DNA of 43,810 nt from IMG/VR virus record IMGVR_UViG_3300036773_000157, positions 1 through 43,810 of that record. The stretch is one strand, 5' to 3'. Both the position numbers and the translations under genes were made by a program. The notes under the pieces were generated by a model, which saw only the letters and a program-made list of their open reading frames with translations, did no database searches and had not been told where the DNA came from. The DNA comes from a virus. Lineage: Duplodnaviria; Caudoviricetes. Below are positions 1 to 43,810 of this stretch, piece after piece. The number at the start of each line of letters is the position of its first letter. The first letter of the stretch is position 1.

Positions 1-20
1 GTCAGCCCTTCCGCAGGTCC

Positions 21-97
<77 letters not shown>

Positions 98-130
98 GCA
101 CTTAGCTGGAATTGGACCTGGCGGTTTTGA

Positions 131-1192
131 TCATGGTTTTGCATCCTTCGTTCGCGAGGCGTGCTCGTCCATGCGGCGGATGCGGTCGAGCAGCAGCTCG
201 TCCTTCTTCACGTAGCGGTCGATCAGGGTCTCCACGTAGTCCTCGGACCAGCCCATGACCTCGGCGATCTCGCGGATCGTCAGGCCCGATCCGTAGAACT
301 TGGTGGCGGCCGTGCCGCGCAGGTCATGGAAGTGCAGGTCGTCGATCCCGGCCTTGTCGCAGGCCTTCCCCCAGCTGGAGCCGAACCCGGTGCGCCACGG
401 CTGGCCTTCGGTCGTCACCAGGTAGGTCGTGGCGGCCTTGCGTTTGGGCAGGGCGTCCAGGTACTCGCGCAGCTCGGCGTAGAGCGGAATGATCACAGCG
501 CGGCCGGGGCGCCCATTGCGGCCCTTGTTCGAGCGGATCTCCAGGCTGTTGGGCTTGCGGTGCGCCGGGCCCAGCCGCAACAGCACGGACCGGCGCAGGC
601 CCGTGAGCCCGGCCAGGGTCGCGGCCTCGACGATCTCTTTCGAGGCGCTCTCCGCCAGCTTGGCGAGGTCGGCCGCGCGCCAGATCAGGCCGCTGCGGTC
701 GCTGTCGTAGATGCCGACGATGCCGGCGCAGACGTTGTTGAGCAGCTTGCCCTCGGCCTGACCGAAGCTCAGCAGCCGCGAGAGCACCTGCACGCCCATG
801 TCGGCCGCGCGCGGGGTGGCGGCGTGGCGGTCGCGCCACTTGGTGATGATCGGCCGGATCTGCGGGCGGTCGAAGTGCTCGATGCGCAACTCGCCGAATT
901 CGGTCTGGATGCGGTCGAGCCAAGTGGTCCAGCTGGCCTTGGTCTTGGCGCTGATCGGCTTGGGCCCGCGGCCGTTCCAGGCGTCCGAGGCGCGGAACAT
1001 GGCGCACAGCCCCGAGAGGCGGCTCCTGTCGCCGGTCTTGCGGCTGTCGTGGGCGTTCCTGAGGTCGGCGAGGAATTCGGCGCTGCCGGGCTCACCGCGC
1101 AGCCTGGGGGCGCCCTTGCCCCTCCATGCGTAATAGTAGGTGCGGCCCTTCGCGCGAACGACGTAGACGCCCTTGAGGTCAATCATAGCCAT
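131..1192 (-). CDS. int: Tyrosine recombinase/phage integrase
   Basis: Motifs TGLRRS (R), HFHDLRGT (HxxR), MGWS and C-terminal RYV (Y); N-terminal arm-binding-like YYYAWRG; adjacent to tRNA. Start set at ATG 1192 (1186 also possible). Confidence 0.93.
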   Translation of the reverse strand: MAMIDLKGVYVVRAKGRTYYYAWRGKGAPRLRGEPGSAEFLADLRNAHDSRKTGDRSRLSGLCAMFRASDAWNGRGPKPISAKTKASWTTWLDRIQTEFGELRIEHFDRPQIRPIITKWRDRHAATPRAADMGVQVLSRLLSFGQAEGKLLNNVCAGIVGIYDSDRSGLIWRAADLAKLAESASKEIVEAATLAGLTGLRRSVLLRLGPAHRKPNSLEIRSNKGRNGRPGRAVIIPLYAELREYLDALPKRKAATTYLVTTEGQPWRTGFGSSWGKACDKAGIDDLHFHDLRGTAATKFYGSGLTIREIAEVMGWSEDYVETLIDRYVKKDELLLDRIRRMDEHASRTKDAKP

Positions 1193-1379
1193 GCCGCTTG
1201 CCCCACTCCGCCAGCTCGTCGTCGAGCGGGGCGGTCGGGGCCAATTCGTTGCCGTTCGCCGGCAGCACGTCAACACTGCCGTCAGGGCGCAGGCGGAAGC
1301 CGCCGAAGGGTACGCCCTCAGCCTCCATCGCCTTTTTGGCGCGGCGCATCTGCGCCTGACTGACGGCGGGCTTGTTCAC
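1179..1379 (-). CDS. Small protein upstream of integrase, putative excisionase/RDF
   Basis: 66 aa, overlaps the int start; pattern SQAQMRRA..A...G....FRLRPDGSV is typical of small int-adjacent alphaproteobacterial prophage proteins. Function inferred from position. Confidence 0.55.
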   Translation of the reverse strand: MNKPAVSQAQMRRAKKAMEAEGVPFGGFRLRPDGSVDVLPANGNELAPTAPLDDELAEWGKRHGYD

Positions 1380-1462
1380 GGCAGGATTCGCCAGCCCACA
1401 GCCTTGAGGGCGCGGACGGTGCGCTCGACCTCGGATTGGGTGAAGGCGGCCTTGCGGGTCAC
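1376..1462 (-). pseudogene. 28-codon stub resembling the N-terminus of an xis-like protein
   Basis: GTG start overlapping the upstream stop (GTGA); VTRKAAFTQSEVERTVRALKAVGWRILP*; its stop overlaps the next start. Confidence 0.4.
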
Positions 1463-2109
1463 GGGCGTTTCCGAAGCTGCCGCGCGCGGTGCTCGACCTT
1501 CGCCAGCGTCAGCAGGGCGGGCTTCATCTCCAGGGCCGCGCCGTCGTAGGCCGGGCGCCGCTTGTGCGGACCGCCGTTCAGGGCCGGGAGCAGGGCGCGG
1601 GGCACGAGCTCCCAATTGGCCGGATCGGTGTTGGTCCGGTCGCTGTCCAGGGCCTTCAGGCAATAACCGTCCGGCACGGCGCCGCGGGCGGCCTCCCACA
1701 GCCAGACGTGCTTGAGCACATATCGCCGCTCGTAGCCGGTATAGGGGTTCGTCTCCTTGACGCTGATCTCGATGTAGCCGTCGACGGTGACACGCTCGTG
1801 GCCGGCCCACTTGGTGTTGTGAGGCAGGCCGCCCTTCTTGAACTGCGTCTTGCGCGCGTTGGGGTGACTACCGCCCGTCCCGGGCGCGCAGGCCTTGCCT
1901 TTGTTCGCCGGGGCCGAACCCTTCTCGAAGCAGCCGGTCCGCCCGGTCTTCCAGCCCCTGCGCTTGCGCGGGGCGTGGAGGTTCGGCGCCGACACGTCAC
2001 GCCCGAACGCCTCGCAGAACGCGCGGTGATAGTCGCCGATCGGCAGAAGCCGGTTGGCCTCCAGCCAGGCCATCTCGGCGGCGCTATAGCTGATCCAGTG
2101 GCCCTTCAC
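1459..2109 (-). CDS. HNH-family endonuclease-like protein (degenerate active site)
   Basis: GRTGCFEKG..PANKG / QFKKG..PHN repeats, GHERVTVDGYIEI, KHVWLWEAARGAVPDGY...DSDRTNTDPANWELV; GTG start coupled to the upstream stop. Confidence 0.75.
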   Translation of the reverse strand: MKGHWISYSAAEMAWLEANRLLPIGDYHRAFCEAFGRDVSAPNLHAPRKRRGWKTGRTGCFEKGSAPANKGKACAPGTGGSHPNARKTQFKKGGLPHNTKWAGHERVTVDGYIEISVKETNPYTGYERRYVLKHVWLWEAARGAVPDGYCLKALDSDRTNTDPANWELVPRALLPALNGGPHKRRPAYDGAALEMKPALLTLAKVEHRARQLRKRP

Positions 2110-2345
2110 GGCTTGTCCGCCCCGATCATCGGCAGGTGCGGCCGGAAACGCTCCCCGTGGGTGGCGAGGATGGTGACCGCCTTCAGCTGCAGGTCGGCGT
2201 TGCGGACGATCTGCTCGGCGACGTCGACGATCGCATCCGTGCGGCTGACCTCCTGCGCGATCTGCTCGGCGGTGAGGCTCTCGTCCGACAGCCGCTCGAG
2301 CTGGGCGAACAGGTGGTCGTTGAGGTCGGCGAGCTTGTTCTTCAC
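2106..2345 (-). CDS. Conserved phage hypothetical protein (usually upstream of this HNH type)
   Basis: MKNKLADLNDHLFAQLERLSDE pattern; coupled at both ends. Confidence 0.8.
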   Translation of the reverse strand: MKNKLADLNDHLFAQLERLSDESLTAEQIAQEVSRTDAIVDVAEQIVRNADLQLKAVTILATHGERFRPHLPMIGADKP

Positions 2346-2851
2346 CCCGCCCCCCCTTGCTGAGATTGGTCGGCTGCTTGAGAGTCGAGACGGGCGTCGC
2401 CGTAGCCCCGGGATGGCCCCTGTTCTCCCTCTCGTGGCTCGTCTTGGTCACGGGGCGGAGGGCTTCGCTGTTCCTGAGCCTGCGCCAGCTTGGCGTGGAG
2501 GATCGCAGAAAGGATGGCGAGGGCGGGTGTGGCGGGACTTTCGCCGGCGCCCAGCACTTCGTCTGACCCGAACAGCAACTGCGCCCCATACAGCGCCTCA
2601 GTGCCGCGCAGCTGGCCCTTTCCGACAAGCCACCAGCACCCGAGCAGCACCCGTTCAGCCAGGGCGAGAGCGGCGTCTACGGAGGCGGTAAGTGGCGGCA
2701 GATAGTTGAAGTCATCGCCGCACGGCTTCGGGTTTATCTCAACGCTGTAGGTTACGGTGATGCGCATGGCGCGAGCGATGTCGGCATCCAGCTCTAGACA
2801 TGGTCCCGTCGCCGCCTCAACCCGCTCGATGAGACCTTGAAGATCAGACAT
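2342..2851 (-). CDS. Phage hypothetical protein
   Basis: LIERVEAATGP..ELDADIA...LTASVDAALALAERVL...TPALAIL pattern; coupled stop/start. Confidence 0.7.
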   Translation of the reverse strand: MSDLQGLIERVEAATGPCLELDADIARAMRITVTYSVEINPKPCGDDFNYLPPLTASVDAALALAERVLLGCWWLVGKGQLRGTEALYGAQLLFGSDEVLGAGESPATPALAILSAILHAKLAQAQEQRSPPPRDQDEPREGEQGPSRGYGDARLDSQAADQSQQGGAG

Positions 2852-2917
2852 TGCGGTCGTCCGCTCCCTCTATCGCCGGGCGGGGGTCCTCTTGGTCACG
2901 GGGGCGGAGGGCTTCGC
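2442..2917. repeat. 27/28-bp direct repeat pair (2442-2468 and 2890-2917)
   Basis: TCTTGGTCACGGGG(G)CGGAGGGCTTCGC, identical except for one G indel. Confidence 0.9.
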
Positions 2918-3281
2918 GAGCGCGCCTAAAGTCGCCGTAGGTCAGGCCGAACTTTATCGCGCAGGTTTCGTTGTCGGGCGCGCCGCAGCCCTTGAAATTT
3001 TCCGCGATGGTCGCGAACGGCTCCAGCGCCTCCCGCATCCCCTGCTCGCGGATGTTGGCGGCTTGGAGTTGGGCCTCGGCGGGGTGGGGCGGATATTCGT
3101 CAACCGGGAAATGGGCAACGATACTCACGCGCTCCGCTAGCGAGAACCGATCATCCTTTGCCTGCCGCACAAGCCATCGAACCCATCCTCGCGCTACGTC
3201 GCGATCCTCCTGAACTGCGTGAAACTTCGCAGCTAAGGCTCGCCGGGCTTCGGCCTCCAGCCGTTCCGCGTGATCACCCAT
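2844..3281 (-). CDS. Phage hypothetical protein
   Basis: ATG in a TAATG overlap with the upstream stop; part of a coupled gene run. Confidence 0.65.
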   Translation of the reverse strand: MGDHAERLEAEARRALAAKFHAVQEDRDVARGWVRWLVRQAKDDRFSLAERVSIVAHFPVDEYPPHPAEAQLQAANIREQGMREALEPFATIAENFKGCGAPDNETCAIKFGLTYGDFRRAREALRPRDQEDPRPAIEGADDRNV

Positions 3282-3517
3282 TACCAATCGCCCCCATCGT
3301 TCGGGATACTGACGCTATCGAGAAGGTAAGCCGGGTCCACGGCCTCGTGACCGCCACCGCCGCCGTGAATATGTTCGCCGTCAGGGCCGGCTCGCATGAT
3401 GTGCAAGTCGCCGGACCCGGCGAATAGCCAGATCGACTTCGGCCAGGACTTGGCGAGGCGTTTTAAGGCCCTGATCGCCCGCCGCTCTTCTGGCGTCGGC
3501 TCGATGTCATCACCCAT
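3281..3517 (-). CDS. Phage hypothetical protein
   Basis: 78 aa with globular composition (WPKSIWLF...DGGDW); coupled. Confidence 0.7.
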   Translation of the reverse strand: MGDDIEPTPEERRAIRALKRLAKSWPKSIWLFAGSGDLHIMRAGPDGEHIHGGGGGHEAVDPAYLLDSVSIPNDGGDW

Positions 3518-3809
3518 CGGACCGGTCTTCCAGCGTGGCGGTCCCGCTTGTTGCTAAAGCGTGCCGTTCGCGTGCGATATCGCGCTCTTCCTCAGTGCAG
3601 TCGCTGCGGTGCTCGGGGCAGGCGTAGAACGCACCCTCTCCAGTCGGCGAGCCGTCGTCGCGTGCATAGACGAAACCCCACCCGAAGCGCTTCATGGTGG
3701 CGTAGTCCGTGTCTGGAATTTCGTTTTCGCATGGGCATCGGGTGGCGTGACCCTCAGGCCAACATTGAACACCGTTGGCCCTGGCCTTCTGTGCGGGGTC
3801 AGGCGTCAT
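3510..3809 (-). CDS. Cys-containing phage hypothetical protein
   Basis: 99 aa with CPC and CPEH motifs; overlaps the next gene. Confidence 0.6.
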   Translation of the reverse strand: MTPDPAQKARANGVQCWPEGHATRCPCENEIPDTDYATMKRFGWGFVYARDDGSPTGEGAFYACPEHRSDCTEEERDIARERHALATSGTATLEDRSDG

Positions 3810-3839
3810 GGTCGGCTCCGGGGTGGTGGGGTTGGGGCT

Positions 3840-4160
3840 TCACGAAACCTCTCCGTCGGTGATGTAGCCATGCCAGCCGGAGCATTGACCGTCACCGCGC
3901 TTGTGGGCCGGCGTGTTGAGGCTTGGCGTGAGCGAGAGGGTGTCCCAGTCGCGGTGCGGCCCCTGCGTCGCCGTCCAGATCCGCTCCGAGCACTTGTTGC
4001 CCTGCGCATCTGTCCACTCAACGTCGCCATGCGGTCTCGACCAGATGGCGTGCCGCAGGCGCAGCTTGCGACAGGTCGGGCAGAGGAATGTGAACCGCTG
4101 ATAGCCGCGCGCGTTCGGCGACCAGTTTTCCATGATCGGCTCAAGTTCGGTCAGGCGCAT
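3840..4160 (-). CDS. Small Cys/His protein, DUF6527-like
   Basis: FLCPTC ... W....TLSLTPSL.....C.GWHGYITDG; ATG in a TGATG overlap with SD GGAGG. Confidence 0.6.
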   Translation of the reverse strand: MRLTELEPIMENWSPNARGYQRFTFLCPTCRKLRLRHAIWSRPHGDVEWTDAQGNKCSERIWTATQGPHRDWDTLSLTPSLNTPAHKRGDGQCSGWHGYITDGEVS

Positions 4161-4711
4161 CACCCCTCCTCCCGAGGCGCTGAGGTTTTGAGGAGGGCGG
4201 CTCCTGATTGCTCCTTGGCGGATCGCAACTCTGAACGTAGCTCCATCCAGAGTTTTCCCAACATATTGAGGCCCGTTTTGTCTTCGCCCCAACCCCAGTA
4301 GTCGTCGCGCCAGGAATCCTCGATCAGTTCACGGTCGCCGGTCGCCAGGAGTTTGCGGCGGACGTACTCGTGCTGGGACGCCTTTTGGCGCAAGATTTCC
4401 AGCATAAAGCCCACCTTCACTTCGTCCCAATCAGGCCGGCGGCAGTGCTTCATCTCCTGAGCAGTCTTGAAGGCCTCGTGCGCCGATGGTGCGCGGCGGA
4501 TACGGCGTCGAAGCGGGATGTTCTCGTCGCCGGGGAATTTTAGCCAATGGTAGAGCGCTTCCGACGTATCGAAGCGCAGCCCGTCCCACATCAGCGTGAA
4601 CGCTGAGAAGTTCGACAGCACGTAGAAGTCTTGCTCGTAGAAGAACACCTGAGCGTCCGTGTCGAGTTTGTGAGTTTCCATCACCCCTCTCTCCGAGGCG
4701 CTGAGGCTTTG
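4158..4711. repeat. 33-bp imperfect direct repeats (4158-4190 and 4679-4711) flanking the NADAR gene
   Basis: CATCACCCCTCCTCCCGAGGCGCTGAGGTTTTG vs CATCACCCCTCTCTCCGAGGCGCTGAGGCTTTG (29/33). On the minus strand each copy carries SD, stop and the next ATG. Confidence 0.9.
4160..4681 (-). CDS. NADAR (YbiA-like) family protein
   Basis: LSNF, TSEALYHWLKF, RPDWDEVK, LLATGDRELIEDSWRDDYWG, GLNMLGKLWMELR match NADAR hallmark motifs. Confidence 0.9.
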   Translation of the reverse strand: METHKLDTDAQVFFYEQDFYVLSNFSAFTLMWDGLRFDTSEALYHWLKFPGDENIPLRRRIRRAPSAHEAFKTAQEMKHCRRPDWDEVKVGFMLEILRQKASQHEYVRRKLLATGDRELIEDSWRDDYWGWGEDKTGLNMLGKLWMELRSELRSAKEQSGAALLKTSAPREEG

Positions 4712-5355
4712 CGAACGGGTGTCCCCGCTGTTTTCACACCCGGCGGGGACTTGATAGCCGAGCATCCGCAGATTGTGCAGCGGGTCATCTCCCGCAGCGC
4801 GCTATTGCGCTCGTCCTCCAGCTCGGCGATGCGGTCTTTGGCCGCTTGGAGTTCGGAGGCGGCGGCTTCGGCGCGAACCTCTGCAAGCCTGCGCAGCGCA
4901 TACTCGGTGGCGCGAGCAATGGAGGCCTCGTCAGCGACCTCGTTCAGCTTGACGAGCTCGTCGCCACCGCGTTCGCGCAGCCCTTCTAACCAACCACGAT
5001 GATGGGCGTCGGTTGCGGCTTCATCGTCGTTCCGATGGCAGCTATCAACCAAGCTGAGGGCGGCGATGTCGTCGGCGGAGAGCGTGCGGCCTTCCTTGAA
5101 GCCATAGACCTGCATCGTCGCGTCTTCGAGGGCGTCCCACTCCTCCTCGGAGCGGTCGATCATTTCGTCGATCTTCGGCTTTAGTAGCTCGGCGATGCGG
5201 TCCTGATCTGTGTGGATATAGAGCGGCTGCACAAGGTTCCCCGCGCCCTCGGCTTCTCGCCGTGCCTGCGCTTCGGAGTGGCAGAGTATCCACCCATCCG
5301 CGAAGTCTTTGACGCGCCATGCAACTGGCGACAGAGGGGGGTTGTCCGTTGTCAT
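4681..5355 (-). CDS. Mosaic phage hypothetical protein (Ead/Ea22-like character)
   Basis: PVAWRV N-terminus, DRIAEL twice, coiled-coil C-terminus with CxxC. Confidence 0.65.
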   Translation of the reverse strand: MTTDNPPLSPVAWRVKDFADGWILCHSEAQARREAEGAGNLVQPLYIHTDQDRIAELLKPKIDEMIDRSEEEWDALEDATMQVYGFKEGRTLSADDIAALSLVDSCHRNDDEAATDAHHRGWLEGLRERGGDELVKLNEVADEASIARATEYALRRLAEVRAEAAASELQAAKDRIAELEDERNSALREMTRCTICGCSAIKSPPGVKTAGTPVRKASAPRREG

Positions 5356-5531
5356 GGCTGGGGGCTTCTGGGTTGGGGATGGGGTAACGGCTCGGTCTTC
5401 CCTGCGAACGCCGTTCGCGCCTGGCTTCCCGCTGCTGTGATGGTGACCACCGCCTCCCAGCGCTTGGGCGCGTCCGCAGGGTCACGCATATGGGCCCGGC
5501 CTCTCGGCGTCCGCCCGGGGGTCTCGTCCAT
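5352..5531 (-). CDS. Small hypothetical protein
   Basis: ATG overlaps the ASCH stop (TGATG) and its stop overlaps the next ATG (ATGA). Confidence 0.4.
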   Translation of the reverse strand: MDETPGRTPRGRAHMRDPADAPKRWEAVVTITAAGSQARTAFAGKTEPLPHPQPRSPQP

Positions 5532-6025
5532 CACGCCCACCCGACGCGCGCGCAGATCTCGAGATGATCCAGCCGCCGGCCGACCCGTGCGTCGAGATCT
5601 TCCGGCGGCGTCCAGTTGAACAGTCCCTGTCGCCCGATGGCCGGGATCGGCTCGCCAAGCGGCCGGACGTCGGCGAGCGCCCAGGCGAAGCGGCCGGCGG
5701 TATAGTCGCCTGACGCTTCGTCGGCGCGCGTGATGTGTTCGACGACGGCGTCGGTGCGGCGGCAGGTCCGCAGTCGCGCGATCGCCACCACCATGCCCAG
5801 CGGGCATTGCTCCCACCAGGCCTGGCCGATGGCGCGGTGGCAGAGCCGCGCCGGCGCGCCGGCATAGTCGATGGTCTTGGCGGCGTGGATCGCGATCGGG
5901 CCGCGGTGCTCGGTGGACCAATGGCGTGTCTCGTGGGCCTTGAGCCCGAGCGCGACGAGGGTCGCCCATGGCTGCCAAAGGGAGATCGCCTTCATGGTCC
6001 GGGTGTCGCCGAAGAGGTCGCTCAC
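5531..6025 (-). CDS. ASCH domain protein
   Basis: MKAISLWQPWATLVALGLKAHETRHW...RGPIAIHA, GRFAW, GRQGLFNW (GxKxxETR motif). Confidence 0.88.
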   Translation of the reverse strand: MSDLFGDTRTMKAISLWQPWATLVALGLKAHETRHWSTEHRGPIAIHAAKTIDYAGAPARLCHRAIGQAWWEQCPLGMVVAIARLRTCRRTDAVVEHITRADEASGDYTAGRFAWALADVRPLGEPIPAIGRQGLFNWTPPEDLDARVGRRLDHLEICARVGWA

Positions 6026-6060
6026 GTGGTGTTCCTGTGGTTCGGGGTCTTGGCGCAGGG

Positions 6061-6110
6061 GGCGGCCCGGTGGGCGCGAGGCCGAAGGCTACGAGCCCCA
6101 CCGGGCCGCC
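6061..6110 (-). terminator. Long GC hairpin with cUUCGg loop (terminator or processing site)
   Basis: GGCGGCCCGGTGGG (6061-6074) pairs perfectly with CCCACCGGGCCGCC (6097-6110); GCCTTCGGC apex on the minus transcript; no U tract. Confidence 0.45.
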
Positions 6111-6114
6111 AGGC

Positions 6115-7017
<903 letters not shown>

Positions 7018-7022
7018 GGGGG

Positions 7023-8705
7023 TCAGCTCCAGGTCTTGTGAGAGTGGCCGCAGGCGGCGTTGAGGGCGAATGCGATCAGCTCGGCGCGGGCCGTGGCCAG
7101 GGCGTCGGGAAGCTCGCGGTCGTGATCGCAGACCGCAGCGTCATGGCCCTCGGCCCCGCTGACGCAGCCGGCCTCGACCGTGTTGGCGCGGAACGGCCCG
7201 GCGATGCCGGCGGCGTCGGCCAGGTCTCGGAAGTGCAGCTGGCCGTTGTTGCCGAACAGCCCGGTCGCTATGCCCGCGCGGACTTTCGCTAGAATCTCCG
7301 CAGCTTCGGCGGCTTGCCTCGCGTCCTCGTCATCCTCCCCCTCGGGCATCCCCTCCGCCGGCGGCGTTAAACCGGCGGAGGGGCGCTCGGGCGCCGACGG
7401 GGATGCAGGCCGTGGCGCGGGAGCCGGGGAAGGGACTGCGGCAGGAATGTCGTCGCCACCGGCGGCCGCAGGGGTCGGGGTGTTGAGCCAGTCCGTGGCG
7501 TAGCGGCCGGATTGTTCGGTCTCGCGGATTCGCTCCGACGGCCAGCCCATGGCGGCCAGGGCGGCGAAGTGGGCGTCGGCGTGGATCTCCGGCGCGAGGT
7601 GCGCTTCGGCCAACAGACGGCAGCCCCTCGGCGTGACGCTCGCCCCGATATGGCCGTCGCCCATTGACGTCATGGCCAGACCGGCCTTGATCAGGTTTCC
7701 CCAGTCGCGGTCGAGATAGATCTGTTGAGTGGCATCGACGGACCCCGCGAAAAACCCGGAGCCTGTGGCCGAATACTTCGCGCGAACCTCAACGAGCCGC
7801 AAATATTCCGTTGGGCGAAGGTCGGGTTTGAGCGCCGCCGGCGCGGGGGCGCGCTCCGTCAGCTGTTCGATAGGCTCGACCACCTCGGCCTGCGGCTCCG
7901 GCGCCGCCGCCTTCGGGGTGCGCACCCGCTCGCGCGCCTGTTCCCAGGTGATCAGCCCGCCCTCCAGGTCGGCGAGGTCTTCAGGCGGCAGCTCGGCCAG
8001 CACCTGCAGGCGCACCTGCACGTGGCGCTGCGTGCGCCCGACCCGCCGGGCGATGTCGGCGGTGCCCATTTCGTGCAGCTCCATCAGCCGCCTGAAGGCC
8101 TGGGCTTCCTCCAGCGGCGGCAGGTCGCGCCGCGCCAGGTTCTCCATCACCGCCTCGGTCAGCGCCTGGGCGTCGTCCAGATCGCGCACCGCGCAGGGCA
8201 GGGGATAGTCGGCGCCTACATCGCCCTGCTCGATCAGCCGGCCCACGGCCCGCCAGCGGCGCTCGCCCGAGACGATGCGGAACGGGGCGCCCGGCTCGGC
8301 CGGCGGGCGGACCGTCAGGTTCTGCTGGATGCGCCCCGCATCGAGGATGGCGGAGGCCAAGGCGGCCTCGTCGTCCAGGTCGAAGGTCTTGCGCGGGTTG
8401 AGCCGGTCGGGCGCCAGTTCGGCGTGCACGAAGGTGCGGAACCCGGCCGGCGCGGCCGGGGCCTCGGCGCGGTCGAGGGCGGCGAGGGTGCGATGACCAA
8501 GGTCGATCAGCACGGGGATGGCATGGCCCGGCGCCCCATCGATGTCGATCAGGCCCTCACGCTCCAGGGCCTTGAGGGACTTGCGCAGGTTGTCGGCGTC
8601 GCGGCCGATCAGCCGCGCCAGCCCGCCGACGTTGCCGAAGCCGCCGGCCGACAGCGCCCGCAGCACCTCGGCGTTCTGCACCGCCAGGGCCGTCAGCACG
8701 GTCAT
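7023..8705 (-). CDS. ParB/RepB/Spo0J-family protein with N-terminal HTH
   Basis: LNPRKTFD, IQQNLTVRP, IVSGERRWRA (GxRR CTP motif), ENLARRDLPPLEEAQAF, HTH IARRVGRTQRHV. Confidence 0.88.
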   Translation of the reverse strand: MTVLTALAVQNAEVLRALSAGGFGNVGGLARLIGRDADNLRKSLKALEREGLIDIDGAPGHAIPVLIDLGHRTLAALDRAEAPAAPAGFRTFVHAELAPDRLNPRKTFDLDDEAALASAILDAGRIQQNLTVRPPAEPGAPFRIVSGERRWRAVGRLIEQGDVGADYPLPCAVRDLDDAQALTEAVMENLARRDLPPLEEAQAFRRLMELHEMGTADIARRVGRTQRHVQVRLQVLAELPPEDLADLEGGLITWEQARERVRTPKAAAPEPQAEVVEPIEQLTERAPAPAALKPDLRPTEYLRLVEVRAKYSATGSGFFAGSVDATQQIYLDRDWGNLIKAGLAMTSMGDGHIGASVTPRGCRLLAEAHLAPEIHADAHFAALAAMGWPSERIRETEQSGRYATDWLNTPTPAAAGGDDIPAAVPSPAPAPRPASPSAPERPSAGLTPPAEGMPEGEDDEDARQAAEAAEILAKVRAGIATGLFGNNGQLHFRDLADAAGIAGPFRANTVEAGCVSGAEGHDAAVCDHDRELPDALATARAELIAFALNAACGHSHKTWS

Positions 8706-9292
8706 GCGGCGGCCTCAGGGGGTTTCACCAGGGTCGGGGTCTGGCGCTCGCGCAGGATGGCGTAGGCGCGGGCGACCGCATCAGCCTGGGCCTTGGCGTC
8801 GTCGAGGGCGTTGTGGTGCGTGCCGCCGTCGCGCTCGGGCTTGACGCCGGCCAGGTCGAAGATGGTCCGGGTGCAGCGGCTATCGTAGAACTGCCAGGGC
8901 GGCTCGATCCCGCAGACCCGGTAGGCGGCGCTCAGCAGCGGCTCGTCGAAGTTGCCGCCATGCCCCCAGAAGCGGGTCCCGCCGACCCGGCGCCAGAAGG
9001 CGCTGAACGCGTGCAGGGCCGCGACCATGGGCATGCCGGGGACCGTGAGCGCCTGGCGGGCGGCCTCGCTCCGCCCCAGCCACCAGAGGACCGTTTTCGC
9101 GTCGAGCGTCAGGCCGCAGCGCTGCGCGTCGGCCGGGTCGATCACCGCATAGAAGGTCTCCCCGGCGACGCTGCTGACGGGATCGAAGGCGACCGCGCCG
9201 ATGCTGACGATGACGGAGCCGGGCTGTACGCCAAACGTCTCCAGATCGACCATCACGTGGTTAGGGCGCGGCGGGGCGATGATGTCGTTCAC
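8702..9292 (-). CDS. DEDDh 3'-5' exonuclease (Rv2179c/DUF5051-like)
   Basis: VMVDLETFG, IVSIGAVAF, WGHGGNFDEPLL, RCTRT, HNALDDAKAQA; GTG start coupled to the upstream stop. Confidence 0.88.
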   Translation of the reverse strand: MNDIIAPPRPNHVMVDLETFGVQPGSVIVSIGAVAFDPVSSVAGETFYAVIDPADAQRCGLTLDAKTVLWWLGRSEAARQALTVPGMPMVAALHAFSAFWRRVGGTRFWGHGGNFDEPLLSAAYRVCGIEPPWQFYDSRCTRTIFDLAGVKPERDGGTHHNALDDAKAQADAVARAYAILRERQTPTLVKPPEAAA

Positions 9293-9696
9293 GCGCGATC
9301 TCCAGGCCTGCTCGGGGTTCGGTCTTCCGGTCCGGCCTCGACCGCATCGCAGAAGGCGTGGATGACCACGGGGATGGCGGCGGCCTTGCGGCGCGGCGCC
9401 AGGTCGCGGACCGCCTGGCCGGCCAGATCCGCCAGCACCAGCGCCTCGTCGGTGCAGGCGCACTCATGGGCCAGCACGCCGGCGGCGAGCGGCCGCACCG
9501 CCGCCAGCCGCTGCACCGCCGTGGCGAACACCTGCAGCTCGCGTTCCGCCAGGCTCTCGCCCGCCACCGCGGGCTGGTTACGCCGGACCGCCTCCAGCAG
9601 CCGCGTGGCGGCCTGGGCCTCCAAGGACAGGCCCGCCGCGAGCGAGGGCCTGCCGGCCCGGCCGGGGGGCGGGGGAAAATCGTAGAGGACGCCCAT
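9289..9696 (-). CDS. Hypothetical protein
   Basis: Coupled within the leftward operon. Confidence 0.6.
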   Translation of the reverse strand: MGVLYDFPPPPGRAGRPSLAAGLSLEAQAATRLLEAVRRNQPAVAGESLAERELQVFATAVQRLAAVRPLAAGVLAHECACTDEALVLADLAGQAVRDLAPRRKAAAIPVVIHAFCDAVEAGPEDRTPSRPGDRA

Positions 9697-9852
9697 CTAG
9701 GCCGCCCCGGCCGGGGCGTTGGCGCTCGCCCGCACGTCGGCCGCCACCATCTCCATCTGGGAGGCGGCGGCGAACAGGTCGCCGGCCTTCAGCTGGTCGG
9801 CGGCTTTCAGCAGGCGGCGAAGGCAGTCGAGGATGGCGTGCGGGTCCATCAT
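9697..9852 (-). CDS. Small hypothetical protein
   Basis: SD GGAGG before ATG 9852; MMDPHAILDCLRR... Confidence 0.55.
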   Translation of the reverse strand: MMDPHAILDCLRRLLKAADQLKAGDLFAAASQMEMVAADVRASANAPAGAA

Positions 9853-10118
9853 GCCGCCCTCCGCGCCGCGCCGGCCGCGGCCAGCGCGCCTTGCAGGGCG
9901 ACGAGCGTCACCCCGGGCCCGGCGGCCGTGGCGAACCAGTCGTCCTCGGCCTCGCACTTGACCGCCGCAAAGCCCCGGTCGCGGCCCGGCTGGTAGGCCG
10001 TGACCGGCGCCAGGCTCACCGGCCGGCCCTGGGCCAGCTCGGCCACCCGGGCGGCGAGATCGGGCAGCAGGTCGAACTTCTCCGGGATCGCCCCGACGAT
10101 GAGGGTCAGCAGCCGCAT
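9849..10118 (-). CDS. Hypothetical protein
   Basis: Coupled start and stop. Confidence 0.6.
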   Translation of the reverse strand: MRLLTLIVGAIPEKFDLLPDLAARVAELAQGRPVSLAPVTAYQPGRDRGFAAVKCEAEDDWFATAAGPGVTLVALQGALAAAGAARRAA

Positions 10119-10384
10119 CAGACCGGCCCTCCGACGATCGGTGCCAGCATCAGCCCCCAGGTCGCCAGGGCGATCAGCCCCAGCGCGAACAGGTAGGCGA
10201 GGCCCCAGAGCGTGCTGGCCGCCGCGACCATGAAGGCGAACGCCTGGCGGGGCGGCCAGCGTTCGTCGCCGCGGACATCGGGCCGGAAGCCGACCCCGGC
10301 CAGATCGATCTGGCCGCGGGCCAGGGGGCGGCTGCGGATCGGGCGCAGATAGGCCCGGGAGATGGCTTGCGGGTCGGACGGCAT
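10118..10384 (-). CDS. Small membrane protein
   Basis: Hydrophobic C-terminal half; coupled. Confidence 0.6.
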   Translation of the reverse strand: MPSDPQAISRAYLRPIRSRPLARGQIDLAGVGFRPDVRGDERWPPRQAFAFMVAAASTLWGLAYLFALGLIALATWGLMLAPIVGGPV

Positions 10385-10385
10385 C

Positions 10386-10778
10386 TCAGCCCCCGATCAC
10401 ATGGTTGACCAGCAGGATGACGACCGCCACGCCCAGGGCGCCGATGGCCAGCGCCGCGCCGATATCCTTGCGCCGCTCGCCGACCGCCCGGGCGATCCCG
10501 GCCCGCTGTTCGAGGGCGAGGGTCAGCCGCTGCAGCGCCTGTTCGGCGGCGTCCGCGCGGGCGTCGGCGATGTCGCGCCCGACCTGCAGCACGTCCAGTT
10601 CGGCCTGGAACACCTGGCCGACGGCGGCCTGGAATTCGGCGCGGTCCTGATAGACCGTGGTCGCCCCCCGATGGGTGACCGCCACCTGGTCGCTGGCGGC
10701 GCGGGCGTACAGCACCCGCTCGGCCGGGAAGGGGTGGAGGCTGGCGAACGGCGTTCGCATGGGCTCGGACATGGGCAT
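10386..10778 (-). CDS. First gene of the leftward operon; coiled coil plus C-terminal TM helix
   Basis: MPMSEP start; C-terminal IGAALAIGALGVAVVILLV. Confidence 0.6.
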   Translation of the reverse strand: MPMSEPMRTPFASLHPFPAERVLYARAASDQVAVTHRGATTVYQDRAEFQAAVGQVFQAELDVLQVGRDIADARADAAEQALQRLTLALEQRAGIARAVGERRKDIGAALAIGALGVAVVILLVNHVIGG

Positions 10779-10880
10779 CCCCCCGCCCCGCACCCAGACC
10801 CGGTTGAGAAGGGTCTTAGGGCGCATCCAACCTGAGCTCCGATCGGGATTGATCGGGGTCCGGTGCGGGGCACGGAGCGA

Positions 10881-10932
10881 ATGTAGCGGACTAATCGTCG
10901 CTATTGTCAAGCATATCGGGACATATAATCCG
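10881..10932 (-). promoter_or_regulatory. PL-like promoter with two operator-like sites
   Basis: Minus strand TTGACA-17 nt-GCTACAT (Caulobacter-type sigma70 -10); sites CGGACTAATCGTCG (10887-10900) and GGACATATAATCCG (10919-10932). Confidence 0.7.
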
Positions 10933-11033
10933 TAAATTGTTTCACGTGGAGCAGCGACTCAGCGTGACCAATCGCCAAGAATCGATCGCTTGAGATCGCA
11001 ATCTGAGGGCGCACAGTGCGTCTGGAGGTGGGC

Positions 11034-11501
11034 ATGGTCTGGATTTTGGTGGCGGTCGCTGCAGCGATCTTGATTTTCGTCGTCGTGCAAAATCAGCGGC
11101 GTCCGGTCGCCGCAGTAGGTGGCGGGCTGACGGTTCGTTTCCCAGGCGATGGCGACTACGAAACCGACATCGTCGGCGAGTCGAATTATCAGACCGACCT
11201 GGAGGCGATTTGCGGCGGGCGATCGAAGGAAAGCCACGAGTTCGAGTGCGAAGCGATGCTAAGGCGTGAGCCGGATAATCCCTATGATCCCAATGCGGTC
11301 TGTGTGTGGGTCCAAGATCGCCGCGTCGGCTATCTCGCGCGACCGCTGGCCGCGGCGTTCAGCCAGATGGCGGCGGCTCGCGGGGTCACCGCGGTCGTCT
11401 GTGACGCCCTGATCGTGGGCGGCTGGCGAGACGCCAAGGGCGAGAGCCACTTCGGCGTCAAGCTGGATCTCGTCGAGGATGACCTAGACGATGAGGGTTA
11501 G
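11034..11501 (+). CDS. HIRAN-domain protein with N-terminal membrane anchor
   Basis: SD GGAGG; MVWILVAVAAAILIFVVV; IVGESNYQ, LRREPDNPYDPNAVCV, VGYLAR. Confidence 0.85.
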   Translation: MVWILVAVAAAILIFVVVQNQRRPVAAVGGGLTVRFPGDGDYETDIVGESNYQTDLEAICGGRSKESHEFECEAMLRREPDNPYDPNAVCVWVQDRRVGYLARPLAAAFSQMAAARGVTAVVCDALIVGGWRDAKGESHFGVKLDLVEDDLDDEG

Positions 11502-11510
11502 GTCCGCCGT

Positions 11511-12104
11511 CTACAGCGTCAGGATCGCGTGGATCGCGCGCACTGAGGAGGCGTCATAGCGCACCTCCTTTTCTGGATTGTACTGCGCGACGAAGACCTG
11601 GCCATCCCGCTCCCGCTTGTAGGTCTTCAGGACGGCCGTGCCATCGTGGAATTCCAGGATGGCGTCCTGGTCACGCCCAGGCGGGACGCCCCGCTGCACC
11701 AGCTTGCGCTCGCCCGGCCAAATCCTTGGTTCCATGCTGCTGCCGATCGCCTGCACCACGAAGAACTCGCCCTTCAGCGACATGCCGCGCGGAAGATCGA
11801 CCATGTCGAGGATTTGGCCGTCGTTGAGGGCGAACCGCTCGCCGTCTGAGCCCGCCGCGAAACCGTAGAGAGGCACGCGCATGCGGTCCGCCCAGTCGCC
11901 GGCGTTGGGATTGTCGTTCTGCGCATCGGTCAGGAACGCCTCGACGACTTGCAGCTGATCGACGCGCAGCGGGCCGCCCTTCTTCAGCGTGCGAGCGAGC
12001 TGACTGCGGTCCATTTTGAGGCGTTCGGCGAGGCGAGTGCGTGTGCCGCGGTCGGTGCCTTCGAGCCGCTGAGCCACGGATTGCCAGTCGAGGAGATCTT
12101 GCAT
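11511..12104 (-). CDS. cI: CI-like repressor (HTH + S24 autopeptidase)
   Basis: LAERLKMDRSQLARTL HTH; VPLYGFAAG cleavage region; GSSMEPRI (Ser) and AVLK (Lys); divergent from cro. Confidence 0.9.
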   Translation of the reverse strand: MQDLLDWQSVAQRLEGTDRGTRTRLAERLKMDRSQLARTLKKGGPLRVDQLQVVEAFLTDAQNDNPNAGDWADRMRVPLYGFAAGSDGERFALNDGQILDMVDLPRGMSLKGEFFVVQAIGSSMEPRIWPGERKLVQRGVPPGRDQDAILEFHDGTAVLKTYKRERDGQVFVAQYNPEKEVRYDASSVRAIHAILTL

Positions 12105-12142
12105 GTGACGCAAGATCGCCCCGTCCGCAGTCACATAGCTAT

Positions 12143-12221
12143 TGACGGATAGACCCAAATCACCCCAGCCCAAGCGACATATTATCAACGACGGATAGTC
12201 GCTAATGGGACAAATAATCCC
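12143..12221. promoter_or_regulatory. OR-like switch region with four operator-like sites
   Basis: TGACGGATAGACCC 12143-12156, CGACATATTATCAA 12175-12188, CGACGGATAGTCGC 12189-12202, GGACAAATAATCCC 12208-12221; approximate GAC-N6-RTC core shared with the PL sites. Confidence 0.65.
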
Positions 12222-12465
12222 AATCAGCAATGGTGAAGCTCCACTTTCCCCTTCGAGGAGGGTCCGGAGGGTGCTGGGCGCAGTTCGTTTGGCGCGCATT
12301 TGCAATCGCGGCACCGATGCGATTCGCAAGTGGGATCGCGCCAAATCGAAGGGCGGGACCGGTGGATTGGTCCCGGCTGAATTCCAAGCGCGGATACTTC
12401 GTGTGGCGGAGGTCGAGGGCCTGCCGCTGACGGCGCGCGACTTAATCGCGGAGCCGATCGAGTGA
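12205..12465 (+). CDS. cro: Cro-like HTH protein
   Basis: LGAVRLARICNRGTDAIRKW...GGTGGLVPAEFQARIL..A...GLPLTARDL; divergent from cI. Confidence 0.8.
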   Translation: MGQIIPISNGEAPLSPSRRVRRVLGAVRLARICNRGTDAIRKWDRAKSKGGTGGLVPAEFQARILRVAEVEGLPLTARDLIAEPIE

Positions 12466-12683
12466 GCCGGACGCACGCGCCCCGCCTCTGGATGTGCAGC
12501 ATCAGACAGCCCCATCGGATCTCGTCTGCGGCCCCCCGCAGACACGTGTGCGTCCCCTCCCTGCAAGTTATCCGGGCACTTACGGCCCGTGACTTCAACT
12601 CTAGCTTGGGGTTCCGGCCGGAGTCTCGGATAAGATTCACAAAACCCGACGCGCCGTCGGTTCGCGGCGGCCGGGGCGCATGA
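12462..12683 (+). CDS. Possible small ORF
   Basis: Overlaps the cro stop (GTGA) and the next start (ATGA), but composition is atypical. Confidence 0.3.
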   Translation: MSRTHAPRLWMCSIRQPHRISSAAPRRHVCVPSLQVIRALTARDFNSSLGFRPESRIRFTKPDAPSVRGGRGA

Positions 12684-13066
12684 ACCGCCTGCGCCCCAGC
12701 CCGCCGCCGCTCGTCCGGCCGCGCGAGCTGCGGCTGGACTGGCGTGGCTGGCTGGCGGCGGCGCGGGCCCGGGCGGCGGCGGCGCTGGACGGCGCGGGCC
12801 TCGACAAGCGCGAGGAGTTCGACCTGGTGCACGGGGCGGTGCGCACCGCGCAGACCGTGTTCCCGGTCGCCGACGCGCCCGCCCAGGGCATGGCCCGGGC
12901 GTTCGCGGCGCTGGCCAAGACCTTCGTGGAGACCACCGACCCGGCCCGCCGCGCGCAGATGGCGCCGGCGCTGGAGCGGCTGGCCGCGGCGCTGGACGAC
13001 ATCCTGGACGAGCCGGCGATGGCGGCGGCGCGGGCCGCGCGGGTGCAGCAGGGGGAGCGGGAATGA
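12680..13066 (+). CDS. Hypothetical protein
   Basis: High GC3; coupled to the next gene. Confidence 0.6.
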   Translation: MNRLRPSPPPLVRPRELRLDWRGWLAAARARAAAALDGAGLDKREEFDLVHGAVRTAQTVFPVADAPAQGMARAFAALAKTFVETTDPARRAQMAPALERLAAALDDILDEPAMAAARAARVQQGERE

Positions 13067-13819
13067 CGGCGGCGGCGATTTCGAAGTTCGACGGCGCGGC
13101 CGGCTTCGGCCCGACCGCGCGGCCCGACCGGCTGAACGCCGCCGATCCCGCGCTGCGGGCGTTCGTCGCCCTGCAGCGGCGGCGCGGGGTGAGCTGGGAC
13201 GGCCTGGCCCGGATGCTGGGCCGGCCGGGGGCCGACGTGCGCGCGGCGTTCGAACCGGCCCCGGCCGCCGCCACCGGGGCTGCGCCGCCGATCGCCGCGG
13301 GCGCCCCGCCGCGCCCGCCGGCCGCCGGGCCGCCCCAGGGCCGGGTGAACCTGGGCCCCGGGCGCCTGCGGGTGCTGCAGGCCCTGGCGGACGGGGCCCG
13401 CCGGCGGCCGGAGGTGGCGGCGGCCTCCGGCGTCTCGGAGACGATGATCTCGCAGCACATGACTTGCCTGCTCGCCGCCGGGCTGGTGACGCTGCTGGGC
13501 TACGGCGTCTGGCAGGCGAGTCCGCAGGGCCTGCGAACCCTGCGCACCGCCGCCCGCGCCGCCGCCAAGGCGCCGCCGCGCGTGAAGCGCCAGACCCCGC
13601 GCACCCAGGTGCTGGCCGCCCTGGCGGCCGGCGCGCGCACCCCCCCGCACGGCCGGCGAGGCCTGCGATCCCCCGTGCACCCGCACCGCCATGGAACGGG
13701 CGCTCTATCGCCTGCGCCTCGACGGGCTGGCCGAGCGGGCCGACCGGTCGTGGGCGCTGACCGCGGCGGGGCGGGCGGAGCTTGAGCGGCTGAAGCATCA
13801 AGGGGGAGAACTGTCATGA
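13063..13819 (+). pseudogene. Multi winged-helix protein interrupted by a +1 frameshift at C7 (13640-13646)
   Basis: The +1 frame after the run reads PRTAGEACDPPCTRTAMERALYRLRLDGLAERADRSWALTAAGRAELERLKHQGGELS*, a wHTH like the preceding one, and ends in an ATGA overlap with the next gene. Confidence 0.7.
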
Positions 13820-14490
13820 GCTGGACGAAGCTTGCGCCAATTGCGAAGACCACGGGCCGGCCGATGGCCAGCGCCACGATCGTCGTCCTCAAGGACGGCG
13901 TTCCGAAGATCTCCCTGATCCTGTCGGCGTCACTGAAGGACGAGTTCGGCGATCCGACCCGCGCCGACGTGCTGGCGGGCGAAGGCGAATATGCCGACTG
14001 CGTGCGGCTGGAATTCCGGCCCGACGGGGATTTCGACGTGCGCGGCTTCGTGCATGGCGGCGCGCGGATCTTCCTGCCTGTTCCGGACGGCCTGCCGCGC
14101 CGCGCCTGCGCCAACGCGCCCTGCGCCGTGGTGGAAAAGCAGGTCCGCAACCACGATGTCCTCATCGCCGCGGGCCAGCCGGCCGAATTTGACAGCGTGG
14201 TCCTGCGCCTGCCGGTCGAGGACTGGACGCGCGTCGCCCCGCCCGCCAACCGTGGGACCGCGCCAGCCCCCCCCCCACCCGCTCCCACAGGCCCGCCCAA
14301 GGTCGGCAACGGCGCCCCGCTGGATGTCGCCGAGTACCTGACCGGCAAGGGGGTGAAGTGCGCGCGGCTGGCCGGCGAGCGGTTCCAGCTGAACGGCGAG
14401 GTCGTGCAGTTCGGGGCGGTCCTCAAAGCGGTCAACGATCATCGCGCCGGCGCGGGCCTCGATCCGCTCGCACGCACCCAGGTTCGGTGA
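13816..14490 (+). CDS. Hypothetical protein
   Basis: SD GGGGAG; two domains joined by a Pro linker containing a C10 run. Confidence 0.75.
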   Translation: MSWTKLAPIAKTTGRPMASATIVVLKDGVPKISLILSASLKDEFGDPTRADVLAGEGEYADCVRLEFRPDGDFDVRGFVHGGARIFLPVPDGLPRRACANAPCAVVEKQVRNHDVLIAAGQPAEFDSVVLRLPVEDWTRVAPPANRGTAPAPPPPAPTGPPKVGNGAPLDVAEYLTGKGVKCARLAGERFQLNGEVVQFGAVLKAVNDHRAGAGLDPLARTQVR

Positions 14491-14497
14491 GGGCGGC

Positions 14498-16573
14498 ATG
14501 AGGGGCGCTCACCCGACTGACGAACTGATCATCGACCTGTTCGCCGGCGGCGGCGGGGCGTCGACGGCGATCCTGAACGCCACCGGGCGCCATCCGGACG
14601 TGGCCGTGAACCACGACCTCGACGCGATCGGTATGCACGAGGCCAACCACCCGGCGACGCGGCACTTCCACTGCGACGTGCGCGAGGTTGATCCGGTCGT
14701 GGCCTGCACCGTGGACGGCGTGCTCCAGCCCGTCGGCTTGATGTGGGCGTCGCCCGACTGCACGCATTTCTCCAAGGCCCGCGGCGGCATGCCGGTCGAG
14801 AAGGGCATCCGCAGCCTGGCCGACGTGGTCGTGGACTGGGCGCGCGCCGTGCGGCCGCGGCTGATCCATCTCGAGAACGTCGAGGAGTTCCAGGACTGGG
14901 GCCCCGTGCTGGAGAACGGCCAACCCTGCCCGGAGCGCAAGGGGCTGGACTTCCGGCGCTGGGTCAAGGCGCTGGAGGACCTGGGCTACGTCGTCGACTG
15001 GCGCGAGCTGGTCGCCGCCGACTATGGCGCGCCGACCACCCGCAAGCGGCTGTTCCTGATCGCCCGCTGCGACGGCGAGCCGATCCGCTGGCCGGCGCCG
15101 ACCCATGCCAGCCGCGCCAAACTGGCCAAGGGCGAACTGTTCGGCAGCGCGCTGAAGCCGTGGCGGTCTGCCGCCGAGATCATCGATTGGTCTCTGCCGA
15201 TCCCCTCGATCTGGGACCGCAAGAAGCCTCTGGCCGACAAGACTCTCGCCCGGATCGCCAAGGGCGTCCGCCGCTTCGTGATCGAGAGCCCCAAGCCGTT
15301 CATCGTGCCGCTAACCCACAGCGGGCCGGGCCGGGTGCACGACCTGGCGGACCCGCTGCGCACGGTCACCGGGGCCAACGGCGGGGAGTTCTCGCTGATC
15401 GAACCGACCCTGGCTGTCGCCGGCGCCAGCGTCGGCGTGGGCGGCCGGGCCGGCCAGAGTCCGCCGCGCGGGCTGGACGACCCGTTGCATACCGTGATGG
15501 CCAAGGGTGACCGCGCCATCGCGTCCGCCATGCTGGTGCCGCGCTACGGCGAGCGGGAAGGGCAGGCGCCGCGCTCGCTCGACATCGGCGCGCCCTATCC
15601 GACCGTGGTCCCGACGGGGAACGGCGGCGACCTGAGCGTCGCCTACCTGAGCCGGCAGTTCGGCTCGACCGTCAGCGGTCGTGACCTCGACGAACCCGCG
15701 CCCACCGTCATGGGCGGGCGGGCCGCCGGCGGGAAGTCCGGCGTGGTCGCCGCGCACCTGTCGCGCATGGCCAAGGGCTCGGTCGGCGGCGATCTTGCCG
15801 ACCCCGCCAAGACGCTGCTGGCGCACAGCAAGGATGCGATCGTCGCAGCGCACCTCTCCAGCATCGCCTATGGCGACGACCGTCCGCGGGCCGGGCTGCG
15901 CGCTTCCTCCCCCGAGGAGTCCGTGGGGACGGTCACCGGGTCGAACGACAAGACCGTCGTCGCCGCCTGCCTGGAAAAATATTACGGGACCGGCGCCGCC
16001 GGGGCGGACGCTGAACAGCCGCTGCCCACCATCACCGACCGGATGCGCTTCGGTCTGGCCGGCGTGTTCATGGAGCAGGCGAACACCGGCATGGTCGGCC
16101 ATCCCATGGAGCGCCCGCTCAGCACCATCGTGGCCGGCGGCGGCGAGCACGTCGGCTGGGGAACAACTCAACGCCTGATCGAAGTCCGCCTCGCGGAGAT
16201 CGAATCCGAGGCCGGCCCGCGCCGCCGCAAGGTGCTGGAGTTCCTCTGGGCCCACTTCGGGCCGCCCAGCGAGGACGAATGGGCCGACCCGATCGCCACG
16301 GCCATGGGCCGGCTGCGCCTGGGCCTGGTGAGGATCGCCGGGGCCGTCTGGCAGATCGTCGACATCGGCATGCGCATGCTGGTCCCGCGCGAGCTGTTCA
16401 ACGCACAGGGCTTCCCGCCCGGCTACATCATCGACCGCACGGCCGACGGCCGCCCGATCACCAAGACCTCGCAGACCGCCAAGGCCGGCAACAGCGTCAG
16501 CCCGCCGATGGCCGAGGCGACGCTGCGGGAAAACCTGACGTGGATGACGCTGCCCGATCGGAGGGCCGCATGA
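14498..16573 (+). CDS. DNA (cytosine-5)-methyltransferase with expanded variable region
   Basis: Motif I DLFAGGGG, IV WASPDCTHFS, VI LENVEEF, VIII YGAPTTRKRLF, IX RELFNAQGFP, X AGNSVSPP. Confidence 0.95.
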   Translation: MRGAHPTDELIIDLFAGGGGASTAILNATGRHPDVAVNHDLDAIGMHEANHPATRHFHCDVREVDPVVACTVDGVLQPVGLMWASPDCTHFSKARGGMPVEKGIRSLADVVVDWARAVRPRLIHLENVEEFQDWGPVLENGQPCPERKGLDFRRWVKALEDLGYVVDWRELVAADYGAPTTRKRLFLIARCDGEPIRWPAPTHASRAKLAKGELFGSALKPWRSAAEIIDWSLPIPSIWDRKKPLADKTLARIAKGVRRFVIESPKPFIVPLTHSGPGRVHDLADPLRTVTGANGGEFSLIEPTLAVAGASVGVGGRAGQSPPRGLDDPLHTVMAKGDRAIASAMLVPRYGEREGQAPRSLDIGAPYPTVVPTGNGGDLSVAYLSRQFGSTVSGRDLDEPAPTVMGGRAAGGKSGVVAAHLSRMAKGSVGGDLADPAKTLLAHSKDAIVAAHLSSIAYGDDRPRAGLRASSPEESVGTVTGSNDKTVVAACLEKYYGTGAAGADAEQPLPTITDRMRFGLAGVFMEQANTGMVGHPMERPLSTIVAGGGEHVGWGTTQRLIEVRLAEIESEAGPRRRKVLEFLWAHFGPPSEDEWADPIATAMGRLRLGLVRIAGAVWQIVDIGMRMLVPRELFNAQGFPPGYIIDRTADGRPITKTSQTAKAGNSVSPPMAEATLRENLTWMTLPDRRAA

Positions 16574-16818
16574 CGCCCGAAGACGAAGCCTTCTGGCGCG
16601 ATGCGCCTGAGCGCGTGAATCACCCGCGCCACTACAACGCCCATCCCTCTGGGGTGGAGTGCATCACGATCGTCGAGCACATGAGCTTCAACGTCGGCAA
16701 CGCCATCAAGTACCTGTGGCGCGCCGATGAGAAGGGCGCGCCGATCGAGGATCTTGAGAAGGCGGCCTGGTACATCGCCCGAGAGATCGCCAAGCGCAAG
16801 GCGGCCTCCCATGCTTGA
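16570..16818 (+). CDS. DUF3310-family protein
   Basis: VNHPRHY..HPSGVECI....FNVGNAIKYLWRA..KG..IEDLEKAAWYI. Confidence 0.88.
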   Translation: MTPEDEAFWRDAPERVNHPRHYNAHPSGVECITIVEHMSFNVGNAIKYLWRADEKGAPIEDLEKAAWYIAREIAKRKAASHA

Positions 16819-17314
16819 GCGCCCCATCCTGATCCGCGCCATCCTCCTGGACGGCCTCGATGAAGACGGCAACGCCCGGGTGCAGGTCAACTACGCGCCC
16901 GGCACGGCTTCCGCACATGGGCGCACGCGGTTCGTCGACCCGGCGGCGATCGTCGAGCTGCCGCTGTCGCGGGCCTGGCTGGACATCTTCGCCGAGCGTC
17001 ACCGCCAGGTGCGTGTGGAAGGCTGGACGCCGGACCTCGACGACGAGCACCACGGCGGCGGCGGCATGGCCCGCGCGGCGGCCTGCTACGCCTATGCGGG
17101 CAGCTTGGATCACCCCACGCGCCGCGAGCGGGTCGTGCAGGCGCTGTGGGACAGGCGCGGCTCGGAAGACGGACGGCCGATCAAGCTGCTGTGGCCCTGG
17201 GCCATGCGCTGGTGGAAGCCGAAGGACCGCCGCCGCGACCTGGTGCGCGCCGGCGCCCTGATCATCGCCGAGCTCGAACGGCTCGACCGCGCCCGCGTAG
17301 GGGCGGGCGCATGA
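16811..17314 (+). CDS. Conserved phage protein, possibly MazG-like all-alpha fold
   Basis: AERHRQ..EGWTPDLDDEH...AAACYA...WPW..WWKPKD.RRDLVRAGALIIAELERLDR. Fold assignment is inference. Confidence 0.75.
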   Translation: MLERPILIRAILLDGLDEDGNARVQVNYAPGTASAHGRTRFVDPAAIVELPLSRAWLDIFAERHRQVRVEGWTPDLDDEHHGGGGMARAAACYAYAGSLDHPTRRERVVQALWDRRGSEDGRPIKLLWPWAMRWWKPKDRRRDLVRAGALIIAELERLDRARVGAGA

Positions 17315-17327
17315 GCGCCAAGATCTC

Positions 17328-17621
17328 CTACGCCGCCTCGGCCGGCGCCACCGTCAGCTTCAGGTGCAGGGCGGCGATCACCTTCAGGAAGGTGTCCAGC
17401 GTCGGGTTGCCCTCGGCGCTGAGCGCCTTGTGCAGGGCCTGGCGCGACAGGCCGGTCTGTTCGGCCAGGGTGGACATGCCACGGGAGCGGGCGACGGTTC
17501 CGAGGGCGTGGGCGATGTCGGAAGGGTTGCCTTCGGCGAACACCGCCTCCAGCACGCCGGCGACATCGTCGGGGGTTTCGATCAGGTGCGCTAGGTCAAG
17601 CGGCAGGGTCTTCAGGGCCAT
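17328..17621 (-). CDS. Addiction-module antidote (HTH antitoxin)
   Basis: IAHALGTVARSRGMSTLAEQTGLSRQALHKALSAEGNPTLDTFLKVIAAL. Confidence 0.92.
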   Translation of the reverse strand: MALKTLPLDLAHLIETPDDVAGVLEAVFAEGNPSDIAHALGTVARSRGMSTLAEQTGLSRQALHKALSAEGNPTLDTFLKVIAALHLKLTVAPAEAA

Positions 17622-17622
17622 C

Positions 17623-17913
17623 TCAAATCTCCTTCGCCAGTTTCAGCGCCCGCGAGATGTCGCGGTCCTGAGTGGATTTGTCTCCGCCGCAGAGCAGGAC
17701 GATGACTTCGCTGCCGCGGCGGACGAAATACAGCCGGTAGCCCGGCCCATAGTGGATGCGCGCTTCGCTCACGCCTTCGCCGACCGGCTTCGCGTCGCCG
17801 AGCGAGCCGTTCTGCATCACGATCATCCGGGCGACGATCCGCTGATGCGCCTTCCGGTCCCGCAGGCCTGCGAGCCATTCGGCGAAATCCTCGGTCTGGC
17901 GCATCTCGATCAT
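17623..17913 (-). CDS. RelE/ParE-superfamily addiction-module killer toxin (toxin-first order)
   Basis: FAEWLAGLRD, GSLGDAKPVGEGVSEARIHYGPGYRLYF, LLCGGDKSTQDRDI. Confidence 0.93.
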   Translation of the reverse strand: MIEMRQTEDFAEWLAGLRDRKAHQRIVARMIVMQNGSLGDAKPVGEGVSEARIHYGPGYRLYFVRRGSEVIVLLCGGDKSTQDRDISRALKLAKEI

Positions 17914-17915
17914 GT

Positions 17916-17960
17916 GTCAACTGTAGTTGACGACATGGCGCGTTGTCAACTGAAGTTGAC
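17916..17960 (-). promoter_or_regulatory. TA promoter with two palindromic operators
   Basis: GTCAACTGTAGTTGAC (17916-17931) and GTCAACTGAAGTTGAC (17945-17960); minus-strand TTGACA...TACAGT ends 6 nt before the toxin ATG, suggesting a leaderless mRNA. Confidence 0.8.
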
Positions 17961-17993
17961 GGCTTGCCCGCCCCTGCACGGGGGTGCGCGGCC

Positions 17994-18227
17994 ATGAACA
18001 AGATCACCTACGTCAGGGTCGGCGGCCCGCCGGCCGACTGGCAGAGCATCGAAGTCGTCGACCTCGACACCGGCCAGCTGGTCGAGGGCGTGATCGAGGT
18101 CGATTCCGACTGCGGCTGGCTGGTGCGCCGCGCGTCCCCGGCCTGGTCCGCGGCCTGGCAGACGGGCGCCGCCCCGGCCCCGGAGCGGATCAAGGGCCGG
18201 TTCTACCTGCGGCGGAGGCGAGTATGA
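17994..18227 (+). CDS. Hypothetical protein
   Basis: MNKITYVRVGG...; coupled to the next gene. Confidence 0.6.
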   Translation: MNKITYVRVGGPPADWQSIEVVDLDTGQLVEGVIEVDSDCGWLVRRASPAWSAAWQTGAAPAPERIKGRFYLRRRRV

Positions 18228-18949
18228 AGCCCGCCGGATCCTCCGCCGTCATGGCCGCCCGGGCGCCGGAGCTGGTGGAGGCCGACGACTCGCGCCAGGC
18301 GCTGCACCGCAAGCTGGAGTACTTCCCGACGCCCCCATGGGCGGCCCGGGCCGGCGGCGAGCTGATCGCGCGTCTCGACGCCGGACCCTGGCAGGCCTGG
18401 GAGCCGGCCTGCGGCGAGGGCCACATGGCCCATGGGCTGGCCGACGACTTCGCCCGCGTGCACGCCTCCGACATCCACGACCATGGCTGGGACGGCCAGC
18501 ATGGGCCGCCGCTCGACTTCCTGGGCCGCGATGCCGACGTCTTCACCGAGGCCGACTGGATCGTCACCAATCCGCCGTTCGGCCTGGCCGCCGAGTTCGT
18601 GCAGGCGGGCCTGCGACGGGCGCGCCGCGGCGTGGCAGTGCTGGCCCGCACCACCTGGTTCGAAAGCGCTGAGCGCTATCCGCTGTTCTTCGGCGAGACG
18701 CCGCTCTCGGTGTTCGCGCCGTTCTTCGAGCGGGTGCCGATGGCGCTGGGTCGATGGGAGCCGAAGGGCTCCACGGCCACGGCCTATGCGTGGTTCGTCT
18801 GGATGAAGCCGTCGACGAGCCGGGACTCCACCACGCCCATCGTCAAGCCCATCCCTCCCGGAACGCGCCACCGCCTGACCCGGCCCGACGACGCCCGGCT
18901 GTTCGGGGCCAAGGCGGGCGCGCCGCTGTTCGACGAGGTGAGCGGATGA
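18224..18949 (+). CDS. SAM-dependent amino (N6A/N4C-type) DNA methyltransferase
   Basis: YFPTPPW, WEPACGEGHM (SAM-binding), WIVTNPPF (catalytic). Confidence 0.88.
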   Translation: MKPAGSSAVMAARAPELVEADDSRQALHRKLEYFPTPPWAARAGGELIARLDAGPWQAWEPACGEGHMAHGLADDFARVHASDIHDHGWDGQHGPPLDFLGRDADVFTEADWIVTNPPFGLAAEFVQAGLRRARRGVAVLARTTWFESAERYPLFFGETPLSVFAPFFERVPMALGRWEPKGSTATAYAWFVWMKPSTSRDSTTPIVKPIPPGTRHRLTRPDDARLFGAKAGAPLFDEVSG

Positions 18950-19092
18950 TCTGGCTGATCCTGATCCCCGTGCTGTTCCCCTCGCTGTTCCTCGCCGTCG
19001 TCGGCATGCCGCGGGCCGAGCTCGCCGACGCCGGCTTGCCCGAGCGGGACGAAGGCTGGTTCGACGTTCCCGGCGAGGGGCCCGATGCCTGA
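18946..19092 (+). CDS. Small membrane protein
   Basis: MIWLILIPVLFPSLFLAVV; ATGA overlap. Confidence 0.5.
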   Translation: MIWLILIPVLFPSLFLAVVGMPRAELADAGLPERDEGWFDVPGEGPDA

Positions 19093-19438
19093 GCGCCTCC
19101 CCGCCACCCGCATCCCGCCCGACCGGGTCGTGCACGGCCACAACCCCTTGCTGTGCCCCTGGTGCGGCCAGGACATGGGCGCGGCCACCCTGACGCTCGA
19201 GGCGCTGCAGCTGGCCCACCAGGAGCCGCGGGGCCTGGCCTTCGCGCACCGGGACGTGGACGGCGTGGCGGACGATGCGGCGCTGGCCGCCGACTGCCCG
19301 CAGTGCGCCCGGCCCGTGCTGGTCGCCCTGCAATGGTTTCACAGCGCCGGGCGCGTGGTGCGCCTGCTGGGCGCGCGGACCCCGGCCGACGCCGCCTGGC
19401 TGGCGGACCGCTCGGCGGCCGAGCCGGCCGACACCTGA
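19085..19438 (+). CDS. Zinc-ribbon-like protein
   Basis: CPWC and CPQC pairs. Confidence 0.6.
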   Translation: MPERLPATRIPPDRVVHGHNPLLCPWCGQDMGAATLTLEALQLAHQEPRGLAFAHRDVDGVADDAALAADCPQCARPVLVALQWFHSAGRVVRLLGARTPADAAWLADRSAAEPADT

Positions 19439-19495
19439 TCGATCCCCCAGGCCCGCCGGGGGACCGGGGCGGGCGCCGTTATGGAGGAAGCCCTT

Positions 19496-20020
19496 ATGGC
19501 TGACGGAGGCTCGAATATCGACGTGCTGAACAGCACAGCCCAAGGCCAGCTGAAGTCCATTATTGAGCGCGTCGAGCGCCTGGAAGTGGAAAAGGCCGAG
19601 GTCGCCGAACAGATCAAGGAAGTGTTCGCCGAGGCCAAGGGCAACGGGTTCGACGTGAAGATCCTGCGCCGCGTGGTGCGCCTGCGAAAGACCGACAAGG
19701 CTAAGCGCCAGGAGGAGGACGCCATCCTCGACCTCTATCTCGCAGCATTGGGCGAGTTGCCGCTGTTCGAGCGGGCGGCGGCGCCGTCGAGCGACGCGAT
19801 CGTGACGGCGCAGGACGTGATCGACGTGGCGCACACGCTGTATCGGGAGGCTGTGGCGCTCGTGCTGGAGAACCGCAACGCCTCGACCTCCTTCGTCCAG
19901 CGCAAGCTCCAACTGCCCCACAAGACGGCCCTCGTGCTGATGGACCTGATGGAGGCGCAGGGCGTGGTCTCGCCGGCCGACTTCAAGGGCAAGCGCCAAG
20001 TGTTGGCGCTGGCCCCATGA
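19496..20020 (+). CDS. gapR: GapR (DUF2312) nucleoid-associated domain fused to an FtsK gamma-like winged helix
   Basis: DVLNSTAQGQLKSIIERVERLEVEKAE..EQIKEVFAEAKGNGFDVK...RQEEDAILDLYL (GapR), then LYREAVALVLENRNASTSFVQRKL...MDLMEAQGVVSPADFKGKRQVL (FtsK gamma); SD GGAGG. Confidence 0.88.
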   Translation: MADGGSNIDVLNSTAQGQLKSIIERVERLEVEKAEVAEQIKEVFAEAKGNGFDVKILRRVVRLRKTDKAKRQEEDAILDLYLAALGELPLFERAAAPSSDAIVTAQDVIDVAHTLYREAVALVLENRNASTSFVQRKLQLPHKTALVLMDLMEAQGVVSPADFKGKRQVLALAP

Positions 20021-20271
20021 GCAAGCGCCACGCGCCACGCCCGCCGGACCTGTTCGGCGAGCGCCAAGACGACCGGGTCGAGCGGGTAAACCTGATCGAT
20101 ATCGCCCTGCACCTGCACCACCAGACGGGGAAGGCCTGGCTGCTGTCCGACGACGGCGACGTGAAGTCCGCCAAGTGGCTGGCGTTCTCCATGGGCCAGC
20201 GGGGCGAGGGCCGGGACGACGGGGTGTGGACGATGGCGGTGTGGAAGGCGAAGGAGCTGGGCTGGGTCTGA
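20017..20271 (+). CDS. Small phage hypothetical protein
   Basis: HHQTGKAWLL....KWL....WKAKELG pattern; coupled at both ends. Confidence 0.7.
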   Translation: MSKRHAPRPPDLFGERQDDRVERVNLIDIALHLHHQTGKAWLLSDDGDVKSAKWLAFSMGQRGEGRDDGVWTMAVWKAKELGWV

Positions 20272-21179
20272 TGGGGGTTTCGGGGGCGTACGATCTTGGG
20301 GCTTGGTCCGACGGCCTGGCCGAGTGGGTTGATGGCGATACGGCGTTCCTGTCGGTCGCCTTCACCTGGAAGCTGGACGAGGCCTATGCGCGGGCGCTGT
20401 GGCATCGCGCGGCCGGCCGCAAGGTGCGGGTCGGCGGCCCCGGCGTGTTCACCCGCAAGCACTACCTCGCCGACGTCGCCGAGATCGGCGGCTCGATTCC
20501 GGACGCCTTGGTGCGCCACAATCCCATGGCCACGAAGGCCAGCGAGGGCTGCCCGGTCGGGTGCTTCTTCTGCATCGTCCCGGCGATGGAGGGGCGCGAG
20601 TTCACGTTGCTGCCGGAGTTCGTCCCGCGGCCTGTGCTGACGGACAACAACCTGTCCGCCCTGCCGGCCGAGTATCAGCAGTTCATCGTCGACCGATATG
20701 TGGGCGCCGGCGTGCCGTTGCTGGACGCCAACAGCGGGTTTGAGCCGAAGACCTTCGACGAAGAGGTGTTCGAGCGCTGGCGGCCGATCAATCGCGGCCC
20801 ATGGCGCTTCGGGTCGGACGAGGCGCTGGAGCGGGCGGATGTCGAGCGGGTGCTGGGGATGCTGCGCCAGCGCGGCGTCGGCGCCCGCCGGATCCAGGTC
20901 TATACGATGATCGGCCATGAGCCGTTCGACGTCTGCATGGAGCGCCTCCGCCATGTGATCGAGCATGGCGGCGAGCCCTACGTGCAGCCGATCATGAAGC
21001 TGAACGCCCTGCGCAAGGAGCCCTGGGTCCGCCACGACTGGACGCCCCTTAAGCTCCGCCAGGTGCAGCGCTGGGCGAACCGGCACATCTGGCGCACCTC
21101 GCCGTTCGAGGACTACCGGGCTTCTGAGAAGTCCCGCGGCGCGCCGATCGACGATCTGCAGGGGAGCTTCGCCCTGTGA
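20271..21179 (+). CDS. Radical SAM protein with a truncated cobalamin-binding-like N-terminus
   Basis: ASEGCPVGCFFC (CxxxCxxC), LSVAFTW, RVGGPG, DNN, VYTMIG. Confidence 0.75.
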   Translation: MGVSGAYDLGAWSDGLAEWVDGDTAFLSVAFTWKLDEAYARALWHRAAGRKVRVGGPGVFTRKHYLADVAEIGGSIPDALVRHNPMATKASEGCPVGCFFCIVPAMEGREFTLLPEFVPRPVLTDNNLSALPAEYQQFIVDRYVGAGVPLLDANSGFEPKTFDEEVFERWRPINRGPWRFGSDEALERADVERVLGMLRQRGVGARRIQVYTMIGHEPFDVCMERLRHVIEHGGEPYVQPIMKLNALRKEPWVRHDWTPLKLRQVQRWANRHIWRTSPFEDYRASEKSRGAPIDDLQGSFAL

Positions 21180-22198
21180 GCACCGACGCCACCACCTGGG
21201 CTAAGGCGCAGAAGTGCCCTTCGGCGCGCGCCAAGGCCGTGCTGATCTGTCTGGCGCCATACGCCGACGCCGAAGGCATGGCCTGGGCTGCAATCGACGT
21301 CCTGGTGATAGAGACCGAGCTTAAGATCGCGCGGACCGTCCAGCGCGGGCTGGCCGACCTGAAGGCCGCCGGGCTGATCGAAGAGACCGGCGAGACCAAG
21401 GTCTTCAAGGGCAGGATCTATCCGATCTATCGGCTGCCGCTGGAGCGCGGTCCGGCCAACACCCGCGAGCGCCTGGCCATGGACCGCGCGGAGCTTGGGG
21501 TGACGCCAGTGTCACCCCATGGGGCTTGGGGTGACACCACAGTCACCCCGCGGGGTGACACCGGAGACGCGCTTGGGGTGACACCCATGTCACCCAAAGA
21601 GAACCAACAGAATCTCCAACCTAACTCTCAGGGCGCGAGCGCGGGCGAGCCCGAGTGGCGCGCAGGGTTCGAAGCCCTCAAGGCCGCGGTCCCGGCGCTG
21701 ATGGTCGCCAACTCGAACCTGGACCAGGCGCTGCAGGCCTACATCGAACTGGCCCAAGGCGGTCAACCGGTTGAGAAACTTGCGCTTTATGCGGCCAGGA
21801 TGGCGGTCCATCCGACGACCCTGAAGCGGGATTTCGCCCCGGTCGGGCTCGAAAAGTGGCTGCGCTGGGGCCGCTGGGAGGGCTGGACGGACGAAGCCCT
21901 GGCGAAGAGCGGGCAGGGTTCGGCTGCCGGCAGCGCCGCCGGCTCGACGCGAACGCCGTTCGCCGATCCCCACATTCGAGCCGCTCTGGTGGCCATGTCC
22001 AGCGGGGCCTCGGTGGCCAGCTACCTCGACCCCTGCGGCTGGGATCCGGCCGGGCGGACGATCACGCCCAGGACGACGATGGCGCGCAAGTGGCTGGCCG
22101 AGAAGCTGCGGCATTGGGCGGGACCGAGTGAGGCGCCGCTCCTGGCGGCGCCGGCGCAGGCGGGCGCCGTGAACAGATCAGTCGAAGGGGTGTCGTGA
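21176..22198 (+). CDS. Replication initiator (N-terminal HTH, lambda O-like layout)
   Basis: AKAVLICLAPYADAEGMAW..IDVL...RTVQRGLADL..AGLI; internal iterons. Confidence 0.85.
   Translation: MSTDATTWAKAQKCPSARAKAVLICLAPYADAEGMAWAAIDVLVIETELKIARTVQRGLADLKAAGLIEETGETKVFKGRIYPIYRLPLERGPANTRERLAMDRAELGVTPVSPHGAWGDTTVTPRGDTGDALGVTPMSPKENQQNLQPNSQGASAGEPEWRAGFEALKAAVPALMVANSNLDQALQAYIELAQGGQPVEKLALYAARMAVHPTTLKRDFAPVGLEKWLRWGRWEGWTDEALAKSGQGSAAGSAAGSTRTPFADPHIRAALVAMSSGASVASYLDPCGWDPAGRTITPRTTMARKWLAEKLRHWAGPSEAPLLAAPAQAGAVNRSVEGVS
21493..21630. repeat. Putative replication origin: palindromic iterons plus A-rich tract
   Basis: GCTTGGGGTGAC-N6-GTCACCC at 21493, 21524 and 21571, a half site GGGGTGAC at 21552, then A/C-rich 21596-21630. 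Confidence 0.8.
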
Positions 22199-22728
22199 TG
22201 GCCAACGCCGCGTTGTCGAACCGGGCCCGCAGGCAGTTGCTCAAGACCATCGCGCCGGCCCCGCGCCATCCCAGGGTGGGCGAGGCCGGGCAGGGGGTGC
22301 GGGTCAGCGCCGACCCCGCTCCGCCGGCGGACCGCGACGGCCTGGTGTGGCTGGGGGAGAAGAAGCGGCTGACCCCCGATCAGCTGAAGGCGGCGTTCCA
22401 CTACCGCGACGCCTTCCGCGACGCCGGCGAAGTGTCGCTGAAGTCGGCGCTGGACGTCGGGGTGGGCGGCGGAGGCTATGGGCCGGCAACCCCGTCGCCC
22501 CTGGTCAGCCTGACCACAGCGCGGCGCGCGCTGCTGGTGATCCGCTACCAGGTGCTGCGGGGGCAAGTGGACATGCTGACGGTGATGGACGGGGTGTGCG
22601 GCGCGGGCCACACGCTGCGCGGCCTGGCCGGCGGCGACAAGCACCGGGCGCGGGACCTGGAAATCCTGCTGAAGGCGGCGCTGGACCAGGTGGTCGCATT
22701 CCGATGTGTCGCGACAAGCGGGGCTTGA
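22198..22728 (+). CDS. Putative late transcription regulator (DUF6456-like, Q position)
   Basis: DGLVWLGEKKRLTPDQLKAAFHYRDAF, VCGAGHTL, LLKAALDQV; last gene before packaging. Confidence 0.65.
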   Translation: MANAALSNRARRQLLKTIAPAPRHPRVGEAGQGVRVSADPAPPADRDGLVWLGEKKRLTPDQLKAAFHYRDAFRDAGEVSLKSALDVGVGGGGYGPATPSPLVSLTTARRALLVIRYQVLRGQVDMLTVMDGVCGAGHTLRGLAGGDKHRARDLEILLKAALDQVVAFRCVATSGA

Positions 22729-22760
22729 CGAACGGCGCCGAACCAGCGGACTAATCCTCC
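22725..22760 (+). promoter_or_regulatory. Candidate late promoter
   Basis: TTGACG overlapping the regulator stop, followed by GACTAAT about 18 nt later and a GC-rich leader. Confidence 0.4.
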
Positions 22761-22884
22761 ACCGCCCGAATCGCGACCGCAACGCCGCCCCCGCCTCCCA
22801 GTGAGGCCCGAGGGGGTCGCCAGGGGCCGTCGGCGCGGAACCTCAGACATCATCGTATCCTCCCAGGCATCCGAGGCTTAGCCG

Positions 22885-23766
22885 TTGGGCTATCTCACCA
22901 ACCTGCAGCCGACCTTGGGCGCGCTGCCGCCGCGCATCGCGCGCACGGCCGACGCCGAGGGCCACAGCGTCACGGTCGAGTTCTGGCGCAGCTGGTACAA
23001 GCTGGCGCGCTGGAAGCGGCTCAGGCTTCGGGTCTTTCTCAGGGATCTCTACACCTGCCAGCGCGCAGAGTGCGGGCGCCTGATCGGCGACACCTCGCAG
23101 CTGGTGGCCGACCATAAGGAGCCGCACCGCGGCGATGCGGTGTTGTTCTGGGAAGAGGACAACATCCAGACGCTGTGCGCCCCGTGCCACAACCGCTTCA
23201 AGCAGTCGCAGGAGCGTGCGGACCGGATAGGCGGTCTCCCGTCAGGCTCACGCCACGCCAGTCCGGGCAGGATGGCGCGGCCGGATTGGTTCCGTCGCGT
23301 GCACGTTCCGCTGACCGTGGTGTGCGGACCGCCGGGCGCCGGCAAGTCCACCTATGTCCGACACCATGCCGGCCCGGACGACCGGATCATCTGCTTCGAC
23401 GAGATCGCCACCCAGCTGATCGGGCGGACCGGGCCGATGCGGACGCAGGCGGCGCTGAGCGTCGATCAGATCGCGGACATCCTGCGCGTGCGCAACGAAG
23501 CGCTCGGCGACCTGATGCGGGTCAAGGCCAAGGCGATCTGCCCAGCGGCCTGGCTGATCCTCACCGAACCCAAGGCCGAGCATCGGACATGGTGGGCCGA
23601 GACGCTGGGCGCCCGCATCGTGGTGATGCCGACGCCCGCCGCCCTCTGTCGCGAGCGCATTGCCCACGACGCTGCGAACGGCGACATCCGCGGCGAGGGC
23701 GCGCGGCGCCTCATCGACGAATGGTGGCGCGTCTACCGCCCCGCCGAGATCGACGTCATCGGCTGA
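22885..23766 (+). CDS. Packaging-type HNH endonuclease fused to a P-loop NTPase domain
   Basis: RDLYTCQ..C, VADHKEPHRGD, NIQTLCAPCHN; then VVCGPPGAGKSTYV, IICFDEI. Confidence 0.85.
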   Translation: MGYLTNLQPTLGALPPRIARTADAEGHSVTVEFWRSWYKLARWKRLRLRVFLRDLYTCQRAECGRLIGDTSQLVADHKEPHRGDAVLFWEEDNIQTLCAPCHNRFKQSQERADRIGGLPSGSRHASPGRMARPDWFRRVHVPLTVVCGPPGAGKSTYVRHHAGPDDRIICFDEIATQLIGRTGPMRTQAALSVDQIADILRVRNEALGDLMRVKAKAICPAAWLILTEPKAEHRTWWAETLGARIVVMPTPAALCRERIAHDAANGDIRGEGARRLIDEWWRVYRPAEIDVIG

Positions 23767-23809
23767 CCCCCGAAATGCGACAGGTGAGAACCGATCGCAC
23801 TTGACACCT

Positions 23810-23890
23810 CGCGACGGGGTGGGGGGGTCGAATCCCTACGAAAATCGCGAGCTAGGGGACCGGCGGCCCCGTCATTCACGGATTTTTTTC
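23810..23890. other. Probable cos/packaging region
   Basis: GGGGTGGGGGGGTCGAATCCCT...GGGGACCGGCGGCCCC between HNH and terS, the usual location and G-run style of HK97-like cos sites. Confidence 0.5.
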
Positions 23891-23892
23891 TG

Positions 23893-24375
23893 ATGACTGA
23901 GGATTCCCCGGCCAAGGGCCCGGCGGTTGATCTGCTCGGTGATCCCTGGACGCCGCCGCGCGATCCGCGTGGGCGCAAGCGTCATAAGCGAAATCCGCAA
24001 GTCGCTGAGAAGGTTGCAGTTCTCAGGTCGACAGGATCGACGGTTTCGGATATCGCCAGCCGCTTGGGGATCAGCGAACCGACGCTGCGGCAGTATTATT
24101 TTCGGGAGCTACAGCAGGGGAGCGTGCTGGCCCGCCAGGTGCTGACCGAGGCGCTGTGGAAGCGGGCGCTTGAAGGCAGCGCCGCGGCGGCCAAGCTGGT
24201 GCTGCAGGAAATGGAGAAGGGCGACTTCATCGCGCCGGTCGCTGCGGCGGCGCCCACGGCGTCAGATCCGAAACTGGGCAAGAAAGAGCAGGCGGCTGTC
24301 GCCGCACAGTCGGCCGGCCTCGACACCGCGTGGGGTTCCGACCTGCAGCTCGCCGCCCCGCCGACCGTGAACTGA
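23893..24375 (+). CDS. terS: Terminase small subunit
   Basis: DPRGRKRH, HTH IASRLGISEPTLRQYYFREL, KLGKKEQA..AA, W.SDL; directly upstream of terL. Confidence 0.8.
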   Translation: MTEDSPAKGPAVDLLGDPWTPPRDPRGRKRHKRNPQVAEKVAVLRSTGSTVSDIASRLGISEPTLRQYYFRELQQGSVLARQVLTEALWKRALEGSAAAAKLVLQEMEKGDFIAPVAAAAPTASDPKLGKKEQAAVAAQSAGLDTAWGSDLQLAAPPTVN

Positions 24376-24376
24376 C

Positions 24377-26050
24377 TTGTGGTCGACAGCCTGCCCTGAC
24401 TGGGAGGACCGGCTGCTTTCCGGCCGCTCGCTGGTCCCGGACTTGCCGCTGTTTCCCGACGAACGGGATCGGGCGCTCAGGATCTTCAACCGCCTGCGGG
24501 TTCCGGACGTCGTCGGTCGCCCGGCCATGGCCGACGCCGGCGCCGAGTGGTTCCGCGAACTGGTCGCCGTGGTGTTCGGCTCGTTCGACGTCGAGACCGA
24601 GCGGAGGATGATCCAGGAGGTCTTCCTCCTAGTCCCCAAGAAGAACGGGAAAACCAGCTACAGCGCCGCGCTGATGCTGACGGCGCTGATCGTCAACCGG
24701 CGGCCCGAGGCGGAATACCTGCTGATCGCGCCGACGATGAAGATCGCCGACACCGCGTTCAAGCAGGCGAGGGGGACGATCCGGGCCGACCCCGAACTGG
24801 TGAAGACCTTCCACATCCAGGAGCACGCCCGGACGATCACCGATCGCCGCAACGGCGCGCTCCTCAAGATCATCGCCGCCGACACCGACGTGATCACCGG
24901 CCAGAAGGCGACCGGCATTCTGATCGACGAAATCCACGTGCTGGCGAAGAAGCCGAAGGCCGCGGAGGTCTATGTCGAGATCCGGGGATCGCTGGCCGCC
25001 CGGCCGGACGGCTTCCTGATCCAGATCACCACCCAGAGCAAGGAACCCCCGGTCGGGGTCTTCAAGGCCGAGCTGGCGATCGCGCGCGACATCCGTGACG
25101 GCCTGATCAAGTTGCCTCGGCTGCCCGTGCTCTTCGAGCTGCCGCAGCGTCTCAGCGAGGACGACGGCTGGAAGGACCAGGAGACCTGGCCGCTGGTCAA
25201 TCCGAACCTGGGCCGCTCGGTCGACGGGAGCTTCCTCAGCAACGCCCTGATCGCCGCCGAGCGGGAAGGCAAAGAGGCGCTGGCGCTGCTGGCCTCGCAG
25301 CACTTCAACGTCGAAGTGGGCCTGGCGCTTCGGAACGACCACTGGCCGGGCGCCCGCTACTGGCAGGCCGCGACTGACGAGACCTTGACCCTCGACGAAC
25401 TGCTCGCCCGCTGCGAAGTGATCGTGGCCGGCGTCGACGGCGGCGGGCTCGACGACCTCTACGGCTTCACGCTGATGGGGCGCTGCCGGGAGACCAAGCG
25501 CTGGCTGTCGTGGTCGCGCGCGTGGGTGCAGCCGGAAGTCCTCGACCTGCGGAAGGACATCGCCTCGATGCTCCGCGACCTGGAGAAGGCGGACGAGCTC
25601 AAGATCTGCGAGTTCACCACCCAGGACATCGAAGAGATCGTCGAGATCATCGGCCTGGTGCAGGCCGCCGGGCTGTTGCCGGAGAAGGGCGCGATCGGGC
25701 TGGACGCCCAGGGCGTCTCGGCCCTGGTGGATGGCCTCCTCGACCTCGGCCTCGCGCCCGAGCAGCTCGCCGCCGTGCCGCAGGGCTACAAGCTGATGGC
25801 CGCGATCAAGGGCGCGGAACGGAAACTGAAGGATCGGACCATCGTCCCGTCGGCGCAGGCGCTGATGACCTGGTGCGTCGGCAACGCCCGGGTCGAGCCC
25901 CGCGGCAACGCCATCCTGATCACCAAGCAGGTGGCGGGCCTGGCCAAGATCGACCCGCTGATGGCGTTCTTCAACGCCTTCGAGCTGATGAGCCGTCACC
26001 CGGAGGCCGCGCAAATGCAGCTCACAGCCGAATCGATCCTGGTCGTCTGA
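24377..26050 (+). CDS. terL: Terminase large subunit
   Basis: PKKNGKT Walker A, ILIDEIH Walker B, ITTQ, GVDGGGLDDL and KIDPLMA nuclease motifs. Confidence 0.95.
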   Translation: MWSTACPDWEDRLLSGRSLVPDLPLFPDERDRALRIFNRLRVPDVVGRPAMADAGAEWFRELVAVVFGSFDVETERRMIQEVFLLVPKKNGKTSYSAALMLTALIVNRRPEAEYLLIAPTMKIADTAFKQARGTIRADPELVKTFHIQEHARTITDRRNGALLKIIAADTDVITGQKATGILIDEIHVLAKKPKAAEVYVEIRGSLAARPDGFLIQITTQSKEPPVGVFKAELAIARDIRDGLIKLPRLPVLFELPQRLSEDDGWKDQETWPLVNPNLGRSVDGSFLSNALIAAEREGKEALALLASQHFNVEVGLALRNDHWPGARYWQAATDETLTLDELLARCEVIVAGVDGGGLDDLYGFTLMGRCRETKRWLSWSRAWVQPEVLDLRKDIASMLRDLEKADELKICEFTTQDIEEIVEIIGLVQAAGLLPEKGAIGLDAQGVSALVDGLLDLGLAPEQLAAVPQGYKLMAAIKGAERKLKDRTIVPSAQALMTWCVGNARVEPRGNAILITKQVAGLAKIDPLMAFFNAFELMSRHPEAAQMQLTAESILVV

Positions 26051-26051
26051 C

Positions 26052-27416
26052 GTGAACTTCATCCAACGTGGTTTCCGCTGGGCGGCTGAGGCCGCCGGTG
26101 CGATCCCGAGCGACCCGATGGACCCCCGCTTCTGGGGAGGCAACTCGTCCGGCGTCACCAATGCCGGCGAGTGGGTGGGCCCCGACCAGGCGTTCCAGCT
26201 CGACGTCGTCCAGTCCGTACTGGGGCGGCTGTCCGGGACCGTCTCAACGTTGCCGCTCATGGTGTTCGAGCGCATCGCGATCGCGGCCCCGGCGGCCGAT
26301 GACGACGCCGACGACGGCGTCGAGGAGGACGATGATCCGGATGGCCGCCGCCCGGCGCGGGAACATCCGTTGTTCCGCCTGCTCCACAAGCAACCGAACC
26401 CGCGGCAGACCTCGCAGGAGTTCCGCGCCGAGCTGGTGATCCACCTGGCCTTCTGGCGCAACGCCTACTCGCGAATCGTGTCGGATCTCGACGGCGCGGT
26501 TGGCTCGCTGGAGCCGATCCACCCCAGCCGTATGGTGGACATCAAGGAGCGCGACGGCCGCGTCTTCTACAAGTTCACAGTCCCGGGCTCCGCCGAGTAC
26601 CTGACGCTGCGGGACGACCAGATCTGGCACATCCGCATGGCTCCGCTGACGACGGATGGTCTGCGGGGCCAGTACATGTGGGAAACCAGCCGCGAGACGT
26701 TCGGCCGGGCCCTCGCCGTCGAGAAGTTCGGATCGCTGTACTTCCGCAACGGCGGCGGGGGCGGCGGCATCCTTGAGCATCCCGGCACCTTCAAATCGAA
26801 GGAAGATCAACAGAACTTCCTTGAAGCTTGGCGCTCGGGCGGATCCGGACTCAACCGTCACTCCGATCGCCTGTTGCTGCAGGGCGTGAAATATACCCGC
26901 CAGACGGTCAATAATGACGAGGCGCAGTTTCTAGAGACCCTGAAAGAGGTCTCCGTGAAGCTCTGTCGGTTGTGGAACATGCCGCCGCACATGGTCGGCA
27001 TCCTCGATCGAGCGACGTTCTCGAACATCGAGCAGCAGTCCACCGAATACGTCGTCTACACGCTCGCGCCCTACCTGGAAGCCATCGAGCAGTCGGCGGA
27101 GCGGGACCTGCTGATCGGTCCTGATCAGGACCGCTACTTCGTCGAGCACAACGTCGACGGACTGCTGCGCGGCGACTGGAAGACACGGTGGGCCGGCTAC
27201 GCGCAAGGCCGCCAGTGGGGCTGGCTCAGCGTCAACGACATCCGCCGGCTGGAAAACATGCCGCCGATCGACGGCGGGGATTCGTATCTCGTTCCGACCA
27301 ACATGGTTCCGGCCGACCAGATCCCGCCGCCGGCAGACGACGCACCGGCCGACCCTACGCCGCCACCTGCTCCGCCGGCGGCGGCTCCGAAACCCAAGCC
27401 ACCATCCAGGAAGTAG
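26052..27416 (+). CDS. HK97-family portal protein
   Basis: PNPRQTSQEF, NAYSRI, EAQFLET, PPHMVG..DRATFSNIEQQ, LLRGD, NDIRRLENMPPIDGGD. Confidence 0.95.
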   Translation: MNFIQRGFRWAAEAAGAIPSDPMDPRFWGGNSSGVTNAGEWVGPDQAFQLDVVQSVLGRLSGTVSTLPLMVFERIAIAAPAADDDADDGVEEDDDPDGRRPAREHPLFRLLHKQPNPRQTSQEFRAELVIHLAFWRNAYSRIVSDLDGAVGSLEPIHPSRMVDIKERDGRVFYKFTVPGSAEYLTLRDDQIWHIRMAPLTTDGLRGQYMWETSRETFGRALAVEKFGSLYFRNGGGGGGILEHPGTFKSKEDQQNFLEAWRSGGSGLNRHSDRLLLQGVKYTRQTVNNDEAQFLETLKEVSVKLCRLWNMPPHMVGILDRATFSNIEQQSTEYVVYTLAPYLEAIEQSAERDLLIGPDQDRYFVEHNVDGLLRGDWKTRWAGYAQGRQWGWLSVNDIRRLENMPPIDGGDSYLVPTNMVPADQIPPPADDAPADPTPPPAPPAAAPKPKPPSRK

Positions 27417-27424
27417 GGTTGACC

Positions 27425-28252
27425 ATGCCCGATCTCTCGACCCTGCTTTCGACGGCGGCGGCCCAGCTCCTGCTGGGGCTGTATGCGTCGGGCGAACGGC
27501 TGTTCGCCATCGATGAAGACCGGCTGGGGCACCTGGCCAAGGCTGAAGCCCAGGCCCGCGGGCCGTCGCATATCGCCATCCTGCCGCTGCATGGCGCCCT
27601 CGCCGCACGCGGTAGCGGGTCTATGGAGACCTTCCGCAACCGACTGAGCGCGGCCGCGGCGAACCCCGAGATTGGAGCGATCGTAATTGACGGCGACAGC
27701 CCCGGCGGCACCGTAGCCGGAACCGCCGAGACCGGCGCCGCCGTGAAGGCCGCCGCGCAGGTCAAGCCGGTCGTGGCGCTGGCCGACACGCTGGTGGCCT
27801 CCGCCGCGTACTGGATCTGCAGTCAGGCCTCACAGATCTGGATGACGCCCTCGGCCGAAGTCGGCTCCATCGGTGTGATCGGCGTGCACTTCGACGTCTC
27901 GTCGCTGCTGGAGACCAACGGCATCAAGCCGACCCTGATCAAGGCTGGCAAGTTCAAGGCCGAGCTGACCCCGTTCGAGCCGCTGACGCCGGAGGCGCGC
28001 GACAACGTCCAGGCGCAGGCCGACGCCAGCCACGCCGATTTCATCCGCGCCGTCGCCGAGGGCCGGAAGACCAGCATCGCCAACGTGGCGGACAATTACG
28101 GGCAGGGCCGGGTTCTGGGCGCCAACCGTGCTCTGGACCTGGGAATGGTCGACCGGATCGGCTCCATGGCCGACGTGCTCGCCAGCCTGCGCACCTCGAC
28201 CGGGACCGTCCGCAGGCGGATGGCCCGCCGGACGTCGCTCGCCTTCGCCTGA
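27425..28252 (+). CDS. S49-family prohead protease
   Basis: DSPGGTV, ASAAYWICSQA, VGSIGV, AGKFKAE, GMVDRIG. Confidence 0.92.
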   Translation: MPDLSTLLSTAAAQLLLGLYASGERLFAIDEDRLGHLAKAEAQARGPSHIAILPLHGALAARGSGSMETFRNRLSAAAANPEIGAIVIDGDSPGGTVAGTAETGAAVKAAAQVKPVVALADTLVASAAYWICSQASQIWMTPSAEVGSIGVIGVHFDVSSLLETNGIKPTLIKAGKFKAELTPFEPLTPEARDNVQAQADASHADFIRAVAEGRKTSIANVADNYGQGRVLGANRALDLGMVDRIGSMADVLASLRTSTGTVRRRMARRTSLAFA

Positions 28253-28366
28253 CACCCGCCTGGGCCTCTGGGCCCGGACCTTCACCGCTTACCACCATCT
28301 CCGCCTGTGCTCCGCCGGGGCCACAGGAGACGGAGCTCCTTTGCCTCGGCTTTACGGAGATCTTCG

Positions 28367-29683
28367 ATGCCGAAGAATCTAAAGGAACTCCGCCAAGCCC
28401 GCGCGGACAAAGCCAAGCGCGGCGTGGCGGCCACTACCGAGTTCAACACGCTGAACGCGAAGGACGACCGCACCACCGAAGAGGAAGCCAAGATCGGCGC
28501 GCTTGGCGGCGAACTGGACACCCTCGAAGCCGAGGTTATTCAACTCGACAAGGACATCGTGGCCGAGGAAGCTTCGGCCCGCCGCAGCGGCCTGTTCTCG
28601 TCCGCCGCCCCGGCCGCTACGCTCATCCCGGCAAGCTCCACCGCGCGCACCGAAGAAGCCGACCCCGCCTTGACCGGCGGCTTCAAGAGCATGGCTGACT
28701 TCGCCGGCGCCGTCGTTCAGACCACGCTCGGCCATCACGACGTTCGTCTCGGCGCCACCACCTCGACCTACAATCAGAATGCTGGGGCGTCGGGTGAAGG
28801 CTACCTGGTCCCGCCGGAGTTCTCCAAGCAGGTCTGGGACATCGCCTTCGAAGACACCGACCTTCTGGGCATGGTTGCGCCTGAGCCGACGATGTCCAAC
28901 GCCGTGTTCAAGCCGAAGGATGAAACCACACCCTGGGGCGCGGTGGGCGTCCAGGCCGTCTGGCGCTCGGAAGGCGCGCAGATGACCGCCACCAAGGTCA
29001 ACGTCACCGGCGAGATGATGACCCTGCACGAGCTCTACGCCTTCTGCGCGGCCTCGTCCGAGGTGCTCGCCGATGGCCCGATGCTGCAGGATCGTCTGAC
29101 CCGGCAAGCCGGCAACGCGATCAAGTGGCAGGCCTCGGACGCGATCATGTGGGGCAACGGCGTCGGCAAGCCCACGGGCTTCATGACGGCCCCATGCCTG
29201 ATCACGCAGACCAAGGAGTCCGGCCAGGCGGCCGCCACCGTCGTGCTGGCCAACCTCTCCAAGATGGCGTCACGTGTCCTGCGCACCGGCGGCAGCCCGA
29301 TCTGGATCATCAACGCCGACGTGATGCCGCAGCTCGTCGGCCTCACCTTGGGCAACGTTCCGGCTTATCTGCCGAACAATCAGCCCATCGTCGGCAGTCC
29401 CTGGGGCGGCTATCTGCTGGGCTACCCGGTGCTGTGGACCGAGCACGCCCAGACCCTGGGCACGGTCGGCGATATCGTCTGCGCCAACATGTCCGGCTAC
29501 TACGCTGCGACGAAAGGCGGCGGGGTCGATTTCGCCACGTCGATCCACCTCTACTTCGACCAGAACCTGACGGCCTTCCGGTGGACCTTCCGCGTGGCTG
29601 GCCAGCCGTACCTGTCGGCGGCGGTCTCGCCCGCCCACGGCTCGACCACCAAGTCCCACTTCGTCGCCCTGCAAGCCCGCTAA
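28367..29683 (+). CDS. Major capsid protein (HK97 fold, N-terminal scaffold domain)
   Basis: Coiled-coil N-terminus, GYLVPPEF, WGNGVGKPTG, LLGYPV, FDQNLTAFR. Confidence 0.92.
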   Translation: MPKNLKELRQARADKAKRGVAATTEFNTLNAKDDRTTEEEAKIGALGGELDTLEAEVIQLDKDIVAEEASARRSGLFSSAAPAATLIPASSTARTEEADPALTGGFKSMADFAGAVVQTTLGHHDVRLGATTSTYNQNAGASGEGYLVPPEFSKQVWDIAFEDTDLLGMVAPEPTMSNAVFKPKDETTPWGAVGVQAVWRSEGAQMTATKVNVTGEMMTLHELYAFCAASSEVLADGPMLQDRLTRQAGNAIKWQASDAIMWGNGVGKPTGFMTAPCLITQTKESGQAAATVVLANLSKMASRVLRTGGSPIWIINADVMPQLVGLTLGNVPAYLPNNQPIVGSPWGGYLLGYPVLWTEHAQTLGTVGDIVCANMSGYYAATKGGGVDFATSIHLYFDQNLTAFRWTFRVAGQPYLSAAVSPAHGSTTKSHFVALQAR

Positions 29684-29744
29684 GCGCCCGGCGGCCCCCA
29701 GCGGGCCGCCGGCCCTCGCCCCCTATTCGAAAGGAACTCCGGTC

Positions 29745-30194
29745 ATGTACCCGAGCCTCAAGCCTTCTCAACGGGCGGCGATCGTCGCCGTCATCAGCCC
29801 GCAATCGGCGTCGTCCGTCCAGTCGTCCGGCTGGGTCGACGCGTCGAAGTTCCAACACCTCTTGGCGACGATCGTCGTCGGCGCCCTTGGCGCCTCGGCC
29901 ACCGTGGACGCCAAGCTGCAGCAAGCCACCGACTCTTCGGGGACCGCCGCCAAGGATATCACCGGCAAATCGATCACTCAGCTGCTGAAGTCCACGCCCG
30001 ATGACAACAAGCAGGCGGTGATCAACCTGCGGCAGGAAGAACTCGATATCGCCAACAACTTCAATTACGTGAAGTTGATGATCACCCCGGCGGTGGCGGC
30101 CAGTCTGATCTACGGCCAGCTCGAGGGCTTCGATCCCCGCTATGGCCCTGCGGACGGCTACGCTGCGACCACGGTCGCCCAAGTCGTCGCCTGA
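29745..30194 (+). CDS. Capsid-associated (decoration-like) protein
   Basis: SD AAGGA; follows the MCP; small beta-rich protein. Confidence 0.65.
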   Translation: MYPSLKPSQRAAIVAVISPQSASSVQSSGWVDASKFQHLLATIVVGALGASATVDAKLQQATDSSGTAAKDITGKSITQLLKSTPDDNKQAVINLRQEELDIANNFNYVKLMITPAVAASLIYGQLEGFDPRYGPADGYAATTVAQVVA

Positions 30195-30201
30195 CCCTGG
30201 A

Positions 30202-30225
30202 GGCGCGGTCCTTCGGGGCCGCGCC
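30202..30225 (+). terminator. Hairpin with UUCG loop after the head genes
   Basis: GGCGCGGTCC-TTCG-GGGCCGCGCC; weak U tract. Confidence 0.45.
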
Positions 30226-30249
30226 GCATCTTCAGCAGCGAGCGAAATC

Positions 30250-30480
30250 ATGCCCATCCTGAACCTGGCGTCGCGGTTCCTGTACGACGTGGGCGGCGAT
30301 TGCCGCCTGTTCGCGGCGGGATCGCAGAACCTGCCGGAACCCTACGCGTCGGCGGCCATTGCGGCCGGCTTGGCGGCGCCGGCTGCGGCGCCCGCCGAGG
30401 AACCCGCGCCGGCTCCCGCTCCGAAGCCCGCGCCGAAGGTGGCCGAGTCCCCGGAACCGCCCGCTGCGGCTGACGCCTGA
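30250..30480 (+). CDS. Small Pro/Ala-rich protein
   Basis: Fills the gap before the connector gene, a usual position for such genes. Confidence 0.55.
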   Translation: MPILNLASRFLYDVGGDCRLFAAGSQNLPEPYASAAIAAGLAAPAAAPAEEPAPAPAPKPAPKVAESPEPPAAADA

Positions 30481-30488
30481 GCTGCCGC

Positions 30489-31073
30489 ATGTCGGTTCGC
30501 GTCATCACGCCGCCCACGGAGACAGTGACCGCGGTCGACGAAGCGAAACTGCATCTGCGGATCGACGCGTCAGACGAAGATGATCTCGTCGACGCGCTAA
30601 CCTGGGCGGCCCAAGGCCAGATCGAGGCGACGACGCAGCGGCGCTACTGCGCGCAAGTCTTGGAGTGGGTGCGGGACTGCTGGGGTGACCAGATGGTTCT
30701 GCCGGTGGCGCCGGGGACTGACTGCAGCAAGATCACGGTCGTGAGCGTCAAGTATGTCGATACCACCGGGGCGCTGCAGACGCTGGATCCCAACCTCTAT
30801 TGGGTTCGCCCGCACGGTCCGACGCTGGCTGTTGTCCGGCGCTGGTTTACGATCTGGCCCTGGCTCGGCGACGGCGCGGAGCGGGTGGTCATCCGCTTTT
30901 CGATCGCCAGCACCGCAGGCGACGCCCCGTTCACCGTCAAGGCCGCCGCCAAGCTGCTGATCGGCCACTTCTATGCTCACCGCGAAGCCGTCGTCGGCGT
31001 CGACAACCGCGACTCCTCCGCCCCCCTCCCCATCGGTGTCGAGCAGTTGCTCAATGCCGAACGCTGGGACTGA
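30489..31073 (+). CDS. Head-tail connector (gp6-like)
   Basis: EAKLHLRID..DEDDLV, AAKLLIGHFYAHREAV, LPIGVEQLL. Confidence 0.9.
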   Translation: MSVRVITPPTETVTAVDEAKLHLRIDASDEDDLVDALTWAAQGQIEATTQRRYCAQVLEWVRDCWGDQMVLPVAPGTDCSKITVVSVKYVDTTGALQTLDPNLYWVRPHGPTLAVVRRWFTIWPWLGDGAERVVIRFSIASTAGDAPFTVKAAAKLLIGHFYAHREAVVGVDNRDSSAPLPIGVEQLLNAERWD

Positions 31074-31079
31074 CCCGCC

Positions 31080-31454
31080 ATGTCCGACCACCACCCTGAC
31101 GCCCCGGTCCGCGAGGTCCTGGCGGCGCAAGCCCTCGCCATCGACCGCCTCACCCAAACCCTCAGAAGGATCTCCGACGCCATGACCGTTCAGTCCGAAG
31201 CCGCTCTCGCCGCTGTTGGCGCCCTGGTGGCGGCCGCCCATACCGCAGCCGGCGAAATCACCCAGTTGAAGGCCGACAAGGCCGCGCTGCTCACCGAGAA
31301 CGAGGGCCTGAGGGCCGCGGCCGAAGATCCGGCGGCGATGAAGACCATCATCGACAGCGCCAAGGCGGCCACCGTGGAGCTGACCGGCGAAGCGCCGGCG
31401 CTCCAGGGCCAGTCGGGCGAAGACCCGCAGCCCGAGCTGCAGCCCGAGGGCTGA
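31080..31454 (+). CDS. Hypothetical coiled-coil protein
   Basis: Co-oriented with high GC3. Confidence 0.55.
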   Translation: MSDHHPDAPVREVLAAQALAIDRLTQTLRRISDAMTVQSEAALAAVGALVAAAHTAAGEITQLKADKAALLTENEGLRAAAEDPAAMKTIIDSAKAATVELTGEAPALQGQSGEDPQPELQPEG

Positions 31455-31532
31455 GCCCCGCCGCCATCCATCCTGAAGGCAAGGCGAACGCCGTTCGCCT
31501 TGCACCCCCTCATCAAATTCTAGGAGACCATC

Positions 31533-31946
31533 ATGGCCGACATCGTGGTAACCGCTGCCAGCGTCCTACCGGGCGCAGGCGCCGTCATCGCTCAGGGCAC
31601 CGCCGGGGAAACCATCACCGCCGGCCAGGCCGTGGCGCTGAACAGCGCGACCGGGCTCTACATGAAAGCCGACGCCGACAACGCGACCGCGGCGTTGCGC
31701 GTCGCGGCCGGCATCGCACTGTGCGGCGCCTCCAACGGCCAGCCGATCTCGGTGCAGACTGCGGGCAAGGTGACGCTGAACGCCGCGCTGACGGCCTCCG
31801 AGCCGTTTTTCCTGAGCGCGACGGCTGGCGGCATCTGTCCGAAGGCCGATATCGCCACCGGCATGTACACCCAGCTGATCGGCATGGCGGACTCCACCAC
31901 GGTGCTGAACCTCGGCTTCTGCTCCAGCGCCGCGGCGCACGCCTAA
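31533..31946 (+). CDS. Virion structural protein (cement/decoration-like)
   Basis: SD AGGAG; AGETITAGQAV....KADAD, FLSATAGGI. Confidence 0.7.
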   Translation: MADIVVTAASVLPGAGAVIAQGTAGETITAGQAVALNSATGLYMKADADNATAALRVAAGIALCGASNGQPISVQTAGKVTLNAALTASEPFFLSATAGGICPKADIATGMYTQLIGMADSTTVLNLGFCSSAAAHA

Positions 31947-31949
31947 GCC

Positions 31950-32291
31950 ATGCAGGCCGGCGACCTGGCCTGGCGGCTGCAGATCCTCCGCAAAGCCGTC
32001 ACCCAGAACGCCCTCAACGAAGACGTCGAGACCTGGCCGGTGCTGGCCACGGTCTGGGCGTCCAAGGCGGACGTCAGCGATGGCGAGCGGGTGCGGGCCG
32101 AGGCGGTCTGGGCCAGCATCACCACCAGGTTCGTGATCCGGCGCTCGACGCTGACGGAATCGATCACGCCGCTGGACCGCGTCCAGTGCGATGGCCGGCC
32201 CTACAACGTGGTCGGCAAGAAGGACGTCGGCCCACGGCGCGAAGCCTTCGAACTGACCGCGGTGGCGCGGGCGGAGATCCCCAGTGGCTGA
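31950..32291 (+). CDS. Head-closure/head-tail adaptor
   Basis: MQAGDL..RLQI, TVWA....SDGER, TTRFVIR. Confidence 0.88.
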   Translation: MQAGDLAWRLQILRKAVTQNALNEDVETWPVLATVWASKADVSDGERVRAEAVWASITTRFVIRRSTLTESITPLDRVQCDGRPYNVVGKKDVGPRREAFELTAVARAEIPSG

Positions 32292-32736
32292 GCTCTTCAA
32301 GGTCGAGGGGCTGAAGGAGCTCGATGACGCCCTGTCTCTCCTTCCGGAGGCGACGGCGAAGAACATCCTGCGCCGGGTCGGCCGCCAGGCGCTGGAGCCG
32401 GTGGACGAAGCCTGGCGGGCCAACGCGCCGTACCTGACCGGCGCCCTCGCCGACAGCGGCGCGATCGGCTCGAAGCTCTCCCGCCGGCAACGCGCACTGC
32501 ACCAGTCGGAGTCGACGGTCGAGGTGTTCGCCGGCCCGGGTCCGAACCCGCAGGCGATCCAGGACGAGTTCGGCAACCAGCACCAGCACGCCCAGCCGTT
32601 CCTCACCCCGGCCTGGGAGGGCAACAAGGCCAAGGTGCTGGACATCGTGAAGCAGCTGCTGCGGGTCGAGATCGACAAGGCCGCGGCCCGCGCGGCGCGC
32701 AAGGCGGCGCGGCTGATCGCGAAGAACGGAGGGTGA
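32284..32736 (+). CDS. HK97 gp10-like tail component
   Basis: VEGLKELDDAL, APYLTGALADS, EFGN..QHAQPFLTPAW. Confidence 0.88.
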   Translation: MAELFKVEGLKELDDALSLLPEATAKNILRRVGRQALEPVDEAWRANAPYLTGALADSGAIGSKLSRRQRALHQSESTVEVFAGPGPNPQAIQDEFGNQHQHAQPFLTPAWEGNKAKVLDIVKQLLRVEIDKAAARAARKAARLIAKNGG

Positions 32737-32739
32737 GCG

Positions 32740-33006
32740 ATGACGCAGATAACCGTGACCTTCTCTCTGGAAACCGAGCTCATGGCGGACGTGCTCGACG
32801 CCCTTCAAAGGGCGGCGCATGCCATCGTCCGTCGCCACGGCGCGGCGTTTCGCAGGCTGGATCGGAAGATCAGCGCGATCGTAGAGGGCGTCTCGCCGAT
32901 CGACGCTCCAACGCTGCAATACCTGGGCGATGGCCGGTTCGTGCTGATCCCGCCCCGGCAGCTCATGGATATCGTCAATGAGGCGCACAGCCTCGGCGTG
33001 ATCTGA
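32740..33006 (+). CDS. Hypothetical protein within the tail operon
   Basis: SD GGAGG; fills the gap exactly. Confidence 0.55.
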   Translation: MTQITVTFSLETELMADVLDALQRAAHAIVRRHGAAFRRLDRKISAIVEGVSPIDAPTLQYLGDGRFVLIPPRQLMDIVNEAHSLGVI

Positions 33007-33007
33007 C

Positions 33008-33418
33008 GTGGAAGAGCTGCTGGTCGCCTACCTCCTGGCCAACGCCGGGCTCGCGGCGCTGGCCGGGACCCAGATTAAGTGGGCGGTGCTGCCGCAGGGC
33101 GGGACCCTGCCGGCGGTGGCGATGATCGAGGCCGGGGCCAGGCGGACCCGCTCGCTCGACGGCCGCGACAAGCTCACCGGCTACCGCATCCGGTTCAGTT
33201 GCTGGGGCGAGACTTTCGCCTCCGCGGTGGCCACGAAGCGGGCGCTGATCGTGGCGCTGGACGGGCTGCGCGCCGCGCCGTTCCGCGGCGTCGATCTGCA
33301 GGGCGACATGCCGAGCCTGGTGGACGCCGCCACGGATGGTCCAGCCGCCAGCAACGGCTCCGACATCTTCCACCGCGCCGGCTTCGACGCGCTGATCTGG
33401 TTCGAAGACCAGTTCTGA
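33008..33418 (+). CDS. Tail terminator/completion protein (DUF3168-like)
   Basis: MEELLVAYLLA..GLAAL.G..I.W...PQG..LPA; precedes the tube gene. Confidence 0.8.
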   Translation: MEELLVAYLLANAGLAALAGTQIKWAVLPQGGTLPAVAMIEAGARRTRSLDGRDKLTGYRIRFSCWGETFASAVATKRALIVALDGLRAAPFRGVDLQGDMPSLVDAATDGPAASNGSDIFHRAGFDALIWFEDQF

Positions 33419-33529
33419 ATCCCTGAATTTCCCGCCGGCCCAGGCCTGGCGAGGCGCCCCAACCCGCCCTTCGGCAAGGCGAAAGGCCCGTCGCGATGAC
33501 GCGCCCATCCTTCAAATGGAGCCTCCACC

Positions 33530-33946
33530 ATGACGACGGCCATCATCGGCTATGGGTCTACGTTCTCGGTCGAGACGGCCCCCGGCTCCGGCAGCTACAC
33601 CGCGCTTGGCGAAGTGACGGACATCACGCCGCCGAACAACCAGATCGACCAGATCGAAGCGACGCACATGGCCTCGCCGGGCCGGGTGAAGGAGTTCATT
33701 CCGGGTCTGACCGACCTTGGCGACATGACCGTGGCGATGAACTACGTGCCGTCCAACGCGACGGACACCTTCCTGCTGGCGTGGCGCGCGGACGGCACCA
33801 CCCGCGCCTGCAAGATCACCTACCCCAACGCCCACACCGACGTGTTCCAGGGCTTCCTGAAGGGCTACGCGCCGACCCTACAGACCGCGGCCAAGGCCTC
33901 GGCCACGCTGACGGTCCGCGTCGCTGGCGCCGTGACCCGCGTCTAG
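33530..33946 (+). CDS. Tail tube protein
   Basis: IGYGS, EVTDITPP...DQIEATHMASPGRVKEFIPGL.D.G. Confidence 0.9.
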   Translation: MTTAIIGYGSTFSVETAPGSGSYTALGEVTDITPPNNQIDQIEATHMASPGRVKEFIPGLTDLGDMTVAMNYVPSNATDTFLLAWRADGTTRACKITYPNAHTDVFQGFLKGYAPTLQTAAKASATLTVRVAGAVTRV

Positions 33947-33947
33947 C

Positions 33948-34388
33948 ATGGTCAGCTCGCTCAAAGGTGAGACCGGCTTCAGTATCGAGGGTCAGGAGTT
34001 TGTCCTGGTCTTCGACGTCTATGGCCTGTCGGCAATGGAGGGTCGCCTGGAACTGAGCGCCGGCGAGGTCGTCGCCAAGCTCAGCCAGAACCCGCCGCTG
34101 AAGCTGATCGCCGCGGTGCTGTGGACCGGCTTGCGCGAGCGCCACCCGAACATCACCGAGGAGGACGCCATGGCGTTCATCCCGCACATGGGGACGATCA
34201 TCAAGGCGGTGACGCTGTGCATCAACGCCATCTCCAGCGTGTTCCCGACCGCCGGGGAGGGCGATGACGCGGACCCTCGGAAAGCGGCGGCCGATGGGAC
34301 TGGCTCGGGCTATTCCGCACCTGGTGCCGTCTCCGCGTCGGTCCGCCGGACGCGTTCTGGAAGCAAACCCCGCGCCTCCTCGACATAG
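33948..34388 (+). CDS. Tail assembly chaperone (G-like)
   Basis: LVFDVYGLSAME, LWTGLRERHPNITEEDA; follows the tube gene. Confidence 0.8.
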   Translation: MVSSLKGETGFSIEGQEFVLVFDVYGLSAMEGRLELSAGEVVAKLSQNPPLKLIAAVLWTGLRERHPNITEEDAMAFIPHMGTIIKAVTLCINAISSVFPTAGEGDDADPRKAAADGTGSGYSAPGAVSASVRRTRSGSKPRASST

Positions 34389-34612
34389 CCCTGACCGCGG
34401 CGCTGGACGCCATGGACGATGACCGGCGGCAGGGGATGACCGAGGCATATTATTCCGGCGTCATCGCCAAGTCGGCGAAAACCCCGCCGCTGGAGGATTT
34501 CCTGCCGAAGAAGCGGGCGGAAAAGGCCAGGCCTCCTGCCGAGCCCAAGACACCGGAGCAGCTGCAGGCGGTGATGTTCCAGTGGGCGTTCGCGACCGCC
34601 ACGCTGCAGTGA
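34268..34612 (+). CDS. Tail assembly chaperone T segment (-1 frame extension)
   Basis: -1 frame open from 34268: WDWLGLFRTWCRLRVGPPDAFWKQTPRLL...PPLEDFL...KTPEQL. Confidence 0.7.
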   Translation, partial: RGPSESGGRWDWLGLFRTWCRLRVGPPDAFWKQTPRLLDIALTAALDAMDDDRRQGMTEAYYSGVIAKSAKTPPLEDFLPKKRAEKARPPAEPKTPEQLQAVMFQWAFATATLQ

Positions 34613-34651
34613 GGGAGTGGACAACCGCAAGCGGTGCATTACCTATAGGCG

Positions 34652-35134
34652 ATGCGCTGCTGGGCTGTATTCGGATTGGTGCTGCTAGGAATTTCACCAG
34701 AGGCCGCTGCGGCTAGCAATGCTCTGCGCATTGAAAGCCGCGTCTATGAGGCGGAAGGCGAGCCTTCCGGCCTAGCCCGTCGCGCCGTTGTCTGTATCGG
34801 GCAGATCGTCAAGCCTGGCCTAATCACAGCGCCCACCATTGTCGCGACGGACATTGCGGGCGGGACGGTCGTCGCCAATAGTTCGTTCCATTTTGATGAT
34901 TTGCATTTCTTCTCGACCCCTTACACCGTCCGCTCAACGATGACGTTCGAGGCGAAGTCGGGACGCTTCCGTATCGTTCACACCGATACGGCGGTGCTGG
35001 ACGAATCCGCGCTAGATCTCGGATGGGCGCCGGCCTACCAAAACGTCAAGCTTTACGGCGCCATAGAGGGCCGTCTCCAGAGCCTCAGTGGTCAGGTTGC
35101 CGCTTGCGTGAAGGCCGTGCCCGCCGACTGGTGA
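34652..35134 (+). CDS. Accessory exported protein (moron)
   Basis: Signal-peptide-like N-terminus (WAVFGLVLLGISPEAAA); more AT-rich codons than its neighbours. Confidence 0.65.
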   Translation: MRCWAVFGLVLLGISPEAAAASNALRIESRVYEAEGEPSGLARRAVVCIGQIVKPGLITAPTIVATDIAGGTVVANSSFHFDDLHFFSTPYTVRSTMTFEAKSGRFRIVHTDTAVLDESALDLGWAPAYQNVKLYGAIEGRLQSLSGQVAACVKAVPADW

Positions 35135-35148
35135 GACGCCCGGCGGCC

Positions 35149-35364
35149 CTAGGGGAAACCGGGTAGCGTCGGCATCGCGGTGGCTTGCTGATCGGCCGCG
35201 TGGACGATGAAGATGGCCATCCCCAGGCACCCGATGAACGTCAGCAGGCCGATCAGCTTGACGGCGGACTTCTCCGCCTCCGGCGCCATAAGCGCGATCT
35301 GAAATGAAATGCAGCCCAAGGCGACAACGCCCGCTGCGCAAATCCAGATCAAGATCTCCAGCAT
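35149..35364 (-). CDS. Small two-TM membrane protein
   Basis: Two hydrophobic segments; purine-rich SD upstream. Confidence 0.6.
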   Translation of the reverse strand: MLEILIWICAAGVVALGCISFQIALMAPEAEKSAVKLIGLLTFIGCLGMAIFIVHAADQQATAMPTLPGFP

Positions 35365-35450
35365 CTGCTCTCGCCTCTCCGTGACTGGGCGGCCCGGTCG
35401 CTACGAAATAGGTGTAGTCGCGGGTCGTCTTGGTTTTTGGGTATTTGCCG

Positions 35451-35816
35451 TCACGCGCGCTCCATGTCGCCGACCAATGCGGCGGCCGGGATGCGCCATT
35501 CGCGGGCCAGCAGGCGGATATTGTCGAGCGTCAACTCACGCTTTCCGTTCATGATCTCGGAGGCGCGAGAACGGGATCCAAGCAGGCCGGCCAGGTCCTT
35601 CTGGGTGCGGTCGCCTTGCTCCATCATGAACTTGAGCATGTCCAGTGGAGCGACGCGGGTCGCCGGATAGATCTTTTCCTCGTACTTGTGGACAAGGACC
35701 GCGAGGATTTCGAGGCGGTCGCCATCGTCGGTCCCGACCTCCGCGTTCCAAAGGCGGTCGATTTCGCGCAGCGCGGCTTCGTGGTCCGCATCGCTACGAA
35801 TGGGTTGGATTTCCAT
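35451..35816 (-). CDS. higA: HigA antitoxin (XRE HTH)
   Basis: IQPIRSDADHEAALREI..L, LEILAVLVHKYEEK, TQKDLAGLLGSRSRASEIMNGKRELT. Confidence 0.92.
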   Translation of the reverse strand: MEIQPIRSDADHEAALREIDRLWNAEVGTDDGDRLEILAVLVHKYEEKIYPATRVAPLDMLKFMMEQGDRTQKDLAGLLGSRSRASEIMNGKRELTLDNIRLLAREWRIPAAALVGDMERA

Positions 35817-35827
35817 AGCTGTGCTCC

Positions 35828-36130
35828 TCAGAACTGGGCGACGGTGGCGGCGTCGATGCGGTCGTATTCCGCATGCGTGCCGATGAACTTCACGAACGCC
35901 CACTGGCGCCCGAAATTGAACGAAACGATCAGGCGGTAGTCTCCGCCCGATATTTGAAACCGCGCACGGTCTCCATTGATCGCCTTCGAATTGGCGAAAG
36001 CGCGGACCACTTCGTCCATCGTGGCCCACTCGCCCGCCCGAAGAGCAACGATCCAGCGATCAACCGAACTCGTCACCACCGGATGCTTGGCGGCGTAGCG
36101 GCGAAGGGTGCGTTCGGTGACCAAGTGCAT
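35828..36130 (-). CDS. higB: HigB toxin
   Basis: RARFQISGGDYRLIV...FVKFIGTHAEYDRID. Confidence 0.93.
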   Translation of the reverse strand: MHLVTERTLRRYAAKHPVVTSSVDRWIVALRAGEWATMDEVVRAFANSKAINGDRARFQISGGDYRLIVSFNFGRQWAFVKFIGTHAEYDRIDAATVAQF

Positions 36131-36145
36131 GAACACTTTATACCC

Positions 36146-36190
36146 TGTTCCCAATTTTGGAACAAGCGATTTGTTCCAAAACGTGGAACG
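36146..36190 (-). promoter_or_regulatory. higBA operator pair
   Basis: TGTTCCCAATTTTGGAACA (36146-36164) and GTTCCAAAACGTGGAAC (36173-36189), both GTTCC-N7-GGAAC. Confidence 0.8.
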
Positions 36191-36265
36191 TCTGGGCTGT
36201 GCGGGTGACCCACCGTCCCATCCCCAACCAACGCGCGCACCGACGCAATTTCCTGGGAGCGGCGA

Positions 36266-39200
36266 ATGAGCGTATCCGACGCGGCCGTGATCGGCGCCCT
36301 GCGGGTCAGCCTGGGCCTGGACTCGGCTCAGTTCGAAGCCGGCCTCAAGGGCGCGCGCGAGAAACTGGGCGGGTTCAAGCACGACATCGAGAAGATCGAC
36401 CTCGGCGGCGCTCTGAAATCCGTCTTCGACACCTCGCGGGTGAAGTTGTTCGAAGAGGGCGCGGTTCAGCTCCGTGTATTCGGCAGCGCGCTGGAAAAGC
36501 TGGGCGGGATCGGCATCGCGGCCGGCGTGGCGATCGGCGGCGCAGCCTTGGCCTTCGAGGAGGCGAAGAAGGCGTTCGAGTCCGGTGACGCAATCTACAA
36601 GGCGGCGGAGCGTCTTCACGTCACGACGGACGCCCTGCAGGAGTTCAGGCTCGCCACCCGCGCGGCGGGCGGCGACATGGCCGGGGCCGACGCCGCCATC
36701 GGGGACTTCAGCGTCACGCTCGGCAAGGCGTCGGCGGGGCTGCCCAAATCCTTGCGGGCGTTCCAGGAACTGTTCGGCAAGAACTTCACCGCCGACGATG
36801 TGAAGCGGCTCGGCGACACCGGCGAGGCGCTGCAGACCATCACCGACAAGATCGCGAAGCTGGGCAGCAACACCCAGAAGGACGCGGTCATTCAGCAGCT
36901 CGGCCTGGAGGGCATGAAGCCGCTGATCGAGGGCGGCTCCGAAGCGATGGCGCATTTCCTCGAGGAGGCGAAGGCCTCCGGGCAGGTGATGGACAGCGGG
37001 GTGCTGAAGCACGCCCATGAAATGAACGATCAGTTCGAAAAGCTGACCGGCCGGATCGGCGTCGACCTCAAATCCGCGTTCGTCGAGCTCGGCCCCGCCC
37101 TGCTCAAGATCGTGGGCGCTGCGGCCTCGCTGGCCGACGAGATCGCCAAGATCGTCGATGCTCTGTCCAGCATCGAGAACAAAACGACGGCGGGCCTCAA
37201 GTCGAACATCGTCAACGCCTCGCAGCAACGCGACGACCTGGTGGCGAAATTCGGTCCCGAGACCTTCAAGGCGTCGCCGCAGCGCCGTGGCGTCCAGGTC
37301 ACCTTCGACAGCCTGAGCAAGATCATCGAGGAGTCCGGCGCCGAACTGTCCGTCCGGGCCAAGGACCAGCCGGCGGCGAGCGGCACGGCCAACCTGATCG
37401 ATACGACCAAGCATCATCAAAAAACCGACCAGTCCGACACGGCGATCGATGCAGCGGTGAAGGCGGAGCTTGCGGCCCGGCTCGCCCTGACCGGCGACAT
37501 CAACGAGATCGCCCGCATCAAGGGACTCGAGATCGACGCCGAGACCCGGGCCGCGCGCGACCGGCTCGCCCAGCAAGTGAAGTCCGGCAGCGTGAAGCCC
37601 GCTGCGGCGGCGAAGATCTCCGATCTGATCCAGGCCACGGACGACGAGAAAAAGCAGGCCCTCGCCCGCGAAACGGTGACGAAGCTCGATCAGCAGGAGA
37701 TCGCCCAGCGCCAGACGACGGCCAGCTATACCGACAAGATCGCATCGATCACGGCGGGGCTGGCCTCGAGCGCCGCCGCGCGCAACACCATCGAGACCAG
37801 GCGCCTGGCCAGCGACCAGGCCGACGAGACGGACCGGGTCTCGCGGGAGACCGCCGAAAGGGTCACCGCCGGCGAAATCGACGAAGCGGAACGCCAGCGC
37901 CGCCTGGCGCTGCTCGCCCAGGCTCAGAGCGCCGAGCAGGACGCGCAGGCGCAGCAGAACCGCCGGCGCCTGTCCGACGAAGCCGCCGCCAAGGACAAGG
38001 ACGCCCTCGCCCTCCAGACGGACATCCTCTCCGCCCAGGCCGCGTTGACCCAATCCGGCTTCGCGCGCGCCGTCATCGAGCAGAAGATCCTCCTCTTGCA
38101 GCAGGAAGAGGAGCGCCAGCACGTCGAACTGGTCGCCAACCGGGGGCTGGAGCTCGGCTACTCGGCCGAGGAGGTGCGGGCCGCGAAAGACCGGCTGGCG
38201 GCCCTGCCGAAGATCCAGGCGGATCAGCGGCGGCTCGCCGCGCAAAATATCAGCCTCGTCGATGCTGTAAGCGAGGCCATCAACGCGGTTGGCAACTTTA
38301 AGTCGGCCATCTCCAACCACGATTGGGCTGGGATCTTCAACAGTCTCCAGCAGACCATTGAACTGATCAGGTCGTCGTTCAAGGCGAACGGGTTGCTCGG
38401 CGGCCTCGCCACCGCCGGAACAGTGGCCGGATCGCTGATTGGTGGGAGAACCGGTAACGCCATCGGTGCAGGGGCCGGCATCGCCGGGCTCGGCATCGCC
38501 GCAGGCGGCTATCTGGCGTCCAGCGCCCTGGGGGCTTCTGCCGCCGCCGCCGTTGGTCAGGCCGCGTTGCTGGGCACCAGCGCCGGCCTCGCGCCGCTGG
38601 TGGGCACCCTTGCGGCGGCGCTGCCGGTGATCGGTATCGTGGCCGGCGCGGCGGTGCTGCTCTCGTCGCTGCTCGGCGGCAAGCCGACCAACGCCGGCGC
38701 CGGCATCGACCTGACCACGGGCGCGCTCAGCGGCGACAAGCGTACCTCGGAGACTGAACAGGCCGCCAAGACGGCGGCGGACGCGATCCTGCAGGGCGAG
38801 ACGGCCCTGAAGGCGGCCGGCATCACCCTCGGCCAGACGATCACCGGCCTGGTGGTCGGCACCCGCGACCAGTCGCAGATCTACACCTCGGCCGGCAAGA
38901 CGCTGAAGACCGCGGTGGGCGACGGCGCGGCGGCGGTAGAGGCGGCGCTGAAGGCCACGCTGGAGGGCGCGACCTACGTCGACGACACCCAGAAGAAGCT
39001 CGTCGAGTCGATGCTGGCGACCGGCAAGAGCTTCGACGAGATCAACACCGCTCTGCAAGGCTTCGCCGCCGCCCAGACCCTGAAGCAGGCCCTATCCGAC
39101 GCCATCCTCCAGATCACCGATCCGCAGGCCTACGACCTTTCCCAGGTCCAGAAGAACATCGACGACCAGGCCAAGCAGTTCCAGGCCGCCGCCGACGCGG

Positions 39201-40336
39201 GCTACATCACCGCCGACGCCCTCGCCGGCCTGACCACCCAGCTGGCGACTCTCAAGGGCCTGCAGATCGACCAGGTGATGGCGAAGTACGCCAGCGCCAT
39301 CGACCAGGCCGCGCAGAGCGCCGTCGACAACGCCCGCGGCGTCCTGCAGACCGCCTATGACGCCCAGGCCTCGGCGATCCAGGGGTCCATCAACCAGTTC
39401 CAGTCGCTGGCCGACGCGCTCGCGGCCTACCAGGACACGCTGACGGGGCAGGGGGCCACGCCCGCGGCCAATTTCGAGCAGCTGAAGCGCGACTTCCAGA
39501 ACACCTCGAGCCTGGCTGCCCAGGGCGATCCGGGTGCGTTGGGCAGGCTGCAATCGGTCTCCGACGCCTATCTGAGGGCCGCCCAGGCCGTCGAACCCAC
39601 GGCGGAGGCCTACGCCAAGGATCTTGCCGCGGTGCGCCGGTCGGTCTCCGACGCGCTGAAGGCCGACGAGGCGCAGATCAATTACCAGAGGGCCCAGCTC
39701 GACGCCCTGAACAAGGAAGTCGACGGCCTGCTGACGGTGAACACCAGCGTGCTGTCGGTGAGGGACGCCGTGGTGGCGCTGCAGGCCGCCCTGGCGGCGC
39801 TGGGCTCCAGGGGGGCCGCCGCCGGCGTTCCCGCGTCCTTCGGCCAGCCGGGCACGGCGCAGTTCGCGGTGAGCGCCCTGGCGGCGCTGGGCCCGACGGC
39901 CGCCGCCGGGCCGTTCGACGCGGGCAAATACCTCGCCGACAACAAGGACGTGGCCAAATACGCCGCCGACCACGGGCTGGATCCTGCAGCCTTCGCCGCC
40001 CAGCACTACGCCGGCACCGGCCAGTTCGAGATCGCCGCCGGCCTGCGCAAGTTCGCCGGCGGCGGCCAGTTTAAGGTCGGCGGCGTCGGCGGCGTGGACA
40101 GCCAGCTGGTGCAGTTCATGGCCAGCCCGAACGAGACGGTGACGGTCGCTAATCCGGGGCAGGATTGGGGCGGGACCGGGAGTGCGGCGATGGCCGGAGC
40201 GATCGCCCAGCTTTCCCAGCGGATCGCGGCCAACGAGACGCACGCCGCCAAGACCGCCAGACGCATCGACGACCTGTTCCTTCTGATGCGCCGGGTGACC
40301 CGCGACGGGGATTCGCTGGTGACGGTCGCCGCCTGA
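36266..40336 (+). CDS. Tail tape measure protein
   Basis: 1356 aa, helical Ala-rich; VIGALRVSLGLDSAQFEAGL start; FAGGGQFKVGG..G.DSQLV C-terminus. Confidence 0.93.
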   Translation: MSVSDAAVIGALRVSLGLDSAQFEAGLKGAREKLGGFKHDIEKIDLGGALKSVFDTSRVKLFEEGAVQLRVFGSALEKLGGIGIAAGVAIGGAALAFEEAKKAFESGDAIYKAAERLHVTTDALQEFRLATRAAGGDMAGADAAIGDFSVTLGKASAGLPKSLRAFQELFGKNFTADDVKRLGDTGEALQTITDKIAKLGSNTQKDAVIQQLGLEGMKPLIEGGSEAMAHFLEEAKASGQVMDSGVLKHAHEMNDQFEKLTGRIGVDLKSAFVELGPALLKIVGAAASLADEIAKIVDALSSIENKTTAGLKSNIVNASQQRDDLVAKFGPETFKASPQRRGVQVTFDSLSKIIEESGAELSVRAKDQPAASGTANLIDTTKHHQKTDQSDTAIDAAVKAELAARLALTGDINEIARIKGLEIDAETRAARDRLAQQVKSGSVKPAAAAKISDLIQATDDEKKQALARETVTKLDQQEIAQRQTTASYTDKIASITAGLASSAAARNTIETRRLASDQADETDRVSRETAERVTAGEIDEAERQRRLALLAQAQSAEQDAQAQQNRRRLSDEAAAKDKDALALQTDILSAQAALTQSGFARAVIEQKILLLQQEEERQHVELVANRGLELGYSAEEVRAAKDRLAALPKIQADQRRLAAQNISLVDAVSEAINAVGNFKSAISNHDWAGIFNSLQQTIELIRSSFKANGLLGGLATAGTVAGSLIGGRTGNAIGAGAGIAGLGIAAGGYLASSALGASAAAAVGQAALLGTSAGLAPLVGTLAAALPVIGIVAGAAVLLSSLLGGKPTNAGAGIDLTTGALSGDKRTSETEQAAKTAADAILQGETALKAAGITLGQTITGLVVGTRDQSQIYTSAGKTLKTAVGDGAAAVEAALKATLEGATYVDDTQKKLVESMLATGKSFDEINTALQGFAAAQTLKQALSDAILQITDPQAYDLSQVQKNIDDQAKQFQAAADAGYITADALAGLTTQLATLKGLQIDQVMAKYASAIDQAAQSAVDNARGVLQTAYDAQASAIQGSINQFQSLADALAAYQDTLTGQGATPAANFEQLKRDFQNTSSLAAQGDPGALGRLQSVSDAYLRAAQAVEPTAEAYAKDLAAVRRSVSDALKADEAQINYQRAQLDALNKEVDGLLTVNTSVLSVRDAVVALQAALAALGSRGAAAGVPASFGQPGTAQFAVSALAALGPTAAAGPFDAGKYLADNKDVAKYAADHGLDPAAFAAQHYAGTGQFEIAAGLRKFAGGGQFKVGGVGGVDSQLVQFMASPNETVTVANPGQDWGGTGSAAMAGAIAQLSQRIAANETHAAKTARRIDDLFLLMRRVTRDGDSLVTVAA

Positions 40337-41385
40337 TGCGCGTCCTGCCGCCGCTCACGATCACCGACGCATTGCTGACCTCGTCCACCGTCCCTGAACT
40401 CGCCCCTGCGGCCTATGCGGGCGGCACGACCTACGCCCTGGGCGATCAGGTCAGCGTCGCCGCCGGGCTGATCCTCACCGTCTACCAGTCGCTGCAGGCC
40501 GGCAACGTCGGCCACACTCCGGCCTCCTCGCCGACATGGTGGGTGTCGCTGGGCACGACTTACGCGCCCTGGAGCTCCGGAACGACCTACGCTGTGGGCG
40601 ATGTCGTGCTCGATGCGACGAACCACGTCGAATACACCAGCCTCGCCGCCTCGAACCTCAACCACGCCGTGACCGACACGGCCTGGTGGTTGTCGGCCAC
40701 CTCAAACCGCTGGCGGATGTTCGATCTGCTGCGCAACACCGGCGCCACCGGTCCGTCGCCGATGACGGTGGTGATCACGCCCGGCCAGCGGATCGACTCC
40801 GTTGGCCTGGTCGGTCTGGTCGCCGACAGCGCAACCGTCACCCTCACCGTCGCCGGGATGACCGTCTATTCCAAGACGATCAACCTGTCGTCGCGCAACA
40901 CCACCAGCTGGTACACCTACTTCTTCGGCGCGTTCACCTTCAAGTCCGTCGTCGGCCTGTTCGACCTGCCGCCCTACACCAACGGCGTGGTCTCGGTGAC
41001 CCTGACACGGGCCGGCGGCCTCGTTACCTGCGGCGGCTTGCTGGTCGGGACCTCGGTCTATCTGGGCCGCACGCTCTACAACCCCGACAATGATGCGCTG
41101 AACTTCTCGACCATCGACCGAGACCTGTTCGGCAACGCCACGCTGGTGCAGCGCCGGACGGTCCCCAAGGTCAACGTCCAGATCCGCGCGACCAAGGCCA
41201 GCGTCAACAGCGCCATCGCCCTGCGCACGCTGCTGAACGCCGTGCCAGCGCTGTGGTCGGGCCTCGACGACAGTGAGGACGCCTATTTCGAGCCCCTACT
41301 GATCCTGGGCGTCTACAAGCGGTTCACCGTCAACATGGACCTGCCCGACTACGCCCTGATTACGTTGGAATTAGAGGAAGTGTAG
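40336..41385 (+). CDS. Tail tip protein with carbohydrate-binding-like inserts
   Basis: TGATG overlap with TMP; AYAGGTTYALGDQV and WSSGTTYAVGDVV repeats; NRWRMFD; FSTIDRDLFGN. Confidence 0.75.
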   Translation: MRVLPPLTITDALLTSSTVPELAPAAYAGGTTYALGDQVSVAAGLILTVYQSLQAGNVGHTPASSPTWWVSLGTTYAPWSSGTTYAVGDVVLDATNHVEYTSLAASNLNHAVTDTAWWLSATSNRWRMFDLLRNTGATGPSPMTVVITPGQRIDSVGLVGLVADSATVTLTVAGMTVYSKTINLSSRNTTSWYTYFFGAFTFKSVVGLFDLPPYTNGVVSVTLTRAGGLVTCGGLLVGTSVYLGRTLYNPDNDALNFSTIDRDLFGNATLVQRRTVPKVNVQIRATKASVNSAIALRTLLNAVPALWSGLDDSEDAYFEPLLILGVYKRFTVNMDLPDYALITLELEEV

Positions 41386-41388
41386 CCC

Positions 41389-42264
41389 GTGCCGACGCTG
41401 ACCACGCCTCCCTCCAGCAGCGATCCGACCACCTTCGACGCCCGCGGTGACGCCTTTCTGGGCGAGCTCCCGGCCTTCGAGGTGGAAATGCTGGCGGTCG
41501 GCGCCCAGGCGACCGCCGACGCCGCCACGGCTTCTGCCGCCTCCGCGTCCGCGGCGGCCAACGCCACCATCGCCAGTAACGCCGCCTCGGCCGCCGCGGC
41601 CAGCGCCACGACGCAGACCACCTCCGCCACCAGCCTGACGATCACCAACGGCGCCTCGCGGACCTTCCTGGGCGTCTCGGGAAGCCTGACCCTGGTCAAG
41701 GGCATGTACATGCTGGCCGCCTCCTCGGCCAATCCCGACACCTACTGGATGTCGGGCCGGGTGCTGAGCTATTCCGGCACGACGCTCGTGGTCTCCATGG
41801 ACAACGCCTATGTAGCGAACCTGGGGGCGGCCAGGGCCGACTGGGTCATTTCCCTCGCAGTGGCCGGCGGGCGCCCCTCCGCGGTCCCGGCGGATGTCTA
41901 TGCGGCCACGGCCGGCGTGTCCCTGGACCCGGCCACGCTGATCGCGGGGACGGCCCCGCAATCGGTCACCTATGCCTCGACCATCGCCTGGGACGTCGCC
42001 ACCAAGGGCTATTCGATCAAGGCGACGCTGACCGGCGACATCGTCATCGGCGCGCCCTCGGTGCTGCGCGACGGGATGACCTATCGCATCAAGCTGAAGC
42101 AGGACGGGGCCGGCGGCCACGCCCCGACCTTCAACGCCATCTACAACTGGGGCGACGCCGGCGTGCCGGACGTCAATACCGGCGCGAATGTCGTCTCGAT
42201 CTTCGCGGGCGACTATGACGCCGACGACGGCGTGATCTACATGAACCATCGCCGCGGGGCCTAG
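41389..42264 (+). CDS. Tail fibre/tip-associated protein
   Basis: PPSSSDPTTFDAR.DAFL N-terminus, Ala/Ser stalk, C-terminal IAWD...LKQDGAGG beta domain. Confidence 0.65.
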   Translation: MPTLTTPPSSSDPTTFDARGDAFLGELPAFEVEMLAVGAQATADAATASAASASAAANATIASNAASAAAASATTQTTSATSLTITNGASRTFLGVSGSLTLVKGMYMLAASSANPDTYWMSGRVLSYSGTTLVVSMDNAYVANLGAARADWVISLAVAGGRPSAVPADVYAATAGVSLDPATLIAGTAPQSVTYASTIAWDVATKGYSIKATLTGDIVIGAPSVLRDGMTYRIKLKQDGAGGHAPTFNAIYNWGDAGVPDVNTGANVVSIFAGDYDADDGVIYMNHRRGA

Positions 42265-42969
42265 ATGTTCCCGTTCTTCCAGCCGTGTCTGCTCGCGGGC
42301 GCCGGCTTCACGCGGCCATCGACTCCCGTCGCCGGCGGCGCCCGCAACAACGCCACGGAGAGCACCGCGCTCAATCTCGCCGGCGCGGCGGTCGGCGATT
42401 ACATCCTGTTCTTCGCCGTCGCGGCTGCGGCGACGATCTCCGGCGGCGACGGGGCCTGGGAAATCGCCAGCACGCCGATCCGCAAGCTCAGCAAGCGGCT
42501 GACGGCGGCCGATCTGGCGGCCGGCGCGCTCACCTGCGGTTTCTACCCGTGGGCGTTCGCCGTCTACCGCAAGCCTCGCGGGCATCAACAGGCGGCTACC
42601 GCCACCGTCGCCAACGCCGACCTGGTCGTCCCCGGGTTTAGCAAGAGCAGCCACTCGGCCGGCGTCGTCGCGGCCGTGCACACCTCGGGGCCGTTTACGG
42701 CGCTGGCCGCGCCAAGCGGATGGACGGCGCGGCAGACCGCGGCGGATGGCGGCGGGTTCGCCTACGACGTGATCGCCATCTACGACCTGCTGTCGCCGGG
42801 GATCTACGTCAACGGGACGTCGGTGACGTTCACTCCGGGCACGGGCAAGGCGCTGACCGGCTGCCTGGAGGAGCTACTGAACTCCGGCTCAGGCGGCGGC
42901 GCAGGCCCCGGCGGTCCGGAAGGGACCACCGACTTTTCCGAAGCCGGCAACCCACTGATGGGCGTCTAA
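42265..42969 (+). CDS. Tail-region hypothetical protein
   Basis: Abuts the previous stop; beta-rich Gly/Ala/Thr composition. Confidence 0.6.
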   Translation: MFPFFQPCLLAGAGFTRPSTPVAGGARNNATESTALNLAGAAVGDYILFFAVAAAATISGGDGAWEIASTPIRKLSKRLTAADLAAGALTCGFYPWAFAVYRKPRGHQQAATATVANADLVVPGFSKSSHSAGVVAAVHTSGPFTALAAPSGWTARQTAADGGGFAYDVIAIYDLLSPGIYVNGTSVTFTPGTGKALTGCLEELLNSGSGGGAGPGGPEGTTDFSEAGNPLMGV

Positions 42970-42991
42970 CGTTTCCACTCTGAAAGGCTCC

Positions 42992-43810
42992 ATGATGAAG
43001 CACCTCCGGTCCCTCGGAGCGCGGGCGCTTGCGTGTCTGGCGCTCGCCTTCGCCAGCCCGGCGCTGGCCGACAACCAGACCGCCAAGAACGCCAGTTCGA
43101 CGACCTTCTCCTTTTGCACGAAGACGGTGGCCGGCGTCGAACACTACTGCCATGTGGCGGAGGGCTACACCGGCTCGGCCTATGTGCCGTTCCTGGTCGA
43201 CTCGGCCGGCCGGCTGAACATCAACGTCAATGGCTCCGTGACGGTCGTCGGCGGCGCGGCGAGCGGCTCGCCGCCGTCCGGCAACCCGAACCTGATCGCC
43301 GGCTCGGACGGGACCGCCGTGCACACCATCGGAGCGTACATCCCAGGCGACGCCTTCTCGACCGCGCCCTACGGCATCGCCACCACCGGCCGCAACATGG
43401 TCTACAACGGGACCAGCTGGGACATGCAGCGGGCCGCGGCGCACGGCTATAACGCCACGGGGATAGGCCTGACCGCCGCCGCCCTGACGGCCGAGTTCGA
43501 CGACGTTTCGCCCACCACCGTCACCGAGAACCAGTTCGGCACGGTGCGGATGAACGCCGACCGCGCCTTGTATGTGGCCAGCGATCCGGCCGCCCCGATC
43601 GTCATCGCCTCGACGGTCGCCAACCCGGCCTCCACCCTCACCCGGCCGGCCGACACCACGCCCTACGCCGCCAACGACCTGGTGGCCTCGTCCACCACGG
43701 CGGGCTCCGTGACGGTCCCCAGCTTCACCGCGACCCGGGTCGCCGCCGGCTCCTTCCGCGTGGCCGAGCTGCGGCTGGCCAGCAACCACACCACCGGCCT
43801 TTCCGGCGTG
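42992..43810 (+). CDS. Tail-region protein with N-terminal signal peptide, truncated by the window end (absent from the ORF track)
   Basis: SD AAGG; MMKHLRSLGARALACLALAFASPALA-DNQTAK...; open for 273 codons to the window end; includes YNGTSWD and TRPADTTPYAANDLV. Confidence 0.75.
   Translation, partial: MMKHLRSLGARALACLALAFASPALADNQTAKNASSTTFSFCTKTVAGVEHYCHVAEGYTGSAYVPFLVDSAGRLNINVNGSVTVVGGAASGSPPSGNPNLIAGSDGTAVHTIGAYIPGDAFSTAPYGIATTGRNMVYNGTSWDMQRAAAHGYNATGIGLTAAALTAEFDDVSPTTVTENQFGTVRMNADRALYVASDPAAPIVIASTVANPASTLTRPADTTPYAANDLVASSTTAGSVTVPSFTATRVAAGSFRVAELRLASNHTTGLSGV

Follow-up and report, generated by a model that had tools for sequence, protein, structure and literature searches.

A prophage gene joining GapR to an FtsK-gamma domain, with a candidate sliding-clamp motif at the junction

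The fusion gene and its prophage setting

What could a prophage do with a protein in which a copy of the DNA-encircling host protein GapR is joined to the DNA-reading gamma domain of FtsK? The question was raised by gene P0001, located at 19496..20020 on the plus strand of a 43,810-nucleotide stretch of viral DNA, the whole of which is referred to here as the window. The gene formed a single frame of 174 residues with no internal stop; a GGAGG word resembling a ribosome-binding site was found 8 nt before its ATG (19483..19487, plus strand), and its stop overlapped the start of the next gene as ATGA. An earlier note, made from the sequence alone, had placed GapR and FtsK gamma in one gene, and our profile search for the DUF2312+FtsK_gamma architecture confirmed this. 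GapR_DNA-bd was recognized at residues 15-86 with 112 bits (Pfam cut-off 22.6) and FtsK_gamma at residues 114-170 with 65 bits (cut-off 30.6), while the NCBIfam GapR equivalog NF052541 gave 157.6 bits against a cut-off of 140.

By Pfam, NF052541 and alignment, the GapR domain comprised residues 1-88 (19496..19759, plus strand). It was followed by E87-L-P-L-F91 (19754..19768, plus strand), a candidate motif for binding the beta clamp (DnaN) whose first two residues, E87 and L88, overlap the end of the GapR domain, and by a linker of residues 92-113 (19769..19834, plus strand), which was delimited from the predicted structure. The FtsK-gamma winged helix occupied residues 114-170 (19835..20005, plus strand; Pfam, structure overlay and alignment) and included an altered loop and recognition helix at residues 140-150, LPHKTALVLMD (19913..19945, plus strand; alignment). 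An AlphaFold model built on a 41-sequence alignment had a mean pLDDT of 84.6 and a pTM of 0.40; because of the latter, the arrangement of the domains was not fixed by the model. The three-helix GapR fold was present in it, and the predicted C-terminal domain overlaid the FtsK gamma structures 2ve8 and 2ve9, its best structural matches, at 0.5-2.0 Å rmsd. The linker was modeled as a low-confidence coil (94-102) and then as a helix continuing into gamma helix 1. Unlike full FtsK, the 174 residues held no ATPase motor or membrane domain, and the FtsK/SpoIIIE translocase profile reached only 32.9 bits against a cut-off of 1566. The public database product over 19802-20020 has 72 residues, beginning at the GTG of V103, and represents the gamma domain alone; its start was probably mis-called.

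A 19-kb Logan contig of run X1 spanned 19610-21200, including the domain junction and the recognition helix, with 0 differences; because this assembly may itself derive from X1, the contig is a re-assembly check and no independent sample. A compensated frameshift or sequence error behind LPHKTAL was considered and is unlikely, as the re-assembly agreed throughout and, by eye, the neighboring frames did not restore the usual motif.

The DNA was that of a prophage integrated in tRNA-Pro(TGG) (21-97). The 49-bp attL core (51..99, plus strand), in the 3' end of the tRNA gene, was found again on host contig C6 (G000:C6, ca. 16074-16122), and a 134-bp overlap between contigs C6 and C4 gave a complete element of 59.7 kb. 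A tyrosine integrase (131..1186, minus strand; PHROG 1) lay beside attL and a repressor near 11.5-12 kb. The fusion gene was part of a rightward early operon, three genes before an O-like replication initiator (21176..22198, plus strand; PHROG 1032/391), with the genes for terminase, head and tail after it. The predicted phage origin, 1.5 kb downstream of the fusion gene, consists of four palindromic iteron-like repeats within the initiator gene (21494..21599, no strand assigned), recognized by their repeat pattern, and no KOPS occurred among them. The prophage setting and nearby iteron origin described in the earlier note were thus upheld. A promoter scan returned two sigma-70-like sites, both on the minus strand, and none for the fusion operon. 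Judged by its GapR and FtsK, the host is probably Caulobacteraceae-like.

Several other features of the element and the host assembly were recorded. Toxin-antitoxin-like gene pairs at 17328-17913 and 35451-36019, both on the minus strand, oppose the early and tail operons; an HNH endonuclease fused to an AAA_33 domain (22885-23766) directly precedes the terminase genes; and a ParB-like protein of 560 residues with an N-terminal HTH-like segment is encoded in the leftward operon (7023-8705, minus strand). On host contig G000:C81 (27938-28691), two different ftsK 3' ends stand head to head beside a second lolA/xth-like neighbor set. This join is likely a chimeric contig with a contaminant (genome contamination 6.58%), and two extra gamma matches on that contig were ruled out as phage genes, being the joined ftsK 3' ends.

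The GapR part and the candidate clamp motif

The GapR part was identical to the product of the host gapR at 78 of 88 residues and to the gene at 214 of 264 bases, with 28 synonymous codon changes. Host GapR was the nearest of 109 rows (92% over 76 columns), in a sample seeded with the fusion protein. Residues implicated in DNA binding or structure in the account of PMC7373187, from which we took their roles, were all retained: C. crescentus E28, K34, K42, K49, K56, R65 and K66 were kept, including the E28-R65 pair, and K59 was present as R, as it was in 43 of 53 relatives. GapR tetramers have been reported to encircle DNA and to stimulate the type II topoisomerases gyrase and topo IV. The likeness of the two GapR parts makes mixing of the fusion with host GapR plausible. 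When two GapR domains of the fusion were modeled in a complex with two chains of C. crescentus GapR, the score was 0.63, but one unrelated control reached 0.59, so the model speaks neither for nor against mixing.

The earlier note had described a short linker here; its opening residues resemble a clamp motif. All chromosomal GapRs that were read (26/26) ended in GEI, while the fusion ran on as ELPLF, one residue (D to E) from the beta-clamp motif DLPLF of Caulobacter MutS. In C. crescentus, MutS is reported to require 849-DLPLF-853 for replisome foci (bioRxiv 10.1101/2020.07.13.200147, the same work as PMC8034640), and the host MutS carried DLPLF at position 851 of 899. Relative to the canonical motif, given as QL(S/D)LF (PMC9690074), ELPLF is without the Q; it matches the MutS word at 4 of 5 positions. 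Whereas the C. crescentus MutS motif lies near the C-terminus, that of the fusion abuts GapR helix 3, the tetramer helix.

Close GapR-gamma proteins carried the pattern [DEG][LAM]PLF in 36 of 46 cases and unfused homologues in 11 of 67, frequently at the very end of the protein in the latter, and none of the 26 chromosomal GapRs had it. Among the tails of distant cluster representatives, 14 of 78 had an LPLF-like or QxxhF word (QLDMF, QGDLF, QGELF, QPDFF) in the same place, compared with a mean of 0.63 and a maximum of 5 in 2000 shuffles; a control gave 2 matches in 10,501 residues. These patterns were chosen post hoc, after the sequences had been seen. The spacing of the tag from GapR helix 3 varied by 4 residues, and the carriers were scattered on the GapR tree.

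Other observations weigh against a clamp-binding role. Frames of the host genome (ca. 905,000 residues) contained 6 [DE]LPLF words where 1.9 were expected, which shows that lone matches do turn up fortuitously. The counterpart of E87 in C. crescentus, E88, is reported to form a salt bridge inside the closed tetramer (PMC7498317), and part of the tag may therefore be buried. A TPL or TPI word stood at the tag position in 15 of the 78 distant tails, suggesting a common structural helix start there; alternatively, the tag may be a structural element that prolongs the GapR tetramer. Of the 84 two-domain clusters, no more than 10 carried it (9 of the 45 with the GapR-gamma order, 1 of the 39 with the gamma-GapR order), and it is therefore not the family's defining feature. 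On balance, we put binding of the clamp by the candidate tag at slightly under an even chance.

Short clamp-motif-like words, which may be chance matches, were also seen in other early proteins: APLF near the end of a methyltransferase (18224-18949), PDLF near the start of an 84-residue gene product (20017-20271), QGSF at the end of a radical-SAM-like gene (20271-21179), ELF inside a large methyltransferase (14498-16573) and DLF in the first residues encoded by a short leftward gene (5531-6025).

The reading that we tentatively prefer, with confidence well below even, is that of a clamp-tethered GapR at replication forks. The fusion would form DNA-encircling GapR rings, the ELPLF tag would tether them to the host beta sliding clamp, and the gamma domain, no longer specific for KOPS, would act as a second DNA grip that adds avidity, so that host gyrase and topo IV would be stimulated at the forks that the phage borrows. 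Borrowing is consistent with the gene content, as PHROG scans of the 67 window ORFs found the initiator and no polymerase, helicase or clamp, and the host genome carries its own gapR, ftsK and dnaN, the last at G000:C56:17822-18934. Against the clamp tether stands the geometry of the fork: GapR acts ahead of it, and clamps sit at or behind it. Ring formation, mixing with host GapR, clamp binding, KOPS blindness and a benefit to the phage are each steps that we infer. A wider version of the proposal is itself unlikely, namely that among alphaproteobacterial phages a topology adaptor riding on the replisome has been put together again and again from a GapR ring, a MutS-type clamp tag and an FtsK reading head, this copy being a natural KOPS-blind or re-specified variant uncoupled from host chromosome polarity.

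Binding of the tag to DnaN, if it occurs, would couple GapR-type supercoil handling physically and directly to the sliding clamp, a connection that host GapR is without, and would offer an explanation for the frequent carriage of GapR by alphaproteobacterial phages. Failing that, the fusion belongs to a common accessory gene family as one of its eroded members. Natural variants with and without the tag, with intact or altered helix and in both domain orders, together with cultured Rhodobacter phages, make the role of FtsK gamma in phages testable.

The gamma domain, its relatives and the competing readings

The segment LPHKTAL (residues 140-146; 19913-19933) aligned with IGYNRAA of the host FtsK, as the earlier note had read it, but it was no family trait, being found in 1 of 54 close fusions. 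Most relatives kept the G-Y/F-N-x-A of the host; across 53 of them the helix segment read G47/N5/D1, Y42/F11, N51, R28/K7/T6/S6/H5, A52 and A42/S10, and IGYNRAA was read in each of the 30 top-scoring FtsK loci from the host family. The KOPS contact residues were taken from the N1296A/R1300A/E1303A allele of gamma, which is reported to be KOPS-blind (PMC2533119). K143, V147 and D150 of the fusion stood at E. coli N1296, R1300 and E1303, so that all three positions differed from E. coli. Alphaproteobacterial FtsK is already without R1300, the host having S there, and D at 1303 was not rare (10 of 88 wider-family gammas). The gamma core was kept, along with S130, S132, Q135, R136, G165, K166 and R167. 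At 32 conserved columns the domain had 7 residues unseen in the 53 relatives (the next member had 3), and 5 of the 7 fell among the 7 such columns that residues 141-150 contain (hypergeometric p = 0.002, an optimistic value because the segment had been named beforehand from the same sequence). Since the changes gather on the KOPS-reading face and leave the fold intact, the gamma domain is predicted to be folded, DNA-binding and KOPS-blind.

The pairing of the two domains was widespread. Among the best 120 of 2164 homologues, 53 had both domains (45 GapR-gamma, 8 gamma-GapR); in a 50%-identity library, both were present in 86 of the best 150 clusters, in both orders (44 and 40, plus 2 with two gammas), and a Pfam scan of 30 selected two-domain clusters found both in 25. 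A full-length match was present in 4 of 401 host-family genomes, a count that the reverse order would escape. Five loci that were read (G267, G280, G352, L001 and L077; 5/5), from ORF calls and similarity to window proteins, resembled phage early regions, with head modules that differed where seen. Domain order and presence changed repeatedly on a poorly resolved GapR tree, with no fewer than 4-5 changes forced; the hypothesis that GapR-gamma arose once gave an AU p of 0.059, on trees of 59-79 columns that were mostly unresolved. Weak gamma matches in G075 and G161 were dropped because by eye they resembled MarR-type regulators. Side products of the searches were small proteins of two or three tandem FtsK-gamma domains (P0158, P0203, P0233 and P0256), a background to which is the report that three gammas bind one KOPS (PMC5052618), and locus L224 (G091:C2, ca. 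4.4-5.1 kb), where gamma, a cysteine-pair insert and GapR share one frame.

That the protein is a plain extra phage GapR, a nucleoid or transcription helper akin to T4 DsbA, is somewhat unlikely in our judgment. PLF would then be an extension of the tetramer helix and gamma an optional passenger, eroding in this copy. DsbA has been described as a GapR homologue (PMC7824862), 68 of 69 scorable viral GapR loci were without gamma, and gamma was also found on unrelated phage proteins, inside an unrelated frame at L225 and on a small terminase (PMC8190038). Erosion would agree with the divergence of the fusion gammas, whose median identity to the host gamma was 73% compared with 89% among hosts, with the second-longest end branch of this copy (0.72) and with the loss of both N1296 and E1303 in 9 of 88 wider-family gammas. 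However, the changes here lay on one face and were not scattered, the gamma core and codon bias were intact (53 of 57 codons in the domain were GC-ending), the pairing recurred in both orders, and Q-type tags occupied the same slot in other lineages, all of which argue against this reading.

Host interference is distinctly unlikely. Under this explanation the fusion would enter host GapR rings and occupy clamps, and members with an intact helix would block KOPS or XerD, stalling host replication and division in lytic growth. The fusion does copy three host chromosome-handling surfaces, with a GapR part nearest that of its own host, and N1296 was retained by 51 of 53 gammas of close relatives and by 72 of 88 in the wider family. 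The host also offers the corresponding target: when 6192 octamer pairs of its genome were ranked by strand polarity, GGGCAGGG came first and GGGGAGGG second, which indicated ordinary KOPS, GGGNAGGG. A precedent for toxicity by clamp blocking in Caulobacter, SocB, is described in a review. Conversely, the GapR DNA-binding residues of the fusion are intact, unlike those of a dominant-negative allele, the KOPS face of this copy is lost, and a phage with an O-type initiator needs the same clamp and topoisomerases.

The earlier note had offered, as one possibility, redirection of the GapR activity to a new sequence, such as the phage origin, through a retargeted helix; we regard this as improbable. 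Clustering of the changes on the DNA-reading surface, with the fold preserved, and the iteron origin close downstream would suit it. So would the KOPS of the prophage: 15 were found (13 plus, 2 minus) where 14.6 were expected, 13 of them co-oriented with the flanks (8 plus, 1 minus), so no enrichment or depletion was seen in the prophage, a level in line with that reported for lambdoid prophages (PMC3603311). As these KOPS were host-like, KOPS reading could not separate phage from host DNA. On the other hand, the only 8-mer enriched in the prophage after correction was the word of the iterons, an enrichment for which the initiator would account; that enrichment search revealed no new target word for the altered helix, which has gained two hydrophobic residues, L146 and V147. 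The LPHKTAL helix was also sought in other sequences. No copy scored among 199 candidates of a region search, a KLQLPHKT pattern found no such locus among 71 in a viral scan, and in a metagenome scan 1 of 347 pattern matches was confirmed, as an ordinary FtsK-like end with a different helix. With no second copy found, retargeting and erosion are indistinguishable and selection cannot be shown. Redirection thus gained no support beyond the clustered changes, and the relatives mostly keep the KOPS helix.

XafT of the TLC phage reportedly switches on host XerCD without FtsK. A similar role for the fusion, with gamma kept for its XerD-activating surface to resolve phage dimers, is very improbable: at the XerD interface (Q1288, R1289, R1292, I1293, G1294, N1296), Q1288 and R1289, the latter reported as the most important XerD contact, were retained by the fusion and by all 53 close relatives, and free gamma fusions are reported to activate XerD (PMC5052618), but the next two positions (Q139, L140) were as in relatives, the G1294 and N1296 contacts were lost, the same residues are reported to contact DNA as well (PMC5052618), and the prophage has its own integrase and tRNA att site. 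A rough dif pattern had 0 matches in the window and 0 in the host genome as well, and so carries no weight on either side.

Comparison with known systems

A literature search in which subscription coverage was thin returned no description of a GapR-gamma fusion or of a GapR tag, and supplementary annotation tables may list the architecture. Phage GapR and phage gamma add-ons are already in print; what is new here is the ELPLF tag.

Both domains stand in one ORF, as in the fusion, in RcKemmy gp60 and RcOceanus gp48 of Rhodobacter phages and in ANH49054 of Ruegeria phage 45A6, proteins that are annotated as hypothetical or FtsK. The RcKemmy and RcOceanus proteins have EPPLF after GapR. Unlike the fusion, these cultured-phage proteins have the reverse order (gamma-gamma-GapR-tail or gamma-GapR). 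The fusion also does not fit the RcKemmy gp60/gp61-type module, which has a long C-terminal tail and an adjacent AAA ATPase; tblastn with the Rhodobacter AAA ATPase gave no match in the window or in 9 related loci.

The FtsK_gamma-small terminase of Bacillus phages Sam46 and Sam112 likewise sets a host-derived gamma on a phage DNA-binding protein, as reported in PMC8190038, although its partner is TerS and its DNA-binding sites are described there as conserved, unlike those of the fusion. The GapR homologue of Erythrobacter phage R34L1 (PMC12185513) and T4 DsbA (PMC7824862) are, like the fusion, phage-carried proteins of the GapR fold, and the portions of those two reports that were available mention no gamma domain or tag for them.

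Compared with FtsK gamma itself (PF09397; PDB 2ve8, 2ve9, 2j5p, 5dcf), the C-terminal domain has the same fold and keeps the equivalents of Q1288, R1289, A1298, G1318 and R1320, whereas G1294, Y1295, N1296, A1299 and E1303 are replaced by P, H, K, L and D. With C. crescentus GapR (PF10073, NF052541; PDB 6cg8, 6jyk, 6ozx), residues 6-88 of the fusion align without gaps (E 6.5e-40); unlike that protein, the fusion is prophage-borne, and past the GEI end it continues into PLF, a linker and a gamma domain.
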